NCBI GenBank assembly: GCA_963701965.1 | Contig: OY969695.1 | Span: 1,280,001-1,344,000 of the forward strand | DNA: 64,000 nucleotides | Reading direction: 5' to 3' | From: an uncultured Gemmatimonadales bacterium | GTDB lineage: Bacteria; Gemmatimonadota; Gemmatimonadetes; Gemmatimonadales; Gemmatimonadaceae | In this document: piece by piece, positions 1 to 64,000 of the stretch | Layout of the letters: the number at the start of each line of letters is the position of its first letter | How positions within the stretch are numbered: the first letter of the stretch is position 1 | Program-made: the position numbers and the translations under genes | Notes under the pieces: model-generated | What the model saw: the letters and a program-made list of their open reading frames with translations, nothing else | Told to the model about the DNA's origin: nothing | The model's database searches: none

Positions 1-1603
1 GCGTCGTGTACTGGCCGTCGGGCGTGATGGCGATGACCGCGCGGAGCGCACTGGCGCCGTCGATCAGGCGGCGTTGGCCATCGAGGATGTTGCCGTCCGG
101 GTCGCCCAGGTGAATCATCGGCACCTTGCGACCGTCCATGTAGACGCGGAAGATCGAGTCCTGCGTCTCGTCGCTGACGTACAGGAAGTTCGCGGGATCC
201 CAGGCGGGACCCTCGGTGAAACCAAAGCCCGTCGCGATGCGCGCGAGTGGGGTGCCGGCCGGCACCAGTTGTCCGAACGCCGGCGCATCGACCTCGAGGT
301 GAAAATCCCGGGACTGGCGGCTGGTGCAACCCGCCGCCGCCAACACCAGCGCCAATGCCGCGACGATCATCCGATCCGGGCGAATGGCGATCCACGCCAG
401 AGCGCCAATGACGCACAGCGCCGCGGCCACGAGAAACGGCGTCGTCCATCCGTATTTGTCGGCCAGGTACGGCGTGAGCGACACCGTCACCATGCCGCCC
501 ACCTGGGCCCCCATGTTCACGACGGCGGACACCGCGCCCGTGGAGGGACCGGAGATATCGGCGCTGACCGACCAGAACGAGCTTTGGGCCAGGTACAGTG
601 TCCCCGCACCGCCGGCCAGCACCAGGCTCGCGAGTTGGGGGCTATCGACGAACATCCCGGCCGCCAGGCAGACGGCGGCCAGGCTGATGCCGACCATCGC
701 GACGCCGGCCCGGCCAACGCGCCGGCCGTAGCGCTTCGCCAGACGATCGCTCAGGAAGCCGCCCAGCAAGGAGCCCACGGCCATGCCAATGAAGGGCAGC
801 ATGCCGTACAGAGCGCTCGATTTGAGATCCATTCCGCGAACGGTGCGTAGGTAGATGAAAAACCAGGAGAAGAAGATCCAGGCCGCGTAGCCGTAGCAGA
901 AGTAGCTGATCGTGAGGAGAATGATGTTGCGATCGGAAACAATCGTACCCCACCGGAGCGGCGGCCCCTGCGGCGCCTGCCGCAGGGTGATGCCGTCATC
1001 GGGCGTGTCGCGCGCGAGTGCATACCAGATGACGCCCGCGATGACGCCAATGGCGGCGCAGACGAAAAACGACACGCGCCAGCCGTGGTAGAACATGACG
1101 TAGGCGACCAATGGCGGGGCGATACCCGCACCGAGGCCGACGCCCGTGAAGATCACACCGTTCGCCAGACCGCGCTGGGGCACCGGAATCCACGCAGCGA
1201 CAATGCGATTGGCGGCCGGGTACATGATGGCCTCTCCGGCGCCCAACGCGCAGCGGACGAGGATGAGCACCGTCAACGCCGAGGCGATGGGAGGCACCGC
1301 CGCGGTGAGAGCGCTGAAGACCGCCCACCAGATGACGGCCAGGGTGAGCGCCGAGCGGGCCCCGAGGCGGTCGGCGATGCGGCCGGCGGGTGCTTGGCAG
1401 ATCGTGTATCCCGCCAGGAACGCACTCTGCACCCAGCCCAGCCTGATGGTGCTCATCCCGTAAGTCTGCATCATCGCCTGGCCGGCGATCCCCAGGTTCG
1501 CACGGTCCAAGTAGGCGATCGCGCTGAGTACGAGCAGCCACGCGATCAGAACCCAGCGAAAACGTCCGGTGCGAGTCACGCGGTGGCCACTCATTGCGGC
1601 CAT
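1..1603 (-). CDS. ACS-family (D-galactonate/glucarate-like) MFS transporter fused in frame to an SMP-30/gluconolactonase domain; runs off the left edge of the window
   Basis: Manual translation from ATG 1603: RWVLIAWLLVLSAIAYLDRANLG, GRIADRLGAR, LVRCALGAGEA (ACS MFS motifs). No stop before MIVAALALVLAAAGC...IATGFGFTEGPAWDP...LYVSD...GDPDGN (SMP-30 propeller motifs). Missing from the ORF track because the stop lies outside the window. Confidence 0.8.
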   Translation of the reverse strand, partial: MAAMSGHRVTRTGRFRWVLIAWLLVLSAIAYLDRANLGIAGQAMMQTYGMSTIRLGWVQSAFLAGYTICQAPAGRIADRLGARSALTLAVIWWAVFSALTAAVPPIASALTVLILVRCALGAGEAIMYPAANRIVAAWIPVPQRGLANGVIFTGVGLGAGIAPPLVAYVMFYHGWRVSFFVCAAIGVIAGVIWYALARDTPDDGITLRQAPQGPPLRWGTIVSDRNIILLTISYFCYGYAAWIFFSWFFIYLRTVRGMDLKSSALYGMLPFIGMAVGSLLGGFLSDRLAKRYGRRVGRAGVAMVGISLAAVCLAAGMFVDSPQLASLVLAGGAGTLYLAQSSFWSVSADISGPSTGAVSAVVNMGAQVGGMVTVSLTPYLADKYGWTTPFLVAAALCVIGALAWIAIRPDRMIVAALALVLAAAGCTSRQSRDFHLEVDAPAFGQLVPAGTPLARIATGFGFTEGPAWDPANFLYVSDETQDSIFRVYMDGRKVPMIHLGDPDGNILDGQRRLIDGASALRAVIAITPDGQYTT

Positions 1604-1683
1604 AATAACGCCATCTTGTCGCACGCGCCGTTTGACGGCAGGTTGTCTTGATTCGTGTGACATCTCGCTGACCGGAGGAACAT

Positions 1684-2115
1684 TTGCGTTCGATGCTCGT
1701 TCTGCTCGCGCTCTGCGCGGCACCCTCGCTCCAGGCCCAGGAGCGCCAGGTCTACAATCCCCCTGGCCTTCCCGCCAACCTCCCGTTCAGCAATGGCATC
1801 CGCGTGGGCGACATGCTCTGGATCGCCGGGACCGAGGGGACGGTGACCGGGGACATTGAGTCGGAGACTCGCACCGCGCTCGAGAACATCAAGAAGACGC
1901 TCGACGCGGCGGGGTTCAAGCCGAGTGAGGTGGTACAGGTGACGGTGTATCTCAAGGATATCGAGGATTTCCCGAAGATGAACGCGGTGTATCGCGAGTT
2001 CTTCCCCGATCCCAAACCCACGCGCACGACGGTGCAGATCGCGCGCCTGGTCAACGACGCGCGCATCGAGATCACGTCGGTCGCCGTGCGGGACCACGGC
2101 AAGAAGTCGCCGTGA
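1684..2115 (+). CDS. RidA/YjgF family protein with N-terminal signal peptide
   Basis: PFSNGIRVGDMLWIAG, VQVTVYLKDIEDFPKMNAVYREFF, PTRTTV, RIEI. TTG start with GGAGG upstream; hydrophobic signal ending LQA-Q. Confidence 0.9.
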   Translation: MRSMLVLLALCAAPSLQAQERQVYNPPGLPANLPFSNGIRVGDMLWIAGTEGTVTGDIESETRTALENIKKTLDAAGFKPSEVVQVTVYLKDIEDFPKMNAVYREFFPDPKPTRTTVQIARLVNDARIEITSVAVRDHGKKSP

Positions 2116-3353
2116 CGACGCGCCGGGGGTTCGTCGAGCAGACGTTGGCGGCCGGAGCCGCCCTGACACTCCGGTTACCGGAGAGTCAGGCCGTCCCCAA
2201 ACCGGTCGACTACTACGACAAGTTGGGCGTCGCGAAGATCATCAATGCCGCCGGGACGTACACCTACCTGACGGCGTCGATCATGCCGCCGGAAGTCCAG
2301 GCGGCCATTCAGGTCGCCGGGCAACACAACGTCCGGCTGCGCGACCTGCAGGCCGCGGCGGGGACATATCTGGCCAAGCGTCTCAAATGCGAGGCGGCGC
2401 TCGTGTCCTCCGGTGCCGCGGCGGCGCTGTCGCTGGGCACCGCGGGCTGCATGACCCTGGGCAACCCGGATGGCGCCAAGGACGTACCGGCCCGCGCCGG
2501 AGCGTTCAAGCACGAGGTCATCATTCAGAAGGCGCACCGGTTTGTACACGAGCACGCGTTGGAGATGTGTGGCGCGACGCTGGTGGATGTCGAAACGCTC
2601 GCCGACTACGAGCAAGCGTTCAACCCGCGCACGGCGTTGGCGTTTTTCTTCAATGCCGCCGAGGGCGGGCAGATCACGCGCGAAGACTGGGTGCGCGTGG
2701 CGCGCGCGCACGGGGTGCCGACCTTGATCGATGCCGCAGCCGACGTGCCGCCCATCGCGAATCTCTGGAATTTCGCGGCGATGGGGTTCGACCTGGCCGC
2801 ATTCTCCGGCGGCAAAGGCATGCGGGGCCCGCAGAACGCGGGGCTGTTGTTGGGTCGCGCCGATCTCATCGCGGCCGCGGCCGCCAACAACAATCCCAAC
2901 GATCGTTCCGTCGGCCGCGGGATGAAGGTCGCCAAGGAACAGATCATTGGGATGGTAGCGGCGATCGACTGGCTGCTCGCTCGCACCGACGACCAGATCG
3001 AAGCCGAGGCGCGGCAGCGCGCCGAGCGGATCGCCGCGGCGCTGCATGGTTTGCCGACGCTCACCACCGAGATCTTCGTCCCGCCGATCGCCAACCACGT
3101 GCCGCATCTCATGATCCGGTACAACCAGCAACGCATCGGCATCGCCCCCATCAATGTGGCGCAGGCGCTCAGCAAGGGGCAGCCGGCGATCGAGCTGAAC
3201 CCGGGCACGGGGCACGCGTCGGGGGCCGCCGGACTGCACTCCGACGAACACACGATCGTGGTCGGCCCTTGGATGATGCAGCCGGGCGACGACGTTGTTG
3301 TCGGACGACGGTTGCGCGACGTGCTCCACGCTGCCGTGCGCCCGGAGGCATAG
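2112..3353 (+). CDS. SelA-like PLP enzyme (DgaE / D-glucosaminate-6-phosphate ammonia-lyase-like) with Tat-like signal
   Basis: IINAAGTYT, IDAAAD, FSGGKGMRGPQNAG (PLP Lys), GRGMKVAKEQIIG; N-terminal TRRGFV; GTGA overlap with the RidA gene. Confidence 0.8.
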   Translation: MTTRRGFVEQTLAAGAALTLRLPESQAVPKPVDYYDKLGVAKIINAAGTYTYLTASIMPPEVQAAIQVAGQHNVRLRDLQAAAGTYLAKRLKCEAALVSSGAAAALSLGTAGCMTLGNPDGAKDVPARAGAFKHEVIIQKAHRFVHEHALEMCGATLVDVETLADYEQAFNPRTALAFFFNAAEGGQITREDWVRVARAHGVPTLIDAAADVPPIANLWNFAAMGFDLAAFSGGKGMRGPQNAGLLLGRADLIAAAAANNNPNDRSVGRGMKVAKEQIIGMVAAIDWLLARTDDQIEAEARQRAERIAAALHGLPTLTTEIFVPPIANHVPHLMIRYNQQRIGIAPINVAQALSKGQPAIELNPGTGHASGAAGLHSDEHTIVVGPWMMQPGDDVVVGRRLRDVLHAAVRPEA

Positions 3354-3385
3354 CGGGAACAGAACATGCGTTAAATAGCTGGCCT

Positions 3386-4330
3386 ATGCGTGCGGCCGCG
3401 ATCGCGAAGTTTGGTCCTCCGTCCGTCCTGCGGACCATCGACGTGCCCGCACCGTCGATTGGTCCGCGCGACGTCTTGATCGCGGTCCACGCCGCCGGCG
3501 TCGGTGGTTGGGATGCGAGCACCCGCTCCGGGGAGTGGGCCGAGAGGCGCCAGCGTTTTCCGCTCGTGCTCGGCTCCGATGGCGCTGGCGTCGTCGCGGC
3601 GGTCGGAGCGCGCGTGCGCCGGTTCAGGGTCGGCCAACGCGTATTCGCGTTTGCCTATCAAAATCCAAAAGGCGGCTTCTACGCGGAATACGCGGCGGTG
3701 CCCGCGGATCTGGTCGCACCGATCCCCCGGCGCCTCGATATGCGCCAGGCCGGCGCTGCCGCGGCAACGGGCATCACGGCGCTGCAAGGGATCGACGATG
3801 TTCTCCGCATCCGCCGCGGTGAGCGGGTGCTGATCTTCGGCGGCACGGGAGCGGTCGGTACGCTGGCGATCCAGTTCGCGAAGCGCCGGGGCGCCCACGT
3901 CATGTCGACGGCGACGGGCCGCGCCGCGCAGCAGCTGGTGCGGCGCCTCGGGGCCGAGGCGGTCTTGGATGCCCGTAGTGCGCGGGCTCTGGCGCAGTTG
4001 GACGCCTGGGCGCCGGACGGCGTCGACGCGGTGCTCGCGCTGGCCGGCGGGCAGGTCCTCGACGCGTATCTCGATCGCGTGCGTCCGGGTGGACGCGTGG
4101 CGTACCCGAACGGCGTCGCGCCGGCGCCCCCACGTCGACGCGGATACCGGCTACGAGCGTACGACGGGGTCGCCAGCCGGCCTGCCTTTGCGCGCCTGCT
4201 ACGCGCGATCGACGAAGCGAAGCTGCGGGTGCCGATCGCGGCCACGTACCCGCTCGCCCAAGCGGCCAAAGCCCATCAGCGCGTCGAAAAGGGCCATGTG
4301 CTTGGCCGCATCGTGCTGCGGGTCGGTTAG
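3386..4330 (+). CDS. MDR-superfamily NADP-dependent oxidoreductase (quinone oxidoreductase-like)
   Basis: VLIAVHAAGV, PLVLGSDGAGVV, GGTGAVGTLAIQFAKRRGA, GRIVL. Start placed at ATG 3386. Confidence 0.88.
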   Translation: MRAAAIAKFGPPSVLRTIDVPAPSIGPRDVLIAVHAAGVGGWDASTRSGEWAERRQRFPLVLGSDGAGVVAAVGARVRRFRVGQRVFAFAYQNPKGGFYAEYAAVPADLVAPIPRRLDMRQAGAAAATGITALQGIDDVLRIRRGERVLIFGGTGAVGTLAIQFAKRRGAHVMSTATGRAAQQLVRRLGAEAVLDARSARALAQLDAWAPDGVDAVLALAGGQVLDAYLDRVRPGGRVAYPNGVAPAPPRRRGYRLRAYDGVASRPAFARLLRAIDEAKLRVPIAATYPLAQAAKAHQRVEKGHVLGRIVLRVG

Positions 4331-5040
4331 TCGAGCAATCCGGCCTCGACGGCGAAGCGCACGTACGCCGTGCGATGGTCGAGTCCGATTTTCTCCCGAA
4401 TGCGACGCTTATAGGCGTCGATAGTCTTGGTGCTGATCGCCAGCCGGCGGGCCATCTCCACGCCGCTGTACCCCTGCGCGATCAGTCGCACGACCATTTG
4501 CTCGCGGTGGCTGAGGCGGTGAAATCGACTGTGGGCCGAGTCGGCCACCCGCTGGGGCACGACGGCGGTCGCGAGCAACCGCGCCGTGGTCGGACGCACG
4601 TACACGTCGCCGGCAGCGACCACCCGTATCGCTTCGATCAGGTCGCGGGACGCCGACTCCTTTGTGAGATATCCCCGCGCGCCAGCCTCGAGCAACGCGA
4701 CGAGACGCTCGTGCTCGGCGTGTACGGTCAGGATGAGCGCCGGCACCGGCGATGAGATCCGCGCCAGATCCCGTACCACGGCCAACCCATCGGCGCCGGG
4801 CATATCGAGATCGAGAATGACGAGGCTGGGCCGAAGCCGCCGCACGAGCTCGACGGTCGCGGCGCCCTCGCCGGCCTCTCCGATCACAACGATATCCGGC
4901 GCAGCGCGCAGCACCAGGCGCAGACCCTCGCGCACCATTGCATGGTCGTCGGCGAGGATGACGCGAATCGTTTCCCCGCGTATCGCCACACCGCGCCGGA
5001 CATATGCGCGGTCTCCGATAAGCGCGTCCGGCAGGGTCAT
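4327..5040 (-). CDS. NarL/LuxR-family response regulator
   Basis: RVILADDHAMVREG, LDLDMPG, GYLTK, and a C-terminal LuxR HTH (LSHREQMVVRLIAQGYS). Confidence 0.92.
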   Translation of the reverse strand: MTLPDALIGDRAYVRRGVAIRGETIRVILADDHAMVREGLRLVLRAAPDIVVIGEAGEGAATVELVRRLRPSLVILDLDMPGADGLAVVRDLARISSPVPALILTVHAEHERLVALLEAGARGYLTKESASRDLIEAIRVVAAGDVYVRPTTARLLATAVVPQRVADSAHSRFHRLSHREQMVVRLIAQGYSGVEMARRLAISTKTIDAYKRRIREKIGLDHRTAYVRFAVEAGLLD

Positions 5041-5669
5041 GGCGCGGCCGGGATCGTGAACCCACATGAAGTCCCTCTCCCCGCCCCGGTCTTGACGCCC
5101 ATCACGCCCCCATGCGCCTCGATCAACTCGCGCGCGATCCCGAGGCCCAATCCCTGACCGGGATGCCGCGCCATGCCGGGACCGGTATCGCGCACGGTGA
5201 ACCGGACACCCGCCGTACCACGTCGCGCCGACACCCTCACGCGCCCGCCCCGTGGTGTGAACTTGAGCGCATTCCCGACCAGGTTGGCGAGCACCTGGAC
5301 GAGCCGGTCCGGATCGGCGAATACGCAACCCAGGTCGTCGTCGCCTTCGACGACCAAGTCGAGCGCGCGCGCCCGGGCCGCCGGCGCGAACATCACGCGC
5401 ACCGCGACGAGGATGTCCGACACCGCCACCGGCCGCCGTAGGAGACACGTTGGGCCCGTCTCGTGAATCGCCTGGTCGCGCAGATCCACCGTGAGGTGCC
5501 GCATCCACACCGCGGAGCGCCGGATCATCTCGGCCACCCGGCGTGTCTCGACGAGCGATGGCGGATCGTCGGGGTCGAGCAGCGCTCCCGCGCACATCTC
5601 AATGGCCGAGAGCGCGTTGCCAAGATCATGCGAGACGACCTGTACCGCGCGACCCAACGCCATCGACAT
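5037..5669 (-). CDS. Minimal sensor-less histidine kinase (HisKA + shortened HATPase)
   Basis: VSHDLGNAL H-box, QVLANLVGNALKFT N-box, DTGPGM G1, GLGLGIARELIEAHGG G2. No input domain. Confidence 0.8.
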   Translation of the reverse strand: MSMALGRAVQVVSHDLGNALSAIEMCAGALLDPDDPPSLVETRRVAEMIRRSAVWMRHLTVDLRDQAIHETGPTCLLRRPVAVSDILVAVRVMFAPAARARALDLVVEGDDDLGCVFADPDRLVQVLANLVGNALKFTPRGGRVRVSARRGTAGVRFTVRDTGPGMARHPGQGLGLGIARELIEAHGGVMGVKTGAGRGTSCGFTIPAAP

Positions 5670-5774
5670 CGGGGCCCCGGAGTTGTATTCCCAGCAACTC
5701 TCGCGCCGATTTGTCTGACGCCCACTTCGCGATGATCTGGTACCTTCGCGCAAGGCGTTCCGCATTCTTTCGGT

Positions 5775-6359
5775 ATGCCTATCCCCGCGATTGACGTCGA
5801 TGCCCTCGGCAGGAACTGGTGGGCCGTGCTGCTACGCGGCGTGGTGGGCATCCTGTTCGGCATCGTCACGTTCATTGCCCCGGGCCTCAGCCTCGCCGCG
5901 CTCGTGCTGGCGTTTGGCTTCTATGCCATCGTCGACGGGGTCCTTTCGATCGTGAGCGCCCTCCGGCGGCCGAGTGCGGTCGACCACTGGTGGGTCGTGG
6001 TGCTCGAGGGGCTCGTGAGCCTGGCCGCCGGGCTCGCCGTGTTGTTCTGGCCACGCATCTCGGCGCTGGCCTTGTTGTATGCCGTTGCCATCTGGGCGCT
6101 CGTCACCGGCCTGTTCGAGATCGGCGCCGCCATTCGCCTACGCCGCGTAATCACGGGCGAATGGCTGCTGGTGCTGAGCGGCATCGCCTCCATCGTACTG
6201 GCCGTCGCCCTGTTCATGTTCCCCGGCCTTGGCGGGCTCGCGCTCGTCCTCTGGATCGGGGCCTACGCGTTCGTATTCGGCATACTGGTCGTGGCCTTCA
6301 GCCTGAAGCTCCGCTCCTGGGTCCGCACGCACCCCGCGCCGCTCATCGCGCCAGGCTGA
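5775..6359 (+). CDS. HdeD/DUF308 family membrane protein
   Basis: NWWAVLLRGVVGILFG; six hydrophobic repeats. Confidence 0.88.
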   Translation: MPIPAIDVDALGRNWWAVLLRGVVGILFGIVTFIAPGLSLAALVLAFGFYAIVDGVLSIVSALRRPSAVDHWWVVVLEGLVSLAAGLAVLFWPRISALALLYAVAIWALVTGLFEIGAAIRLRRVITGEWLLVLSGIASIVLAVALFMFPGLGGLALVLWIGAYAFVFGILVVAFSLKLRSWVRTHPAPLIAPG

Positions 6360-8427
6360 ACGTCCCGGTCAGCGGTCCGATCATGACGTCGAAGGCGCCC
6401 GGCTCGATCACCGGGCGGCCATCCTGTCCCACGTAGGAGAGATCGCGTTCCTCGAGCGTGAACGCGAACGTGTGCGACGCGCCCGGCTCCAGCGTCACGC
6501 TGTCGAATCCCTTGAGCCGTCGCACGGCCGGCGTCAGGGACGCGTAGTGCTGGCGCGTGAAGAGGAGCGCCGTCTCTCGGCCGGCGCGATCGCCGGTATT
6601 CGTGATCGTGACCCGCACCGTGAGGCGCTCCCCTGCCCGAAGGACGGACCGGCCCAATCGGAGATCGGCATAGTCGAACGTCGTATAGCTCAAGCCCGTG
6701 CCCAGCAGCCACTGCGGCGCGAAACCGCCGGGCCCCCGCTCGAGACTCGCGTCGAGCGTCTCGGTGAAGCGATGGTCGTCCAGGAGCAGCGCGTGCGGAT
6801 GTCGGGGGTACGTGAACGGCAGCCGCCCACTGGGGTTGGTCTCGCCGAACAACACATTAGCGATCGCGTCCGCGCCTTCCATTCCGGGCCAGTAGGCCAT
6901 CAGGATGCCCCGCGCCACGTCGGCGATATCCTGAATGATCCGGGGCCGGCCTTCGGCCAGCACGAGAACCACGGGTACGCCGGCGCCCGCGAGGTCGGTG
7001 ACGAGACGGCGCTGGGGCTCGGGCAATGTCAGGTCGGCGATGTCGCCGAGCCACTCGGCGTAGGCATCCTCGCCGACGGCCACGATCGCGACGTCGGCGT
7101 CCTGGCCGGCGGCGACGACGTTGCTCGTATAACGACCGACCGCGTCGGCGAGCGTGGCGATGCCGGACGGATAGATCGAGGCATCGGTTCCTTGCCAGGA
7201 GTAGGTCCAACCGCCGTTGAGCATCGTCAGCGAGGTCGCGCCCGGTCCGGTGACCAGGACCCGCGCGTCCCGGCGCAGCGGCAGGATGCCATCGTTCTTC
7301 AAGAGCGTGAGCGACTCGCGCGCGGCCCGGCGGGCGACGTCCCGCGCGGCGGGCGTCGCCAACACGGCGCACGGGTCGGGATGCCACGCGCTGAATAATC
7401 CGAGACGGACTTTAAGGGAAAGAATCCGGGTGACGGAGGCGTCGATGCGCCGGGAGGAAATGGTGCCGTCGCGCACGAGCGCCAGTAGATGATCGGCGAA
7501 GGCGTAGTTGTCCGGAGCCATGCACACGTCGATTCCGGCTTCCACGATGAGGCGCACCGCATCCCGTATCGTGGGCGCGACCCGATGGCGCGTATGCAGA
7601 AATAGGACGTCGGCGTAGTCGGTCACGGCGACACCGGTGAACCCGAGCTCCTCGCGGAGGACGTGGGTCACCCAGTACCGGCTGGCGTGCACGGGCATGC
7701 CGTCGATCTCGCCGGAATTGATCATCACGGTCTGGGCGCCCGCCTCGATCGCGGCGCGGAACGGCGGCAGATAGTGTTCGCGCACGTCGCGCTCGCTGAG
7801 CGCGGCTGGCGTCCGGTCCCGTCCGGTCCGGGAGCCGCTGTATCCCACGAAGTGCTTCATCGTCGCCGCGACGCGGCCCGAAGACTGGAGACCCAGGATC
7901 GCCGCGCGGCCGAGCTCCGCCACGAGATGCGGGGCCTCGCCAAACGTCTCGTAGAACCGGGGCCAGACCGGTTGGCGTCCCGCGTCCAGCACCGGCGCGA
8001 AGTTCCAGGGCAGACCGGAGGCCAACGTCTCCCGCGCGGTGATCTCCGCGGTCTCCCGCACGAGACCGGGATCAAACGTGGCGGCGAGTCCAATGTTGTG
8101 CGGGAAGATCGTCGCGCCGCGCGTGAAATTGGCGCCGTGAACCGAGTCGATGCCGTAGATCACCGGGATGCGGAGTCGCGTCCCGGCGGCCACCTCCTGG
8201 ATCTGCCCCACGACCGCGTGCCACTGATCGAGGGTCTGGGCGACGTCGATGATGTTGAGCATGGAGCCGACGTGACGGTCGACGATCGCCTCCCGCAGTT
8301 TGGCGGCGTCGAACCGGATCGCGCCCGACGGATCACGGGTCGCCACGGCGGCCACCGTGAGCTGCGTCATCTGGCCGATCTTCTCTTCGAGCGTCATGCG
8401 CTCGAGCAACGCGTCGACGGTGCTCAC
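6343..8427 (-). CDS. GH3 beta-glucosidase (BglX-like) with Fn3-like C-terminus
   Basis: MTLEEKIGQM, GIDSVHG, WNFAPVLD, TMKHFVGY, VTDY nucleophile, LLKN, NPSGRLPFTYP. Confidence 0.93.
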   Translation of the reverse strand: MSTVDALLERMTLEEKIGQMTQLTVAAVATRDPSGAIRFDAAKLREAIVDRHVGSMLNIIDVAQTLDQWHAVVGQIQEVAAGTRLRIPVIYGIDSVHGANFTRGATIFPHNIGLAATFDPGLVRETAEITARETLASGLPWNFAPVLDAGRQPVWPRFYETFGEAPHLVAELGRAAILGLQSSGRVAATMKHFVGYSGSRTGRDRTPAALSERDVREHYLPPFRAAIEAGAQTVMINSGEIDGMPVHASRYWVTHVLREELGFTGVAVTDYADVLFLHTRHRVAPTIRDAVRLIVEAGIDVCMAPDNYAFADHLLALVRDGTISSRRIDASVTRILSLKVRLGLFSAWHPDPCAVLATPAARDVARRAARESLTLLKNDGILPLRRDARVLVTGPGATSLTMLNGGWTYSWQGTDASIYPSGIATLADAVGRYTSNVVAAGQDADVAIVAVGEDAYAEWLGDIADLTLPEPQRRLVTDLAGAGVPVVLVLAEGRPRIIQDIADVARGILMAYWPGMEGADAIANVLFGETNPSGRLPFTYPRHPHALLLDDHRFTETLDASLERGPGGFAPQWLLGTGLSYTTFDYADLRLGRSVLRAGERLTVRVTITNTGDRAGRETALLFTRQHYASLTPAVRRLKGFDSVTLEPGASHTFAFTLEERDLSYVGQDGRPVIEPGAFDVMIGPLTGTFSLAR

Positions 8428-8464
8428 CCGACCACAAGACTAACGCGCGGCCTTATACTGCTCC

Positions 8465-10525
8465 ATGGCCGAACACGGGACGCTGGACCGGGCCATCGCC
8501 CACCATCAGGCCGGACGTCTCGCCGAGGCGGCGAAGCTCTATCGCCGCGTCCTGCGCACCGACCCGCGCCAGGCCAATGCGCTGTACCTCCTCGGCGTCA
8601 TCGCCCACCAGACCAACGACCACGCCGGGGCCGTCGCGCTCGTGCGGCAGGCGTTAGACCTCGCGCCGAACCAGGGCCCCTGGCACAATCTCCTGGGCCT
8701 GTCACTCCTGAGCCTGGGCCGCGAAGCGGAAGCCAATGCCAGTTTAGCGCGCGCGACCGCGCTCGATCCCGGCCCCGAGTCATACAATAGCCTAGGCAAT
8801 CTCCGCAAACAGCAGCGCCGCCTCAATGACGCGATCGCCGCCTACGCGCGCGCGATCGGCCGCGAGCCCCGATACCCCGACGCGCATTTCAACCTGGGAC
8901 TCGCGCTGCGGGAAAAGGGCGACGACGTCGCGGCCGCGGCCAGCTTTCGGAAGGCCCTCGAGATCCAGCCCGCCCACGTCGATGCGAAGGCCGCCCTGAG
9001 TCAGCTCCATCTCGAGTCCGGCAACGCGCACCACGCGCGCGGCGCGCTCGACGACGCGATCGCCGCCTACCACGCCGCGCTGGCGGTCGATCCCGCCATG
9101 GCGGTCGCGTGGTACGCCATGGGATGCGCCGAGAGCGCCGCCAAGCACTACGTCGCGGCGACGACCAGTTTCCATCGCGCGCTGGACTTGCAGCCCGCGT
9201 GGCCGGAGGCCGCGCACAACTTCGGCCAAGCGTTGTTCCATCTCGGCCAGATCGAGGAAGCGTTGGCGATGTTTCGGCGGGCCGCGGCCGGCGGGCCGAT
9301 CGAGCTGCCGCTGTCGGCGATCGCCGTGGCCATTCCCGGCAGCCCCGCGAGCGACAATCAGGCCGTGCTCGTCGCCCGGCGGGAGTGGGCGGACCGCTGC
9401 CTCCCGTCCGCTCCCGCGCGTGCGCCCGGCGCACGATCGCCGGGCGGCCGGCTACGCGTCGGATACGTGTCGGCGTTCTTTCACCGGCACAACTGGATGA
9501 AGCCCGTGTGGGGTCTCATCAATCGCCATGACCGGCAACAGATCGCGGTGCATCTCTTCTCCGATGCCGCGGCATCGGCCATCGCCCACGGCTATCGACC
9601 CCAGCCTGGCGACCGATTTACCGAGACCGGTCACCTGTCCAACGAGACAATGGCCGAAGCGATCGCCCGGGCGGAGATCGACATTCTCGTCGATCTCAAC
9701 GGGTATAGCACACCGCGGCGGCTCCCGGTGTTCGCGGTGCGCCCGGCGCCCGTGATCGCCGGTTGGTTCAACATGTTCGCCACCACCGGGATGTCCTGCT
9801 ACGACTGTCTCGTGGGCGACGCGGTCGTGATCCCGCCCGAGGAAGAGCGCTTCTATACGGAGCCGATCGCGCGCGTCCCGGGCAGCTATCTCACATTCGC
9901 CGTCGACTACCCCGTGCCGCCGGTCGCCGATCCCCCATCGTCCCGGACGGACGGCTTCGCGTTCGGATGCCTGGCGCCGCAGTACAAGATCACGCCCGAC
10001 GTCATTGCGGCGTGGTGTCGGATCCTGCACGGCGTCCCGGGCAGCACGTTGCTCCTCAAGAGCACCGCGCTCGCCGGCGCCGGCGAACGGCGATTCGTGC
10101 ATAGGCTGTTCGCGCGTCACGACATCCCGAGTGACCGGGTGCGGCTCGATGGTCCGTCCGATCACTACCGTTTTCTGGAAGCGTACGACGCCGTCGACGT
10201 GGCGTTGGACACGTTTCCGTACAACGGCGGCACGACCACGACGGAGGCCATCTGGCAGGGCGTGCCCGTGGTGACGTTCTGGGGAGATCGGTGGGTCTCG
10301 CGCACCAGCGCGTCAATTCTGCGCGCGGGCAACCTGGGCGACTTCGTCGCCGCCGATGTCGATGCCTACGTGGCGATGGCGATCGGCCTGGCGCACGCGC
10401 CGCTCACGGAGATCCGGCGCACAATGCGCGCTCGGCTGCGCGATGCACCGGTGTGCGACACGCAGAGCTTCGCGGCCCACATGGAAACGCTCTATGCGAG
10501 GCTCTGCGCATCGCGGCAGCGATGA
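8465..10525 (+). CDS. TPR-repeat SPINDLY/OGT-like glycosyltransferase (GT41)
   Basis: Multiple TPRs, then LRVGYVSAFF, IDILVDLNG, TTGM, KITP, ALDTFPYNGGTTTTEAIWQGVPVVT. Confidence 0.9.
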   Translation: MAEHGTLDRAIAHHQAGRLAEAAKLYRRVLRTDPRQANALYLLGVIAHQTNDHAGAVALVRQALDLAPNQGPWHNLLGLSLLSLGREAEANASLARATALDPGPESYNSLGNLRKQQRRLNDAIAAYARAIGREPRYPDAHFNLGLALREKGDDVAAAASFRKALEIQPAHVDAKAALSQLHLESGNAHHARGALDDAIAAYHAALAVDPAMAVAWYAMGCAESAAKHYVAATTSFHRALDLQPAWPEAAHNFGQALFHLGQIEEALAMFRRAAAGGPIELPLSAIAVAIPGSPASDNQAVLVARREWADRCLPSAPARAPGARSPGGRLRVGYVSAFFHRHNWMKPVWGLINRHDRQQIAVHLFSDAAASAIAHGYRPQPGDRFTETGHLSNETMAEAIARAEIDILVDLNGYSTPRRLPVFAVRPAPVIAGWFNMFATTGMSCYDCLVGDAVVIPPEEERFYTEPIARVPGSYLTFAVDYPVPPVADPPSSRTDGFAFGCLAPQYKITPDVIAAWCRILHGVPGSTLLLKSTALAGAGERRFVHRLFARHDIPSDRVRLDGPSDHYRFLEAYDAVDVALDTFPYNGGTTTTEAIWQGVPVVTFWGDRWVSRTSASILRAGNLGDFVAADVDAYVAMAIGLAHAPLTEIRRTMRARLRDAPVCDTQSFAAHMETLYARLCASRQR

Positions 10526-10528
10526 CGA

Positions 10529-10753
10529 CTAGTGGTGATCGTCGTGATCGTGACGCCAATCCCAGTACGCCTTCTGCTCATCGGCATTCCGGTCCCTGAA
10601 CTCCCGGTGGTCCCGATGCGTGTCCCGCTCCCACTGGCCGTAGTACACGACTTCCTGATCGCTCCACTCATCATGATACCGATGACCCCCGGTCGCACAG
10701 GCGCCCGTGGTGGCGATCAGTAACGCAGCTAGAACCGCATATGGAGTACGCAT
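10529..10753 (-). CDS. Small His/Asp/Arg-rich putative lipoprotein
   Basis: Signal with lipobox-like TGAC, ends YWDWRHDHDDHH; lies 8 nt downstream of the TauE-TsdA gene. Confidence 0.7.
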   Translation of the reverse strand: MRTPYAVLAALLIATTGACATGGHRYHDEWSDQEVVYYGQWERDTHRDHREFRDRNADEQKAYWDWRHDHDDHH

Positions 10754-10761
10754 ATACGCTC

Positions 10762-12303
10762 CTAATGCACGTAGTGGGCCATCAACATCGGCGGAGGGCG
10801 GTAGGCCACATGTCCCCGGGTGTCGTACGGGACATCATATGGCGCATCGCCGCGCGGCCAGTCTAATGCCTTGCCGGCGAGATCGGGCCGCGGATGCGAC
10901 AGCATGTACGCGGCGAGATCGAACGCGTCCTGATCGGTGAGCGTGCCGGGACGATCGTACGGCATCGCGCGCCGGATGAATGAGGCCGCGCGTCCTTCGC
11001 GCGCCATCGACGCGCCGACACTGAATGACCGCGGCCCCCACAGCGGCGGCGCCATCGCCGTTCCTTCACCGACGGGACCATGACAGCGGCTGCACTGCGG
11101 GCCGTACAGCGTCGCGCCCCGCGTCGTATCGCCCGTGAGCGGCGAGAGCGTCGGGAGGCCGGAGCCTCGCACCTCGGCCCCGCGCGGGATGCCCGTCGAG
11201 AGAAACGCGAGATAGGCGATCATGTCGTGCATGTCGCGGCTCGAGTCCGCGAGCGGCTGACCCGCGAGGCTGCGCGTGAGGCAGAAGTTGATGCGCTCTT
11301 CGATCGATGCCACCGCGCCCTTGCGCTCGATGAAGCGCGGATAGCGCGCGTAGGTGCCGATGAGCATCGCCCCGCCCGCCCGCCGCCCGCCGTCGATGTG
11401 GCAGCTGAGACATCGCAAGGCATTCGCGGCATTGGCGGGAAGACTGTCGTGCGTGTGCGCGATCAACGCCAGCCCGCGCCGGATAGACGCGCCGGCGCTA
11501 TCGTGCGGGATCGTCGAGTCGGACGGCACGACGGATGGTTCGATGGCGACGGCCGGTTTCGGTGCCCGCGTCTTGAAAAACATGAACGCGCCGACGGCGA
11601 GGAGCAGCACGGCGAAACCGCGTTTGAGGCGCGCTGGGGAGATCAGGGCGCAGAGTTGCGTGCCGATCAGGATGCCGATGACCGCCACTCCCGTAAAGAG
11701 GCCGACCGTCGGCCAGGACATTGGGACGTGGCCCAGGTAGCCGACGAGACCCGCCGCGGAGTTCGCGGCGATCACCAAGAGCGACGTGCCGATGGCGAGC
11801 GGCATCGGCACGTTTCCGAACAACACCAACGCCGGGACAATCAGGAATCCGCCGCCCACTCCGACGAGTCCGGTGAGGACGCCGACGCCGGCGCCGACCG
11901 GCGCCAGGCGTAACGGGTGCGGCGCCCGGGTTGCCGCCACCTCCGGGCGGGACGCGTTCCGGAACATTGAGACTGCGGCCACGCAAATGACCAGCGCCAA
12001 CAACGAGAGTTGGACCGGACCGGAGAGCCGCGTCCCCAGACGCGCGCCGACGTACGCCAGCGGGATGGCCGTGACGCCGAAAATGGCGGCCATCCGGAAA
12101 TCCATGCGGCCCGCGCGCCAGTGACCGATGGCGCCGACCAGGCTGACCGTGCCGACGACGACGAGGCTCATCGCGATCGCTTGCTTGGCCTCGAACCCCA
12201 AGACGTACACGAAGATCGGCACGGTCAGGACCGAGCCGCCACCACCCAGGAGCCCCAGCGAAAGACCGACGGCCAGCGCCAGCGCGAGTCCGAGAACCGT
12301 CAC
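10762..12303 (-). CDS. TauE/SafE (TSUP) transporter fused to a TsdA-like diheme c-type cytochrome
   Basis: N-terminal GLLGGGGSVLTVP and GLVGVGGGFLIVPAL repeats. C-terminal CLSCH, EERINFCLTRS, CSRCH, PPLWG, FIRRAMP. Confidence 0.88.
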   Translation of the reverse strand: MTVLGLALALAVGLSLGLLGGGGSVLTVPIFVYVLGFEAKQAIAMSLVVVGTVSLVGAIGHWRAGRMDFRMAAIFGVTAIPLAYVGARLGTRLSGPVQLSLLALVICVAAVSMFRNASRPEVAATRAPHPLRLAPVGAGVGVLTGLVGVGGGFLIVPALVLFGNVPMPLAIGTSLLVIAANSAAGLVGYLGHVPMSWPTVGLFTGVAVIGILIGTQLCALISPARLKRGFAVLLLAVGAFMFFKTRAPKPAVAIEPSVVPSDSTIPHDSAGASIRRGLALIAHTHDSLPANAANALRCLSCHIDGGRRAGGAMLIGTYARYPRFIERKGAVASIEERINFCLTRSLAGQPLADSSRDMHDMIAYLAFLSTGIPRGAEVRGSGLPTLSPLTGDTTRGATLYGPQCSRCHGPVGEGTAMAPPLWGPRSFSVGASMAREGRAASFIRRAMPYDRPGTLTDQDAFDLAAYMLSHPRPDLAGKALDWPRGDAPYDVPYDTRGHVAYRPPPMLMAHYVH

Positions 12304-12319
12304 GCCGGCTGGTACCCGA

Positions 12320-12964
12320 CTACGCGGCGTAGCAGTACGTACAGCCCTTTTCTTGCGCGCGGTTCACGGCCAGCACCCCGATGGGCACCAGGTTCATTCC
12401 CGGCAACAGCGCTTCCGTCCACTCCTGCTTCGCGGCGGCCGCGGTGGTGCCGGCGGCGGGCGCGAATCGCTCGCTGATCTTGGTCAAGGCGACATTGCAC
12501 ACCGTGAAGATGACGCCACGGTTGACCAGCGTGGGAATGTCACTGCCGGGGGCCGGCACGCCGTCGGCGTGAATGAACGGGTTCCGCGTCGCGGGCGCCT
12601 TGGTGGCGGGGTCGTTGACCTTGAAGGCTTCGCCGATCTTGTACTTGCTCCACATTGCGTCGCTGAGTGCCATCGGCATCGCGAAGTGGCGGAAGCCGAC
12701 CACGGCGCTGAGGTCCTTGTCCGTGAGGCCGTAGGCTTCGTGATTCAGATTGAGAAAACCGGCGGCGAATGCCAGACCGAAACCGTCGTTCGTCGAGACG
12801 GCATCGAAGAACTGCTTGTGCTTGCCCGTGATCTTGTCGAGCCAGGCATCGCTCCAAGGTGCGCGGGCGCCGTTCGGCTCTGCCAAGGCTGCGGCGAACG
12901 GCATGGCGAGCGCGGCGGCGCCCACCGATATGCTTTCCAGAAACGCGCGGCGATCAGACTGCAT
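12320..12964 (-). CDS. Tat-exported DsrE-like protein
   Basis: DRRAFL Tat motif; GVIFTVCNVAL and VPIGVLAVNRAQEKGCTYCY resemble the DsrE/F-like fold. Confidence 0.7.
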   Translation of the reverse strand: MQSDRRAFLESISVGAAALAMPFAAALAEPNGARAPWSDAWLDKITGKHKQFFDAVSTNDGFGLAFAAGFLNLNHEAYGLTDKDLSAVVGFRHFAMPMALSDAMWSKYKIGEAFKVNDPATKAPATRNPFIHADGVPAPGSDIPTLVNRGVIFTVCNVALTKISERFAPAAGTTAAAAKQEWTEALLPGMNLVPIGVLAVNRAQEKGCTYCYAA

Positions 12965-12977
12965 GAGTAAGCCCTCG

Positions 12978-13163
12978 TCACGTGAAGCGGTGGTCGGAGA
13001 ATACTGTGCGCTCCCCCCGATAGCGCGCGACTTCCTCGTTCCAGTTGGCCTCAGTTTGGGCGATCAAAGCCTTGAAGTACGGCACCAGCTCCGGCGGGCG
13101 CAGGAGCTCGGCGTGCGGCGGTGGCGCGCTACGGGGCGTGGGGCGGGCAGTAAGTGTCGTCAT
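12978..13163 (-). CDS. Small hypothetical protein (61 aa)
   Basis: ORF fills the gap 13 nt upstream of the DsrE-like gene; no recognisable motif. Confidence 0.35.
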   Translation of the reverse strand: MTTLTARPTPRSAPPPHAELLRPPELVPYFKALIAQTEANWNEEVARYRGERTVFSDHRFT

Positions 13164-13296
13164 GCTGCATAGAGGGAAGCAAAACTCGTGACGGAGGAAC
13201 GCGCAATACAAACGCTTGTCGCGCAGACACTTACGGAATTGCTGCCGCCGCCCCGTGTTGTGACCGCGCTACACTGTCGCGGGGAGTGCCGAAGCA

Positions 13297-13324
13297 TTGA
13301 CAGCCGCGCGCGCCGGGTAGGAAT
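13297..13324 (+). promoter_or_regulatory. Possible sigma70 promoter for the sdh operon
   Basis: Perfect TTGACA at 13297-13302, then TAGGAAT at 13318-13324 (spacing imperfect). Confidence 0.35.
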
Positions 13325-13334
13325 TACTTCGCAC

Positions 13335-14087
13335 ATGGCTCATGCGCCGTTGCCGATCACGATGCGCCGCGATGCTTGGTGGGTCCAGCCGGCCGTCACA
13401 GGGATCATTCTCCTCTCGTTCATTGTTTACGCGACTTGGGCCGCGTTCCAGGGCACCCACTACCGGTTCGGCCCCTATCTGTCGCCCTTCTATTCGCCGG
13501 AGTTTCCGCGACCCGGCTGGTGGCCCGGATGGCTGCCGTACTCGCCGGCGCTGTTGATTTTGCCGTTCCCCGGACTCTTTCGCGTCACGTGCTACTACTA
13601 CCGGGGCGCGTACTACAAGGCCTTGTGGGCCGATCCGCCGGCCTGCACGGTGAAGGAACCCCGGTCGACGTACTGGGGTGAGCAGCGGTTTCCGCTGATC
13701 CTGCAGAACGTGCACCGGTACTTCCTCTACATCGCGCTGGTCTTTCTCATCATTCTCGCGCACGACGTCTGGAACGCGTTGTGGTTCACGGACCCGGCCA
13801 GCGGCCGTGTGAGCTTCGGCATCGGCGTCGGCACGATCGTTCTGGCCGTCAACACCTGCCTGTTGGCGAGCTACACCTTTGGCTGCCACTCGCTGCGGCA
13901 CGTGATCGGCGGCTATTTCGATCGGTTGGCCAACCGGCCGGTCCGGCGTTCCGCGTACGCCTGCGTGAGCTGCTTCAATCGATGGCACATGCGATGGGCC
14001 TGGATGAGCCTGTTCGGCGTGGCCTTTGCCGACCTCTACGTGCGCCTGTGCTCGATGGGCATCTGGCACGACTGGCGTCTTTGGTGA
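13335..14087 (+). CDS. sdhC: Succinate dehydrogenase membrane anchor, mycobacterial Sdh1 (Rv0249c-like) type
   Basis: YLSPFYSP, FRVTCYYYRGAYY, PPAC, FPLILQNVHRYF, YTFGCHSLRH, HMRWAW; directly upstream of sdhA. Confidence 0.82.
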   Translation: MAHAPLPITMRRDAWWVQPAVTGIILLSFIVYATWAAFQGTHYRFGPYLSPFYSPEFPRPGWWPGWLPYSPALLILPFPGLFRVTCYYYRGAYYKALWADPPACTVKEPRSTYWGEQRFPLILQNVHRYFLYIALVFLIILAHDVWNALWFTDPASGRVSFGIGVGTIVLAVNTCLLASYTFGCHSLRHVIGGYFDRLANRPVRRSAYACVSCFNRWHMRWAWMSLFGVAFADLYVRLCSMGIWHDWRLW

Positions 14088-14093
14088 CCGCAC

Positions 14094-15905
14094 ATGGCTG
14101 AGTACGAGACACTGACGCACGATGTTCTGGTCATCGGCGCCGGCGGGGCCGGCTTGCGCGCGGCCATCGGCGCCGCGGCCGAGGGCGTCCGCGTGGGACT
14201 GGTGTGCAAGTCGCTGCTCGGCAAGGCCCATACCGTGATGGCCGAAGGCGGCGTCGCGGCAGCGCTGGCCAACGTCGACGATCGGGACAATTGGAAGGTG
14301 CACTTCGCCGACACGATGCGCGGCGGGCAGTACATCAACAATTGGCGGATGGCGGAGATCCACGCCAAGGAAGCGCCGGACCGGGTCCGCGAGTTGGAAG
14401 CGTGGGGCGCGTTGTTCGATCGCACGAAAGACGGGCGCATTCTCCAGCGCAACTTCGGCGGTCACCGTTATCCCCGCTTGGCCCACGTCGGCGACCGCAC
14501 GGGCCTGGAGATGATCCGAACGCTCCAGGACCACGGGATCCATCAAGGGATCGACGTGCGCATGGAGTACACGGTCCTGACGCTGCTCGCCGACGGCGAG
14601 CGCGTCTCCGGCGCATTGGCGTATGACCGGGAACGTGGGCGGTTCACCGTGTTTCGCAGCCGGGCCGTGGTGCTGGCGACGGGCGGAGTCGGGCGCGCGT
14701 TCAAGATCACGAGCAACAGTTGGGAGTACACGGGCGACGGGCAGGCGCTGGCGTACGAAGCGGGAGCCGCCCTGCAGGACATGGAGTTCGTGCAATTCCA
14801 TCCGACCGGGATGGTCTGGCCACCGAGTGTCCGCGGCATTCTCGTGACCGAGGGCGTGCGCGGCGAAGGGGGCGTGCTCAAGAACCGCGACGGGAAGCGG
14901 TTCATGTTCGACGATATCCCCGAGAACTACCGCGCGCAGACCGCGAGTGATCCGGAGGAGGGTTGGCGCTATACCCAGGGCGACAAAGCCGCCCGGCGAC
15001 CGCCCGAGCTCTTGACCCGCGACCACGTGGCGCGGTGCATCATGCGCGAGGTCCGCGACGGACGCGGCAGCCCGCATGGCGGCGTGTTCCTCGACATCGC
15101 GTGGATCAAAGAGCGGTTGCCCAACGCCGCGGAGCACATCAAGAAGAAGCTGCCCTCGATGTATCACCAGTTCAAAGCGCTCGCCGACATCGACATCACG
15201 AAGGAGCCGATGGAGGTCGGGCCGACCACGCACTACATCATGGGCGGCATTCACGTGGACGGCGACAGCCAGATGTCGACCGTGCCCGGTCTGTTCGCGG
15301 CTGGCGAGTGCGCGGCCGGCCTGCACGGCGCCAATCGCCTGGGCGGCAATTCTCTGTCGGATCTGCTCGTATTCGGCAAACGGGCCGGAGAGTATGCCGC
15401 GCGCTTCGCGCGCGAGCATGGGGACACGCGCGTGGACGCGAGACAGGTCGAGGCCGCCGAGCATAAAGCCTTGGAACCGTTCGAGCGAGCGCCGGGAGAG
15501 GGACCGTATCAGATTCAGGAAGCCTTGCAGGACGCGATGCAGAACTTTGTGGGTATCGTGCGCCGCGACGACGACATGCGCCGCGCCGTGCAGACGATCG
15601 AGGCGTTGACGGCGCGGGCGGAGCGGGTGGCCGTCAGTGGCAATCGCGAGTACAACCCCGGGTGGCACACCGCACTCGATCTCGGCAACTTGCTCGTCGT
15701 CTCGCGAGCGATCGCGCTCTCGGCGATTGAGCGCAAAGAGAGTCGTGGCGGGCATTTTCGCGACGACTATCCGGAGAAAGACCCGGCCTACGGGAAGTTC
15801 AACATCGTCGTCCGGAAGAGCGCGGACGGTCGCATGGAGCTGACGCGCGAGCCGATCGCGCCGCTGCCCGATGCGCTGGCCTCCGTCATCAAGGAGATGG
15901 GATGA
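14094..15905 (+). CDS. sdhA: Succinate dehydrogenase/fumarate reductase flavoprotein subunit
   Basis: IGAGGAG, KAHTVMAEGG (covalent FAD His), QFHPTG, TEGVRGEGG, HYIMGG, HGANRLGGNSL, ESRGGHFRDDYP. Confidence 0.96.
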   Translation: MAEYETLTHDVLVIGAGGAGLRAAIGAAAEGVRVGLVCKSLLGKAHTVMAEGGVAAALANVDDRDNWKVHFADTMRGGQYINNWRMAEIHAKEAPDRVRELEAWGALFDRTKDGRILQRNFGGHRYPRLAHVGDRTGLEMIRTLQDHGIHQGIDVRMEYTVLTLLADGERVSGALAYDRERGRFTVFRSRAVVLATGGVGRAFKITSNSWEYTGDGQALAYEAGAALQDMEFVQFHPTGMVWPPSVRGILVTEGVRGEGGVLKNRDGKRFMFDDIPENYRAQTASDPEEGWRYTQGDKAARRPPELLTRDHVARCIMREVRDGRGSPHGGVFLDIAWIKERLPNAAEHIKKKLPSMYHQFKALADIDITKEPMEVGPTTHYIMGGIHVDGDSQMSTVPGLFAAGECAAGLHGANRLGGNSLSDLLVFGKRAGEYAARFAREHGDTRVDARQVEAAEHKALEPFERAPGEGPYQIQEALQDAMQNFVGIVRRDDDMRRAVQTIEALTARAERVAVSGNREYNPGWHTALDLGNLLVVSRAIALSAIERKESRGGHFRDDYPEKDPAYGKFNIVVRKSADGRMELTREPIAPLPDALASVIKEMG

Positions 15906-16684
15906 CCGTGACCGACACGGCGACTTTTCGAGTGTGGCGTGGGGATGCGCGGGGCGGCGCGTTCCGCGACTACACGGCCACGATCACGCCCGGGCTGGTC
16001 GTGCTCGACGTGATCCACCAGATCCAGGCCGAGCAGGCCAACGATTTGGCCGTGCGTTGGAATTGCAAGGCCGGCAAATGCGGCTCGTGCTCGGCCGAGA
16101 TCAACGGGAAACCCCGGCTCATGTGCATGACGCGGCTCAGCGACTTGGCGCTGGACGCGCCGGTGACCGTCGAGCCCATGCGTGCGTTTCCGCTGGTCAA
16201 GGACCTGGTCACCGACGTATCGTGGAACTTCCGCGTCAAGCGTTCGATCGCGCCCTTCAAGCCCCGGAAGCCGGACGCGCCCGACGGCACGTGGCGCGTG
16301 CAGCAGGCCGATGTCGATCGCGTGCAGGAGTTCCGCAAGTGCATCGAATGCTTCCTCTGCCAGGATGTCTGCCACGTCCTGCGCGAGCACCAGGACATGG
16401 ACCGTTTCATCGGACCACGGCACCTGGTCTACGCGGCGGCCTTGGAGATGCACCCCCTCGACGTCGCCGACCGGGTGCCCGATCTCAAGCAGAAGAACGG
16501 CATCGGGTACTGCAACATCACGAAGTGCTGCACGAACGTCTGCCCGGAGGGTATCACGATCACGGACAACGCGATCATTCCCCTCAAGGAGCGGGTGGTC
16601 GACGCGTTCTACGATCCATTGGGGAAGCTGGTGCAGATTTTCTCGAGGAAGCGCGATGCACAAACTCAAGTCGATCACTCTTGA
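15902..16684 (+). CDS. sdhB: Succinate dehydrogenase/fumarate reductase iron-sulfur subunit
   Basis: CKAGKCGSC...LMC, CIECFLCQDVC, CNITKCCTNVCP; ATGA overlap with sdhA. Confidence 0.96.
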   Translation: MTVTDTATFRVWRGDARGGAFRDYTATITPGLVVLDVIHQIQAEQANDLAVRWNCKAGKCGSCSAEINGKPRLMCMTRLSDLALDAPVTVEPMRAFPLVKDLVTDVSWNFRVKRSIAPFKPRKPDAPDGTWRVQQADVDRVQEFRKCIECFLCQDVCHVLREHQDMDRFIGPRHLVYAAALEMHPLDVADRVPDLKQKNGIGYCNITKCCTNVCPEGITITDNAIIPLKERVVDAFYDPLGKLVQIFSRKRDAQTQVDHS

Positions 16685-17156
16685 CGGCGTGGGCGGCGCG
16701 CTGTCCAAGGCCGAGCGCTATCGGCTGATCGGCGACCCAACGGGCGCCGAGAGCATTTGCCTGGACGTGCTGGCCATCGATCCGGGCAATCAGCAGGCCG
16801 TGGCGACGCTGCTCCTGGCGATCACCGATCAGATGCACGACGGGATGGCGGAGGCCGTGCGCCGCGCGCGCGACGTGCTGCCGCAGCTCACCGACGCCTA
16901 TCGCCAGCAGTATTACGCGGGCATCATTTGCGAGCGGCGCGCCAAAGAGCACCTGCGGCGCGGGGGCCCGCGCTCCCACGAAATCGCCGCCGAGTGGTTG
17001 CGGGAAGCCATGGAGTGGTACGAGAAGGCGGAGGTGAGGCGCCCGGTGAATGATGACGGCGCCATCCTCCGGTGGAACACGTGCGCCCGTTTGTTGGATC
17101 GTGGCGAAGCGTTGCATCCCCGGGTCGAGCAGGAGTACGAACCCAGCCTGGAGTAG
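16656..17156 (+). CDS. Hypothetical helical (TPR-like) protein overlapping the end of sdhB
   Basis: MHKLKSITLDGVGGALSKAERYRL...AESICLDVLAIDPGNQQA...YYAGIICERRAK...ILRWNTCAR; GAGGA upstream of ATG 16656. Confidence 0.75.
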   Translation: MHKLKSITLDGVGGALSKAERYRLIGDPTGAESICLDVLAIDPGNQQAVATLLLAITDQMHDGMAEAVRRARDVLPQLTDAYRQQYYAGIICERRAKEHLRRGGPRSHEIAAEWLREAMEWYEKAEVRRPVNDDGAILRWNTCARLLDRGEALHPRVEQEYEPSLE

Positions 17157-17159
17157 CGT

Positions 17160-18503
17160 ATGTCGTCGCCAGCGCCGTCGCCCTTGTTGTTCCGTTGCAT
17201 CGCGGGACCCGATCAAGGCAAGCGCCTGGCAGTGGGCCAGACGTACGTCCGGATCGGCCGCGCCGCCGACTGCAATGTCCTCTCCGACGATCCGGACGTC
17301 GCCGCCAAACACGTCGTGTTGGCCGCGGACGGGTTGCGCGTCGCCGTGGAAGTCGTCGCCGGCGCGGCCGTCTACGTGGACGGCGTCGAAGTGCGGACGA
17401 CCATCACCGTGGGACACGGGCAACAAGTGCGGGTCGGCCGCTCGCTGTGGGAAGTGGACGCATCGAGCGTCCAGGAAGCCATGCGCACCGGGTTCTTCGG
17501 CAAGGTCGGCAAAGGCGTCGCGGCGGCGGCCGGCGTCGAGCGGCTCCGCGGCTGGAGCGCCGAGCAGATGTTCTCCGATGTCTTCAAGGGTCGCACCGAC
17601 GAAGAGCAAGAGGAGTACTTCAACGTCGGCACGCGCACGACCACGCCGCCATTGGAGGCGATTGACGCCAGCGGATGGCCCAAGCCCTGGGCGTTCGTGC
17701 GGTTTCTCCTGCTGTCGGCGGCCGTGTTCGGATTGTTTGCCTGGGCCTGGTTTCGATTCGGGAACCGCTATCTGATCCCCGGGATGATCCTCGTCGGGTC
17801 GTTCGCGATTCCCTGCTCGATCCTGGTGTTCTTCTTCGAGATGAACGTCGCCCGGAACGTGTCGCTGTATCAGATCATCAAGCTGCTGCTCGTCGGTGGG
17901 ATCGTCTCGGTCGTCGTGTCGCTCCTCTTCTTCCAGTGGACGTCGCTCGACAACTGGCTCGGCGCCATGAGCGCCGGCGTCATCGAGGAGTCCGGCAAGG
18001 CGCTCACGCTGCTCCTCGTCGTGCGCAAGCGGCGCTACCCCTGGACGCTGAATGGCATGCTGTTCGGCGCGACCGTGGGAACCGGCTTCGCCGTGTTCGA
18101 GACGTCCGGCTACGCGCTCGTCAGCGGCATCGACAACGGCCCCGACGCCATGTTCCAGACGATCTATCAACGCGGGGCGTTGAGCGTCCTCGGCGGACAC
18201 GCGCTGTGGACCGCGCTCGTGGGCGCGGCGCTGTGGCGCGTGCGCGGCCAGCGTCCGTTCACGCCGAACATGCTGCGCGATCCGGCGTTCGTCCGGGTGC
18301 TGCTGCTGTGCATGGGACTGCACATGCTCTGGAATTCGCCGATCACGCTGCCCCTCGACATCAAATTCATCGCCATCGGGTTTCTGACGTGGATCGCGGT
18401 GCTGAGCTACATCCAGCACGGCCTCAAGGAGATCCGGCTCGCCCAGACCGCGGGCGGCGGAGCGGACGCCATCGTGCTGCCATTGGAAGTCCGGGCCGGA
18501 TGA
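17160..18503 (+). CDS. FHA-domain + PrsW-family intramembrane metalloprotease
   Basis: IGRAADC...VAAKH (FHA-like); IEESGK, GFAVFET, GHALWT, LHMLWN (PrsW motifs). Confidence 0.87.
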   Translation: MSSPAPSPLLFRCIAGPDQGKRLAVGQTYVRIGRAADCNVLSDDPDVAAKHVVLAADGLRVAVEVVAGAAVYVDGVEVRTTITVGHGQQVRVGRSLWEVDASSVQEAMRTGFFGKVGKGVAAAAGVERLRGWSAEQMFSDVFKGRTDEEQEEYFNVGTRTTTPPLEAIDASGWPKPWAFVRFLLLSAAVFGLFAWAWFRFGNRYLIPGMILVGSFAIPCSILVFFFEMNVARNVSLYQIIKLLLVGGIVSVVVSLLFFQWTSLDNWLGAMSAGVIEESGKALTLLLVVRKRRYPWTLNGMLFGATVGTGFAVFETSGYALVSGIDNGPDAMFQTIYQRGALSVLGGHALWTALVGAALWRVRGQRPFTPNMLRDPAFVRVLLLCMGLHMLWNSPITLPLDIKFIAIGFLTWIAVLSYIQHGLKEIRLAQTAGGGADAIVLPLEVRAG

Positions 18504-19975
18504 GCCGCGGCCGGGCGGCGTTCCTGATCGCGCTCGCCGCCAACGTCGCGATTGCGGTCGGTGTCCGGTATTTCCCGTTCGAGGATGCAACCAATCACCT
18601 GGCGCGCTACGTCCTGCTGGAGCGCGCCTGGTGGGGCCCCGGCACATCGTTCATCGCCACGCATCCGGTCCCCGGACCGTACGTCGCTCCCAATGTGATT
18701 GGCGCGCTCCTGGTGCACGCGCTGGGGCCGGCGTGGGCGATGCGGGTCGTCGCCGCGCTCACCGTGAGCGCGATCCCGTTGGGCTTCTACTATCTGCTGA
18801 CGGCGGTCGGCAGCGACGCCGCCGCCTGGGCGGTCGCCGGAGTCCCGATCGGCTTCGGGTTCTTCGTCCACGCGGGATTCATCAACTATGTGATGGGCGT
18901 CGGGACGGCGCTGGCGTTTCTTGGCTTCTGGTGGCCGGCGCGGGCCCGCCCCGGCGCCGGCCGGGTCGTGGCGCTGATCGCCGGTGTGGCCTTGTGCTAC
19001 CTCACGCATCTCTCCGCGGTGCTCATGGTGCTGACCGTCGTCTGGATCGATGCGCTCCTGGCGCGCGATCGCCGCGTCGTGGTCGCGCTCCTCCTGTCCG
19101 CCGCCGCGGTGGGGATGCTGGTATGGACCAAGCGGGCCGCCCCGCCAGCGCCGGCGTCCGACACGGTGATCACGATGGGATCGGTCTGGTGGAAGACGCG
19201 GAATATCTTCGCGCCGTTCTACGTGTACTCCGTGCCCCAAGCCGCGCTCATGTTCGCCGTTTACGCGCTCGCCGTCGGCCTGTTCGTGCGCGCCAACGCG
19301 CCGCTCGTATGGCGGAGCACGTGGGGCGCGGCGATCGGGGCGTTCGCGCTGTTGTACGTGACATTCCCCGTGATGGGCACGGGCGGCGGATACCTGGACA
19401 TGCGCTGGCTCGTTCCCGCGTATCTCCTCGTGTTCTGCCTGGCGGCCGCGGCCAAGGCGCCGACGACCCGCGGGTTGGCGGCGCTGGTCGGAGGCAGTCT
19501 CCTGTCCACCGCGGTGTTGTTCGTCACGATCGTCCGCATCAACCGCGTGCTTGGCGATTACGCGGCCGTGTTGGCGGCGCTCCCGCCGGGACGGACCGTG
19601 TTTCCCATCGTCGCCGATGACCGGAGCTTCGGCGGGCGCGTCATCCCGTACCGGCATTTCGCTTTTTGGTACGAGATCGAGCGGGGCGGGCGAGTGCCCG
19701 CGCTCTTCAACTACGGCGGGGACGGCGGGGGCGCCGAGGTGAACTGGTTCATGCCCTATTTCAATGAGCCGTCGCATCTCTACGCACCGCCCATTGGATG
19801 GTTCGGCGGCGGGATCGTGCAACTGGGACCGCTCGACTGGCCACGCATCGCGCGCGAGTACGACTACGTGGTCGTGGCGGGGACCGACCCGGCCATGCGC
19901 GCGGACGTGGCGGCGCATGCCCGACCCCTGTCGCACTTAGGCAACGTGGCGGTCTATGACCCCAGGTTATATTGA
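18500..19975 (+). CDS. Polytopic membrane protein, GT-C-like glycosyltransferase candidate
   Basis: About 11 TM segments, FEDATNHLAR in the first external loop, GFINYVMG, YLTHL; ATGA overlap. Confidence 0.6.
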   Translation: MSRGRAAFLIALAANVAIAVGVRYFPFEDATNHLARYVLLERAWWGPGTSFIATHPVPGPYVAPNVIGALLVHALGPAWAMRVVAALTVSAIPLGFYYLLTAVGSDAAAWAVAGVPIGFGFFVHAGFINYVMGVGTALAFLGFWWPARARPGAGRVVALIAGVALCYLTHLSAVLMVLTVVWIDALLARDRRVVVALLLSAAAVGMLVWTKRAAPPAPASDTVITMGSVWWKTRNIFAPFYVYSVPQAALMFAVYALAVGLFVRANAPLVWRSTWGAAIGAFALLYVTFPVMGTGGGYLDMRWLVPAYLLVFCLAAAAKAPTTRGLAALVGGSLLSTAVLFVTIVRINRVLGDYAAVLAALPPGRTVFPIVADDRSFGGRVIPYRHFAFWYEIERGGRVPALFNYGGDGGGAEVNWFMPYFNEPSHLYAPPIGWFGGGIVQLGPLDWPRIAREYDYVVVAGTDPAMRADVAAHARPLSHLGNVAVYDPRLY

Positions 19976-19979
19976 ACGT

Positions 19980-20669
19980 ATGGTACGCTACTTCGCGGCA
20001 ACCCTGGTCACTCTGGCGGCGTTCGCCGGCATGCGTGTAGCCGGCCACGGCGCCACGGTCAAACTTCCGGAGCCGGCGGTCGACGCGCCGCTGGCTCAAC
20101 GGTCTGGGCAGGAGCACGCGGTGCTGTCAGGCGGCTGCTTCTGGGGCGTGCAAGCAGTCTTCGAGCACGTCAAAGGCGTCACGCGCGTGACGTCCGGGTA
20201 TGCGGGCGGCAAGGCGGACCTCGCGATCTATCAGGTGGTCAGTACCGGGTTGACGGGCCACGCCGAGTCGGTCCAGGTCGACTACGACCCGTCGGTCATC
20301 TCGTACGGTCAGCTGCTCAAGGTGTACTTCTCAGTGGCGCACGACCCGACCGAGCTCAACCGCCAGGGGCCGGACGAGGGGACGCAATATCGGTCCGCGA
20401 TCTGGTACGCGACGCCCGATCAGCAACGGATCGCCAAGGCCTATGTCAAGCAGTTGGAGCAGGCGAAGGTCTTTGACAAGCGGATCGTCACCCAGATCAA
20501 TCCGCTCCAGGGGTTCTATCCGGCCGAGGACTATCACCAGGATTACTTCGTCCACCACCCGGACTACCCGTACATCATCGTCAACGACCGGCCCAAGGTC
20601 GAGCACTTAAAGGACGAATGGCCGGCGATGTACAAGAACTACCCGGACGCAGGGTCCGCGGCGCAGTAG
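19980..20669 (+). CDS. msrA: Peptide-methionine (S)-S-oxide reductase, exported, single Cys
   Basis: GGCFWG, TGHAESV, HDPT, QYRSAI, FYPAEDYHQDY; N-terminal signal. Confidence 0.94.
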   Translation: MVRYFAATLVTLAAFAGMRVAGHGATVKLPEPAVDAPLAQRSGQEHAVLSGGCFWGVQAVFEHVKGVTRVTSGYAGGKADLAIYQVVSTGLTGHAESVQVDYDPSVISYGQLLKVYFSVAHDPTELNRQGPDEGTQYRSAIWYATPDQQRIAKAYVKQLEQAKVFDKRIVTQINPLQGFYPAEDYHQDYFVHHPDYPYIIVNDRPKVEHLKDEWPAMYKNYPDAGSAAQ

Positions 20670-20675
20670 CCGCCG

Positions 20676-22403
20676 CTAAGAGGCCGCCTCGAGCGTGAAC
20701 CGCCGCATCGAGGCGATGAGCTGACCGGCAATGGCGGCCAACCGGTCGCTCGACTGCGCGACCTGGCCCATGGACGCGGTCTGCTCCTCGGCCAGCGCCG
20801 ACACCTGCTGGGCCGTCGCCGCATTCTGCTCCGCCGACGCCGCCACTGAGGTCACCTCGCGCGCGAGGGCATCGGCATCGCTGCGTTGCACGGCGGCCGC
20901 CGTCGTGATGTTGGCCACCGCATCGCGATTCGCCTCCATGTCGCGGACGATGGCGGCCAATGCCTCCTGGGAGGCATCGATGACCGCCTGGCCTTCGCGC
21001 ACGCGCTCATCCACGCTTCCGATGGACCCCGCGGTCCGCGACGCCGCCGCGGCCAGCTCGCCGGCCAGCCGGCGGACCGTCTCTAGCGCCGCGGCACTCC
21101 GCGCGGCCAACTGCTTGACATGTTCGGCGACCACGGCGAACCCGCGTCCACTCTCGCCGGCCCGCGCCGCTTCGATCGCGGCATTCAGCGCCAACAGGTT
21201 CGTCTGCCGCGCGATCCCCTCGATGGTCTGCGTGACTTCGTCGATCTCGGCCGCCTTCCGCGCCAGCTCGGTGACGATGGGCACCGCCTCACGAGTCACG
21301 GCGCTGATCGCCGACATGGCCGTGCGCGCCGCCTGCCCGGCGGAGGCGCTCTCGGTCGCCGACCGGCTCACGGTCATTGCCAGACTGGCCGCGGTCTCGG
21401 CGTGGGACGTGAGCCCTGCCGCGCTGCCGGCGACGCGCTCCGCGGACGCCCCGGCCGTGGTCATGCTCGACGTCTGCTCGGCTGTGGAGGCCGCGATCTG
21501 CTGCGCCGCGCTGGCCACCTGCCCCGCGGAGTCGACCATCTGGTCGGCCTCGGTCCGCAGCACCGTCGCGGTCGTGTGCACCTCGGCGGCCACCGCCGCC
21601 GTCTCGCCCACCAACGTGCGCAAATTCCCCGTCATGTTCCGGAACGCGTCAGCCAGCGCTCCGATCTCGTCGTCCGACTGATAGGCTAGCGCGTGCGTCA
21701 GGTCGCCGCCGGCGATGCGCTTGGCGGCATCCCGCAGCCCGCGCAAGCTGGCCAGCAGCCACCGCACCAACAGCACGAGGATCACAGTCAACACCGTGAA
21801 CGTCAGCGCGGCGAGCGCCGAGCTGTAGGCCACGGCCCGCGTCGCCTCGCGACTCACGGTGGCCAGACGGATGGCCGCCAGCGAGTCCAGTCGCTGCAAC
21901 AGATGCGACAGGAGCTCCGTCGGCACCTTGTCTTGGTCGCGCACGCGGCGGTCGATCTCGCTGGCGTTCCGCCCCCCGGCGGCGTTGAACGCCGCCATCG
22001 CGCTGGCGTATCGCACCGACATGCTGTCGTAGGCCTGGGTGAAGCGCTCGATCTCGTCCGAGGAGACCGGGTCGGGCAGCCGCGTCGTCAGCATGCTGCG
22101 GACGGTGTCCACGTGTTCGCGCACTTCGCGCCCACGGTCGTAAAACGTCCGTGTAAAGTGACTCCGATCGGCGGTATCGGCTCCGCGCAGCAGGAGATTG
22201 CTCCACTCCTGCACCTGCATCTTTTCGGCGACTTCGATCTTGCGCGCTTCCGACCGGGCTTTGACCTCGGTCGAGAAGACGGCGGCGTAGGCGTGCGCGA
22301 CGTGGCGGAGCTCAGTCCACAGCACCGCGCTCACAATGGCACCCGTACAAAGACTCGCCCCGAGCAGCAAGTACAGCTTCGAAGCCAGCGTCAGCTTTCG
22401 CAT
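20676..22403 (-). CDS. Methyl-accepting chemotaxis protein (TM-periplasmic-TM-HAMP-MA)
   Basis: [47 protein letters not shown]. Start placed at ATG 22403 (MRKLT). Confidence 0.93.
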
Positions 22404-22435
22404 TTCGTCATATGACGGCCCCGCCTGCGCCGAAG

Positions 22436-23698
22436 TCACCGCCGCGTCAAGAGTCCGACTATCAGCCGCTCGATGTCCCCGGCGGTGCTGGCCACACCGA
22501 ACGACGCCCGGAGGGCCCCGGTCGCCCCATCGCCCTGGAACGCGCGCTCGCCCGCGCCGGGGTTGCAGAAGCATCCACCGCGTACGGCGACGTGCCAGGG
22601 GCGGAGGGCGCACTCCACGCGGTCGAACGCGACAACGTCCCCGTCGGGGTCGAGGATATTGAATGCCACGACCCCACCCCGATCGGGGGCCGGTCCGGGG
22701 CCGTAGACGCGGACCATGGGCGCCCCGCCCGGATGCCGGGCGTCGGCGAGCGCGTCGAGCAGAAGCCCCGTGAGGCAGGCGACGCGCCGTTGCAAGCGGT
22801 CGACGCCCACCTCCCGCACGAACTCCAGTCCGTGCTCCACCGCCGCCAGGGCCAGAAAATCCGGCGTGCCGTCCTCGAAGGCCTCGGCGCCGGCCTTGAG
22901 GCGGTAATCCGGCGTGGCGACCCGCACGTACTCGACGGTGCCGCCGGCGAACCACGGGCGCTCGAGCCGTTCCAGCGCGTCGGTCCGCGCGATCAACGCC
23001 CCCACGCCCGTGGGATAGCCCAGGACCTTGTACAGCGATACGACCACAAACTCCGGCATGAGCTCCCGGAGACGGAGCGGGTTCGTCGGGACATAAGCGG
23101 CCGCATCCAGCAACACGTCGTATCCCCGCTCCCGCGCCGCGCCAATCCACGCGGTGGGGTGCCGGACCCCTGAGAAGTTGGACTGGGCCGGGAACGCGAA
23201 CAGTCCCCGACCCTGCGCCACGGGGGCGAGGTCGGCGGGCGTGGCCGCCAGACGGAGCTCCGCATCGAGCGGGAGATAGTGGACGGGCGCGCCGCCGCGT
23301 TGGGCGAACCGGCGCATGCCATTCACGGAATTGTGGTTGTCGGCCGACAACACCAACGGCGCCTCCGGACCGAACGGGTAACTCTCGCCGATGATCCGGA
23401 TGGCCGCGCTGGCGTTGGCGGTAAAGATCACCGTGTAGTCGGCGGGGTCGGCATCGAGCCACCGCAGCACACTGGCGCGCGCACCCGCAATGACGTCGGC
23501 GCTGGCCCGCGACGCCGCGTGATCGGAGTGCGGATTCCCATGGATCGTGCCCAGCAGGCGGTCGGCGTGGGCGCTCACCCGCGATGCGGGAAAGAGCGCG
23601 GCGCCCGTGTAGTCCAGATACGCGCCCTCCTCGACATCGAGGCGGGCGAACTCGCGCCGACGGAGCGCCGCGAAGTACGGGTCGTCGGGCGTCAACAT
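22436..23698 (-). CDS. Class V PLP cysteine desulfurase resembling the NifS-like domain of molybdenum cofactor sulfurase (MOCOS/ABA3/HxB); no MOSC domain
   Basis: [66 protein letters not shown]. Confidence 0.85.
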
Positions 23699-24159
23699 CC
23701 CCGTCGCCAGGAGCGCGTACGGGTCATCGTGGTGTCGGCGCTCAGCCACTCGTCTATGCCGCCGCGCAGCGAATACACGCGCGGGAGACCGGACGCGCGG
23801 AGCAAGAACCAACCTTGGGCCGCGTGCGCGCCGCCCGCCGAATACAGCACGATCGTTTCGGTGGGCCGGAACCCGGCCGTGCGCAGTTGAGACAACGTCA
23901 TGTGCTCGGCGCGCGGAATGTGGCCCACGCGGTAGTCGCTGTCCGACCGGACGTCGATGACCCGGAGATCGGTTCGCCGATCCCGGATCCACGCCGCCAA
24001 CTCCGGCGCCGTCACGTGATCCTCCTCGTGGTCCACGATGCGCGCCAAGGCGTCGAGGTCGACCGCGGTCGTCGCGGGCGGCGCCGGGCTCCGCACGACG
24101 GCGGCGAGCCCCCCGAGCGCGAGCGCGAGTCCGAGGAGCGCGCGATTGACTCGGCTCAC
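23692..24159 (-). CDS. Membrane-anchored/exported single rhodanese domain with Ser at the usual catalytic position and C-terminal RRGC
   Basis: VIDVRS...[22 protein letters not shown], ends WRRGC*; GTGA overlap with the upstream gene. Confidence 0.82.
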
Positions 24160-24680
24160 CGGCGCTCGATCCGACTGGCGACGAAGAAGGCCGCCAGGCC
24201 AAGCACGACGACCAGCGCGACGACGGTCCCGTACGGCAGATGCGTCAGGCCCGGAAGCGTTTCGGGACCTCGCGGCATCGCCTCGTAGAGCGGACGCAGC
24301 GCGGCGAATGACTCGTGAAAGGCGAATACGCCGGCACAAAGGCCCGCCATGACCGCGACCCCATCGATCCGGCCGGTGGCGGCGGCCACGCAGGACGTCC
24401 CCGGACAGAGGCCGGCCGTCGCGAATCCGATCCCGAAGATCGCGCCGCCGATCGCTTGCGCGAGGACGAACGTCTCGGGCACGAAGACCCGGGAGATGTC
24501 CAGGAGTCCCAAGCGTCCGAGCCAGAAGAGGCCCAGCATCGCCGTGACGATCGCGCTGAACATGAGGCGGAGCACCGTGAAATCCGTGGCCGTGAACTGC
24601 CCCGCGAGCTTGGGCGCGTTGGACATGCCGCCGCGCTCCAGCAGGAATCCAAATCCCATCCCGAGCAGCAGCGGCGTCAC
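24156..24680 (-). CDS. YeeE/YedE sulfur transporter family protein (half 2)
   Basis: GFGFLLERGG, GGAIFGIGFATAGLCPGTSC; GTG 24680 overlaps the upstream stop. Confidence 0.87.
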   Translation of the reverse strand: MTPLLLGMGFGFLLERGGMSNAPKLAGQFTATDFTVLRLMFSAIVTAMLGLFWLGRLGLLDISRVFVPETFVLAQAIGGAIFGIGFATAGLCPGTSCVAAATGRIDGVAVMAGLCAGVFAFHESFAALRPLYEAMPRGPETLPGLTHLPYGTVVALVVVLGLAAFFVASRIERR

Positions 24681-25183
24681 GACCAGAGCCGCCGGCAGAG
24701 GGGCAACATCGCGTATCCCGCGGCGAACGCACAGGCGATGAAGAGCCAACTCCCGACGCTCAACACGGCGCCTCCGCTCAGACCGAGGCCGCTGGTACAC
24801 CCGCGGGCCAGCTTGGCGCCCACCCCCATCGCCGCGCCGGCCGCCATCGCGGTGAGCAACCGCGTCGCCCGACCCGTGCGCGGCCCGCGCTCGAGACCCA
24901 CGCGCAGGCGGCCGGCCAACACCGCGGAGAGGAGGCCGCCGGCGGCGATTCCGATCACCTCGACCACGAGCCAGTCGTCGAGCGGGCGACCGGTATAGCC
25001 GTCATAGGAAGGGTTGGCCGACACGTGGCCCGGCGCCGCCGCGGCGACCGCCGCGGTGACGGCGCTGGAATACGCGCCCGAGGCCCCCAGGCCGCGGCCC
25101 GTGAGCGCGAAGCTCGCGATCAGCACGAGGCCGATCCCCGTACCGGCCAGGTACGCGCTGAGATAGGGCCGCGCCACGACCAC
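24677..25183 (-). CDS. YeeE/YedE sulfur transporter family protein (half 1)
   Basis: PYLSAYLAGTGIG, GRGLGASGAY, GAKLARGCTSGLGLSGGA. Start GTG 25183 or 25177. Confidence 0.87.
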   Translation of the reverse strand: MVVARPYLSAYLAGTGIGLVLIASFALTGRGLGASGAYSSAVTAAVAAAAPGHVSANPSYDGYTGRPLDDWLVVEVIGIAAGGLLSAVLAGRLRVGLERGPRTGRATRLLTAMAAGAAMGVGAKLARGCTSGLGLSGGAVLSVGSWLFIACAFAAGYAMLPLCRRLWS

Positions 25184-26080
25184 TATCGCCCCGCGGGGTT
25201 GTCGACTGGCAGATCGCGACGCCGTGACCAGTCCTCGAACGACCCGTCGTACAGGCGCACAGGATAGCCAACCAGGTTGGCGGCGAACAGCATCGCCGTG
25301 GCCTGCATCCCAATGTGACAATACCCGACGATCGTGTCGCCGGGCTGCGCGCCGGCGGCGGCGAACAATGCCCGCAGCTCGGCCGGACTCTTGACCTTCG
25401 TATGCGCGTCGAAGATCGACGAGAACGGAATGTTCCGCGCGGTGGGAATGTGGCCGTAGCGGGACTCGCCTTGCTCGACGCCATCATAGAACGAACGGTC
25501 GCGGGCGTCGACGATGACGACACCCGGCTGGTTGAGATGCGCGCGCACCCAAGTGTGATCGACCACCAGCGCCGGCACGGGGGTCGCGGTGATCGTGCCG
25601 CGGGCCACGGTCGGAACCACCGCCGTCACCGGGCGCCGCTCGCCCTGCCATGCGGCCAGGCCACCGTCGAGCAGCAATGCCCGGGCCCCGAGACCGGCGA
25701 CCCGCAGCGTGAAGATCACGCGCGTCGTCGCGGAGATGTTCTCACCCGCCGCGTACACGACAATCCGCGACCCGTCGGAGATACCCAAACCTTCCAGGCG
25801 CTCGCGCAGCACGTTGGGAGGCAGCATCTCCAACATGAGCGGCGACGAGTCGCTCATCGCGCCGTCGGGCATGTTTGTGTTGGCCGAAATCCGGCCGAGG
25901 TCAACCCACCGCGCGCCGGGGATGTGCCCCTTGGCGTAAACGTCGGCGGGACCATTGTGGAGAATGACGAGCGTGGGATCGTTCAGAATGGTCGGCGAGC
26001 CAGGCCGTGGTGACCGTGCCTTGGGCCGGCAGCGGCGCGGCGGCGATGATGCCCAGAAGGGCAAGCAGGGATGAGCGCAT
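25183..26080 (-). CDS. Exported tandem-rhodanese sulfurtransferase (SseA/YnjE-like), frameshifted near 25988
   Basis: Signal MRSSLLALLGIIAAAPLPA, then TVTTAWLADH; continues in another frame with LNDPTLVILH, GHIPGA, LLDGG, DAR, GHIPTA, YCHIGMQA, LYDGSFEDW. Confidence 0.85.
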
Positions 26081-26134
26081 GGCCACACGATACGCGCCAT
26101 CGACGCTCCGGTGGTGATGGAAGATTTCGGAGTG

Positions 26135-26151
26135 TGTGGCGGAAGTGTGAT
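26135..26151 (-). promoter_or_regulatory. Putative OmpR-family tandem direct-repeat box upstream of the sulfurtransferase operon
   Basis: + strand TGTGGCGGAAGTGTGAT (TGTG at 11-bp period); 12/17 identical to 28484-28500. Confidence 0.45.
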
Positions 26152-26819
26152 CAGCTGGCGAACCGATACCCGATCGTCCAGACCGTCACGATGTGCCGCG
26201 GCTTCGCGGGATCCTCCTCCAGCTTGCGCCGGAGCTCGGCGACATGGGAGTCGACGGTGCGGGACAGCACCTGCTCGTCGTATCCCCAGACTTCCCGCAA
26301 CAACTCGGCGCGCGACGCCACGGCGCCCCCGCGCCGCACCAACGCCAGGAGGAGCGTGTACGCTTTCGGCGAGAGCGCGCAGGGTCGGGCGTCGCGGGTC
26401 ACGGTGCGCCGCACCGTGTCGATCTCCACGGCGCCGAAGCGGACCGTGTGGTCCTCCCCGCTCCGGCGCAGCAGCGACCGCACGCGCTCGATGAGCTCGA
26501 GCACGCCGAACGGCTTGGTCACATACTGGTCCGCATCGAGACGAAACCCGCGGACTTTGTCTGCTTCCTCGGCGCGCGCCGACAGGATGATGACGGGGAT
26601 GGCCACGCGCTTGGCGCGCAACTGCTGCAACACCTCGTACCCATCCATGAGTGGCAACATGAGATCGAGAATGACGAGATCGGCCGGCCACTCGGTCGCG
26701 GCCTTGAGACCGGCCGGCCCGTCGCCCGCGATGCGCACGTCATAGCCCTCGAACCGCAGGTTCTCGGCGATCCCGTCGGCGAGATCGGCGTTGTCTTCGA
26801 CGACCAGGACGCGCGCCAT
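26151..26819 (-). CDS. OmpR/PhoB-family response regulator
   Basis: VLVVEDN, LDLMLP, DQYVTKPF, SRTVDSHVAELRRKLE, TVWTIGYRF. Confidence 0.95.
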   Translation of the reverse strand: MARVLVVEDNADLADGIAENLRFEGYDVRIAGDGPAGLKAATEWPADLVILDLMLPLMDGYEVLQQLRAKRVAIPVIILSARAEEADKVRGFRLDADQYVTKPFGVLELIERVRSLLRRSGEDHTVRFGAVEIDTVRRTVTRDARPCALSPKAYTLLLALVRRGGAVASRAELLREVWGYDEQVLSRTVDSHVAELRRKLEEDPAKPRHIVTVWTIGYRFAS

Positions 26820-28439
26820 TCAGCCGACCGCCGGGAGCTCGACGATGAATATCGCGCCGCCGCTCTGGCCGCCTTCCACCAGCGCGCGTCCCCCGTGTTG
26901 CTCGGCGATCTCGCGCACGATCGTGAGTCCCATGCCGCTGCCGCCCACGCCATGCCGCACGGCGCCGGCGCCGCGCCGGAACGGCTGCCAGATCAGCTCG
27001 CGTTCGGCCGCGGGCACGCCCGGCCCCTCGTCGCTGACCGAGACGCGAATCGTCGCGCCATTGGACACACCCACGCGAATGGTTTGACTCGGCGGTCCGT
27101 ACTTGACGGCGTTGTCCAGCAGGTTGAGCACGAGCTGGCGCAACGCGTCGCGATCGAGCATGGCGATGGGTTGGGCCGCGATATCGGTGGCGATGGTCGC
27201 GCGGCGCCCGGCCGCCAGCGGACGGAATTCGTCGACGATCCGGACCGTCTCGGCCGCCACGTCCGTCGCGTGCCGCGCCGACCCAGCCTCCGTCCGCCCC
27301 CGCCGCGAGAATCGCAAAACGTTCTCGGCCAGGAATGCCAGCCGCCGCGCCTCGCGGTCCACGCGATCGAACGCCGCCAGACGTTGGGCGTCGCTGGCGT
27401 ATCGCCCGAGGCGGATGGTGTCGAGATCCAGCCGCATTTGCGCCAGAGGCGTGCGCAACTCGTGCGAGACGTTGGCGACGAAATCGGCCCGCAGCTGTCC
27501 CAACTCCCCTTCCCGGCGAATCTGGGCCACGGCGACCACCGCGAGCGCGGCGGCGACCGTGATGAGCGAGAGGAGCAACGGCAGATGGGAGCGCGGCAGG
27601 CCGCCGATCACGAGCTGACTCGCGATCTCGGGCTTGATCCCCGCCCAGACCGCGATGCCCCCGTAACTGGCAGGCATCCGCGCCGCCGCGGCGATCGCCG
27701 GCCGCGTGCCTGGTTCCGACGCGAACAATACCGCGTCGCTCGCGTCCCGGATCTGCGCGTGCAGCAGCTCGCGGTTGGCATGCCGCCGCGTGAAAGTCGA
27801 CGGGAGGAGGTCGGACGCGTCGAGCACGCCCCCGACGAAGGCCGCCAGCGTCTCCGGCCGATACTCGGCGCCATAGACGATCGTGTCGCCCCACACCGTC
27901 GGCATCAGCACATAGGAAAAATCGCGCGCCTGACCGTCATGACGCGCGATGATGTACGTGAATCCCCAGTCCGACTGGTACTCGCTGTGCACTTGGCGGC
28001 GGATCGTGTCGGTGAGCCACGCGCGGTCGGCCCGGAGATAGTCGCCGGTGGCCTGGTTGTAGGGCGCGACCGCCACCGTGTCGGCCGCGATGTTGAACCC
28101 GAAGAACGCGATCGGGTCCGGTCCGCTTCGCAACCGATGGCAGAGACACGCCTGGTCATACGGCAGGTACCGTACGAGGTCCGACACATCGGGAATCTGC
28201 GGATTCACGTGCCGCACCGCTCCGTGATACACGGGGCCCAGCGCTTCCTGCGCCGCCGCCGCCATCGCCTCGCGCAGGTGCTGGCGATAACTCCAGGCGG
28301 CGAAATTCGCATAATCGCCCAACGCCCTGGATGCCACCCGCTGCTGCGACCGCACGGCCGCCAGCGCGTCGATGACGGCAACGGCGGCCAGCCCGGAGCT
28401 GACCAGGAGCAGGGCGAGCGGCCAGCGGGAATGTCGCAC
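26820..28439 (-). CDS. Membrane sensor histidine kinase
   Basis: Two TMs around a large periplasmic domain; VSHELRTPL, NLLDNAVKY, DEGPGV, GSGMGL. Confidence 0.93.
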   Translation of the reverse strand: MRHSRWPLALLLVSSGLAAVAVIDALAAVRSQQRVASRALGDYANFAAWSYRQHLREAMAAAAQEALGPVYHGAVRHVNPQIPDVSDLVRYLPYDQACLCHRLRSGPDPIAFFGFNIAADTVAVAPYNQATGDYLRADRAWLTDTIRRQVHSEYQSDWGFTYIIARHDGQARDFSYVLMPTVWGDTIVYGAEYRPETLAAFVGGVLDASDLLPSTFTRRHANRELLHAQIRDASDAVLFASEPGTRPAIAAAARMPASYGGIAVWAGIKPEIASQLVIGGLPRSHLPLLLSLITVAAALAVVAVAQIRREGELGQLRADFVANVSHELRTPLAQMRLDLDTIRLGRYASDAQRLAAFDRVDREARRLAFLAENVLRFSRRGRTEAGSARHATDVAAETVRIVDEFRPLAAGRRATIATDIAAQPIAMLDRDALRQLVLNLLDNAVKYGPPSQTIRVGVSNGATIRVSVSDEGPGVPAAERELIWQPFRRGAGAVRHGVGGSGMGLTIVREIAEQHGGRALVEGGQSGGAIFIVELPAVG

Positions 28440-28483
28440 TCCTTACCATGATTCTGTCACGCCCGCGATGCAACGGTACGGTC

Positions 28484-28500
28484 TGTGAAGAAAGTGTGGA
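28484..28500 (-). promoter_or_regulatory. Putative OmpR-family tandem direct-repeat box upstream of the HK-RR operon
   Basis: + strand TGTGAAGAAAGTGTGGA, 11-bp period. Confidence 0.45.
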
Positions 28501-28543
28501 GATGCCGCTGTTACCGTTGCCTCCAACCGGTTAACCTGGGTCG

Positions 28544-29935
28544 ATGCTGTTCGACAGCGCCATCTACCTCGTTTTCCTGGCTCTCGTCGTCCTCGTCTAC
28601 TGGCGATTGTCCCACGGAGCGCAGAACCGGTTCCTCCTGGCCGCCAGCTATTTCTTTTACGGATGGTGGGACTGGCGTTTCCTGTTGCTCATGATCGCGT
28701 CGACGGCGATCGACTATCGCGTCGGCCGCGCCATCGCATCGAGCCAGGACCCGCGCCACCGGCGCACGCTGCTCGTCCTGTCGCTGATTCTCAATTTCAC
28801 CATCCTCGGGTACTTCAAGTACTGCAATTTCTTCATCGACTCGTTCGTCCGGCTCGCCGGCCTGTTGGGCGCGCACCAGATCACGCACGGCCTGCTCAAC
28901 ATCATTCTGCCGCCCGCGATCTCGTTCTACACCTTCCAGGAAGTGGCCTACATTGTCGACGTCTATTTCGGCCGCGTCGCCGCCGCCGAATCGTTCGTCG
29001 AGTATGGCCTGTTCATCTCGTTCTTCCCGCATCTCATTGCCGGGCCTATCCAACGCCCCTCGCATCTCCTGCCCCAGGTACAACGGCCGCGCTCGCTCGA
29101 CCTGCAGCGGTTCTACGACGGATTCATGCTGATTCTTTCCGGGCTTTTCCGGAAATGCGTGATCGCCGACAGTTGCGCGCTCCTGGCCAACGCGGCGTTC
29201 GGCGGGCGGATGGGTTCCAGCGGATGGGTGACGTTGATCGGCGTGTACGCTTTCGCCTGGCAGATCTACGGGGATTTCAGCGGATATAGCGACATTGCGC
29301 GCGGCAGCGCGCAGCTGATGGGATTTCACTTCATGGTGAACTTCCGCCAGCCGTATCTCGCCGGGAGCCTGCAGGACTTCTGGCGGCGGTGGCACATCAG
29401 TCTCTCCACGTGGCTCCGCGACTACCTGTACATCCCGCTGGGCGGCAGTCGCCATGGCGAGGCCAAGACGTACCGGAACCTCTTCACGACCATGCTGCTC
29501 GGGGGGTTGTGGCACGGGGCGAACTGGACATTTGTGTTCTGGGGCGCGGTACACGGCGTGGTGCTGGCCATCGAGCGTGCGCTGGGACTGGCCGAGCGCG
29601 TGCTGCCGGTCTGGTGGCGGCGGATCCTGATTTTTCAGATCGTGTGCTTCGCGTGGATCTTCTTCCGGGCGCCGTCGTTCGGTGACGCCGCGGCAATGTT
29701 GGGGAATCTGGCGCACTGGTCGTGGCGCCCGACGTACGCCTCGGCGCTGGCCTACCTGGCCGTGTTCACCCTGCCCCTGTTCGCCATGGATCTGCGGCTG
29801 GAGAACGCCGACGAGGAGTACGTGTTTCAGCGCGCGAACTTCCGGTGGCAAGTGGCCGCGGCGGGCGCCGCCATCATGGCCGTCGCGTTCCTGGCCGACG
29901 CGCAGTCGAACGTCTTCATCTACTTTCAGTTCTGA
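28544..29935 (+). CDS. MBOAT O-acyltransferase (AlgI/PatA/DltB-like)
   Basis: ISFYTFQ, FFPHLIAGPI, QIYGDFSGYSDIA, FWRRWHISLSTWLRDYLYIPLGG, GLWHGA, FIYFQF. Confidence 0.95.
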   Translation: MLFDSAIYLVFLALVVLVYWRLSHGAQNRFLLAASYFFYGWWDWRFLLLMIASTAIDYRVGRAIASSQDPRHRRTLLVLSLILNFTILGYFKYCNFFIDSFVRLAGLLGAHQITHGLLNIILPPAISFYTFQEVAYIVDVYFGRVAAAESFVEYGLFISFFPHLIAGPIQRPSHLLPQVQRPRSLDLQRFYDGFMLILSGLFRKCVIADSCALLANAAFGGRMGSSGWVTLIGVYAFAWQIYGDFSGYSDIARGSAQLMGFHFMVNFRQPYLAGSLQDFWRRWHISLSTWLRDYLYIPLGGSRHGEAKTYRNLFTTMLLGGLWHGANWTFVFWGAVHGVVLAIERALGLAERVLPVWWRRILIFQIVCFAWIFFRAPSFGDAAAMLGNLAHWSWRPTYASALAYLAVFTLPLFAMDLRLENADEEYVFQRANFRWQVAAAGAAIMAVAFLADAQSNVFIYFQF

Positions 29936-29937
29936 CC

Positions 29938-30864
29938 GTGAAGAACAAGATCCTGATCGTCCTCGGACTGTGCGCGGCGCTGCTGGTCGTCTGCGAGATC
30001 AGCGCGTCCTGGATGTTCGCGCACCTGCGCTCGAATCTGAGCGTACGCGGCGAGATCCGGACGGCCGAAGCGCTGCGCTCGACCCCGGGCGGCCCGCGGC
30101 CGGTGCTCGTCGTCGGCAACTCCCTCGTCTTGCACGGCATCGACGTGGCCGCTGTCGAGCAGGGATTGGGTCCGGGGTATGAGACGACGAAAGTCGCGAT
30201 CGTGGACTCGGGCTACGAGGACTGGCTCTACGGCGTCATGTCGCTGTTGGATCGCGGGAGCCGCCCCGATGCCGTGGTGCTGGGCATCAGTCCGGCGCAG
30301 CTGGTGACCGACCGGCCGCCGACCGGCACGACGGCCCGCTTTCTGTGGACGGTCCCCAATCTCACCCGCTACGCGATCGACGCGCGGCCGGGCTTGACCG
30401 CGGCCACAGATCTCCTGTTCGAGCACGTGTCGCAGTTTTTCGCGCTCCGCAACCAGGTGCGACAGGACTCGCGGCGACTCTTGGTGCCAGGGTATGTCGA
30501 GATGTCGCGCGACTTTTTCGTCCGGGCACCGATCGCGCCCGACGTCCACGTCGACGCACCGATCGCCGAAGCGCGCCTCCGCGCCCTGTCCGCGGCCTGC
30601 GCGGCGCGCGGGGTGCGTTTTGTCTATCTCCTCATTCCCACGCACGCGCCTGACGACGCGGATCTCGAGGCGACGCTGGAGGATGCGGGGCAGCGCGCGG
30701 GAGTCCCCGTGCTAGTGCCCCTCTCCAACCACGGTCTCGACCCCGCGTGGCTGCTCGATGGTTATCACTTGAATGTCGCCGGCGCGTCAGCGTTCAGCGC
30801 CCGCGCGGGGCAGGCCCTGCGGGCGCTGCTGGCGCCGGGAACCATGGTCGGGTTCGGCCGCTAG
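29938..30864 (+). CDS. Membrane-anchored SGNH-like acyltransferase/esterase, partner of the MBOAT
   Basis: N-terminal TM, VVGNSL (block I Ser), DGYHLN (DxxH); starts 2 nt after the MBOAT stop. Confidence 0.72.
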   Translation: MKNKILIVLGLCAALLVVCEISASWMFAHLRSNLSVRGEIRTAEALRSTPGGPRPVLVVGNSLVLHGIDVAAVEQGLGPGYETTKVAIVDSGYEDWLYGVMSLLDRGSRPDAVVLGISPAQLVTDRPPTGTTARFLWTVPNLTRYAIDARPGLTAATDLLFEHVSQFFALRNQVRQDSRRLLVPGYVEMSRDFFVRAPIAPDVHVDAPIAEARLRALSAACAARGVRFVYLLIPTHAPDDADLEATLEDAGQRAGVPVLVPLSNHGLDPAWLLDGYHLNVAGASAFSARAGQALRALLAPGTMVGFGR

Positions 30865-30884
30865 CAGCGCCCACCCCGACCCAC

Positions 30885-31298
30885 TCAATCCGGATCGTAC
30901 TGGGAACGGCCCGGTAGAGGCTGGTTCTCGGTCTCGCTGTCGTACTCGTCGTCGAGGTCGACGATGTCGCCATCGTCGTCGTCCAGCTCGTCGAGGAGAT
31001 CTTCCTCGTCGACGTCTTTGTCCTCCTCGTCGTCGTCGAGATCCTCGTCGTCCTCTTCGTCTTCGTCCTCGTCGTCCTCGTCTTCTTCGTCGTCGTCGTC
31101 GAGGTCCTCGTCATCGAGGTCCTCGTCGTCATCAAAGTCGAGGTCGTCGTCCACATCCTCGTCGTCCAGATCCTCGTCGAGATCTTCGGGCTCGTCCTCC
31201 GGGTCGTCATCATCGGCGCCCCGTCGTTTCGCGCTGAGGTGACCGCTCAGCCCCATCCCCCACTCGTCGGGATCAGACGCACTATGCGCGTGCGCCAT
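30885..31298 (-). CDS. Extremely acidic (Asp/Glu-rich) low-complexity protein
   Basis: GAC/GAG-rich ORF with GGAG SD before ATG 31298; central ~90 residues almost all D/E/L. Confidence 0.7.
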   Translation of the reverse strand: MAHAHSASDPDEWGMGLSGHLSAKRRGADDDDPEDEPEDLDEDLDDEDVDDDLDFDDDEDLDDEDLDDDDEEDEDDEDEDEEDDEDLDDDEEDKDVDEEDLLDELDDDDGDIVDLDDEYDSETENQPLPGRSQYDPD

Positions 31299-31350
31299 GC
31301 CACGGCTCTCCGTCACAGAAAAGGTCAGTGCAAGTAGATGGTTGGACTGC

Positions 31351-33186
31351 CTACAGGGAAGCACGCTCCCGCTTCGCATCCCGCGACAACTTCTTTCGAT
31401 CGTTCGCGCTCAAGAACCGCTTCCGGAGTCGGATCGCCTGGGGGGTCACCTCGATCAGCTCGTCATCCTCGATATACTCCAACGCGCCCTCCAGCGTCAA
31501 CTCCCGTGGAGGTTCCAGTTGAACGTTCTCATCACTGGCTTTGCTGCGCATGTTGGTGAGCTTTTTCTCCTTCGTCGGATTCACATCCATGTCGCCGGGC
31601 CGGGAGCTCTCGCCTACAATCATCCCTTCGTACACCGGTGTACCCGGAGCCACGAACAAGGTCCCCCGTTCCGCCAGATTTGCCAATGCGAACGCGACGA
31701 CCGTGCCACCCTCCATGGAAATCAACGTTCCCCGTGACCGGCCGGCCAGCGGCCCGGCCCATGGCCCGTATTCGAGGAAGCGGTGGTGGATGATCCCGGT
31801 TCCACGCGTGTCCGTCAGGAACTCGGAGCGATACCCGAACAGGCCGCGGGCGGGGATGCGGTAGAGGAGCCGGACCAGCCCCTGCCCCGGGTTTTTCATC
31901 TCCAGCATCTCGCCGCGCCGGGGGCCCAGCTTCTCGATCACCGCGCCCAGGTGTTCCTCGGGAACGTCGATCGATAGCTCTTCGTACGGCTCCAGGCGTT
32001 CCCCGTCCAATCCGATCCGCGTGATCACGCGCGGGCGGGAGACCTGAAACTCGTATCCCTCCCGGCGCATCGTCTCCATCAAGATCGACAGGTGCAGCTC
32101 GCCCCGCCCCGACACCGTCCAGGTATCGGTCGCATCCGTGTCCTGCACGCGCAGCGCGACATTCCGTTCCAGCTCGCGATACAGTCGCTCGCGCACCTGG
32201 CGCGACGTCACGAACTTGCCGTCCCGTCCCGCGAACGGCGAGTTGTTGACGAGAAAGTCGACGGAGATGGTCGGCTCTTCGACCGCGATGCCGGCCAAAC
32301 GTTCCTGCGTCTCGACATCGGTCACCGTGAGACCGATCTCGACCCCCTCCAAGCCCGCCAGCGCCACCAAGTCTCCGGCCGGCGCAGACGGCACCTCGAC
32401 CCGCTCCAATCCCTCGAACAGAAACAACTTCGTCACACGCGCCTGCACGCTCGCCTGGGTGGGATCCAGCGGCAGCAGCGCGACCTGATCCCCGAGATGC
32501 ACCGTACCACGCTCGACCCGGCCGATCCCCAAGCGTCCGAGATACGGGGAATAATCGATCGTGGAAATCAGCATTTGGAACGGCCCGTCGGCGTCCTGCG
32601 GCGGCGCCGGCACGTGCTCGATGATCGCGTCGAACAAGGGCGCCAGGTCGACCGGGGGCACCGCGAGATCGAGCGTGGCGATCCCCTCACGGGCCGATGC
32701 GTAGACGACCGCGGCATCGAGCTGCGCCTCGTCGGCCTCCAACTCAATGAAGAGGTCGAGCACTTCGTCGTGCACGCGCATCGGATCGGCGCCCGGGCGA
32801 TCGATCTTGTTGATGACGACGATGGGGACCCGACCCAACGCCAGGGCCTTGCGCAGCACGAACCGGGTTTGCGGCATGGGTCCGTCAAACGCGTCGACGA
32901 CCAACAACACGCCATTCACCATGCGCAGAATCCGCTCGACCTCACCGCCGAAATCGGCGTGCCCCGGCGTGTCGACGATGTTGATCTTCGTCTCGCGCCA
33001 GTGGACCGACGTGTTCTTGGCGAGGATGGTGATGCCCCGCTCGCGCTCCAGCGGGTTGGAATCCATGACCCGCTCCTCGACCACTTGATTCTCGCGGAAC
33101 GCGCCGGCTTGCCGGAGCATCTTGTCCACGAGGGTCGTCTTACCGTGGTCGACGTGCGCGATGATGGCGATGTTGCGGATCTGCAT
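31351..33186 (-). CDS. typA: Translational GTPase TypA/BipA
   Basis: [43 protein letters not shown]. Confidence 0.98.
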
Positions 33187-33260
33187 AAGCCCACAAATAT
33201 ACCGGGCTCGGGCGGGCTCCTACAACGGCAAACGGTGTCGAAGTATCGAGTGGGTAACCG

Positions 33261-34865
33261 CTAGCGCTTCACCGTTGGCCGCCCGGACTTGCCCGGCGCC
33301 GGCGGACCGTCGGTTTTCTTGGGAGCGGGCTCTTCGCCATCGATGAACGACGCGTCGTGCCCCCGGGACCGGAGCAGGTTGGCGAACCCCGTCTTGTCCT
33401 GGGCCTTGATGTAGGCTTCCTTCGGCTCGACCAGATGCTGGTCGACGAGGTCGATCAGCGAGTCGTTCATCGTCGTCATGCCGAGCTTGCGCGACGTCTG
33501 CATGACCGAGGGGATCTGAAAGGTCTTCCCTTCGCGAATCAGGTTGGACACCGCGGGGATCGTCAGCAGGATCTCGCGCGCCGCCACGCGGCCGCCGCCG
33601 ATCTTGGGCAGCAGCACCTGGGCGATCACCCCGCGTAAGGATTCGGAGAGCATGATCCGGATCTGCTCCTGCCGGTCCGCGGGGAACTGGTCGATGACGC
33701 GATCAATCGTGCTGGGCGCCGTCGTGGTGTGCAGCGTCCCGAATACCAAGTGGCCGGTCTCGGCCGTCTCGATAGCGATCGAAACGGTCTCCAGGTCGCG
33801 CAGCTCGCCGACCAGCACGATATCGGGGTCCTCGCGCAGCGCGGCCCGGAGGGCGCTCCGAAACGAGTTCGTGTGGACACCCACCTGCCGCTGCGTGATC
33901 AAGCACTTCTTGTTGCGGTGCACGAACTCGATCGGGTCCTCGATCGTGATCACGTGGTCGTTGCGCATCCGGTTGACGAGGTCGACCAGCGCGCACAGCG
34001 TCGTGGACTTGCCGGACCCGGTCGGGCCGGTGACCAGTACCAGCCCCTTGCTCAGATAGCAGAGATTCTGCACTTCCTGCGAGATGCCGAGTTGCTCGAC
34101 GGTCACGACATCGGCCGGAATGACACGAAAGACGCCCGCGGCGCCTTTGCGCTCGCGCAGGGCGTTGCACCGGAACCGGGCGACGTTCTCGATCTCGTAG
34201 GCGTAGTCGGCGTCGTTCTTGTCGGCGAACTCCTGGCGCGTGCGGGGCGGCATGATGGCCTTGAGCATCAGCTCGAGGGACCCGTTGTCCAGCTCGGGAT
34301 AGCCTTCGAGGCGGATCATCTGGCCGTCGACGCGGATGAGCGGCGGCTCGCCACACCGGAGGTGCAGGTCGGAAGCGCCGCGTTCCACGAGCATGGCCAG
34401 CAGCTTGTCCATGTCGGCAAGGGCCGCGGCGGCCCGCTCCTCTTCGGTCTGGGCGTGGCCGAGCTGCTGGTCGATCACGAGACCGCCGGACAGCCGGGGC
34501 TCGGGCAGATCCTCGCTGGCCTGGGCGGTCTCGGATTCGTGCGCGCCGTTGCCGTTTTCTTCGTCGGCGTGTTGCACGATCGAGGCATGCCAGCGCCCGC
34601 CGGTCAGGGCGGTCTTGACGAAGAAGTCGCCGTCGCTGTTGGCGTAGCGGAACGAGGCCGGGGTCCCGCTGTCGAGCTGCTTGGCCGAGGGGGGCGGCGC
34701 GATCTCTTTGAGGAGCATCAGGAGCTGCGCGGCCGACAGGGGCTGCCGGGTGATCGGGCGCGGGTTGCCCTCCTTCTGGAGGGTGGCGACGTCGCCCTCG
34801 ATCAGGAGGATCGAGTCCGCATGGTTGCCCACCATGACGGACAGGAAGCGATCGAGTTGGGCCAT
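33261..34865 (-). CDS. pilT: PilT/PilU-family type IV pilus retraction ATPase with an extra N-terminal domain
   Basis: ASDLHL, GPTGSGKST, TIEDPIE, ALREDPD, GELRD, GTLHT, VSNLIREGK. Confidence 0.9.
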   Translation of the reverse strand: MAQLDRFLSVMVGNHADSILLIEGDVATLQKEGNPRPITRQPLSAAQLLMLLKEIAPPPSAKQLDSGTPASFRYANSDGDFFVKTALTGGRWHASIVQHADEENGNGAHESETAQASEDLPEPRLSGGLVIDQQLGHAQTEEERAAAALADMDKLLAMLVERGASDLHLRCGEPPLIRVDGQMIRLEGYPELDNGSLELMLKAIMPPRTRQEFADKNDADYAYEIENVARFRCNALRERKGAAGVFRVIPADVVTVEQLGISQEVQNLCYLSKGLVLVTGPTGSGKSTTLCALVDLVNRMRNDHVITIEDPIEFVHRNKKCLITQRQVGVHTNSFRSALRAALREDPDIVLVGELRDLETVSIAIETAETGHLVFGTLHTTTAPSTIDRVIDQFPADRQEQIRIMLSESLRGVIAQVLLPKIGGGRVAAREILLTIPAVSNLIREGKTFQIPSVMQTSRKLGMTTMNDSLIDLVDQHLVEPKEAYIKAQDKTGFANLLRSRGHDASFIDGEEPAPKKTDGPPAPGKSGRPTVKR

Positions 34866-34866
34866 C

Positions 34867-35331
34867 TCAGTCGGCGGCCGGCCGAACGTGTTCGATGAGC
34901 GTTCGATTGATCAGGCAGACGCCGCCCGCCGCGTAGAGGACGACGAACCGCTGGGCGTAGCGGTTCAGGAAATCGAGGAGGCGGGGGCGCTGCGCCGGCA
35001 TCTCCAAATACACCTCGCCCGTGCGGGTCGCGCCATCGGTCAGCGTGACTTCCACGGCCACCCGCTGGGCGCCCGTTTCGGCGTAGGCCTTCTCGAAATC
35101 GCCGCGCACGACCACTTCGCGGACCTGATCCTTCGCCACCAACAGCGTCCCGCCTTCCTGGGCCAAAGGAAAGAACGCCTCTTCCCCATTCAACACGTCT
35201 GGAATCTCTTCGCGACCGACGCGGTTTGGGGACAAAGTCTGGACGAACATGGATCCGTTCAACTCCTCGCCCCCGAGCATGGTGAGAGACACGGGAACGC
35301 GGAGTTTGTCGATGCGGAAGTCAGTCGTCAT
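34867..35331 (-). CDS. Hypothetical protein with internal two-fold repeat, coupled to pilT
   Basis: VSLTMLGGEELNGSMFV and VEVTLTDGATRTGEVYL repeats; 1 nt gap to pilT. Confidence 0.7.
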   Translation of the reverse strand: MTTDFRIDKLRVPVSLTMLGGEELNGSMFVQTLSPNRVGREEIPDVLNGEEAFFPLAQEGGTLLVAKDQVREVVVRGDFEKAYAETGAQRVAVEVTLTDGATRTGEVYLEMPAQRPRLLDFLNRYAQRFVVLYAAGGVCLINRTLIEHVRPAAD

Positions 35332-35425
35332 GTGGACGGAACGGTCGCGCCGTATCTGGCAAATGACGCCCCAGGACCGGCTTGGTCACTGCCCGCCCGG
35401 TCTGGTGCCACAGTCCCGCCAGTCG

Positions 35426-36412
35426 TCAGGCGTGCACATGCGATTCCCGCTCCGCCATCTCCCGGCTCTCGATCTGCACCGTCACGTGCTCGATGCCGAA
35501 CAGGCGCATCGCGTCGTGCACGTGCTCCAGCACATGCTGCTGGCGCGCCGGTTCGCGGACGAGCGCATGCGCACTCATGGCGATGACGCCAAATGTGACG
35601 GACCACACGTGGAGGTCATGGACCGACTCGACGCCCGGAATGGCGACGAGTTGGGCGCGCACGGCGCCGAGCGAGATGTGCGAGGGAGTGGACTCGAGCA
35701 GGATGTCCACGGATTCCCGGACAATGCGCCACGACCCGCGGACAATGAGGATGGTCATGACGATCGACGCGATCGGGTCGGCCTGCTGCCACCCGGTCGC
35801 CCGGATGATGATCGCCGCCGCGACCGCGCCAAGACTGCCCAGCAAGTCGCCGAGGACATGCAGGTACGCGCTGCGCATGTTGAGGCTCTCCTCCGCGCCT
35901 CCATGCAGCACGACGGCCGAGCCGAGGTTCGTGACCACACTCGCGGCCGCGACCACCAGCATGAGACCGCTCCCCACCACGGTCGGATGCCTGAGGCGCA
36001 CGACGGCCTCGGAGATGATCCAGGCCGAGACCACGAGCAGCGTCGCACCATTCAAGAACGCCGCCAAGATCTCCCAGCGCAGATACCCGTAGGTCTTTTC
36101 CGGTGTCTCCGGTTGTCGGCTGAACCAGGCGACGAACAACGACAACGACAGCGCCGCGACGTCGGTGAACATGTGCCCGGCGTCGGCGAGCAACGTGAGC
36201 GAGTGTGACAGCACGCCGCCCACGATCTCGGCGACCATGAACAACGCCGTGAGCAAGAGGGCAATACGCAGCCGCCGCGCGCCGGCGTCGCCGCCGCCGT
36301 GGAAATGCACATGCCCCGACCCGTGCACGTGGCCGTGGCCGTGATCGTGCCCATGATCGTGCGTGTGGCCGTGTCCCGCCGCGCCGGCGCCTTGCTGGCG
36401 CAGGTGCGTCAT
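35426..36412 (-). CDS. czcD: CDF metal (Zn/Co/Cd) efflux transporter with His-rich N-terminus
   Basis: LLADAGHMFTD, TYGYLRWEIL, AYLHVLGDLLGS, HDLHVW, HVTVQIE. Confidence 0.9.
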   Translation of the reverse strand: MTHLRQQGAGAAGHGHTHDHGHDHGHGHVHGSGHVHFHGGGDAGARRLRIALLLTALFMVAEIVGGVLSHSLTLLADAGHMFTDVAALSLSLFVAWFSRQPETPEKTYGYLRWEILAAFLNGATLLVVSAWIISEAVVRLRHPTVVGSGLMLVVAAASVVTNLGSAVVLHGGAEESLNMRSAYLHVLGDLLGSLGAVAAAIIIRATGWQQADPIASIVMTILIVRGSWRIVRESVDILLESTPSHISLGAVRAQLVAIPGVESVHDLHVWSVTFGVIAMSAHALVREPARQQHVLEHVHDAMRLFGIEHVTVQIESREMAERESHVHA

Positions 36413-36457
36413 GCGCACCCCTGGCTTCGCCCGCCAGATGGGCCATACCTTGCCATC

Positions 36458-37771
36458 GTGCTCGCCCGATTGCTCGTCATCGGTATGCTCGTGCTCCTCA
36501 ACGGGTTTTTCGTTGGCGCCGAGTTCGCGCTGGTGCGATCGCGGCGGACCCGATTGGAGGCGATGAGTCGCGGCGGAGACCGCCTCGCCGCGCTCGCCCT
36601 CCGCGCTACATCTAACATACCGTCGCTGCTCTCGGCCAGTCAGCTCGGCGTGACGCTCACCAGCCTGGGTCTGGGGTGGGTCGGCGAGTCCACGTTCACC
36701 ACGCTGGTCGGCGATACGCTGGACCGCCTGCCCATCGCGCTCCGGGTCTCGGTCCGGCTGACGATCGCCGCCGCCGTGGCGCTCTTCATCGTCACCTACC
36801 TGCACATCGTGTTCGGCGAGCTCACGCCGAAGGCCGCCGCCCTCCGGCACCCGGAGCGCCTCGCCCGCTGGTTCCTTCCCCCGCTCATGTTGTGGGCGGC
36901 GATGACATCCCCGTTCACCGCGACGCTCGTCCGCTCCGCCGAAATCGTGTTGCGACTCCTCGGCGCCCGCACCGAGACGCCAGCGGAAGACAGCGTCCAT
37001 TCGCCGGAAGAGCTCCGGCTGCTCGTCGAGCAGAGCCAGGAGCTGGGCGCGTTGGAACGCCAGGACGCGGCGCTCATCGAAGGGGTCTTCGAGTTCTCGG
37101 AGAAGAACGCGCGGGAGGTTATGACGCCCCGCACGGAGATCGTGGCGCTGCCGGTCGACGCCTCGCTTACCGAGACGCTCGCGGTCGTCAACGAGACGAG
37201 CTTCTCGCGCTACCCGGTCTACGAAGAAACGATCGACGACATCATCGGCATCGTCCTCGCCAAGGACCTGCTCAAGGTCGACCGCGACCGGCCCAATGCG
37301 TTCGCGCTGCGCGCGATCGTGCGCCACGTGCACGTCGTGCCGGGGTCACGGGAGGTCGAAGAAGTATTGTCGGACTTCAAGCGCCTGAAGGAGCACATGG
37401 CCATCGTGCTCGACGAGTACGGCGGCACCGCCGGCATCGTGACGATGGAAGATCTGCTGGAGGAGATCGTCGGCGAGATTCTGGATGAGTACGATGAATC
37501 GGCGCCGCCGGAGCCCGTCACCCAGCCCGGCGAGATCGTCGTGCCGGGCGGCACGAATATCGGGGAGTTGAATGACCGGTATGGGCTGACCGTGCCGGAC
37601 GAGGACTACACTACCGTCGGCGGCTACGTCTTCGGCGCGCTCGGCCGGCTGCCGGTGGTCGGGGACCGGGTCTCGGCCGGAGGCGCGACGTTCGTAGTGC
37701 GGGAGATGAACGGGCGGCGCATCGAGACGCTGGCCATGCTGGAGCGCCTCCCGCACGCCGCTAGGGAGTAG
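36458..37771 (+). CDS. Hemolysin-family CNNM/CBS/CorC-HlyC membrane protein
   Basis: [59 protein letters not shown]. Confidence 0.92.
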
Positions 37772-39317
37772 ACGTCGGCCCTCGGGCCAGCAACGCCGGC
37801 GCGTTGGCCAGCTCATAGGCGTTGACCGCCATGACGGTGGCCGCTTGCACGAGATCGTCGGGGACCGCGTGGTCGAACGTGTCGACCTGCGAGTGGTGTG
37901 TGTGATTGTAGCCCCGGGTCGCCTGGTCGTAATTGAAGGCGGGCACGCCGTACGGCAGAAACGACAGGTGATCCGTCCCGCCCTTGTTCTGCGACCGTAG
38001 CGCGAAGGGCCCGAGCCCGTCGACCGGGGCGAACAGCTGCTGCCAGGCGTCGTGCAGTTCGTCGCGGCCCTGCAGGGCCATGCCCGTGATGCGACCCGTG
38101 CCGTTGTCCAGCACGAGCACCGCCTGGTATTTGGGCAACTCCGCGGCATGACGGCTCGCGTAGTGCTGCGACCCGAGCAAGCCTTCCTCCTCGCCGGTAA
38201 ACAGGACGAACCGGATCGTGCGCGCGGGCCGGACCTTGCCCGCCGCCAGGATGCGCGCAGCCTCCAAGACGGTGATGGCGCCCGCCCCGTTGTCCGTCGT
38301 GCCGGAGCCCAAATCCCAGGAATCGAGGTGGGCGCCGAGCAGGACGACCTCGTCGGGATGCTGCCGCCCCCGGATCTCGGCGACGGTGTTGTATGCGGGG
38401 AGCGTGTCCACCGTGAGCGTATTCGTGATGTCGGCGCGGAGCGTGACGGTTTGCCCGGCCTGGCGCAACCGAGAGAACATCGCGTACGTCTCGTGGGGCA
38501 GCACGATGTGGGCGATCGGATCGGGGGCCAGCGGCGATCCGCTCATCGTGAGCAATGCGAAATCCTTGGCGCCGTCTTGGAGCATCCCGGCCGCGCCTTC
38601 GTCGGCCAGCAGCGTCGGCAGCTGCCGCAGGAGCGGCCGCTGGCGCTCGGCCTGCGCCGACCAGGCTTTGATCGCCGAGTCGGTGTGCAGGCTGTCGGCA
38701 TGGGACGCCGGGACATCGGGATTCGGCAGCGGGATCGGCGGACGCAGGAGCACCCAAGCGCCGGTCAGACGGCCGCCGTAGCGCTTCGTGAAGTCGGCTG
38801 GCGTGAGGACGCTGGTGTCGATTGCCTCGACGCGGCCGGTCACGGGCCCATTCGTGCCTGGCGCCCACGCCCAGGAGGCGCCCTCCAGCTGTTGGACGTG
38901 CGGCGCGACCATCGTGAGCGTCATGGGGCCGCGCTCCCAGCCTTGCCCGAAGACCCAGGATTCCGTCCAGGCACTGTCGACGCCGTATTCGCGAAACTTG
39001 TCCTCGGTCCAGGCGTTCGCCGTGCGCACGGCCGAGGACCCCGTGAGTCTGGGGCCGATGACATCGGAGAGGTACTGGAGATCCGCCCCAGCGTGCGAAT
39101 GGGTCTGGCCTTGCGCGATCAACGTGCGAATCGTGCCGCTGTCCACCGAGAGCGGGACGGCCGCCTGTGCCGGGAGTGGCTTGGCCGGCGCGGCCGGCGC
39201 GGCCGGCGCCGGCGGCGCATTGGCCGCGGCGGGCGCCGGGGGTGCCTGCGGCACCGACCGGATGCTGATGCATCCCGCGACGCACGCGGTCACGAGCACG
39301 AGGCGTGGCAGGGTCAT
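37761..39317 (-). CDS. M28 family exported peptidase (carboxypeptidase Q-like), probable lipoprotein
   Basis: VAGC lipobox; IGPRLTGS, LGAHLDSWD, DNGAG, GEEEGLLGS, TDHLSF, HHSQVD. Confidence 0.9.
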   Translation of the reverse strand: MTLPRLVLVTACVAGCISIRSVPQAPPAPAAANAPPAPAAPAAPAKPLPAQAAVPLSVDSGTIRTLIAQGQTHSHAGADLQYLSDVIGPRLTGSSAVRTANAWTEDKFREYGVDSAWTESWVFGQGWERGPMTLTMVAPHVQQLEGASWAWAPGTNGPVTGRVEAIDTSVLTPADFTKRYGGRLTGAWVLLRPPIPLPNPDVPASHADSLHTDSAIKAWSAQAERQRPLLRQLPTLLADEGAAGMLQDGAKDFALLTMSGSPLAPDPIAHIVLPHETYAMFSRLRQAGQTVTLRADITNTLTVDTLPAYNTVAEIRGRQHPDEVVLLGAHLDSWDLGSGTTDNGAGAITVLEAARILAAGKVRPARTIRFVLFTGEEEGLLGSQHYASRHAAELPKYQAVLVLDNGTGRITGMALQGRDELHDAWQQLFAPVDGLGPFALRSQNKGGTDHLSFLPYGVPAFNYDQATRGYNHTHHSQVDTFDHAVPDDLVQAATVMAVNAYELANAPALLARGPTSTP

Positions 39318-40219
39318 ATCGGGCTGAGCGTGCGGGTGGAAAGGCGCTCGGCAATGCGGGCGCAGAGGAGTATGGCGGCGATCGTGCTCGACGGGTCGGC
39401 CACGCCGCGGCCGGCAATGTCGAGCGCCGTCCCGTGGTCCGGCAATGTGCGGGGGAACGGGAGGCCCAAGGTGACGTTCACGGCTTCGCCGAAGGAAGCG
39501 ACCTTGATGGCCGTCATGCCCACGTCGTGGTACGGGGCAATGACGGCGTCGAACGCGCCCCGCAGCGCCCGGACGAAGACGGTGTCGGCGGGAAAGGGTC
39601 CGGCGATCCCCGTGGCGCGGGCGGCCGGCGTCAGGACGCGATCATCCTCGTCGCCAAACCGTCCGTGATCGCCGGCGTGCGGATTCAACGCGCAGAGCGC
39701 CAGCCGGGGCTCGGCAATGCCAAACCAACTGCGCAATCCGGCGCGCGCGATCTCCGCGGCCTCGCGGATCGCCTCGGCAGTGACGGCATCGGGCACGTCG
39801 CGGAGAGGGATGTGCGTCGTCGCCAGCACCACGCGCAGGCGGTCCGACGCGAGCATCATGGCGACCCGCGACGCGGTCAGGGAGGCCAGCATTTCCGTGT
39901 GGCCGGGAAAGTCGTATCCGCCGGCGCGCAGCGCGAATTTGTCCAGCGGCGCTGTGACAATGCCGGCCACATCTCCGGCCCGCGCCATCGCGACGGCGCG
40001 CTCAACCGCCAGCCCGCTCAAGAGGCCAGCCTCGGCGGCCGAGCCACCGGGCGGCCAATCGCCAACACTCAGGTCGACCGGCGTGCCGGTCCCCGTTGGC
40101 CCCACAACCACGAGATCAGCCGACGCGGTGACGGCGGCATCACGGCGGGCGGCAGCGACGACCTCGGGTCCGATGCCGCGGGGGTCGCCGAGGGTGATCG
40201 CGAGCCGCGGACGGGCCAA
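39314..40219 (-). CDS. pdxA: 4-hydroxythreonine-4-phosphate dehydrogenase
   Basis: ITLGDPRGIGPE, FPGHTE, LNPHAG, PYHD, NVTLGLPFPRTLPDHGTA. Confidence 0.95.
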   Translation of the reverse strand: MARPRLAITLGDPRGIGPEVVAAARRDAAVTASADLVVVGPTGTGTPVDLSVGDWPPGGSAAEAGLLSGLAVERAVAMARAGDVAGIVTAPLDKFALRAGGYDFPGHTEMLASLTASRVAMMLASDRLRVVLATTHIPLRDVPDAVTAEAIREAAEIARAGLRSWFGIAEPRLALCALNPHAGDHGRFGDEDDRVLTPAARATGIAGPFPADTVFVRALRGAFDAVIAPYHDVGMTAIKVASFGEAVNVTLGLPFPRTLPDHGTALDIAGRGVADPSSTIAAILLCARIAERLSTRTLSPI

Positions 40220-40224
40220 CGACG

Positions 40225-41853
40225 TTACCCGCTCTTCTGGGAAGGCGCGCCGGGCACGTCGAGGCGCACGGACACGTATGTGTCCTTGCGCAGGCCGTCG
40301 AGCAGCCGTCGAATCGAGCGCTCTTCCTGGAGCTGGGCCCGGATCGTTTGGCGGAGATCGCCGACCGTGTAATCGCCGCCCTCCTGCGTGTCGAGGATCT
40401 GCGCGATCACGAATTTCTGCGCCCCGCTCGTGCGGTCCGGGATCGGGAATGGGCCAATGTAGTCACTGCGCCCCTTCCCCAGGAAGGCTTGGGAATAGGT
40501 GGGTGGCAGCGAGTCGCGCGGGAAAGGCTGCAGGCTTCCCTTTTCCTCGTTCGGATCGTGGTAGCGGAGGACGAGGGTGTCGAAGTTGGCGCCGCCTTTC
40601 CAGGCGTTGAGGACGCTGTCGGCAATGAGCTTCGTGACCGCCAGCTGGCCCGAGTCGATCTTCCAGCGGACCAGGATGTGGGACGCTTTGACCTCGCCGG
40701 GACGGACGCGCTCGACCTTGATGATGTGAAATCCGAACGACGTCTCGACCACGGGACTCAATTGGCCGGGTGGCAGCGCGAACATCCAGCGGTCGAATTC
40801 GGGCACCATGTTGCCGCGACGGTTCCAACCGAGGTCTCCGCCAGTCTCGCGGGAGCCCGGATCCTCGGAGATGCGCTTGGCCAGTTCGGCAAAGTCAGCG
40901 CCGTGCTTGAGATCGTTGAGCACAGTGTCGGCCTTGGCGTGCGCCGCGGCTTTGGCGGCGGCCGACGGCTTTGGCGCGATCACGATCTGTCGGAACGTCA
41001 CCGAGGCCGGGCGTCGCGGCAGCTTGTCTTTGTTCTTCTCGAACGCCTCGGACACGTCCTGCTCGCTCACGTTCACCGGGATCAACTTCCCGTCCTGCTT
41101 GAGCTTGTCAATGACGCGCCGTTGGAGCTCACTGCGCTTGGCCTGCTCGACCAGACCCTTCCGGTACTCCTCGGGCGTGCCAAAGCCGGCCTTCTTGAGT
41201 TCGCTCTTGTACTCGGCGTCGCCGGAGAACTGGCTGCGGACGCGTTTGATCTGGTTGTCGACGCCGGACGCGACGTCCTCATCGGCCACGTCGACCTTGA
41301 GGTCCTTGGCCTTTTGGACCAACAGCTCCTGGTCGATCAGGTCGTTCGTAACTTCAGTGACGAGCGCGAACTGCCCGGTCGAGTCGTCGGGGATTTTAAG
41401 TCCCTGGGCGCGCCGGACATTGATGCTCTCCAGCACGCTGCTCCAGAGCACGGGCTGATCGCCGACAATGGCGACGACCCGCTCGAGGGGTATGCTCGGA
41501 CCGAGCGTCTCGGGCGCACCGGGCGGCCCCTTGGCGGGCTCGGCTGGAGTCGCCGTGGCAGGGGCGGCTGGGGCACCGGCGACCACCGGCGCGGGGGCGG
41601 CCGGAGCCGCTGCCCGCGCGGCGGGCGGCGGCGCGGTGGCGGGCGCCGGCGCGGCCTTGGCCTGCGCCGCGGGAATCGGGATCGCGACCGACGGAATCGT
41701 CTGGGTGATCACCGGCTTCGCGGCGGAGTCGTGCGCGGCGGCCGGCGCCGGGGTCGGCGGGGGCGGAGGCGGCGCGGGCTGCTGCGCCGCAGCCGTCGCG
41801 GCAAATGCCGCGACGGCCAGAGTGGGCGCGACGTACGTGAGGAATCGCATCAC
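40225..41853 (-). CDS. surA: SurA-like periplasmic chaperone/parvulin PPIase with Pro/Ala-rich N-terminal extension
   Basis: ERVVAIVG, FAELAKRISEDPGS...GGDLGW, VETSFGFHII; upstream of pdxA. Confidence 0.82.
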   Translation of the reverse strand: MMRFLTYVAPTLAVAAFAATAAAQQPAPPPPPPTPAPAAAHDSAAKPVITQTIPSVAIPIPAAQAKAAPAPATAPPPAARAAAPAAPAPVVAGAPAAPATATPAEPAKGPPGAPETLGPSIPLERVVAIVGDQPVLWSSVLESINVRRAQGLKIPDDSTGQFALVTEVTNDLIDQELLVQKAKDLKVDVADEDVASGVDNQIKRVRSQFSGDAEYKSELKKAGFGTPEEYRKGLVEQAKRSELQRRVIDKLKQDGKLIPVNVSEQDVSEAFEKNKDKLPRRPASVTFRQIVIAPKPSAAAKAAAHAKADTVLNDLKHGADFAELAKRISEDPGSRETGGDLGWNRRGNMVPEFDRWMFALPPGQLSPVVETSFGFHIIKVERVRPGEVKASHILVRWKIDSGQLAVTKLIADSVLNAWKGGANFDTLVLRYHDPNEEKGSLQPFPRDSLPPTYSQAFLGKGRSDYIGPFPIPDRTSGAQKFVIAQILDTQEGGDYTVGDLRQTIRAQLQEERSIRRLLDGLRKDTYVSVRLDVPGAPSQKSG

Positions 41854-41876
41854 TGTCGCATACCCGCGATATCGCG

Positions 41877-43370
41877 CTAGTGTTTCGGCCCGGTTCCGGG
41901 CGGCGGCGACTGGCTGGGCGCTCCCCCGGCCGGCGCGGGCGTCAGCCCCGGCAACGGCACCGCCAATGGCGGCTCGCTGGCCGACTTCGCCGAATCAGTC
42001 GACTTCCGCTCGGCCGTCGCCTTGGCGAGCGCCCGATCGATACCCGCTTCGTTGACCTGGTACTCGTACTTCGACCGCAGGATCTGCTCGATCGGCGTCG
42101 GCACGTCCACGAACCGTACGCCGGGCGTGCCGGACAGAAGCCGGTCCAGATACGTGTCCACGTGCGTCGCGGCGATCCGCTCGCGTTGGGGGACCGCTTT
42201 GGCGCTGTCCGCCAGCGCCTTCGGATCGACGCCCAGGGCTCCCCACGCGTTCACGATGAGCCCTTGGTAGCCCTTCTTGATGTCCGCCAGCTGCGACGAG
42301 TCGAGCGTGACCTTGGCGCTGTCCGCCGACCGGATCACCAGCTCATTCCGCACGAAGCTCTTGATGATCATCGGGATCTGCGAGTCCGGCACCGTCTGCG
42401 TGGTCAACTGCGTCCGCTGTTGCGCGGGGAACAGCGACAACCAGTGCGCCAGATCCGACGCCGAGAAATCGCCGTTGATCGACGTCGCCAGGACCGTCTT
42501 GTCCGACTTGTGCGCGTCAATGTCGGTGGCGACCGCCCGCGTTGTGACGACCGCGTTGGGCTTGACCGTGATCTTGCCCACCGAGTCGAGCTTGCCGAGG
42601 TAGGTGCTCTCCGCCGCTTGCTTCTGCTTCGCGCCCGCGATGCCGACCACCTGGTCCTTCACTTCGTCGTACGTCGGCCGGTAGATGATGTGATAGCCGA
42701 ACTGCGTCTTGATGACACCCGGCGCCACCTCGCCCGGCTTCGTGACCAGGAGCGCCTTCTCGAACTCGGGCACCATCTGCCCTTTCTGGAAGACCTTGAG
42801 ATCGCCGCCGTTGCGCGCCGAACCGGGATCCTGGCTGTTGTCCCTGGCCAGATCGGCGAAATTCGCCTTGGTCACCTTGGCGCGCAGCGCCTCGGCCTTC
42901 CGGCGCACCGAGTCCAGACCGGCCTTGGCCGTGTCCCCGCGCGGCGCCATCAGGAGGATATGCCGCGCCGACAGATAGTCGCCCGCCGCGTATTTCGCCT
43001 GATAGCCGGCCGTGTCCGATCCCATCTGCGTCTTGGTCAGCAGATCGAAGAACTTCCGCGCCCGCGCCGAGCCAATGACGGCCCACAAGGCTTGATCTTC
43101 GTCCTTTGGGGCCGTCAGCGAGTCGCCGCGCGCCGCCGCCCGGGCGATCAACTGGTAGTCAACCCAGAAATCCGCCAGCTGGTGCGCCAATTCCTTTTGC
43201 AGCGGCGCCTTGCTGTGGGCCAGCATCCCGGCCAGGCGCTCGACGGACAACTCCGTCGAGCCGGCGCGCGCCGCGACGTCGACATGCGTGGTCATCGCTT
43301 CGCTGAATCCGGAGCAGGCCGGAACAACCAGGACCACAATGAGCGGAACGAGTGCGGTACGACGTGTCAT
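41877..43370 (-). CDS. Parvulin-type peptidyl-prolyl isomerase lipoprotein
   Basis: VPAC lipobox, ARHILL, FADLARDNSQDPGS...GGDL, MVPEFE, TQFGYHII. Confidence 0.87.
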   Translation of the reverse strand: MTRRTALVPLIVVLVVPACSGFSEAMTTHVDVAARAGSTELSVERLAGMLAHSKAPLQKELAHQLADFWVDYQLIARAAARGDSLTAPKDEDQALWAVIGSARARKFFDLLTKTQMGSDTAGYQAKYAAGDYLSARHILLMAPRGDTAKAGLDSVRRKAEALRAKVTKANFADLARDNSQDPGSARNGGDLKVFQKGQMVPEFEKALLVTKPGEVAPGVIKTQFGYHIIYRPTYDEVKDQVVGIAGAKQKQAAESTYLGKLDSVGKITVKPNAVVTTRAVATDIDAHKSDKTVLATSINGDFSASDLAHWLSLFPAQQRTQLTTQTVPDSQIPMIIKSFVRNELVIRSADSAKVTLDSSQLADIKKGYQGLIVNAWGALGVDPKALADSAKAVPQRERIAATHVDTYLDRLLSGTPGVRFVDVPTPIEQILRSKYEYQVNEAGIDRALAKATAERKSTDSAKSASEPPLAVPLPGLTPAPAGGAPSQSPPPGTGPKH

Positions 43371-43396
43371 AACGGTTCAATGAGATCGGATGGGGA

Positions 43397-46300
43397 TCAC
43401 GGTGTGAGGCTGCGGAGAGCACGGACCACACCGTCCAATAGCTCAACGCCGCCCAAGCGCATCAGCTTGAGCGAGAGCGGTTGTGTGCGGCGAACGTCGG
43501 TCTGGAATTGAACGCCGTGGAACGCCGCCGACAGCCCCTTGAGCCGGGGAGCGGTATCCTGCCGAAACGTAATACGGGCCTCGTCACCACGCACAAGGAT
43601 ACCATCGATCCCCAAGGCGCCGCCGACGATCCGCAGTACCGCGACAGTAAAGAAAGCTTTGGCCGGGGGCGGCAACGGCCCGAACCGGTCGCGCACCTCG
43701 GCCTCCATCGCGTCGATCTCCGTGGGGCTATCCACGCGGGTAAGACGCCGGTAGACGTCGAGCTTGGCGTCCTGCGACGGGATGTAGGTATCGGGCAGGT
43801 GCGCTGGTGTATCCACTGACACATCGGTCGGCACCGGCCGGGGGGCGGCATCGCCGCGCTGCACCCGACGCACCTGTTCATCGAGCATACGCAGGTACAT
43901 GTCGAACCCGACGGCCTGCACGAACCCCGATTGCTCGGGGCCCAGGATGTTGCCAGCGCCGCGCAGCTCCATGTCCTTGAGCGCGACGCGATAGCCCGAG
44001 CCCAGCTCCGTGTGGTGCTCCAGCACCTGCAGCCGGCGCTCGGCATCGAGATCCACGCTGTCCGGCACCATCAGATAGCAGTAGGCGCGCCGGTGCGACC
44101 GCCCGACGCGCCCACGCAGCTGGTAGAGCTGGGCGAGCCCGAATTGGTCGGCCCGATTGACGAACATCGTATTGGCGTTCGGCACGTCGAGGCCCGACTC
44201 GACGATCATGGTCGACACCAGGACGTCGACCTCGCCGTTCACGAACCGCCGCATCACATCCTCGAGGTCGCGCTCCCGCATCTGCCCGTGCCCCACCGCC
44301 ACGCGCGCCCGCGGCACGAGGCGCTGCACGTGGTCGGCAATGGCGATGATCGTCTCGATGCGGTTGTGCACGAAAAACACCTGGCCCCCGCGATCCAGCT
44401 CCCGTCCGATCCCCTCTTCAATGAGGCCGTCATCGAACGGCTCGACGAACGTGAGTACCGGCGACCGGTCGCGCGGCGGCGTCTGCATGAGCGTCATGTC
44501 GCGGAGTCCGGCCAGCGACAGGTGCAGCGTGCGGGGAATCGGCGTCGCCGTCAGCGTCAGCACGTCGGTGTCGAGCCGCAGTTGCTTGAGCCGCTCCTTG
44601 TGCCGCACGCCGAACCGGTGCTCCTCATCGATCACGATGAGTCCCAGATCGGCGAAGGTGACGTCGGGGCTCAAGAGCCGGTGCGTGCCAATGATCACGT
44701 CGATCTTTTTCGCCTTGAGCTCGGCCAGCGCCTGCGCTTGTTCCTGCGCGGTCTGGAAACGGCTCAACGCCGCGACGCGAATGGGAAAATCCGCCAACCG
44801 GTCGCCGAACGTCCGCGTATGCTGATCGGCGAGGATCGTCGTCGGCACGAGCACCGCCACCTGCCGGCCCGACTGCACGGCTTTGAACGCCGCGCGCACC
44901 GCGATCTCCGTCTTGCCGTATCCCACGTCGCCCACGAGGAGACGGTCCATGGGGCGCGGCCGCTCCATGTCCGTCTTGACATCCGTGGTCGCCTTCCGCT
45001 GATCCGGCGTATCCTCGAAGAGAAACGACGACTCCAATTGGCGTTGCCACGCGCCGTCGGGTGCGTGCGGCGGCCGGTTGGCGACCTGGCGCCGCGCGTA
45101 GAGATCGAGCAGCTCCGCCGTCATCTCGCGAATGGCGGCTTTGGTCCGATCCCGCTGCTGGGCCCACCGGCGTCCGCCCAGCTTGTGGAGCCGGGGCACC
45201 GGGGCGTCGCCCGAGACGTCCGCCGCCGCGCGATAGCGCTCCAGCTGGTCGACGCGATAGAGCGGCACGTTGAGCCGGTCGCCCCCCTCGTACTCCACCA
45301 CCGCGACTTCGACGGTGCTCTCTTTCACGAAGATCGTCTCGATCCCGCGATAAATGCCGACGCCGTGCTCCAAATGGACGACATAGTCGCCCGGCTTGAG
45401 CGCCGTGATCGTCTCCAACGAGATCCCGCTGCCGTATTTCCGGGCCCGCCGGATCCGCCGCTCGCGCCGGAAGATCTCGTGGTCGGTGAGCACGCGGAGT
45501 CCGGCGCCGCCGTCCGCGCCCGGGCCAATGACGAACCCGCCATCGAGCACGCCCACCGCCAGCGTCGCCGGCGTGCCCGACGGCCGCCCGTCGGAGAGAA
45601 GCTCCTCGAGCCGCTCGGCCTGCCCCGCGTTGTCGCACAGGATCAGCGTCGGCACGCCGTCCCGAACGACGCGCGCCAGGCGCCCAATGTCGCGGTCGAT
45701 CGCTTCCGGCGGGCGCAGCGGAAACCCCAGGGCGCCGACGCCCTCCCGACCGACGTCCACTATCGTGCCGAACTTCCCGAGGGTGTGCAGCGCATCGCCC
45801 GGCGATTGATACAGCTCGTCGCGCGACGTCACGTCCTCGCCGCGCCGGCGCGCCAGGTCGATGTGATGCTGCGCCTCGTCCCACGTGCGCTTGAACTCGG
45901 GTTCGAGCGCCGTATCGCGGGGCGTGAAAAGGATGGTGTCGGGCGGCCACAGCTCGGCCAGCGTGATCCGCTCGAATTCGCCGGAGTCCTCGCCCACGCG
46001 GCCGTCGACGGGGAGCACGAGCGCCATCTCCGCGGCCCGCGTCGATCGCTGGCTGACGAGATCGAAGTGCCGCATCTCAATGATCTCGTCGCCCCAGAAC
46101 TCCAGGCGGACGGGATCCGCCATCCCGAAGCTGTAGATGTCGAAGATCCCGCCGCGCACACTGTACTGGGCGACGTCCTCGACCATCGGCACCCGCTCGA
46201 ATCCAATGCGGTCCAGATGCGCGGCCAGATCCTCGAGCCGGCGCTGGTCGTCGCCGGTCCGCAGCTCGAGCCGCGCGCCCTGGACCGCGCTGGCCAGCCG

Positions 46301-46696
46301 CGTGCGCTCCAGGACGGCGCGCGCCGTCGTCAACAACACGCGCACGCCGCCCCGCCCGACCCGCTCGAGGGTCTCGACGCGCTCTCCCGCGACCTCGGCG
46401 TGGGGCTCGGCTTCGCCCAACCCTTCGCGCGGCGGATAGAGCGCGATCGACGTCTCTCCCGTACCGGTCAGCGACTGGAGATCGGCCAGCCACCGCTCGG
46501 CCTCCGGCAACCCCTGCGTCACCACCGCAATGAAGCGGCCGGGCAGCCGGCGCGCCAGCGCCGCGACCAGCACCGCATCGCCGGAGCCGGCCAGGCCCGC
46601 GACCCGCTCCCGCGTCGCGGGGCCGGGCAAGGTATTGATAAGCTGGGTGAACGCGCTCAGATGCTCGACGGCGTCGAGCAGGAGGGGGAGTGCCAC
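43397..46696 (-). CDS. mfd: Transcription-repair coupling factor
   Basis: VRGGIFDIY, GDYVVHLEHGVGIY, MDRLLVGDVGYGKTE, DEEHRFG, TATPIPRTL, QLRGRVGRS. Start placed at GTG 46696. Confidence 0.97.
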   Translation of the reverse strand: MALPLLLDAVEHLSAFTQLINTLPGPATRERVAGLAGSGDAVLVAALARRLPGRFIAVVTQGLPEAERWLADLQSLTGTGETSIALYPPREGLGEAEPHAEVAGERVETLERVGRGGVRVLLTTARAVLERTRLASAVQGARLELRTGDDQRRLEDLAAHLDRIGFERVPMVEDVAQYSVRGGIFDIYSFGMADPVRLEFWGDEIIEMRHFDLVSQRSTRAAEMALVLPVDGRVGEDSGEFERITLAELWPPDTILFTPRDTALEPEFKRTWDEAQHHIDLARRRGEDVTSRDELYQSPGDALHTLGKFGTIVDVGREGVGALGFPLRPPEAIDRDIGRLARVVRDGVPTLILCDNAGQAERLEELLSDGRPSGTPATLAVGVLDGGFVIGPGADGGAGLRVLTDHEIFRRERRIRRARKYGSGISLETITALKPGDYVVHLEHGVGIYRGIETIFVKESTVEVAVVEYEGGDRLNVPLYRVDQLERYRAAADVSGDAPVPRLHKLGGRRWAQQRDRTKAAIREMTAELLDLYARRQVANRPPHAPDGAWQRQLESSFLFEDTPDQRKATTDVKTDMERPRPMDRLLVGDVGYGKTEIAVRAAFKAVQSGRQVAVLVPTTILADQHTRTFGDRLADFPIRVAALSRFQTAQEQAQALAELKAKKIDVIIGTHRLLSPDVTFADLGLIVIDEEHRFGVRHKERLKQLRLDTDVLTLTATPIPRTLHLSLAGLRDMTLMQTPPRDRSPVLTFVEPFDDGLIEEGIGRELDRGGQVFFVHNRIETIIAIADHVQRLVPRARVAVGHGQMRERDLEDVMRRFVNGEVDVLVSTMIVESGLDVPNANTMFVNRADQFGLAQLYQLRGRVGRSHRRAYCYLMVPDSVDLDAERRLQVLEHHTELGSGYRVALKDMELRGAGNILGPEQSGFVQAVGFDMYLRMLDEQVRRVQRGDAAPRPVPTDVSVDTPAHLPDTYIPSQDAKLDVYRRLTRVDSPTEIDAMEAEVRDRFGPLPPPAKAFFTVAVLRIVGGALGIDGILVRGDEARITFRQDTAPRLKGLSAAFHGVQFQTDVRRTQPLSLKLMRLGGVELLDGVVRALRSLTP

Positions 46697-46697
46697 G

Positions 46698-48644
46698 TCA
46701 CGCCGCCTTGTGCGCGGCGCGCCGCCCGGATCCCCCGGCCGCGCCGGATCGCGCGCCGGCATCGTCCGGACGCGAGGAACGGCGGGCCACGATCGATTCG
46801 GCGGCGAGTGCCAGGAGTGCCACGAACAAGAGCGGCGCCAACACCGATCGCGTGCCGTTGCCGGAGAGGAGCGCTTCGACCCACGCCGGCGGATCGGCGT
46901 ACACGCGCGCGCCCCGGCGCACGCTGCTCTTGAGCCGCCCGGCCAGACCGGCGGCCGGGAGCCGGCGCAGATCCGATTCGCGCGCCTCGCCATCGGACAC
47001 GATCGCCCCGGCGCGGACACCACCGCGGCGCAGGAAATAGACGCCCGGCGTTGCCGGCATGGTCAGGGATGTGCCGACGAGATTGCGCACCACGCCATCG
47101 GGGCCCTCCAACTGCTCGACGCCGTCGGGCCGGTCCACCGTCGCACCCGGCACCGTGTGGAGGATCGCCCCGGTACCCGCGCCCAGTTGCTGGGTGAGGA
47201 CGTCATCGACCCACGGCACAAACGACGCCCGGATCGGAAACGACGTCGCCGCTGGATCGAGCGGCAATGCCACCAGGACATAGCCGGGCCCGGCCACGAT
47301 CCACGGGGCGCCGCCCGCGCGCACGAGCGTATCGCGCGGAGCGACGCCGTAGGCGGTCAGCGGATATCGGCGGGTGACGGAAATGTCGGCGTCGGCGCGT
47401 GTCGTATCGTCATTCAATACGAGACCCGTGATGCGTTCCGGGGCGCCGGTACGCAGGGGCGCGAAGCGCCAGGGGACACCCGCGCGCTCGAGCGCCCGAT
47501 TGGCGGCGCCGACGCGCACAGGGTCGGACGGCGCGACAATGAGCGCCGGCAGCGTGTTGACGCGGTCCGCGGGCACGACCGCGACGCGGGTCGCGCCGCC
47601 GGCCGCCGCACGACCCGTCGACATGAGCGTCGACAGCGCGCCGCTCACGAACGGTCCGACGCCCGAATCCGCGTCAATGGCGGGCGGCGGACCGATCCAC
47701 ACCGCGAAGTGCCGGATGTCATCGGCGCGCAACTCATCGGGCTGGAGCTCGATGCTGCCGGGAAGCCACCCCCGCTCCGAAGGCGCCGCGTGGACCGAGA
47801 CGACCGGCTCCGCGCCCGCGCCGGCGGAGACCGTTCCCCGGGCCAACGTGCGGCCGCCAAGATCGATCCGATAGGTCGCCGAGTCGGCCACGCCGCCAAT
47901 GCGGCCCGTGACGGCGCCACGCGGGGTCCAGCGCACCGGTTGGGCGTCGGCTTCGAGGACGGCGTGATTGGGCGGCGGCGCCGCCGCCGGAGCCAGCACG
48001 ACGACGCGCGTCGCCCCGACATCGACTGGGGTCCCAGGCGCGTTCCACGTCGTCGCCTGCCCATCGGTCAGGACGCCGACGACTGCGTCGCCAGCCGTCA
48101 ATGCGGCGGCGTTGGAGACGAGCGCCGCGGCGCGGGCCACGGCGGCCGGTGGATCGCCCGCCGCTCCCAAAACCCGGACACGGGACAGCGCGGTCCGGAG
48201 CGACGTCGGTGTGCCGCCCTGCACCGCGCCATCGGCGGTCAGGAGCCACACGCGATCCGATACCGAGAGGCGGCCCAGGACGCGCCCGGCGTCGTCCTTG
48301 AGCCCATCGAGCACGGACCGGCCGCCGACGATCGCCAATGTGCTGAGCGAATTGTCCAGCACGAGGGCGACGACCGCGGGCGCATGCGCGGCGGCCGTGG
48401 GGACGAGCCGGCTCACGGGCTTCGCGGCGGCCAGCGCGATCGCGATGATGGCGAGCACGCGCAGCACCAGCAACAACAGATTGCGCAGCTTGACTTGCCG
48501 GCTGTGCTCGCGCTCGGCGCGCAACAGGTACCGGGCCGCGGGAAACTCGATCCGGGTTCCGGTCCGCCGGCGCATGAGGTGGAGCAGCAGCGGGATGGCG
48601 GCGCCCGCGCCGAGGAGGAGCAGAAGCGGAGAAAGAAAGCTCAC
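46698..48644 (-). CDS. BatA N-terminal + vWA-domain membrane protein
   Basis: FLSPLLLL...IPLLLHL (BatA), LDNSLS, VLTDGQ (MIDAS-like), ESDL and a C-terminal TM. Confidence 0.85.
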   Translation of the reverse strand: MSFLSPLLLLLGAGAAIPLLLHLMRRRTGTRIEFPAARYLLRAEREHSRQVKLRNLLLLVLRVLAIIAIALAAAKPVSRLVPTAAAHAPAVVALVLDNSLSTLAIVGGRSVLDGLKDDAGRVLGRLSVSDRVWLLTADGAVQGGTPTSLRTALSRVRVLGAAGDPPAAVARAAALVSNAAALTAGDAVVGVLTDGQATTWNAPGTPVDVGATRVVVLAPAAAPPPNHAVLEADAQPVRWTPRGAVTGRIGGVADSATYRIDLGGRTLARGTVSAGAGAEPVVSVHAAPSERGWLPGSIELQPDELRADDIRHFAVWIGPPPAIDADSGVGPFVSGALSTLMSTGRAAAGGATRVAVVPADRVNTLPALIVAPSDPVRVGAANRALERAGVPWRFAPLRTGAPERITGLVLNDDTTRADADISVTRRYPLTAYGVAPRDTLVRAGGAPWIVAGPGYVLVALPLDPAATSFPIRASFVPWVDDVLTQQLGAGTGAILHTVPGATVDRPDGVEQLEGPDGVVRNLVGTSLTMPATPGVYFLRRGGVRAGAIVSDGEARESDLRRLPAAGLAGRLKSSVRRGARVYADPPAWVEALLSGNGTRSVLAPLLFVALLALAAESIVARRSSRPDDAGARSGAAGGSGRRAAHKAA

Positions 48645-49558
48645 GCGCCGGAGCGACCCTGCCGCGCGGCGAAGGCGCGGCGCAGGGGAAGGCCAAACGG
48701 CGCGTCCGTGAGCACCATCTCGTACCGGGCGCCGTTCCGCGCGAAGGCGGCGCGCCACTCGGCAATGGCGGCATCGACGGTCTCACGGTAGGCGTCGCGC
48801 ACGTCGGCCACGGTCGCCGGCACTTCGAGCGCCGTCTCCGGATCGACGAAGACCGCGTCGCCCGCGGCCGCCAGCTCGCGCTCATCGGGATCCATGACAT
48901 GGAGCACGGTGACATCGTGCCCGGCCACGGAGAGCGCGCGCACGGCGCGGTCGACGGGCTCGACGTCGGTGAGGAGGTCGGAAACCAGGATCACCATCCC
49001 CGGGCGACGCACCATGCGCGCGGCGTGGGCCAAACCATCCGAGGCATTGGAGGCGCGACCCGCGCCCGGGCCGTCGAGCGCGGCGACAATGCGGCGCCAC
49101 TGCGTCGTGCGGGCGCGCGGCGCGACCGACGTCCGGACCGCGTCGTCAAAACGCACCAGCCCCACGGCGTCCCGCTGCCGGAGAAAGAGCAGCGAGATCG
49201 CGGCCACCAACCGCTCGGCATAAGCGAGCTTGGTCAGGCGCTGCGGCGACCCGCGCCACACCATCGACCGGCTGACGTCGAGCACGATCGTGGCGCGGAG
49301 ATTCGTCTCCTCCTCGAACTGCTTGACGACCCACCGGTCGGCACGGGCCGCGATCCGCCAATCGACATACCGGAGGTCATCGCCCGGCTGGTAGGGACGG
49401 TACTCGGCGAATTCCACCGAGAATCCCTTGCGCGGTGAGCGGTGCAAGCCCGCGAGGAACCCGTCGACGATCCAACGGGCGACGATCTCAATGTGACCCA
49501 TCGAGGCGAGCACAGCGGGGTCGAACAAATCGGCCCGGTCGGAACGCGAGCTTTCCAT
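48641..49558 (-). CDS. DUF58 family protein (MoxR-associated)
   Basis: GLHRSPRKGFSVEFAEYRPYQPGDDLRYVDW, KQFEEETN, LVSDL. Confidence 0.93.
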   Translation of the reverse strand: MESSRSDRADLFDPAVLASMGHIEIVARWIVDGFLAGLHRSPRKGFSVEFAEYRPYQPGDDLRYVDWRIAARADRWVVKQFEEETNLRATIVLDVSRSMVWRGSPQRLTKLAYAERLVAAISLLFLRQRDAVGLVRFDDAVRTSVAPRARTTQWRRIVAALDGPGAGRASNASDGLAHAARMVRRPGMVILVSDLLTDVEPVDRAVRALSVAGHDVTVLHVMDPDERELAAAGDAVFVDPETALEVPATVADVRDAYRETVDAAIAEWRAAFARNGARYEMVLTDAPFGLPLRRAFAARQGRSGA

Positions 49559-49622
49559 CACGGATGTTCCATCACGGACCGGGAAAGGTAGACGTGGGTG
49601 CGGAGGCGGTCAATTTTCTGCC

Positions 49623-50393
49623 GTGCCCACGTTGATCATCACTGCCGACGATTTCGGCCTCACACCGTCCGTGACCCGCGGCATCGTCGCCGCCCACGCC
49701 GCCGGCGTCGTCACCGCGACATCGGTCATGGTCGGCCTGGCCGGGTGGTCGGATGCGTGCGCGCGGCTTCCGGACACCGCGCTGGACTTGGGCCTGCACT
49801 TGAATCTCCTCGTCGGCCGCCCGCTCACGCCGGCGCCGACACTTGTCGACCGCACTGGCGCCTTTCTGTCTCTCGCGAAGCTGACCCGGCGCGCTCTCGC
49901 ACATCTCGTCGACCCCGGCGACGTGGCCGCCGAGTGCGCGGCACAGCTCTCGGCGCTGCGCGCCGCGGGCGCGCGCGTCACCCACATCGACAGCCACCGG
50001 CACACGCATCTCCTGCCGGGGGCCTGGAGCGCCGTCATGGGGGTGGCGGCGCGCGAGGGCGTGCCCTATGTGCGATGGCCCAACTTCAAGTTGCTCGCCT
50101 TGGCCGTCTGGCGGCGGCCGACGCCGGGTACGGATCACTTTGCGGGGTTGGGCCTCAATGGGGCGGACGGGTTCGAGCGGTGCGTGCTGGACGTTCTGGA
50201 TCATCTGCAACCGGGAGTCACGGAGCTCATGGTCCATCCGGGATACGACGAGGCAGGGCTGGCGACGGTGGACCCCTACACGTGGCAACGCGAGCGCGAG
50301 CTGGCGGCGCTGACCGGTCCGGCAGTGCGCGGGCGCCTCGAGCGGGGCGACATCACTCTGACGCACTTCGGCAGGCTCGGCCCCCCCGGGTAA
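49623..50393 (+). CDS. ChbG/HpnK/YdjC family deacetylase
   Basis: ITADDFG, GLHLNL, HIDSHRHTH, ELMVHPG, RERE. Confidence 0.9.
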   Translation: MPTLIITADDFGLTPSVTRGIVAAHAAGVVTATSVMVGLAGWSDACARLPDTALDLGLHLNLLVGRPLTPAPTLVDRTGAFLSLAKLTRRALAHLVDPGDVAAECAAQLSALRAAGARVTHIDSHRHTHLLPGAWSAVMGVAAREGVPYVRWPNFKLLALAVWRRPTPGTDHFAGLGLNGADGFERCVLDVLDHLQPGVTELMVHPGYDEAGLATVDPYTWQRERELAALTGPAVRGRLERGDITLTHFGRLGPPG

Positions 50394-50408
50394 GGCTATC
50401 TTTCGAGC

Positions 50409-52205
50409 ATGAAACTCGAGCACATCCGGAACTTCTGTATCGTCGCCCACATCGACCACGGGAAATCCACCCTCGCCGACCGGCTGATCGAGGCGACGGG
50501 GACGCTGGCGAAGCGGGAGATGAAGGATCAAGTGCTCGACACGCTGGACCTGGAGCGGGAGCGCGGCATCACGATCAAGCTCAACGCCGTGCGCATGACG
50601 TACGCCTCTCGATCGGGCCGGGACTATGAGCTCAACCTGATCGACACGCCGGGCCACGTGGACTTCACGTATGAAGTCTCCCGGTCGTTGGCCGCGTGCG
50701 AAGGCGCGATCCTCGTCGTGGATGCGTCCCAGGGCATCCAGGCGCAGACGCTGTCGAATCTCTTTCTGGCGCTCGACGCCGGCCTCACGATTGTCCCGGT
50801 CTTGAACAAGATCGACCTGCCGGCCGCCGAGCCGGAGCGGCGGCGCCAGGAGGTCATGGACCTGCTCGGCGTCTCGCTGGACGACGTCCTCATGGTCAGT
50901 GCCAAAGAAGGTCTCGGCATTCCCGAGCTGTTGGAAGCGCTCGTGGCCCGCGTCCCGGCGCCCGAGGGCGAACCGGACGGGCCGCTGCGCGCGCTCATCT
51001 TCGATTCGTACTACGACCGGTACCGGGGCGCGATCCCCAGTGTGCGCGTGGTCGATGGCTCACTCCTCCCCGGGATGACGATCCGCTTCGGCGCCAGCGG
51101 CGAGCAGTACGTCGTGAGTGAGGTCGGGTACAACCAGCTCCGCCAGGTGCCAGCGCCCGCACTGCGCCTGGGCGAGGTCGGATACGTGGTCGCCAACGTC
51201 CGGCACGTGAAGGAAACGCGGGTCGGCGACACGGTGTTCGATGCGACGCAGCCGCCGGTCGACAAGCTGCCCGGATATCAGGACGTCCGGTCCATGGTCT
51301 TCGCCGGCCTGTATCCGACCGACACGAGCCAGTATGAGAATCTGCGCGACGCGCTCGACCGGCTGCAGCTCAACGACGCGTCGCTCAACTACGAGCCCGA
51401 GACGTCGACGGCGCTCGGATTCGGGTTCCGCGCCGGGTTTCTGGGACTGCTGCACATGGAGATCGTGCAGGAGCGCCTGGAGCGCGAGTTCGATCTGGAT
51501 CTCGTCACCACCGTGCCCAACGTCGAGTACAAAGTCCATCTCGGCAATGGCGACATGATCCTGCTGGAGAACCCGTCGAAGATGCCGGCGGCGGCCGAGG
51601 TCGAGCGCATCGAAGAGCCGTTCGTCAAAGCGCGGATCGTGGCGCCCGCGGAATACATCGGACCCATCATGGCCCTGGGCTCCGAGCGGCGCGGCATCTA
51701 CATCACCATGAGCTACATCGACACCCAGCGCGTGGAATTCGACTTCGAGTTTCCGCTCGCCGAAATCATCCTCGATTTCTACGATCGGCTCAAAACGATC
51801 TCGCGGGGCTACGCGAGCCTCGACTACGAAATGCTCGACTACCGCGCCAGCAGCCTCGTCAAGCTCGACATGCTCATCAACGGGGATCCCGTCAATGCCT
51901 TCTCCGTCATCATTCACCGGGACAAGGCCTACGAGTGGGGTCGGAAGATCGCCGACAAACTCAAGGAACTGATCCCGCAGCAGTTGTTCGAGGTGATCAT
52001 CCAGGCCGCGATCGGCACGAAGGTGATTGCCCGCACCACCGTCAAAGCGCTGCGGAAGAACGTCCTCGCCAAGTGCTATGGCGGCGACATCACGCGGAAG
52101 CGCAAGCTCCTGGAGAAACAGAAGGAAGGGAAAAAGCGCATGAAGCAGGTCGGCACGGTGGAAATCCCGCAGGAGGCGTTCCTCGCGGTCCTCCAGGTCG
52201 AATGA
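50409..52205 (+). CDS. lepA: Elongation factor 4 (LepA)
   Basis: [50 protein letters not shown]. Confidence 0.98.
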
Positions 52206-53192
52206 CCGCGGCGGGCGCCGCGACGGACGGCCGCCTCATCGTCCGCGCCCCGAATCATCTTGGTGACCTGGTGCTCGCGTTGCCCGCCCTCGCTGCCGCG
52301 GGCGACGCCGACGTGCTCGTCGTGACCAGTCTCGCGCCGCTGCTCCACTTGGTGCCCCTGCCCGGTCGCATTCTGACGCTGACGCGGGGCGCCGTCGGTG
52401 CGATCGCGGCGGCGCGCGCGCTCCGCGCGGCGCGGTACGCGCGGGGGGTCTTGCTGCCGCCGTCGTTTTCCTCGGCCCTGATCTTCGCGCTGGGCGGCGT
52501 GCGCTCCCGGCGCGGCGTCCCCACGGACGGGCGGGCCGCGTTGCTCAACGATCCCGCGCCCCGGCCCGGCGCGATCCATCGGGCCGCCCAGTATATGGGT
52601 CTGGTGACGCGGCACTCGGGATCTCCGCCGGTGCCGCGGCTGGATGTGCCGGCCCAGGCGCTGGAACAGTGGCGGGGTCTGGTGGGTTCGGAACCGGCGA
52701 TCGGCGTGTTCCCTGGTGGGAACGCCCCCAGTCGCCGGTGGCTGCCCGACCGCTTTACCGAGTTGGTGCGCCGGCTGACGCCGCCGCCGACGGGTCGTCG
52801 TGCTCGGCGCCCCGGCCGAACGGGAGCTCACGGCGGCCGTCGCCGGGACCGCCGGGTTGGACGCGGGAGGCCGGACCGACCTGGCGCTTCTCGCCGCCGC
52901 CATTGCATCCTGTGACCTGCTGGTGACGAACGACACGGGCCCGATGCATCTCGCGGCGGCCGTCGGCACACCGACAGTCTCTTTGTGGGGCGCCGGAGAC
53001 CCGCGGATCACGGGACCGCTCGGCGAGGGCCACCGGATGCTGCGGCACCCGGAGCTCCGCTGTGTACCGTGCGCGAAAAACAACTGCCCCCGCTCCGGCC
53101 GTGGCGATATTCTGGCGGCCGCGCACAAGGAGTGTTTGGCCCTGATCACGGTCGACGACGTCGAAGCAGCGGCCCTCGCCACTATATCATGA
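52202..53192 (+). CDS. GT9 LPS heptosyltransferase (WaaF-like), frameshifted near 52780
   Basis: [22 protein letters not shown] in one frame; [29 protein letters not shown] in the next frame. Confidence 0.87.
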
Positions 53193-54172
53193 CCCAACGC
53201 TATGTCGTCGGTATCGACTTGGGCGGCACCAACATCGCCGCCGGCGCGCTCCCCACGGATGGCAGCGCGGTGCTCGCCTTTCGGACGTGCCTGACGAACG
53301 CCGAGAGCGGCGCCGATGCCGTCGCGTCGCGCATCGCCGATACCGTCGAGGACGTGATCGCCGACACCATGAGAGAAACCGGCGCCGCCCGGTCCGATTT
53401 CCTGGGTGTCGGGATGGGCGCGCCCGGGCCTCTCGACCGCGAGCGCGGCATCGTGATTGTCGCCCCGAACCTGGGCTGGCGCAATTTTCCGTTGCGCGAT
53501 CGCATCGCGGACCGGGTCAATCTGCCCGCCACGCTCGACAACGATGCCAACTGCGCCACCGTCGGCGAATGGTGGTGCGGCGCCGCCCGGGGAGCGCGCA
53601 ATGTCGTCGGGCTCACGATCGGCACCGGCATCGGCGGCGGCCTGATCCTGAACGGCGCGCTCTATCACGGGTCCTCGGACGTCGCCGGCGAGATCGGCCA
53701 TACGACGATCGACTCCACCGGCCGCCGCTGCAAGTGCGGCAACTATGGATGTCTGGAAGCCTACGCCTCGGGCCCCGCCATCGCCGAGCGCGCGCGCGAA
53801 GCGCTGGCCGGCAATGAGGAATCCGTCCTCCCACGCATGGTCGGCGGGGACCTGAGCCGGATCACGGCTCGCACCGTGTACGACGCGGCGCTGCAGGGCG
53901 ACGCGACGGCGCGCGAAGTGGTGCGCGATACCGCGCGGTTCCTCGGCTCGGGGCTCGCCAACCTGCTCAATATCATCAATCCGGATGTCGTCGTCCTGGC
54001 GGGCGGCGTCACCGAGGCCGGGGACGCACTGTTCGAGCCCCTGCGCGCCGAGGTCAAACGCCGCGCGTTCCGGCCGGCGGTGGACGCCTGCCGCATCGTG
54101 CCGGGCATCCTCGCCGGCGCCGCCGGCGTCGTGGGCGCCGTCGCGACGTTCAAGATGCAATCGGGACACTGA
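53189..54172 (+). CDS. ROK family sugar kinase (glucokinase-like)
   Basis: GIDLGGT, NDAN, GTGIGGG, GEIGH, CKCGNYGCLEAY. Confidence 0.93.
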   Translation: MTQRYVVGIDLGGTNIAAGALPTDGSAVLAFRTCLTNAESGADAVASRIADTVEDVIADTMRETGAARSDFLGVGMGAPGPLDRERGIVIVAPNLGWRNFPLRDRIADRVNLPATLDNDANCATVGEWWCGAARGARNVVGLTIGTGIGGGLILNGALYHGSSDVAGEIGHTTIDSTGRRCKCGNYGCLEAYASGPAIAERAREALAGNEESVLPRMVGGDLSRITARTVYDAALQGDATAREVVRDTARFLGSGLANLLNIINPDVVVLAGGVTEAGDALFEPLRAEVKRRAFRPAVDACRIVPGILAGAAGVVGAVATFKMQSGH

Positions 54173-55134
54173 TGCCGAAGCGGGTGGGCGTCATCGGCAC
54201 GTTCGTCTGGGATGTGATCCACGGGCGCGATCCCCGGCGGGAGCCGGTCGAGGAGTGGGGCGGCATCACGTACGCGCTCGGCGCCTTCGACGCCGCGCTG
54301 TCTCCGGATTGGGAGCTCGTGCCGCTGGTACGCGTGGGGCGGGATCTCGCGCCGCGGGCGCGGGAATTTCTGGGCAAGCTCCGCCGCGTGGCGCCCGATG
54401 CCGCGCCGATCGAAGTGTCGTATCCGAACAACCGCGTCGAGTTGCGGTACACGAGCGCCGAGCGCCGGAGCGAAGTCTTGACCGGCGGCATACCCGGGTG
54501 GACCTGGCTCGGGCTCAAACCCCTGCTGCACGGGCTCGATGCCCTGTACGTGAACCTCATCGCCGGCAATGAGCTGGATCTCGAGACCGCGCAGCTCCTG
54601 CGCCAGCACTATCGGGGGCCGATCTACCTGGACCTCCACTCTCTGCTGCTGGACATCGAGCCGAGCGGACTGCGCACGCCGCGGCCGTTGCCGAACGTCG
54701 CCCCGTGGTGCCGCTGCGCGGACCTCCTGCAGGTCAATGAAGATGAGATGGCGCTCATGGCCGCCGATCCCATGGCCCTCGCGGCCACGGCACTGGCCGA
54801 AGGCGTCCGCTGTCTGGTGGTGACCCTGGGGAGCCGCGGCGCGGTGTACTTCGCCGCTCCCGAATTCGACGGCGGCATCGGATGGATGCAGACCAAGCCC
54901 GGACTGGGCGCCGTTCGCACGGCGCTGGTGCCGGCGGTCCCCGCCGAGGGCGCCGAGAACGATCCCACCGGGTGCGGCGATGTGTGGGGCGCGACCTATT
55001 TCTCGCGACTGCTCGCCGGTGATAACTTTGCCGACGCGATGCGCGCGGCGCTGGTGGCGGCGGCTCGGAATGTCGGGCACCGGGGCGCGGCCGGTCTCGC
55101 CCACCACCTGCGCGGAGAGTTGAGCCCGACGTGA
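54172..55134 (+). CDS. PfkB/ribokinase-family carbohydrate kinase
   Basis: GGITY, LQVNEDE, VVTLGSRG, DPTGCGDVWGA. Confidence 0.85.
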   Translation: MPKRVGVIGTFVWDVIHGRDPRREPVEEWGGITYALGAFDAALSPDWELVPLVRVGRDLAPRAREFLGKLRRVAPDAAPIEVSYPNNRVELRYTSAERRSEVLTGGIPGWTWLGLKPLLHGLDALYVNLIAGNELDLETAQLLRQHYRGPIYLDLHSLLLDIEPSGLRTPRPLPNVAPWCRCADLLQVNEDEMALMAADPMALAATALAEGVRCLVVTLGSRGAVYFAAPEFDGGIGWMQTKPGLGAVRTALVPAVPAEGAENDPTGCGDVWGATYFSRLLAGDNFADAMRAALVAAARNVGHRGAAGLAHHLRGELSPT

Positions 55135-56024
55135 CGCACATCATCCCGGTGCCCCCCGCGTTGGACGATAGCACCTTCGAGCAGGTCCTCACGGCCCTCG
55201 CGGCGCTCGGCCCGGAGGACAAAATCCTGCTGGATGCGCGACACTCCCGCTGGGCCACTCCGTATGGCCTCACGGCACTTCTCACCATAGCGCAGACCCG
55301 ACCCGGTCGCCCGAGTCTCGTTCCGCCGGAGGCGGACGAGACGGTGTCGTATTGGACCCGTATGGGGTTCTTTCGACATGCCGACGACCTGTTTGACATT
55401 CAAGGGAGCGTGCCAAAGCACAAGGCCGGCGGCGAGTCGCCGGTCCTCCTGGAGATCACCGCGGTATCGAAGAGCGGCGACGTGCACGACGTCGTGGACC
55501 GGATCCAGCAGCGCGCGCAGAAGATGCTGGCGAGCGAGCTCAATATCGACGCGGCGGCCACGATCCGTTTTGTCACCACGCTCTCCGAGGTATGCCAGAA
55601 CGTCGTGGAGCACGCCGGAACCGGCGGTTGGGTCGCGGTGCAGACCTACCTATGGAAGAAGCGGCTCGGGCGCCGGGTCGTACAGATCGCCGTGTGCGAC
55701 GGCGGCGTCGGGTTCCGCCGCTCCCTGGAGAGCCTGTCCGGCCGTCCCGCGGACGACCGGTGGGACGACGGCATCGCGTTGGAGGAAGCCGTGATTCGCG
55801 GGGTCAGCCGGTTTCGGGACCGCGGGCGCGGGCAGGGTCTGGCCAACGCACGCAACTTCCTGGGCAAGTGGGGCGGCAAATTGTCGATCCGGAGCGGCAC
55901 GGCCCGCATCGCGATTGTCCCATCCTGGGATGATGATCTTCCGTTGCAGCAGGAATTGCCGATGTTTCCCGGAGCGCAGGTGCAGATCACGATCCCCGAG
56001 CGGACCCGCGAGACCACGCCGTGA
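55131..56024 (+). CDS. STAS-like + GHKL ATPase (RsbW/SpoIIAB-like kinase) protein
   Basis: EVCQNVVEHA N-box, VCDGGVGF G1, GRGQGL G2, no HisKA; N-terminal ILLDARHSRWATPYGLTAL is STAS-like. Confidence 0.75.
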   Translation: MTHIIPVPPALDDSTFEQVLTALAALGPEDKILLDARHSRWATPYGLTALLTIAQTRPGRPSLVPPEADETVSYWTRMGFFRHADDLFDIQGSVPKHKAGGESPVLLEITAVSKSGDVHDVVDRIQQRAQKMLASELNIDAAATIRFVTTLSEVCQNVVEHAGTGGWVAVQTYLWKKRLGRRVVQIAVCDGGVGFRRSLESLSGRPADDRWDDGIALEEAVIRGVSRFRDRGRGQGLANARNFLGKWGGKLSIRSGTARIAIVPSWDDDLPLQQELPMFPGAQVQITIPERTRETTP

Positions 56025-56554
56025 TCCAGACCATCGATCTCAGCTCCGTGCTCCGGCGCTCCGTGTGCGAGCTGTATTCCAACCTGGTGACGCGCCCCAC
56101 CGGCGTCGCCGTGCGCACCGAGATCGAGTTGTTGGTCTCGGGGCGACCCGGCGGCGGGCCGGCGCTCACGGTGATCGACTTCACGCACGTGGGATTGCTC
56201 GACTACTCCTGCGCCGACGAAGTCGTGGCCAAGCTCCTGCTACGGTCCACCGACGGCTTCTTCCTGTGCCGTGGGCTCCACGAAGCCCACGTCGACGCCA
56301 TCGAGACCGCGCTCGCCCGGTACGAGTTGGCGCTGGTCGCCGAGGCGGCCGATGGCGCGCCGCAGTTGCTCGGCACGCTCGACGCCGACGCGCGGCGCGC
56401 CTGGGACGCGGTCGCCCGCCTTGGGCGGGCCGACGCCGGTGCCCTGGCGGACGTCCTCTCGCTGGAGACCGGCCACGCCGGCGATCTCCTCGAGCTGCTG
56501 GCCGCGCGGCGGGTGGTCATGCGCGCGGGAACGCACTACCTGAGGTTTCCGTAG
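56021..56554 (+). CDS. STAS-like (DUF4325-like) domain + putative C-terminal winged helix
   Basis: VIDFTHVGLLDYSCADEVV (STAS D-x-S motif); C-terminal ADAGALADVLSLETGHAGDLLELLAARRVV is wHTH-like. Confidence 0.62.
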   Translation: MIQTIDLSSVLRRSVCELYSNLVTRPTGVAVRTEIELLVSGRPGGGPALTVIDFTHVGLLDYSCADEVVAKLLLRSTDGFFLCRGLHEAHVDAIETALARYELALVAEAADGAPQLLGTLDADARRAWDAVARLGRADAGALADVLSLETGHAGDLLELLAARRVVMRAGTHYLRFP

Positions 56555-56558
56555 ATCT

Positions 56559-56840
56559 GTGAGCACCGGGTACAACCCGCCGCTGCGGGTCGCCTCGTTG
56601 ATCGCCACGCGTCGAGGTGACCCTGAACGCGGTCCCGAAGTCCGGATGAACGAAGGCGAGGCCCGCTTGCGTCTCCTTGCCGACGGCCAGTTGTGCCGGG
56701 TCATCGGTCCGCGGCGGCAGGAGATCGCGACGCTGCGCATCGACGACCAACTGCCGCGCGGCGACGTCGTCCTGCGCGATGTCCTCGGTGCTGCTCCCTC
56801 GGAAATCATTCGGATACAAAAACTGGACATTGAGAAATAG
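56559..56840 (+). CDS. Small stand-alone double-psi beta-barrel-like protein (molybdopterin dinucleotide-binding/CDC48-N-like)
   Basis: VRMNEGEARLRLLADGQLCRV...ATLRIDDQLPRGDVVL pattern; tight operon spacing. Confidence 0.55.
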   Translation: MSTGYNPPLRVASLIATRRGDPERGPEVRMNEGEARLRLLADGQLCRVIGPRRQEIATLRIDDQLPRGDVVLRDVLGAAPSEIIRIQKLDIEK

Positions 56841-56844
56841 CCGC

Positions 56845-58008
56845 ATGCCCCGCGCCCCCCGCCCACTCGGTCTGTCCACGATCGCCATCCACGGTGGCGC
56901 CGATAGCAGCGATGCAGGCGCGCTCTCGCCGGTCGTTACGCCGATCTATCAGTCGGTCAATTTCCTGCAGGAGTACGGGACCGCCGCGGGCATGCGGTAC
57001 CCGCGGTACGGGAACTCGCCGAACGCCGAGGTGGTCCAGCGGCGCCTGGCCGAGATCGAAGGCGCCGAAGCCGCGTTGCTGGCGGCGAGTGGGATGGGGG
57101 CGACCGCCGTCGCCCTGTTGGCCCTCCTTCGCCCCGGCGATCATCTCCTGGCCAGTACCTGGGTCTACGGCGGCACCTACGCGCTGCTCACCAAGGAATT
57201 CGACCGGGTCGGTATCGCGGTCACGCTCGTCGACCCCATGGAAAGCCGCGGCTGGCGGAAGCGGCTCCGCAAAGAGACCCGCGCGATCTTTCTGGAGTCC
57301 CCCGTCAATCCGACCTGCCGGGTGGTCGACTTGCGGCCGATCAGCCTCCTGACCAAAGAGCTCGGGTTGGCGTTGGTCGTCGACTCGACGTTCGCCAGCC
57401 CCGTCAACTTCCGGCCCATCGAACACGGCGCCGACGTCGTCATCCAGTCCACAACGAAGTTCCTCAACGGGCATCACGATGCCATGGGCGGCGTCGTCCT
57501 CGGGTCGGCGCCGGTGATCGAGGAAGCGCGCGAGAAGATGATGATCTGGGGGCAGGCCCCCGATCCGTTCGCCTGTTGGCTGTTGGAGCGCGGCCTCAAG
57601 ACGTTGGAGGTCCGCGTCCAGCGACAGAACGCCAGCGCCATGACCATCGCGGAGTGGGCATCGGCCCACCGGGACATCAAGCGCGTGCACTACCCCGGGC
57701 TGGCCTCGCACGAAGACCACGCCGTCGCCAAGCACCACATGGACGGATTCGGCGCGATGCTGGGGTTGGAGCTGTCGGGCGGCGGGCGCGCGGTCGACCG
57801 GTTCGTGCGCCGGCTGGCCCTGTGGCTGCACGCGCCCAGCTTGGGCGGCGTCGACTCGCTGGTGAGCGAGCCGCGTTTCTCGTCCCACACGCATTTGACG
57901 CCCGAGCGGCGCGCCGCGATGGGGATTCCGGACGGATTCGTCCGACTTTCCGTCGGCCTCGAAGCCGTTGAGGATCTCATCGCCGACCTGGATCAAGCGC
58001 TGCGATGA
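56845..58008 (+). CDS. Cys/Met metabolism PLP enzyme (cystathionine gamma-synthase/lyase family)
   Basis: TIAIHGG, PIYQS, YPRYGN, SGMGA, ESPVNP, VDSTFASP, STTKFLNGH, SLGGVDSL, RLSVGLE. Confidence 0.92.
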   Translation: MPRAPRPLGLSTIAIHGGADSSDAGALSPVVTPIYQSVNFLQEYGTAAGMRYPRYGNSPNAEVVQRRLAEIEGAEAALLAASGMGATAVALLALLRPGDHLLASTWVYGGTYALLTKEFDRVGIAVTLVDPMESRGWRKRLRKETRAIFLESPVNPTCRVVDLRPISLLTKELGLALVVDSTFASPVNFRPIEHGADVVIQSTTKFLNGHHDAMGGVVLGSAPVIEEAREKMMIWGQAPDPFACWLLERGLKTLEVRVQRQNASAMTIAEWASAHRDIKRVHYPGLASHEDHAVAKHHMDGFGAMLGLELSGGGRAVDRFVRRLALWLHAPSLGGVDSLVSEPRFSSHTHLTPERRAAMGIPDGFVRLSVGLEAVEDLIADLDQALR

Positions 58009-58691
58009 TCCGGCTGACGCACGTCTCGAAGGAATATCCGCGCACCGGCTTGGCCCTGAACGACGTCACGCTGCACGTCGCCAAGGGGGAGTTCGTTTTT
58101 CTTACGGGCCCCAGCGGGTCGGGCAAGAGCACGATGCTCCGCCTCGTGTACATGGATGAACGCCCCACGACGGGCGAAGTCCGGGTGAGCGGCACCAGCT
58201 CTTCGGAAGCACGCCGCGGAGACATCGCCCGGCTGCGCCGCCGGCTCGGGGTCGTGTTTCAGGACTTTCGGTTGCTCGACGACCGGACCGCCCACGCCAA
58301 CGTCGCGTTCGCGCTGGAAGTCACGGGCGCGCCGCGGGACACGATCCCGGGCAAAGTCAACCGGTTGCTGACGCAGGTCGGCCTCGCCTCCAAGGGCGCC
58401 GCCTATCCCAAGGAGCTGTCCGGCGGAGAGCAACAGCGCGTCGCCATCGCCCGCGCGCTGGTCAACGATCCGTTCGTGTTGATCGCCGACGAGCCGACGG
58501 GCAACCTCGATGACCGGGCCACGCGCGGCGTCTTCCAACTGCTGCGCGAGATCAACTCCGCCGGTACCGCGGTCATCATGGCCACGCACGATCTCGATCT
58601 CATCCGGCGGTCGGACTATCGCACCATCGAGATGCTGCAGGGACGCATCGTGTCGGACTCCGGCGGCGACGCGGAGATCGCGGTCTCGTGA
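58005..58691 (+). CDS. ftsE: Cell division ATP-binding protein FtsE
   Basis: [42 protein letters not shown]. Confidence 0.93.
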
Positions 58692-58698
58692 GGCGCCC

Positions 58699-59547
58699 GT
58701 GAGACTCGCTTTTCGCGAGGCGCTGATCGCCTTCCGCCGGGCGCCGCTGCTCAGCGTGCTGGGGATTCTCACCATCGCGTTCTCGCTGTTCGCGTTCGGG
58801 CTGTTCGGACTCGTGGCTCTCAACATTCGGGACGCGCTCCAGCGCACGGAAGAGCGGGTCGAGATCGCGGGATTCGTGACCGACGGCACGGCGCCGGAAG
58901 CCGTGGCCGCGGCCATGGGCGACATTGCGGCGTTTCCCGAAGTGGCCCACGTCGACTTCATCTCGCAAGACTCGGCCCTGGCCCGCGCCAAGAGCGAGCT
59001 GGGCGAGTTCGGGGACGTCTTCGAAGCGGGGGTGCTGCCGGCGTCGATCGAAGTGCGACTCAAACCGAACGCCCGCGACCCCAAGTCGGTCAAGACCGTG
59101 GCCGACCGCATCGCCACGTACTCGTTCATCGACGACGTGCGCTATGCCGAGGATTGGGTGAAGAAGCTCTATCAGATCCGGACGATCGCCACGGTGGTCG
59201 GGCTCGTGCTCGGCTTGGCGTTCGCCGCGGTGGCCGTCATCATCATTGGCGCGACGATCCGGATGGCCGTGCTGGCGCGCGGGCGGGAGATATCGATCAT
59301 GCGACTCGTCGGCGCTACTGATGCGTTTGTGCGGGCACCGTTTCTGATCGAGGGGTTTGTCAAAGGCATCCTGGGCGGTGCGCTGGCGCTCTTTCTGACC
59401 TGGCTGGCGGCGGCGCTCGTCTCCCAGTATTTCGTTCAGGCCGAGTTCTTCGGGTTCCGCGCCGCGGCGCTCGGCATCCTGTTCGGGGCCTTCCTCGGCC
59501 TCGCGGGCAGCGCGCTCTCCGTCGGGAGACATCTACGGCGCGTCTGA
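58699..59547 (+). CDS. ftsX: Cell division permease FtsX
   Basis: LPASIEV, IGATIRMAV..R.REISIMRLVGATDAFVRAPFLIEG. Confidence 0.93.
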   Translation: MRLAFREALIAFRRAPLLSVLGILTIAFSLFAFGLFGLVALNIRDALQRTEERVEIAGFVTDGTAPEAVAAAMGDIAAFPEVAHVDFISQDSALARAKSELGEFGDVFEAGVLPASIEVRLKPNARDPKSVKTVADRIATYSFIDDVRYAEDWVKKLYQIRTIATVVGLVLGLAFAAVAVIIIGATIRMAVLARGREISIMRLVGATDAFVRAPFLIEGFVKGILGGALALFLTWLAAALVSQYFVQAEFFGFRAAALGILFGAFLGLAGSALSVGRHLRRV

Positions 59548-60728
59548 GAGGGGTCTGCTTCGCCGTCGTGCTGGGCGCCAGCGTGGCCGGCGCCCAGCAA
59601 CCGACGGCCGATCAGCGCCTGCGAGCCGACCGCGCCGAGCTCGACTCGCTGCACGAAGAGCGCGCCGACCTGGAACACCGGATGGCCGAGCTCCGGAACA
59701 GCGTCCACGACCTGTCCGATGAGGTCGAGAATCTGGACCGCCAGGCCGTCCTCACGGCCCGTGCGGTGCGGGCGTTGGACGGCCAACTCGTCGCCATCGA
59801 GGTCGACATCGACGAAGTCACAGGGAATCTCGTGCGGGCCGAGGACGAGCTGGCCATCAAGCGGGCGATGCTCCGCCACCGGATCGTCGAGATCTACAAG
59901 GCAGGCCCGCGCCATACGACCGAGGTGCTGTTCGAGGCCGAGTCGTTCGCGCAGCTCATCGCGCGCTACAAGTATCTGCATCTCCTGGCGCTACGCGACC
60001 GCGCCCTGGTGTCCCGCGTGGAGACGCTCAAGGAACGGATCACCCAGCAGCGCCGGTCACTGGTCGCGCTCCAGACATCCGTGGAAGAGACGCGGAGCGA
60101 GAAGGCCAGCGAGGAAACGCGCCTGCGCGATCTCGAGGTCGAGCGCGCAGGCCGGTTGGCCCAGGCCAAGCGCGCGACCGCCGAGACCGCGGCGCGGTTG
60201 GCCGAGATCGCGAAGTCGGAGGCCCATTTGGGCTCCGTCATCAGCTCCATCGAGACGGCACGGAAAAAGGCGGAGGCCAAGGCCAACGCGCCGGCGGCTG
60301 CCGCCAGCACATTGACCACGCGGGATATCGGTCGCCTCGACTGGCCGGTGGAAGGGCGCATCCTGTATCGATTTGGACGGGTTGTAAACCCCAACAACAC
60401 CACGACGCGGTGGAACGGCATCGGCATCGGCGCCAATCTCGGGACGGCCGTGCGGGCCGTGGAATCCGGGCGCGTCGTCGTGGCCCAGGTGATCGGCACG
60501 TATGGCCTGACAGTGATCGTGCAGCATGGCGGCGGCGACTATTCCGTGTACGGATCGCTGAGCCGCGCCAATGTGAAAAAGGGACAGCACGTCGACAAGG
60601 GCGACCAGATCGGGTCCGTCGGGCGATCGGATCCCGAGCTGCCCGCGCACCTGCACTTCGAGATTCGGCGTGGACAAGGCGCCGCCGTCGATCCGCTGGA
60701 CTGGCTGCGCGGCGGGAAATCCCGATGA
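59544..60728 (+). CDS. envC: Murein hydrolase activator EnvC-like (coiled coil + degenerate M23); start probably CTG 59544, first canonical start GTG 59568
   Basis: Long coiled coil, LDWPVEG, WNGIGI (lacks HxxxD), HLHFEIR; follows ftsEX. Confidence 0.87.
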   Translation: MRGVCFAVVLGASVAGAQQPTADQRLRADRAELDSLHEERADLEHRMAELRNSVHDLSDEVENLDRQAVLTARAVRALDGQLVAIEVDIDEVTGNLVRAEDELAIKRAMLRHRIVEIYKAGPRHTTEVLFEAESFAQLIARYKYLHLLALRDRALVSRVETLKERITQQRRSLVALQTSVEETRSEKASEETRLRDLEVERAGRLAQAKRATAETAARLAEIAKSEAHLGSVISSIETARKKAEAKANAPAAAASTLTTRDIGRLDWPVEGRILYRFGRVVNPNNTTTRWNGIGIGANLGTAVRAVESGRVVVAQVIGTYGLTVIVQHGGGDYSVYGSLSRANVKKGQHVDKGDQIGSVGRSDPELPAHLHFEIRRGQGAAVDPLDWLRGGKSR

Positions 60729-60961
60729 CGCGGAAGGCGCGTCCAGCCCCGGCACGGGTAACCAAGCGTTGTCCGACCTGCGGGCGATTCCGGGTCTACG
60801 AAGCCGACGACCAGTTCTGTGTGTTGTGCGGCAGCGAGGGGCTGCTCGACCGGTGCGCCTGTGGGCGGGTGTTCGACTACGCGATCGCCGAAGAAGGGGA
60901 TCTGCACTGCCCCCGCTGCGGGCAGGTCGTCCGCGGTCGCACGCGTGAATTCGAGAGCTGA
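60725..60961 (+). CDS. Small double zinc-ribbon protein
   Basis: CPTCG, CVLCG, CACG, CPRCG; ATGA overlap with the envC stop. Confidence 0.78.
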   Translation: MTRKARPAPARVTKRCPTCGRFRVYEADDQFCVLCGSEGLLDRCACGRVFDYAIAEEGDLHCPRCGQVVRGRTREFES

Positions 60962-61012
60962 GCGGGTGCCGCGCTGGAATTTCCGGCGGAACGCCGGTAC
61001 CATAGACCGGGT

Positions 61013-61345
61013 ATGAGTCGCGTGTTCCGCCACCTGCTCGCCATTTTCGCCGTGTTCGGCCTGATCGCCATCGATCTGGCGCCGATTGCGGAGGCGTGGA
61101 GCGGGCCGGATGCGGCGGCACACGTCGAGCAGCGCGGCACACAGCTGCACTACGCCCACAACGAAGCCACCTGCCCCGCCTGCGTCACGCGCACCCTCGT
61201 GTCGCGTGGCGCGGCTTCCGCCGCGCCGGCGCCCGATGTGCGCGCCAGCGAGACGGCTTCCGTCATGCAAGTCGAGCGGCCGGCCCACTCCCAGGTCTCA
61301 CGGTCGAACGGATCACGAGCTCCGCCCCTGACGGCGTCGCGCTGA
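61013..61345 (+). CDS. DUF2946/CruR-like leader protein: signal/TM, His + CxxC, C-terminal RAPP
   Basis: MSRVFRHLLAIFAVFGLIAI...LHYAHNEATCPAC...GSRAPPLTASR*; 13 nt before the TolC-family gene. Confidence 0.78.
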   Translation: MSRVFRHLLAIFAVFGLIAIDLAPIAEAWSGPDAAAHVEQRGTQLHYAHNEATCPACVTRTLVSRGAASAAPAPDVRASETASVMQVERPAHSQVSRSNGSRAPPLTASR

Positions 61346-61358
61346 CCACTCTGGGACC

Positions 61359-62657
61359 ATGTCATCACAATTCAGGTGGGCGCTCTGCCTCGCGATTTTC
61401 GCGCGGGCAGCTTCGGCGCAACAACAGACACAGGATGCGAGCGCCAACGACACGCTGCGACTGACCCGGTCGCAGGCAGTGGCGATGGCCCTGGCGCACA
61501 ACCCGCAGATCGTCGTCGCGCGAGAGCAGATCGACGAGGCACGCGGGCAGCGCACGAGCACGTGGGCCATTCCGGACCCGCAGGGCTCCGCGCAGTACGT
61601 CCAGGAGAAAGGATTTCCGACCGGCAAACCGATCGGGGCGAGTATCGATATCCCCTTCCCCGACAAGTTCCGGCTGAACTACGCCATCGGCACCGCGGGC
61701 GTCAAATCGGCCGAGGCCAACTACGCGGGGCTCAAGCAGCAGATCGCGTCGCAGACGGCGCAAACGTACGACTCGCTGCGGGTTGCCCTCCGGCACCGAA
61801 GCGATCTCACGGAATCGCACGATCTCTCCGCCGACTTTCTCAAGAAGACGCAAGCGCGGTTCGAGGCCGGCACGGCCGCCAAACTCGACGTGATTCGCGC
61901 ACAGGTGGATGAGGCCAGTGCCCAGAACGACCTGATCGCCAACGGCCGCGAGATCGCCAACGCCCGCGCGTCGCTCAATCGCCTCCTGGGGCGTGGGTTG
62001 GGTCTCGGGGTCGAGGCGGCTGATACGCTCAATGTCCCGCTCCCGCTGCCGCCGTTGGATCCGATCGAGCAGAGCGCGCTCGCGGCGCGGCCCGAGTTGG
62101 CCGGGCTCCGCGCCGAACAGGCCGGCGCCCACGCCACGACGGTGTTGGCCCAAGAGTTCTGGCTACCGGACATCGTGGGCGGCGTGACGTGGGACCTGGG
62201 CGCGCCCGACGTGTCGTTTCCCAACCGATTCCCGATCTTCAACTACGGGCTCTCCGTGCCGATCCCGATCTTCTTCTGGCAGCATACCGGGGGCGACATT
62301 CGCGCGTCGCGCCACCACGAGCGCGAGCTCGAGGCCTCCTACCGCGATCTGCGGGCGTCGGTCGATCAGGACGTGCGCAACGCGTATTCGACGGCGGCCA
62401 CCGCGCTCCAACAGGCGGTGTTCATCCGCGACCAGTTGCTCCCGTCGGCCGAGGCGGCCTACAAAGTCGCGTCGGTGAGCTACGGACTCGGCGGCTCGTC
62501 GGCGCTCGACGTGCTGGGTGCGCGCCGCGATCTGGTGGCCGCCCAGGCGCAATACACGGACGCGCTGGCGGCCGCAAATCAGGCCCAGGCCGATCTGGAG
62601 CGCGCCGCGGCAGCGCCGCTGGCGCAATTTCGCACGGGAGGGTCCAGTGGACAGTAG
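61359..62657 (+). CDS. TolC/CzcC-family outer membrane efflux protein
   Basis: Signal peptide, LTRSQAVAMALAHNP, RFEAG...LDVIRAQV, GGSSALDVL. Confidence 0.92.
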   Translation: MSSQFRWALCLAIFARAASAQQQTQDASANDTLRLTRSQAVAMALAHNPQIVVAREQIDEARGQRTSTWAIPDPQGSAQYVQEKGFPTGKPIGASIDIPFPDKFRLNYAIGTAGVKSAEANYAGLKQQIASQTAQTYDSLRVALRHRSDLTESHDLSADFLKKTQARFEAGTAAKLDVIRAQVDEASAQNDLIANGREIANARASLNRLLGRGLGLGVEAADTLNVPLPLPPLDPIEQSALAARPELAGLRAEQAGAHATTVLAQEFWLPDIVGGVTWDLGAPDVSFPNRFPIFNYGLSVPIPIFFWQHTGGDIRASRHHERELEASYRDLRASVDQDVRNAYSTAATALQQAVFIRDQLLPSAEAAYKVASVSYGLGGSSALDVLGARRDLVAAQAQYTDALAAANQAQADLERAAAAPLAQFRTGGSSGQ

Positions 62658-63789
62658 GCCAGTGGCTTTTGCCGCCGTGGCGGCGCTTCTGCTCGGGGGA
62701 TGTCGGGGAGACTCCCAGAAGAGCTATGCGGCCACCGTGGCCAAGCCCCACACGTCGGCGTTCATCCTCACCGAAGAGCAGCGCGCCCGCATTCACACCG
62801 AGCCTGTCACCCCCTCAATGTTCCAGCCGACGGTGACGACCACGGGTACGGTGGCGTTCAACGGCGACCGCTCGACACCGGTGCTGTCGCAGATCTCGGG
62901 ACCCGTCACCCGCATTCTCGTCACGCAGGGCACGGTGGTGCACGAGGGCACGCCCCTGGCGACGGTCATCTCCCCGGACTTCGCCCAGGCGTTCGCGTCA
63001 TACCAGAAGGCCCAGACCGCGCTCCGCAACGCCGCGCGCATCGCCACGCTGGACACGAAGTTGTTCGCCAATGACGCGATCGCCAAGAGCGATCTCGATC
63101 AAGCGCGGGCCGACTCCGCATCGGCGGCGGCCGACCGCGACGCCGCCATCCAGCAGATGATCGCGTTCGGCGTCGATAGCGCCGCCATGCGGGGCATCGA
63201 GGAGGGCAAACCCGTGACGTCGCTCCCGGGCACGATCCGGGCGCCGATCGACGGCGTCGTGGTGGAGAAGTTGATCAACCCCGGGCAGGTGATAGAGGCC
63301 GGGCAGACCCAGTGCTTCACGATCGCCGACTTGTCGACCGTGTGGGTCATGGCCAACGTCTTCGAATCACAGTTGAACGCGGTCGAGAAAGGCGAGCCGG
63401 TCGAGGTCACCACCGACGCCTCGCCCGATTCGTTCCCGGGACGCGTCGACTATGTGGCGGCGATCGTGGACACTTCTACGCGTGCGACCGCGGTGCGGAT
63501 TCTCGTGCAGAACCATCGCCAGGCGTTGAAGCGCGACATGTATGTGCGGGTGGCGATCCGCTCCGATCGCGCGCTGCCGGGCATGCTGGTTCCGGTGTCG
63601 TCTGTGCTCCGCGACGAGGAAAACCTGCCGTTCGTGTTTGTGGCCGCGCCGGACGGGGGCTTCAACCGCCGGACGATCACGCTCGGACAGCGCGTCGGGG
63701 ACCGGTATGACGTGCCCTCGGGTCTCGCCGCGAACGACAAGGTGGTCACCGAAGGCGGGTTGTTCCTGCAGTTCGCCGAGAGCCAGTAA
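62647..63789 (+). CDS. RND periplasmic adaptor (CzcB/CusB-like) lipoprotein
   Basis: LGGC lipobox, IRAPIDGVV, IADLSTVWVMANVFE, VD..TR, GL...DKVVTEG. Confidence 0.92.
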   Translation: MDSRPVAFAAVAALLLGGCRGDSQKSYAATVAKPHTSAFILTEEQRARIHTEPVTPSMFQPTVTTTGTVAFNGDRSTPVLSQISGPVTRILVTQGTVVHEGTPLATVISPDFAQAFASYQKAQTALRNAARIATLDTKLFANDAIAKSDLDQARADSASAAADRDAAIQQMIAFGVDSAAMRGIEEGKPVTSLPGTIRAPIDGVVVEKLINPGQVIEAGQTQCFTIADLSTVWVMANVFESQLNAVEKGEPVEVTTDASPDSFPGRVDYVAAIVDTSTRATAVRILVQNHRQALKRDMYVRVAIRSDRALPGMLVPVSSVLRDEENLPFVFVAAPDGGFNRRTITLGQRVGDRYDVPSGLAANDKVVTEGGLFLQFAESQ

Positions 63790-64000
63790 TGATCAATCGG
63801 CTGGTCCGCGCCGCGCTCGCCGAACCGCTCCTCGTCTTCCTGATCTTCGCCGCGGTCACGGGCGTCGGCATCTGGTCGTTCACCCGATTGCCGGTCGACG
63901 CCTATCCGGACCTCTCGCCACCGATGGTCGAGGTGATCACGCAGTGGCCGGGGCGCGCCACCGAGGAAGTGGAGCGACTGATCACGGTGCCGGTCGAAGT
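63789..64000 (+). CDS. CusA/CzcA heavy-metal efflux RND permease (partial, runs off window)
   Basis: MINRLVRAAL...LPVDAYPDLSPPMVEVITQWPGRATEEVERLITVPVE. Confidence 0.9.
   Translation, partial: MINRLVRAALAEPLLVFLIFAAVTGVGIWSFTRLPVDAYPDLSPPMVEVITQWPGRATEEVERLITVPVE

Follow-up and report, generated by a model that had tools for sequence, protein, structure and literature searches.

A TauE-TsdA gene fusion in Gemmatimonadaceae that may couple thiosulfate export to thiosulfate oxidation

TauE/TSUP proteins are widespread and their cargo is mostly assumed, so that a natural fusion of one of them to a heme enzyme is a pointer to what it carries. Such a fusion is encoded in the window analysed here, a stretch of 64,000 nucleotides of the genome of an uncultured Gemmatimonadales bacterium (GCA_963701965.1, contig OY969695.1; genome G000, a single contig of 5.12 Mb, 94.96% complete). 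The question raised by this locus is whether its two halves, a TauE domain and a diheme cytochrome of the thiosulfate dehydrogenase (TsdA) type, handle the same compound, and in which direction. Automatic database labels of such proteins ("cytochrome c/uncharacterized membrane protein YfcA", "TSUP family transporter") do not recognise the architecture. The initial annotation noted that it is not known to have been characterised, and we found no description in the literature covered.

The features of the locus are listed in Table 1. The single open reading frame read as TauE fused to TsdA is borne out by the Pfam search, which recovers TauE (PF01925, residues 6-241, E 1.9e-46), SoxA-TsdA_cyt-c (295-373, E 5.3e-13) and Cytochrome_CBB3 (392-467), and by homologous fusions. 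The motifs quoted for it (CLSCH, EERINFCLTRS, CSRCH, PPLWG, FIRRAMP) are all present. The annotation had excluded both an internal start and a signal peptide at the junction; the second point stands, the first needs amending: an internal Met, M241, lies in the last helix, is not conserved among homologues and is followed by no signal peptide. The in-frame GC3 stays at 0.75-0.93 across the junction, and the identical stop-free frame is found at 63-64% identity in three other genomes (G001, G003, G005); the fusion-bearing relatives are titled Gemmatimonadaceae or Gemmatimonadales. Because this frame recurs in these genomes and in 10 further protein clusters, the fusion is genuine, neither a chance join nor an assembly error. 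The existence of split sister forms would fit two genes merged by a frameshift or by the assembly, as would two singleton fusions described below (P0235 and P0413, the latter retaining a signal-like stretch), which could be merges. For the gene of the window the probability of such an artefact is virtually nil: one open frame is kept in four genomes and in 11 clusters of its family, one of them with 31 members, a second family of fusions comprises 16 clusters, and independent assemblies, homologous frames and GC3 rule the artefact out. A promoter and terminator scan returned 0 promoter-like sites and 1 terminator-like site, which is chance level.

Table 1. Features of the fusion locus, in positions of the window
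Feature	Position	Strand	Description
TauE-TsdA fusion gene	10762..12303	minus	513 aa, GTG start, stop-free; single frame kept in relatives
TauE/TSUP domain	11566..12303	minus	residues 1-246; Pfam PF01925, model pLDDT 92.4, BacA-like fold
Pro/Ala linker	11533..11565	minus	residues 247-257; no signal peptide; lowest interior pLDDT block; length varies in homologues
TsdA diheme cytochrome c domain	10762..11532	minus	residues 258-513; match to 4v2k
Heme 1 motif CLSCH	11398..11412	minus	residues 298-302; C, C and H invariant in 29/29 fusion clusters
C341	11281..11283	minus	equivalent of A. vinosum TsdA Cys123; flanked by R327, R337 and S345; 29/29
Heme 2 motif CSRCH	11080..11094	minus	residues 404-408
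A446-M447	10963..10968	minus	heme 2 distal Met and variable preceding residue
dsrE-like gene	12320..12964	minus	214 aa; twin-arginine-type N-terminus, DsrE/DsrF fold, invariant Cys156

The C-terminal half has the features of a TsdA: the diheme SoxA/TsdA fold with two CxxCH motifs, the Cys ligand with two Arg and a Ser, and the heme-2 Met, which is strictly conserved in TsdA according to PMC5146829. Residues 258-489 match A. vinosum TsdA (4v2k) with E 2.2e-46, and in the model of the full protein (pLDDT 92.4, 77 alignment rows) this half superimposes on 4v2k with Z 30.8 and rmsd 1.2 over 224 aligned residues, at 40% identity. In the alignment, R327, R337, C341, S345 and R435 correspond to Arg109, Arg119, Cys123, Ser127 and Arg224 of A. 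vinosum TsdA; in PMC4423706, Cys123 is the catalytic heme-ligating Cys, and Ser127 is described as TsdA-specific and absent from SoxA. The five residues, M447 and both CxxCH motifs are kept in 29 of the 29 clusters of fusions. To judge from the alignment, all known TsdA catalytic residues are conserved and the active site looks intact, which agrees with the candidate catalytic Cys proposed earlier. The alternative of a SoxA was rejected: the model TIGR04484 gives 37.3 bits against a cut-off of 110, SoxB has no match in G000, and the TsdA-specific Ser is present.

The residue preceding the heme-2 Met had been singled out as an Ala that influences the direction of catalysis. It is indeed Ala here, and in the 29 clusters it is His (11), Ala (8), Asn (8) or Gly (2), never Lys. 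In TsdA this position shifts the catalytic bias, but not in a simple manner (PMC5146829). As the position also varies among the clusters, the direction of catalysis cannot be deduced from residue 446, and the attempt to do so was abandoned. Heme 2 of A. vinosum TsdA undergoes a Lys/Met ligand switch; eleven fusions of the second family (P0402-P0412) have a His directly before the Met, and a His/Met switch is possible there by analogy. Other partners of TsdA domains in fusions are a di-heme cytochrome c peroxidase domain in P0273 and a sulfatase in P0323, and G001 and G003 carry a second tsdA in addition to the fusion.

The N-terminal half matches PF01925 with 159 bits against a threshold of 32.6, over positions 2-237 of the 237 of the profile and with two repeats, and is thus a TauE-family protein. 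Its model has ten helices; Gly-rich breaks at residues 20-23 and 148-152 split two pairs of them, which are predicted to form two re-entrant hairpins in addition to six full spans. No TauE structure is present among the fold-search matches, of which BacA is the best solved one with Foldseek (probability 1.00, E 0.004, TM 0.58). VIA-align superimposes residues 1-246 onto residues 6-273 of BacA 5oon (Z 13.7, rmsd 3.8, 237 aligned), and the runner-up membrane protein reaches Z 5.5. BacA/UppP (5oon, 6fmt) shares the inverted repeat and the two hairpins, but it is a lipid phosphatase, 12-21% identical, and serves as a topology template only. According to PMC5852022 and PMC5861054, BacA has six spans, two re-entrant hairpins and both termini assigned to the periplasm, an orientation which rests largely on the positive-inside rule. 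Since the TauE half aligns end to end with a protein whose termini are periplasmic, the model makes it likely that the TsdA domain lies on the periplasmic side. The earlier proposal that the last TauE helix serves as export anchor is likewise made likely by the modelled topology and by the lack of a signal peptide.

The mean number of K+R (window's family/other fusions) is 3.6/2.1, 3.1/4.1, 1.1/1.0 and 3.0/3.8 in the predicted inside loops, and 1.5/0.9, 1.1/1.9 and 0.1/0.1 in the predicted outside loops. Most of these values agree with the proposed topology, three of the four inside loops having means of 2.1-4.1 and the three outside loops 0.1-1.9. The inside loop with only about one K/R counts against it, and the stretch after the last helix (3.5/3.2) counts against an external C-terminus. 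Related proteins, examined by eye, bear on the same point: an external C-terminus is favoured by P0288, where a Tll0287-like CxxCH heme-c domain directly follows the last TauE helix, and by two of three TauE-rhodanese fusions (P0281, P0351), which insert an extra hydrophobic helix before the rhodanese; P0340, where the rhodanese follows without an extra helix, counts against it. The TauE subfamily of the window has further fusion partners, namely Tll0287-like heme c domains, YeeE half-transporters and rhodaneses (P0288, P0306, P0337, P0356, P0374, P0281, P0351).

It could be argued that the TauE half transports nothing and serves TsdA as a scaffold in the membrane or as a regulator. The TauE domain of MamO has a non-transport role, the fusion weakly resembles that domain (E 1.7e-5), and BacA illustrates that the fold of the TauE half can be that of an enzyme. 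This is very improbable, considering that anchoring would need just one helix and that all ten are kept, as are the Gly motifs of the hairpins, which are invariant in every fusion row covering them. Between G001 and G003, dN/dS is 0.015/0.174 for the TauE half and 0.025/0.196 for the TsdA half: on this comparison of sequences, purifying selection on the transporter domain is as strong as on the enzyme. G000 has four other TauE-family genes, all distant from the TauE of the fusion.

The linker from the last TauE helix to the first TsdA helix comprises 17-37 residues in the family of the window and 25-105 in the others (29 clusters). This variation in length suggests a flexible tether and argues against a tunnel. 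The coupling of transporter and enzyme would therefore likely result from proximity and fixed stoichiometry rather than from a closed channel.

Within the family Gemmatimonadaceae, the fusion is present at full length in only 4 of 301 genomes (G000, G001, G003 and G005, all of one genus), a count taken from the 150 best matches, at the top of which any full-length match is expected. No fusion is found in G002 (90% complete) or G004 (67% complete), and 243 of the 301 genomes match tsdA or tauE with an E value no higher than 1e-60. The 301-genome tallies include the unpublished genomes G012, G161, G275 and G321, and G012 is also one row among the 24 short loci used below and in two alignments; no conclusion depends on them. 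Among the best 120 proteins listed, 10 besides the query cover 91-100% of the fusion at 59-65% identity, and P0015 has the same coverage at 41%. P0233 and P0235 came from a profile-free scan of 50% representatives; when the two were aligned and the alignment was used as query, 15 more clusters were retrieved. The search for homologous architectures thus yields 29 clusters with both domains: 11 in the family of the window, 16 in a second family, and two singletons (P0235, P0413) which may be merged genes. The TauE of the second family lies near proteins of Myxococcota and Actinomycetota, tree neighbours that hint at its hosts.

In the trees of each half, the groups of fusions sit among different unfused relatives. 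A single clade of fusions is rejected by the AU test for the TsdA half (p 3e-58) and for the TauE half (p 1e-48, or p 4e-6 when only the two main families are compared). These p values are indicative, the rows (subsets of 31, 31 and 37, LG+G4 without mixture model) having been picked after fast trees were seen. One common origin is thus rejected on both halves, and these trees suggest three or more independent origins of the fusion.

In a sister genus (g57), the orthologous genes are separate neighbours. Among six genomes examined, three (G310, G262, G072) have the order dsrE-like, tauE, dioxygenase-rhodanese, tsdA; G174 has dsrE-like, tauE and tsdA without the dioxygenase, G206 has the cluster without tauE, and G131 has the dioxygenase and tsdA only. 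The TauEs of this genus group with the fused TauEs (support 100/98) and its TsdAs have signal-like leaders ending in Cys. The genes tauE, dioxygenase and tsdA are also found together in G022 and L078. Loss of the middle gene and then of the leader would give the fusion; fission is an alternative to this order of events.

Of 160 TauE-seeded loci, 72 have a near-full dioxygenase-rhodanese gene no more than 5 kb from TauE; the loci are related, so that these are not 72 independent cases. Both Cys motifs are present in 57 of the 72. The loop Cys-Gly and the rhodanese Cys that define a CstB-type enzyme are found in G000, G001, G003, G004, G005 and G310, the motifs being matched to the residue numbers of PMC12934615, not via an alignment to S. 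aureus CstB. According to this 2026 preprint, CstB converts persulfide to thiosulfate and releases no sulfite, and the sulfite efflux proposed for S. aureus TauE has no direct support.

These data bear on a reading in which the fusion brings nothing but an anchor or co-expression: TauE would export sulfite, TsdA would oxidise environmental thiosulfate, and neighbouring genes of a sulfur-stress operon would simply have merged. PMC5840216 and PMC9371685 describe TauE as a probable sulfite exporter. The intermixing of fused and split forms in one clade of both trees, the N-terminal signals borne by the split TsdAs, the linkers of such different lengths and the molybdopterin-oxidoreductase gene that follows tsdA in 7 of 25 loci all agree with this reading. 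We nevertheless hold it to be rather unlikely, since the same pair was fused separately in at least three lineages and since the partner dioxygenase has the CstB-type loop, an enzyme reported not to release sulfite. The order standalone tsdA then molybdopterin oxidoreductase is seen in L036, L226, L227, L229, L236, L238, L239 and L242; L036 adds a cytochrome c.

The initial annotation was partly upheld as a whole; it omitted the sister-genus cluster, the repeated origin of the fusion and the gene which lies just upstream of it. This dsrE-like gene ends 16 nt before the start of the fusion and is likely co-transcribed with it. It precedes the fusion in G001, G003, G005 and in loci L041 and L042, and in 9 of the 24 short loci it adjoins a tsdA that is not fused. 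The model of its product (pLDDT 87.9) matches the DsrE-like structure 2pd2 with Z 14.4 and rmsd 1.4 over 107 residues, the second fold match having Z 13.4; the top ten fold matches are all DsrE-like. Cys156 is invariant in 14 of 14 homologues, and this fold together with a conserved Cys, also shared with 1l1s, makes it a DsrE/DsrF protein. By sequence, it matches neither the Pfam DsrE family nor any other Pfam family, a search of the PDB gives nothing significant, and the nearest Atlas clusters are unnamed Gemmatimonadota proteins. Its similarity to the thiosulfate dehydrogenase model NF052225 is weak (34 bits against a cut-off of 300), and is weak in 12 of the 14 homologues as well; the model presumably represents the enzyme of Acidithiobacillus that PMC6335251 reviews. 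An archaeal DsrE reacts with tetrathionate (PMC4175335). A second twin-arginine-type DsrE-like paralogue, 41% identical and with no tsdA nearby, is encoded in G000 at about 4.739 Mb (L202:6628-7353), and in the gammaproteobacterial locus L194 a DsrE domain gene and tsdA are divergent from tauE, a separate instance of the trio.

The reading that we prefer, to which we give about an even chance, is that the fusion exports cytoplasmic thiosulfate and oxidises it to tetrathionate at the periplasmic face. Six spans and two re-entrant hairpins would put the C-terminus outside; the last helix would thereby replace TsdA's own signal or lipoprotein anchor, and heme attachment in the periplasm would become possible. 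The unlinked CstB-type dioxygenase would turn persulfide into thiosulfate, which would leave through TauE; TsdA would join two thiosulfates through C341, and heme 2 would hand the two electrons on to a cytochrome c and a heme-copper oxidase. Oxidation by TsdA would keep the outside thiosulfate low. More speculatively, the exported DsrE-fold protein may react with tetrathionate through Cys156. That the TauE subfamily carries thiosulfate in a Sox- and SQR-independent module made of the dioxygenase, TauE export, the tethered TsdA and capture of tetrathionate on the Cys of the DsrE-fold protein is a more tentative proposal, on the doubtful side; if it is true, the tethered enzyme would pull the export and feed the respiratory chain, and persulfide detoxification would yield respiratory electrons in Gemmatimonadota.

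Thiosulfate export and oxidation are favoured by the dioxygenase-rhodanese with both Cys motifs that all four fusion genomes keep and, in G000, by three Cytochrom_C_asm matches (cytochrome c assembly), by COX1 and by the lack of a SoxB match. An ORF carrying one CxxCH lies just upstream of COX1, and the oxidase is presumably of the caa3 type. Several facts count against the same reading: the dioxygenase-rhodanese of the fusion genomes is unlinked to the fusion; it does not group tightly with that of the sister genus; no tsdB-like gene adjoins the fusion; and neither a single query nor a five-sequence profile nor a motif scan detected SQR in G000. The SQR candidates were only NADH-dehydrogenase-like partial matches and were rejected; other types of SQR could be missed by this search. 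A molybdopterin oxidoreductase that adjoins a cytochrome c at about 3.148 Mb could use exported sulfite, which counts against thiosulfate as the cargo. From the Sox system, only a distant SoxY/SoxZ two-domain gene was found; it lies at 2.66-2.69 Mb (L206-L207) with a rhodanese, among genes which we take to resemble a methanopterin-linked C1 transfer cluster.

The flow could also be inward: TsdA would reduce outside tetrathionate, helped by the DsrE-fold protein in capturing it, and TauE would import the thiosulfate for assimilation or for cytoplasmic sulfurtransferases. TsdAs are bidirectional and the N254G variant of the C. jejuni enzyme leans to reduction (PMC5146829). The lack of Lys before the heme-2 Met of the fusions, which have Ala, Gly, Asn or His, the failure to find SQR in G000 and the reactivity of archaeal DsrE are in line with import. 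On the other hand, efflux rather than import is to be expected next to a dioxygenase that consumes O2 and makes thiosulfate, no dedicated electron donor gene adjoins the fusion, and a YeeE-type pair, of a family known for thiosulfate uptake, is encoded 12 kb away. We regard the inward direction as distinctly unlikely.

Compared with known systems, both halves belong to known families; what seems not to have been described before is their combination in one protein, the repeated origin of this architecture and the module of four genes. The TsdAs of A. vinosum (4v2k, 4wq7) and C. jejuni share with the fusion the diheme fold and the equivalents of the catalytic residues and of the heme-2 Met; in contrast to them, the fusion has no signal peptide of its own, sits on a ten-helix transporter domain, has Ala at the Lys/Asn position and has no adjacent acceptor gene. 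In TsdBA of Marichromatium purpuratum (5lo9, Z 30.3), TsdA is also C-terminal in a natural fusion, but its N-terminal partner is a cytochrome electron acceptor instead of a membrane transporter. The TauE/SafE proteins of persulfide operons (tauE-cstR-cstA-cstB in S. aureus) share PF01925 and, in the subfamily of the window, the proximity of CstB-type genes noted above; the fusion differs from the S. aureus type in being joined to a probably periplasmic enzyme, with the dioxygenase unlinked and SQR not found in G000 by the search described. The fusion would give TsdA a new type of membrane anchor and offers a built-in optical readout, as the attached hemes would become reduced when thiosulfate crosses the membrane. 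Through its upstream neighbour it links a family of exported DsrE-fold proteins that has no name yet with the metabolism of thiosulfate.

Other genes of the window were noted on both sides of the fusion. A cluster at 22436-26691 (minus strand), 10 kb off, encodes a tandem rhodanese, two YeeE/YedE half-transporters, a small rhodanese-like protein and a class V aminotransferase which resembles cysteine desulfurases. A succinate dehydrogenase/fumarate reductase operon of the PRK07803/PRK12386 type (13188-16684, plus strand), whose anchor subunit has no Pfam match, is transcribed divergently from the dsrE-like gene, with synteny kept in G001, G003 and G005. An FHA domain fused to a PrsW-family intramembrane protease is encoded at 17160-18503 (plus strand; 76-78% conserved in G001 and G003), and a gene with TPR and glycosyltransferase-41 domains (8465-10525, plus strand), syntenic in the genus, is convergent on the fusion.

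Follow-up and report, generated by a model that had tools for sequence, protein, structure and literature searches.

Seven genes, all on the minus strand, occupy positions 22436-28439 of the window, by which we mean the whole 64,000-nucleotide stretch of DNA that was analysed (Table 1). Genes for a sensor histidine kinase (HK) and a response regulator (RR) are followed, after a gap of 70 nt, by genes for a tandem-rhodanese sulfurtransferase (TST), the two halves of a split YeeE (YeeE1 and YeeE2), a pseudo-rhodanese (Rhd) and a MOCOS-like PLP enzyme (Aminotran_5). The last five genes overlap at their four junctions by 1, 4, 4 and 7 nt. A sequence-only reading of this DNA had described five genes with overlapping stop and start codons next to an HK-RR pair, and the coordinates bear this out; the motifs it named (YCHIGMQ, RGCTSG, LCPGTSC and a terminal Cys, here in the tail RRGC) were all found in the letters. 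Scans for sigma-70 promoters and terminators gave matches at chance level, and a plasmid search gave no match. A downstream MCP gene was considered as a further member and rejected; it lies about 5 kb away in two genomes (G001 and G003) and is not near the other clusters.

Table 1 Features of the locus, listed in the direction of transcription (window positions).
Feature	Positions	Strand	Remarks
CACA-N7-CAC direct-repeat box 5' of HK	28485..28498	-	candidate RR site, possible autoregulation
Sensor histidine kinase (HK)	26820..28439	-	extracytoplasmic domain of no Pfam family
OmpR-family response regulator (RR)	26151..26819	-	PF00072 + PF00486
CACA-N7-CAC box 5' of TST	26136..26149	-	candidate RR site
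Tandem-rhodanese sulfurtransferase TST	25183..26080	-	loop CHIGMQ; predicted exported; frameshifted near 25988
YeeE1, C-terminal-half YeeE, PmpA-like	24677..25183	-	PF04143 positions 176-308
YeeE2, N-terminal-half YeeE, PmpB-like	24156..24680	-	PF04143 positions 10-152
Membrane-anchored pseudo-rhodanese Rhd	23692..24159	-	basic C-terminal Cys tail; predicted periplasmic sulfur carrier
Stand-alone MOCOS/ABA3-type NifS-like PLP enzyme (Aminotran_5)	22436..23698	-	predicted cysteine desulfurase

The five-gene cluster is a real, conserved unit, and its hosts are many soil and sediment bacteria. A gene-neighbourhood search, a check that had been proposed with the original reading, found the order TST-YeeE1-YeeE2-Rhd in 19 other Gemmatimonadota genomes (TST-type), the related genomes in these counts not being independent of each other. 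The HK-RR pair adjoins the cluster in 14 of the 19, and the MOCOS-like gene adjoins it in 15 of the 19 versus 0 of 5 genomes with a Psr-type arrangement; four of the 19 lack the MOCOS-like gene with the query used here. This gene was found in 5 of 48 comparison genomes, and adjoins 14 of the 17 TST-type metagenome loci with visible flanks, some of which are near-duplicates. The Psr-type arrangement also accounts for 38 of 80 metagenome loci. Rhd is missing from loci L143 and L168, and genome G292 has kept TST and the MOCOS-like gene with YeeE gone. A SufS-like enzyme, from another desulfurase subfamily, lies inside the cluster in L015 and next to YeeE1 in L156, and in L198 the downstream slot is occupied by cysteine synthase A (CysK), a sulfide consumer. 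A one-protein scan of genome contigs gave a single locus, L023, with the YeeE pair only, and its genome has only weak Rhd matches. The gene msrA lies close to the cluster in two lineages.

Both YeeE halves belong to the YeeE/YedE family (PF04143; 67.9 and 56.6 bits, curated cut-off 27) and score 36 and 30 bits with the TsuA model NF052577, which has a cut-off of 400. YeeE1 (168 aa) carries a GCTSG cysteine equivalent to TsuA C293. In YeeE2 (174 aa, with an extra C-terminal hydrophobic segment) the first Cys of a CPGTxC motif corresponds to TsuA C91, and C22 has no equivalent. The second Cys of this motif marks the TST-type clade: it is present in 42 of 42 TST-type versus 14 of 36 Psr-type proteins, and 35 of the 39 TST-type YeeE pairs form one clade (support 0.925). 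Rhd has a rhodanese fold with Ser for the catalytic Cys of the loop (YSAGG); Ser is found in 120/120 homologs and a loop Cys in 0/75 aligned locus domains. The sole Cys of the window protein is its last residue, and this tail Cys is kept in 70/70 complete locus genes and in 117/120 homologs, the other three of which look truncated. The earlier label of Cys-tail rhodanese is right about the tail, but a sulfurtransferase role for Rhd is not supported. In several genomes Rhd is fused to YeeE2.

The MOCOS-like protein (420 aa) contains PF00266 only, with no MOSC domain and no signal peptide. Scores of about 240 bits with eukaryotic MOCOS versus about 80 with SufS/CsdA structures agree with the identity first given to it. 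Because the PLP Lys motif and the RxGCFCNPG Cys motif are each present in 120/120 sequences, the chemistry appears to have been kept; it is established, and stated in the accessible text of PMC9516567, that those enzymes of this class which have been characterised donate sulfur. Genome G000 has further desulfurase-family genes besides this one. Molybdenum cofactor sulfuration was rejected as the main role; the two MOSC genes of G000 lie elsewhere, and XdhC was not found there.

TST contains PF00581 twice, and the catalytic Cys of the second domain is present and invariant (24/24). Its loop, CH[IV]Gxx in 41 of 42 sequences, is without the basic residues of the CRIAER, CRIGER and CRKGVT loops, a feature that speaks against thiosulfate being the donor it prefers. 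It is not SseA or a 3-mercaptopyruvate sulfurtransferase (NCBIfam 100 bits, cut-off 250; loop CHIGxQ, not CGSGVT). One extra base lies near 25988 (WLADH / LNDP), and the signal-peptide ORF (ATG 26080, MRSSLL...) is out of frame with the rhodanese body and stops after 59 codons. In relatives a single intact frame runs across the break point. The tandem rhodanese of the sequence-only reading stands for the rhodanese body and the loop, and export is predicted from the intact relatives, but in this assembly the signal peptide is out of frame. The break is probably an assembly error.

In the extracytoplasmic domain of HK, residues H54, E65, H72, H77, C98 and C100 are invariant (11/11). The CxC pair was considered as a cluster-specific persulfide sensor and rejected as not specific, since an unlinked paralog carries it too. 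Of 15 HK-RR-linked loci, 11 carry an 11-bp repeat box ahead of TST, versus 0 of 11 unlinked loci, against a background of 28 in 2093 genes. What speaks for the box is its position, and its pattern was picked after inspecting the linked intergenic regions, so that the unlinked loci and the regions upstream of HK serve as its independent tests. The box was found ahead of HK in 5 of 13 loci, and it is not enriched across the window (5 found, 6.55 expected). Because it precedes TST in most linked loci and in none of the unlinked ones, the proposed two-component control gains support, and the five genes are probably switched on by the adjacent HK-RR pair.

Several described systems share parts of this arrangement. 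According to the accessible text of PMC9324843, a phsABC-pmpA/B-sulfurtransferase cluster occurs in Ca. Electryonea clarkiae, Ca. Lernaella stagnicola and Caldithrix abyssi; that text assigns it no function and does not mention the Cys tail. Compared by description, both clusters encode YeeE as two single-domain halves with a sulfurtransferase-like gene next in line or fused on, and the Psr-type arrangement counted above is the homologous one. Here, by contrast, an exported tandem rhodanese takes the place of PhsABC and a MOCOS-type desulfurase follows. Directly 5' of the window cluster stand TST and HK-RR, not Psr/PhsABC; loci L016, L072 and L073 have ArsR in place of HK-RR, and the TST-type YeeE pair forms a clade of its own. 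The unit of split YeeE and Cys tail is one that the published phsABC-pmpAB-sulfurtransferase clusters have too. The claim of an undescribed system accordingly stands only in part: the core of split YeeE and sulfurtransferase had already been noted beside phsABC, whereas no description of the version with exported TST, an extra YeeE Cys, a MOSC-less MOCOS-type enzyme and no TusA turned up in the literature searched, which was mostly without subscription journals.

PmpAB of Serratia and YedE1E2 of Cupriavidus pinatubonensis, as described in the available parts of PMC11582611 and PMC10812762, likewise are two adjacent genes with the C-half first and have Cys at the TsuA C293 and C91 positions and no C22. 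Those proteins have about 130 aa, four helices and one conserved Cys each, with PDO and ArsR as partners; the present ones have about 170 aa, the second Cys and an extra C-terminal helix in YeeE2, and TST, Rhd and a desulfurase as partners. TsuA/TsuB (YeeE/YeeD; PDB 6LEO, 8J4C) is a homologous channel with a Cys chain, in which, by the accessible text of PMC7449682 and PMC11073785, a partner protein supplies a 'fourth cysteine'. Unlike TsuA, a single chain of 330-350 aa with C22, C91 and C293, the channel here is split in two genes, its extra carrier Cys is predicted to be periplasmic, and TusA/YeeD is absent from the cluster and from most host genomes. That the operon holds no TusA had been noticed from the start, and TusA was above cut-off in 0/15 MOCOS-cluster genomes, which supports independence from TusA; G000 has one match, in a compositionally foreign stretch. 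The MOCOS-like enzyme resembles eukaryotic MOCOS/ABA3 (33% identity with a plant MOCOS across 464 columns; the PLP Lys and RxGCFCNPG motifs are shared) but misses their C-terminal MOSC domains. E. coli YnjE and Wolinella Sud are signal-peptide rhodaneses that keep the active-site Cys; YnjE is loaded by IscS, and Sud is a polysulfide carrier for Psr. We know of no dedicated operon of split YeeE and desulfurase for either, and there is as yet no agreed account of how rhodaneses of the periplasm acquire their sulfur.

Our leading explanation, offered tentatively and at somewhat less than an even chance, is that the cluster encodes an outward, cysteine-fuelled persulfide relay from cytoplasm to periplasm. 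What was observed is the order of the genes, their conservation, the key residues and the repeat box. The MOCOS-type enzyme would take sulfur from L-cysteine to form an enzyme persulfide; YeeE2/YeeE1 would accept the sulfur at the cytoplasmic-side CPGTxC cysteines and pass it to the outward GCTSG cysteine; the tail Cys of Rhd may pick it up; and exported TST would hand it to a putative periplasmic acceptor, most plausibly a thiophilic stressor (cyanide, sulfite, a soft metal) or oxidised thiols. RR would bind the repeat ahead of TST and of HK. The Cys relay proposed at the outset finds support in the predicted anatomy. The relay is favoured because the MOCOS-like gene adjoins TST-type and not Psr-type clusters, because a SufS-like enzyme lies within the cluster in L015 and adjoins YeeE1 in L156, and because the MOCOS motifs are invariant, characterised members of the class donate sulfur and G000 already has other desulfurase-family genes. 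The absence of TusA, the second YeeE2 Cys with its own clade, the Rhd tail Cys, the TST loop and the box statistics argue in the same direction. It is disfavoured by CysK in L198, by the loci without the MOCOS-like gene, Rhd or YeeE, by the broken TST, by the kinship of the genomes, and by a topology that was read from hydropathy, charge and a TsuA alignment. In the accessible texts of the literature examined, those members of the YeeE family that had been tested, TsuA and SoxT included, are importers; the split YedE1E2 of Cupriavidus brought zero-valent sulfur into the cell but exported none (PMC10812762, available part).

The main rival, a reading in which the genes are co-regulated and not in series, is somewhat unlikely: TST and the Cys tail would catch sulfur from outside polysulfide, S0 or thiosulfate, YeeE1/2 would import it as cytoplasmic sulfane sulfur for stress protection, and the desulfurase would independently make persulfide from cysteine. 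YedE1E2 brings S0 into the cell, with a rise in persulfide and a fall in ROS (PMC10812762, available part), the desulfurase is optional and stays with TST without YeeE in G292, and the msrA neighbours would fit. This reading leaves unexplained the tight translational coupling of desulfurase and Rhd and the absence of the desulfurase from all Psr-type clusters seen, and neither a persulfide dioxygenase nor any other sink in the cytoplasm was recognised among the cluster genes.

A genuine TST frameshift, which would make the cluster a decaying, non-working remnant in this genome and not in the family, is unlikely. The break puts the signal peptide outside the reading frame, and a first test found 0 of 49 genes of G000 frameshifted; but in a second, 4 of 94 orthologs were divided between two frames, with two further breaks noticed, and this test is the more sensitive one because the first missed the TST break itself. 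The other six genes of the locus are intact (GC3 0.86-0.90).

Assimilatory import, in which TST splits periplasmic thiosulfate and the sulfane atom enters for cysteine synthesis as a TusA-free TsuAB equivalent in hosts without sulfate reduction, is distinctly improbable. No PAPS-reductase-family match was found in G000 (95% complete), CysK stands in L198, and CysH-length matches, judged by match spans, occur in 2/27 cluster genomes versus 10/48 others (any match above cut-off, 6/27 versus 19/48). Yet the usual partner is a cysteine-degrading enzyme, the MOCOS-cluster genomes G316 and G284 have CysH-like genes, the TST loop is without basic residues, and the pathway is missing from most of the phylum anyway (PMC10581226, accessible text). 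Selenium handling, in which a Sec-lyase-like enzyme would act with a YedE channel and an ExtH-like rhodanese to turn over selenite or selenocysteine, is highly improbable: YedE relatives move selenium (PMC11582611, available part), matches to the ExtH, FdhT and SclA models are weak and below cut-off, and G000 has selD, but selD was not found in 4/15 MOCOS-cluster genomes, one of them 100% complete, and all 70 complete Rhd tails have a coded Cys.

More specifically, and held with less confidence than the outward relay as a whole, the cluster may be a YeeE-family exporter: the split YeeE would be charged from inside by a dedicated MOCOS-type desulfurase, and a tethered Cys arm would hand the persulfide to a periplasmic sulfurtransferase. 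If so, it would be a signal-controlled supply of reactive sulfur to the cell envelope, much as DsbD is for electrons; Psr-type reductases in the periplasm would be fed from the same chassis, and a role would be found for the MOCOS-like enzymes that stand alone in bacteria. The operon joins a cytoplasmic sulfur donor, a YeeE-type channel and an exported sulfurtransferase, so that import or export and rhodanese loading can be tested on four or five proteins. Bacterial MOCOS-like enzymes without a MOSC domain are also placed in a context, and a sensor domain outside the known families comes with a candidate operator. A link to the TsdA operon, suggested earlier, was rejected: a TsdA-like gene is found in 34 of 37 family genomes tested, whether the cluster is present or not, and lies near it in this genus only. 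A related cluster is present in Telluria sp., and the Rhd protein of one intact cluster is identical to an entry recorded from Roseisolibacter agri, a cultured species.

The seven genes proposed from sequence alone were confirmed, all on the minus strand. They encode a histidine kinase (HK), an OmpR-family response regulator (RR), a tandem-rhodanese sulfurtransferase (TST), the C-half and N-half of a split YeeE (YeeE1 and YeeE2, from PF04143 matches), an anchored Cys-tail pseudo-rhodanese (Rhd) and a MOCOS-like PLP enzyme. Consecutive sulfur genes, five in number, overlap by 1, 4, 4 and 7 nt. Judged by close homologs, the genome belongs to Gemmatimonadota. The cluster is real, conserved and operon-like. 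A YeeE1 query against 60 relatives gave 10 matches, and five relatives carried RR-TST-YeeE1-YeeE2-Rhd-MOCOS in order, with the HK visible in four and the fifth cut by a contig end. About 22 strong matches were obtained when 400 genomes of the phylum were searched with an Rhd alignment; among the 20 examined, 14 held TST-YeeE1-YeeE2-Rhd (TST-type), four held split YeeE and Rhd after PsrABC (Psr-type), one held the trio alone and one was truncated. The neighbourhood was found conserved in 19 TST-type genomes spanning four families, plus metagenome loci. The MOCOS-like gene was adjacent in 15 of the 19 and HK-RR in 14 (one displaced, with two genes inserted). The MOCOS-like gene occurred in 0/5 Psr-type genomes and in 5/48 comparison genomes, these chosen as lacking a strong Rhd match. 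The best 80 of 599 confirmed metagenome loci included, by reading, 38 Psr-type and 25 TST-type; the 17 TST-type loci with visible flanks among these 80, several being near-duplicates, had a MOCOS-like gene (14), cysteine synthase A (1) or neither (2). A protein of one locus is on record in Telluria sp.; for the intact locus L014, the Rhd is recorded from Roseisolibacter agri.

Positions of the cluster genes and of other features (G000, genome holding the window; L, compared loci)
Feature	Location	Position	Strand
HK	window	28439-26820	minus
RR	window	26819-26151	minus
TST	window	26080-25183	minus
YeeE1	window	25183-24677	minus
YeeE2	window	24680-24156	minus
Rhd	window	24159-23692	minus
PLP enzyme (MOCOS-like)	window	23698-22436	minus
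msrA	window	19980-20669	plus
msrA	L068	15679-16362	minus
TauE-TsdA-like fusion	window	10762-12964	minus
Copper genes	L064	13767-18479	
Copper genes	L065		
Copper genes	L063	18887-19898	
Copper genes	L214	10621-13553	
Other split-YeeE subfamily	L021	3872-7883	
Other split-YeeE subfamily	L022		
LytS/LytTR pair	L158	6041-7977	
LytS/LytTR pair	L206	5730-7615	
Second tandem rhodanese	G000:C1	2675786-2677939	
Deviant stretch	G000:C1	about 1-330000	

The PLP enzyme scored about 240 bits against eukaryotic MOCOS and about 80 against SufS/CsdA structures, which bears out its MOCOS-like identity; the PLP lysine and RxGCFCNPG motif were kept in 120/120 homologs. It shares NifS-like domain motifs but has no MOSC domain, and is not MOCOS proper. 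Elsewhere, in proteins P0249, P0263, P0265 and P0246, MOCOS-type domains were fused to an FAD oxidoreductase, PF04273-type domains, thioredoxin, or LmbE plus cNMP domains. The split YeeE has Cys at the positions of TsuA C293 and C91 and none at C22; in TsuA, according to the available text of PMC7449682, C293 faces the periplasm and C22 and C91 lie on the cytoplasmic side. PmpAB is described likewise, as split halves with the same Cys positions, in the accessible part of PMC11582611. A second YeeE2 Cys, five residues past C91, was present in all 42 TST-type proteins and in 14 of the 36 Psr-type ones. A tree built from 76 YeeE1/YeeE2 pairs, with short rows left out and the root unresolved, grouped 35 of the 39 TST-type pairs in one clade (support 0.925). 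In two loci, another split-YeeE subfamily comes immediately after TsdA-like, sulfite-oxidase-like and cytochrome c genes. The portions available of PMC13490349 and PMC13047784 place YeeE within YTD clusters. Rhd ended in Cys in 117/120 homologs (the other three apparently truncated), and Cys was last or third-last in 70/70 complete locus genes; the loop Cys was found in 0/75 aligned domains, and the Rhd of the window has Ser at the catalytic position. The sequence-only reading had noted the Cys tail but missed this Ser. The predicted structure has an N-terminal helix, then a rhodanese fold and a low-confidence tail. In several genomes Rhd is fused C-terminally to YeeE2 via an extra hydrophobic helix, and the basic residues preceding it suggest that the Rhd domain faces outward.

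The proposed signal-peptide tandem rhodanese has both leader and rhodanese body, but not in one reading frame in this assembly: reading from ATG 26080 meets a stop after 59 codons, in a frame that near 25988 is a single base out of register with the body. This break is likely an assembly error, because other orthologs in the genome are also split over two frames (4 of 94 tested, plus two further breaks; an earlier, less sensitive test gave 0/49) and the TSTs of relatives are open across the equivalent site. A hydrophobic leader begins 20/23 related TSTs, with starts as delimited by the gene caller. The catalytic Cys was invariant among the related TSTs aligned, and the loop read CH[IV]Gxx in 41/42, lacking the basic residues found in loops of known structure (CRIAER, CRIGER, CRKGVT); judged by its sequence, TST looks poorly suited to thiosulfate. 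A second tandem rhodanese in this genome is frameshifted too, with SoxZ-like and C1-pathway-like genes nearby (names by reading).

The cluster is probably under two-component control, as had been proposed. A CACA-N7-CAC repeat, a pattern picked post hoc, occurred no more than 200 nt from the TST start in 11/15 HK-RR-linked loci (14/15 with a looser pattern) versus 0/11 loci lacking the pair. Its 11-bp spacing is typical of OmpR/PhoB sites. The box also preceded HK in 5/13 loci and, where RR is relocated (L054), both TST and HK; its background was 28/2093 genes in the genome, with no enrichment across the whole window. In the sensor domain of HK, which matched no Pfam family, there are invariant His and Cys residues; the CxC among them is shared with a paralog not linked to the cluster. 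Two metagenome loci without HK-RR carry a LytS/LytTR pair upstream instead.

The cluster is predicted to work like a YeeE Cys relay. Outward transfer, from cysteine to a periplasmic acceptor, is the tentatively favoured reading: L-cysteine sulfur would form a persulfide on the MOCOS-like desulfurase and pass via the YeeE2 and YeeE1 Cys to the Rhd tail Cys, then through TST to the acceptor. It is favoured because an intact enzyme of the sulfur-donor type is usually present as the cytoplasmic partner, because a second desulfurase subfamily occurs in L015 and L156, and because of the seemingly unsuitable TST loop. Against it, PMC10812762 (available text) showed that YedE1E2 does not carry out export, and the YeeE-family members tested in the cited papers, as far as their accessible text goes, are importers; import by YeeE with the desulfurase acting in parallel is the main, somewhat less likely alternative, and import for assimilatory use an improbable one. 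Also against the outward relay, CysK occupies the desulfurase slot in one locus and the parts are separable (4/19 without desulfurase, L143 and L168 without Rhd, genome G292 without YeeE). Selenium handling is very improbable. No TusA had been seen in the operon, and this held. TusA above the cut-off was found in 0/15 genomes with the MOCOS-like gene adjacent, though it is scarce overall (6/75). The only TusA match of the genome sits in a foreign-looking stretch outside the window, of deviant tetranucleotide composition and with genes betaproteobacterial by reading, which also holds one cysK/M match; the single contig is probably chimeric.

The cluster is not a member of TsuAB, nor of PmpAB as defined. 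The sequence-only reading had offered it as an undescribed system, which stands for the TST/MOCOS/HK-RR version, of which searches of openly readable papers gave no account, but not for the core: a phsABC-pmpA/B-sulfurtransferase cluster, including a fused form, is recorded without function in the available text of PMC9324843, and the Psr form of the split-YeeE and Cys-tail chassis was confirmed among the loci here. A TsdA operon proposed as part of the system proved unlinked, TsdA being present in 34/37 family genomes irrespective of the cluster and in 13/19 TST-type genomes. Copper genes (copZ, copA, copC/D, csoR) adjoin the cluster or lie within about 5 kb in two genera, a weak hint of a metal-related role. 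In two lineages, msrA with a hydrophobic leader lies about 2 kb or less from the cluster end. The window also holds an in-frame fusion of a TauE domain with a TsdA-like dihaem cytochrome c, preceded by a twin-arginine protein with C-terminus CTYCYAA; G001 and G003 show matching order and a long open frame, and L058, L061 and L067 have paralogs of the twin-arginine protein close to the cluster.

Follow-up and report, generated by a model that had tools for sequence, protein, structure and literature searches.

Only two leaders of the kind considered here, CruR and CutF, have a known mechanism; both sense copper, and what sets the sign of the response is the question that they pose. For CruR (Bp2923 of Bordetella pertussis), the passages of PMC9426467 that treat it describe a 45-residue spacer, relief of the arrest by copper and Rho termination, and the arrest has been placed on the prolines of the RAPP motif by toeprinting (PMC12992588, in the part on CruR). 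For CutF, encoded in the cutFOG operon of Rhodobacter capsulatus, sections of bioRxiv 2025.02.05.636593 report that copper promotes stalling, which melts a stem-loop at the ribosome binding site (RBS), and that the two leaders have opposite signs. In the searched parts of two surveys, Ozturk et al. find CutF-like proteins beside RND outer-membrane factors more often than beside any other neighbour, naming SilD, CusD and CzcI in list D (PMC9973294), and RAPP upstream ORFs are enriched before genes for MFPs (620, 16-fold), TolC (530, 5.5-fold) and CusA/CzcA (50, 28-fold), with some preceding zinc-regulated outer-membrane receptors (PMC12992588). These catalogued leaders have the same arrangement as the locus described here, for which the surveys give counts only, and the view in the preliminary description of our locus that a leader in front of an exporter is unusual is not supported. 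The metal-induced logic that it put forward as a departure had likewise already been shown for CutF (PMC9973294; bioRxiv 2025.02.05.636593, both in the sections on CutF). Names of gemmatimonads were not found in the searched passages and supplement parts of PMC9973294 and PMC12992588 and may occur in the remaining supplement; no exchange between importers and exporters was seen in the searched parts of either survey.

Our locus lies in a window of 64,000 nucleotides (G000:C1:1280001-1344000; assembly GCA_963701965.1, contig OY969695.1) from an uncultured Gemmatimonadales bacterium, whose genome is called G000 below. Like CruR, the window leader has an export signal, a CxxC motif and a C-terminal RAPP, with a spacer of 44 residues against 45, and is the first gene of a metal-transport operon. 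In CruR the downstream gene is ON in the stalled state, and the same is predicted for the family of the window leader. CruR senses copper and heads a TonB receptor across a 162-nt gap, with Rho termination as its output, whereas the window leader has three extra histidines, a gap of 13 nt and a predicted occlusion of the RBS, scores below the Pfam cut-off, and belongs to a family whose cargo is a ZneA-like pump or a ZnuA-type importer, neither of them copper-related. A check for a CruR-type Rho signal returned, besides the 13-nt gap, a modest excess of C over G in the 3' half of the leader, which Pro and Ala codons also give. With CutF the family would share an exported nascent-chain sensor and a stem-loop over the next RBS that is melted by stalling, the latter being predicted for most relatives and not for the window copy, and CutF and the window leader each head a gene thought of as detoxifying. 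CutF differs in that it has a CxxxC and a PPP motif instead of CxxC and RAPP, needs EF-P, and is stalled by copper; the importer swaps described below argue for a sign opposite to that of CutF.

The leader gene and the pump operon

The leader ORF, predicted to encode a CruR/CutF-like arrest leader, lies at 61013..61345 on the + strand; its translation confirmed the length of 110 aa, the CPAC and RAPP motifs and the 13-nt gap as first described. Residues 1-28 (61013..61096, +) are read as a signal peptide or transmembrane helix, in that residues 3-29 form a hydrophobic helix in the AlphaFold model (pLDDT 83-95) and an A-x-A signal-peptidase-like site can be read from the sequence at residues 26-28; the model as a whole has two helices, is unstructured elsewhere and contains no domain. 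The metal site predicted from conservation in homologs (61121..61183, +) comprises His37, His46-x-x-His49 (codons 61148-61159) and Cys54-Pro-Ala-Cys57 (61172-61183). It is followed by a 44-residue linker (61184..61315, +), poorly conserved in sequence and fixed in length by homolog spacer counts, and by the predicted arrest motif RAPP (61316..61327, +), of which R and both prolines are invariant in aligned homologs. The PP pair falls at residues 104-105, and five codons (LTASR) separate RAPP from the stop. Between the leader stop and the ATG of the outer-membrane factor (61359) lie the 13 intergenic nt (61346..61358, +), with a weak G-rich RBS and, judging from spacing and fold, a remnant of the stop-codon hairpin of the family.

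A -10-like hexamer of the form TAnnnT (60998..61003, +), 9 nt before the leader ATG, is predicted to mark the leader's own promoter and a near-leaderless mRNA. Such a hexamer stands 5-12 nt ahead of an in-frame leader start at 118 of 167 family loci, compared with 11% of shuffles, an enrichment which suggests that the leader has a promoter of its own. Scans of the leader locus returned no full sigma-70 promoter and no intrinsic terminator. The genes upstream are ftsE, an ftsX-like gene, an envC-like gene and a 78-aa zinc-ribbon ORF, and in agreement with the preliminary description no metal-responsive regulator was recognisable within about 4 kb. The 78-aa double zinc-ribbon ORF (60725-60961, +) overlaps the envC-like stop and ends 51 nt before the leader; a zinc-ribbon ORF adjoins envC also in G001, G003, G005 and G007, and it matched no family above the cut-off. 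In the GC-rich genome G000, a loose CxxC..RAPP-like regular expression picked out 18 of 54,514 stop-to-stop segments, mostly off-frame junk; this and a profile search found no paralogous leader in G000 beyond the window copy, and a scan of this genome for DUF2946 gave no match over the cut-off.

Downstream follow a TolC/ZneC-like outer-membrane factor (61359..62657, +; PF02321, 179 bits), a periplasmic adaptor or MFP (62647..63789, +; PF16576, 168 bits; TIGR01730, 156 bits; GTG start chosen from the sequence) and the 5' end of a ZneA-like heavy-metal RND permease (63789..64000, +; TIGR00914, best PDB match 4k0e), which in the genome is 1029 aa long and ends at window coordinate 66878. The operon had been described as tolC-MFP-cusA/czcA. 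The three families stand, the full permease passing the CusA/CzcA model TIGR00914 at 912 bits (cut-off 701.45), and the subtype needs correction, since the nearest structure is ZneA (4k0e, 731 bits) and not CusA (540 bits). A copper pump was considered and rejected because of the lower score of CusA and the missing methionine triad: at the positions that we take to be those of the triad, the three methionines of CusA align with V559, N610 and E661.

Among the residues that we assume to form the metal site of ZneA (E136, D602, E610, D654 and D658), the last four align with acidic periplasmic residues kept in the window pump, and E136 is Leu in 90 of 90 of its orthologs. The acidic periplasmic cluster D604, E612, E656, D657, D660 and E661 is retained in 86-88 of 88 orthologs, and the acids D392/D398/E405 of the DFG-D-EN motif in 88-90 of 90. 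This proton-relay motif, common to the window pump and ZneCAB of Cupriavidus metallidurans (4k0e), is given as one of divalent-metal pumps in a passage of PMC11647595. A divalent cation is the likely substrate. With 69-79% identity to the pump, its named relatives belong for the most part to Gemmatimonadota. The RND stop overlaps the start of pckA, and the pump operon may run into this gluconeogenesis gene; the same RND-pckA order occurs in G001, G003 and G005.

Conservation and class of the leader family

A phmmer search with the leader against 1.84 billion cluster representatives found 199 homologous 50%-clusters at E<=0.001. Among the best 150 of these 199 homologs, CxxC is present in 149 and a RAPP-type motif at most 15 residues from the end in 138 (134 RAPP, 2 RSPP, 1 RGPP and 1 RAGP), so that the conservation of both motifs, on which the preliminary reading hung, is upheld. 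All 138 homologs with both motifs have 43-46 residues between them, the number being exactly 44 for 122 of these homologs. In 111 aligned homologs H49, C54, C57, R102, P104 and P105 are invariant, H37, E39 and H46 are conserved in at least 90%, and the linker has no consensus; the window leader retains all six invariant residues.

Since this search used the motif itself, we ran a control with the permease alone as query. It yielded 80 loci, of which 12 had too little upstream DNA and 68 were examined, two of the latter repeating loci fetched earlier. A hydrophobic ORF ending in RAPP, RGPP or RPPP precedes the outer-membrane factor at 60 of the 68 orthologous pump loci, compared with 0 of 600 random 1-kb windows, and the leader-bearing pumps span Gemmatimonadota, Acidobacteriota and Alphaproteobacteria. 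At one of the eight remaining loci a RAPP ORF is present but did not pass the filter for hydrophobicity. The leader is present in all nine close orthologous operons (one, L009, from the unpublished genome G012), and the closest named pump, L022, has no leader upstream.

Some leaders vary this pattern. In L005, L006 and L007 (orthologous pump, family f3) RAPP and its spacing are kept and CxxC is replaced by His...H-x-x-x-C or a single Cys. In Acidobacteriota, leaders of this pump (L042, L044, L061, L063, L068 and L075) end in RPPP, with a spacer of 43-44. Paralogous RND operons (33% identical) at L016 and L020 have other small exported leaders with Pro-rich tails, a Cys/Met-rich one of PPDLPPPRL type and a His-rich RAPPPR.

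Membership of DUF2946 (PF11162), raised as a check in the preliminary description, was not borne out: it is the best Pfam match of the window leader, at 13.6 bits (E=0.12) under a cut-off of 23.7 bits. Of the 111 family members, seven reach about the cut-off (E<=8e-5) and 67 match at E<=0.1; at 25.5 bits, the leader before an orthologous pump of Alphaproteobacteria exceeds it, and hhalign relates the alphaproteobacterial leader set to the window leader family with a probability of 97. The nearest clusters in the ESM Atlas are unnamed, one Gemmatimonadota cluster having 13% DUF2946. Because the score is below the cut-off, yet relatives reach DUF2946 and hhalign links the sets, we classify the leader by sequence comparison as CruR/CutF-like and not as a member of the Pfam family. 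It also agrees with the filters by which Ozturk et al. define CutF-like proteins, being shorter than 150 aa, with PP in the last 15 residues, an N-terminal signal (assessed here from sequence and model) and a same-strand gene within 1000 nt. The metal-sensing arrest leader of CruR/CutF type originally proposed is supported by the conservation, the 44-residue spacer, the export signal and the RBS hairpin predicted in relatives, and we hold with high confidence that, whichever the sign, this is a RAPP arrest leader which acts on the operon behind it.

One cassette before different cargos and its predicted RNA switch

Searched with a leader profile, 67 of 201 genomes of the phylum gave a match, a tally that includes the unpublished G012. 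Among the 69 leaders of this leader-first census, 18 precede an exporter, 25 an importer operon of porin-like, ZnuA and ABC-3 genes, 23 a TonB-dependent receptor and 3 something else; porin-like gene first, then ZnuA and ABC-3, is the order seen where the importer-locus DNA reaches, and four exporter leaders (that of the window and those of G007, G013 and G012) are not counted, being duplicates or unpublished. To these a second batch, in which close homologs are over-represented and unpublished genomes included, contributed a further 63 exporter, 17 importer, 5 TonB and 3 other loci. Metal-type transport genes or TonB receptors are headed by 163 of 169 classified leaders. Both the importer and the exporter version are frequently encountered in one genomic context, close to envC and pckA. 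At L134:9497-10846 (-), L135:1619-2845 (+) and L137:12265-13626 (-), the ZnuA/ABC-3 operon opens after the leader with an exported protein of ~400-450 aa; it has no Pfam or NCBIfam match, and its reading as porin-like and for zinc uptake comes from context. Some genomes have two leaders a few kb apart (L244-L247, L143-L145, L137, L148 and L211), one before a TonB receptor and the other before an exporter or a ZnuA operon. G000 has a leaderless TonB-dependent receptor (L189, G000:C1:3527879-3525576), 52-54% identical to leader-headed receptors of relatives.

In a quick tree of 78 leaders (106 columns, 38 of 75 inner branches open), the cargo labels are clustered, yet exporter and importer leaders interleave, with at least six changes forced by the starred branches, and the nearest neighbour is an exporter leader for 18 of 42 importer leaders. 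Four same-genus pairs of genomes (G061/G050, G138/G184, G319/G375 and G218/G269) carry the cassette before different cargos: the leaders are 51-67% and the DNA from RAPP to the start codon 66-79% identical, and the mature cargo proteins are unrelated (19-23%). In G061/G050, the downstream proteins agree at 18 of their first 20 residues, the cargo being an importer in G061 and an exporter in G050. The swapped cassette is taken to comprise the leader, the predicted hairpin and the start region. The ZnuA-type binding protein scores with both AztC and MntC, and two leader-headed TonB receptors score best with the zinc-uptake ZnuD model. In the literature searched, which took in few subscription papers, we found no paper on an importer/exporter exchange of such leaders and no zinc-sensing arrest peptide; the exchange of one cassette, unreported in that literature, is the new element here, the placement of leaders before pumps being known already.

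For the junction between leader and cargo, start codons were chosen by signal-peptide and SD score, and the cost of opening the RBS was computed with and without a 30-nt ribosome footprint centred on the third residue of RAPP, after removal of loci whose start lay more than 200 nt away or could not be found. These folding statistics, the swap pairs and the tree were made without unpublished genomes. The footprint lowers the cost by a median of 2.7 kcal/mol before exporters (n=26), 3.4 before importers (n=25) and 2.2 before TonB-dependent receptors (n=21), compared with 0.3 at 63 control junctions of G000, 24% of which gain at least 2. A gain of at least 2 kcal/mol was obtained for 16 of 26 exporter, 17 of 25 importer and 11 of 21 TonB loci, and in the second batch for 40 of 52, 11 of 17 and 1 of 4. 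Exporters and importers do not differ in gain (p=0.31). Because kin are not independent, all these statistics are inflated and the p-values overstate.

As Pro codons are C-rich, tails and spacers were also cross-paired between loci. Native tails gave a median of 2.95 and cross-paired ones 0.79, the native value being higher in 51 of 72 cases, and at 145 loci at least three footprint-RBS pairs were formed natively by 63 of 78 exporter, 29 of 42 importer and 17 of 25 TonB junctions, as against 29, 19 and 9 after cross-pairing at the same loci. Folds of single loci have a long hairpin between the G-rich RBS and the codons of the prolines, the tail and the stop; RNAalifold on 21 aligned close loci returned no consensus structure, so the hairpin is a locus-by-locus feature. 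The predicted gain is +6.6 kcal/mol in G061 and +9.5 in G050, and in the swap pair L247/L245 the RBS hairpin is absent from the MFE. In exporter and importer cassettes alike, a ribosome stalled on RAPP is predicted from these folds to free the downstream RBS.

The window copy is an outlier. Its distance from the third residue of RAPP to the ATG, 37 nt, is the shortest of 161 loci (the next is 50 nt), and among 38 short-spacer loci none folds more weakly. In its mRNA the predicted gain from the footprint is -1.6 kcal/mol with default parameters and lies between 0 and -4 across nine parameter sets, and the footprint fails to free the RBS because the latter pairs with codons upstream of it. The predicted pairing arm (61294..61306, +; ViennaRNA) is peculiar to the window copy, pairs with 61343-61358 and had no conservation in same-genus relatives; it would leave the RBS open under a ribosome at the stop codon and closed in the stalled state. 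In same-genus relatives the hairpin is predicted to be freed by stalling, at +4.5 to +11.3 kcal/mol. The shortened spacer was misplaced by MAFFT. Among sequencing runs, one of soil DNA shares 7% of words and no RNA run was listed; the contigs of the soil run were short pieces of relatives, none usable across the RAPP-ATG junction. A homopolymer error at the C-run after RAPP is an unlikely cause of the ~25-nt shortening. Because the hairpin is cut down in its own genome, control in the window may, on these folds, be leaky, unchanged or switched to release of the ribosome followed by coupling.

Proposed metal and sign of regulation

The mechanism that we propose would begin with transcription of the leader from its own promoter and co-translational export of the peptide, upon which the ribosome would arrest on RAPP, as CruR does in vitro. 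By the folding computations and their controls, the Pro, tail and stop codons of the family would pair with the downstream RBS, so that the stalled state is the ON state. The 44-residue spacer would set CxxC just outside the tunnel, where metal-driven folding could relieve the arrest, as has been proposed for CruR. The sign would be set by the importers, the swap being read from sequence: an importer is expected to be ON under metal shortage, in which case metal should relieve the stall, and with a near-identical cassette in front of it the exporter would then be a low-metal gene as well. We give about an even chance to this reading, in which the stall on RAPP frees the RBS of the pump and metal, likely zinc, relieves the stall and shuts the pump, making it a low-metal and not a metal-induced gene.

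ZneA is a zinc exporter (PMC8277102), and part of PMC11647595 reports that ZneCBA and ZniCBA rise in EDTA-starved Cupriavidus. This rise of ZneCBA, together with the presence of the same cassette before ZnuA-type importers, runs counter to the preliminary argument that an exporter needs the opposite, metal-induced logic. Several points weigh against the low-metal reading. In the mRNA of the window copy the footprint is predicted not to free the RBS, no consensus fold was returned for the close loci, and the swap pair L247/L245 lacks the RBS hairpin in its MFE. At 51-67% identity, the leaders of the swap pairs have diverged far enough for the peptide to have reversed the sign, which differs between CruR and CutF. 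The Zne/Zni data of Cupriavidus come from a pump about 40% identical that stands in another regulatory setting. The sensed metal is likely zinc, which is favoured because of the His/Cys ligands and the ZnuA-, ZnuD- and ZneA-like cargos. Manganese is kept as a candidate because a DtxR/MntR-type repressor is present in G000, G050, G061 and G066 and the binding protein resembles MntC too; the importer may thus be for manganese and under other control.

No Fur/Zur-family gene was found in G000, G050, G061 or G066, and G000, at 95% completeness, gave neither a Fur-family nor a ZnuA match. A Fur-family gene was not found in G000 and in 16 of 38 family genomes of 95-99% completeness, a tally that also takes in unpublished genomes, which is unusual against 12-13 of 14 control genomes. 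Of the 16 family genomes lacking a Fur-family match 14 carry the leader, as do 10 of the 22 that have such a match (Fisher p=0.016; the unpublished G012 is included). This link is weak, since both traits are shared among kin and the leader model itself derives from the clade of the query.

RND pumps for divalent metals are as a rule resistance genes, and the operon could instead be a metal-induced exporter, in which metal prolongs the stall and so frees the RBS by the logic of CutF, itself an instance of this sign for a detoxifying gene. In a variant suited to the window, the stalled state would keep the RBS closed, and metal-driven release would lead to termination 13 nt ahead of the pump genes and to coupling into them; its spacing, the shortest of 161 loci, and an RBS predicted closed when stalled and open under a terminating ribosome are in keeping with this. 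The near-identical importer and exporter cassettes of G061 and G050, with the same predicted switch, speak against it, as do the stall-freed hairpins of same-genus relatives, and the alternative helix of the window is not conserved and would have to enclose the ribosome. We regard metal-induced export as possible though less likely than the low-metal reading; because the hairpin is shortened, it stays a serious rival for the window genome. With the same sign for both cargos, Cd, Cu, Co or Ni might as a toxic competitor prolong the stall and so induce export of the intruder together with compensatory import of Zn or Mn. This would fit every swap and folding result as well as the metal-promoted stalling of CutF, and Cys/His sites such as this one can bind several soft metals. 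It is nevertheless unlikely, given that a third of the leader-first set heads TonB-dependent receptors, which are typical starvation genes and include two ZnuD-like ones, and that the spacer matches that of CruR, where metal relieves the arrest.

Two other explanations do without a metal response. The leader might monitor secretion force or periplasmic disulfide formation in the manner of SecM or ApdP, with CxxC as a redox switch; RAPP marks Sec-monitoring peptides and RAPP upstream ORFs also precede DsbA/thioredoxin genes (PMC12992588, in the part searched), and the model for CutF invokes disulfides. The three conserved histidines flanking CxxC, and a cargo of metal-type transport genes or TonB receptors in nearly all classified leaders, make this very unlikely. 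Least probable, to our mind, is that the product is a small periplasmic metal-binding accessory protein, or that the window holds a decayed switch without regulatory effect. The window copy has indeed lost most of the hairpin, and both the pump (L022) and the TonB receptor (G000) also occur without a leader, but an invariant RAPP and a linker of fixed length and free sequence make no sense in a finished protein, the leader model is unstructured apart from two helices, and all six invariant residues are kept in the window copy.

If the low-metal reading is extended to the family, we would suggest, tentatively and as less likely than not, that a zinc-sensing arrest cassette made up of promoter, leader, stop-codon hairpin, RBS and signal-peptide start has been swapped in Gemmatimonadota among ZnuA-type importers, TonB receptors and a ZneA-type exporter with its sign unchanged, that it stands in for Zur where a Fur-family gene is missing, that this clade of pumps serves the zinc-starvation response, and that the window copy is a natural mutant in which the switch is flipped or relaxed through mRNA geometry alone. 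The swap pairs, in which a single cassette heads an importer in one genome and an exporter in its same-genus partner, amount to a natural experiment on the sign and make it directly testable. If the starvation reading is true, these leaders would be an arrest-peptide zinc sensor that replaces Zur at the level of translation, and there would be reason no longer to take the ZneA-type pumps of Gemmatimonadota and Acidobacteriota from soil as markers of metal resistance.
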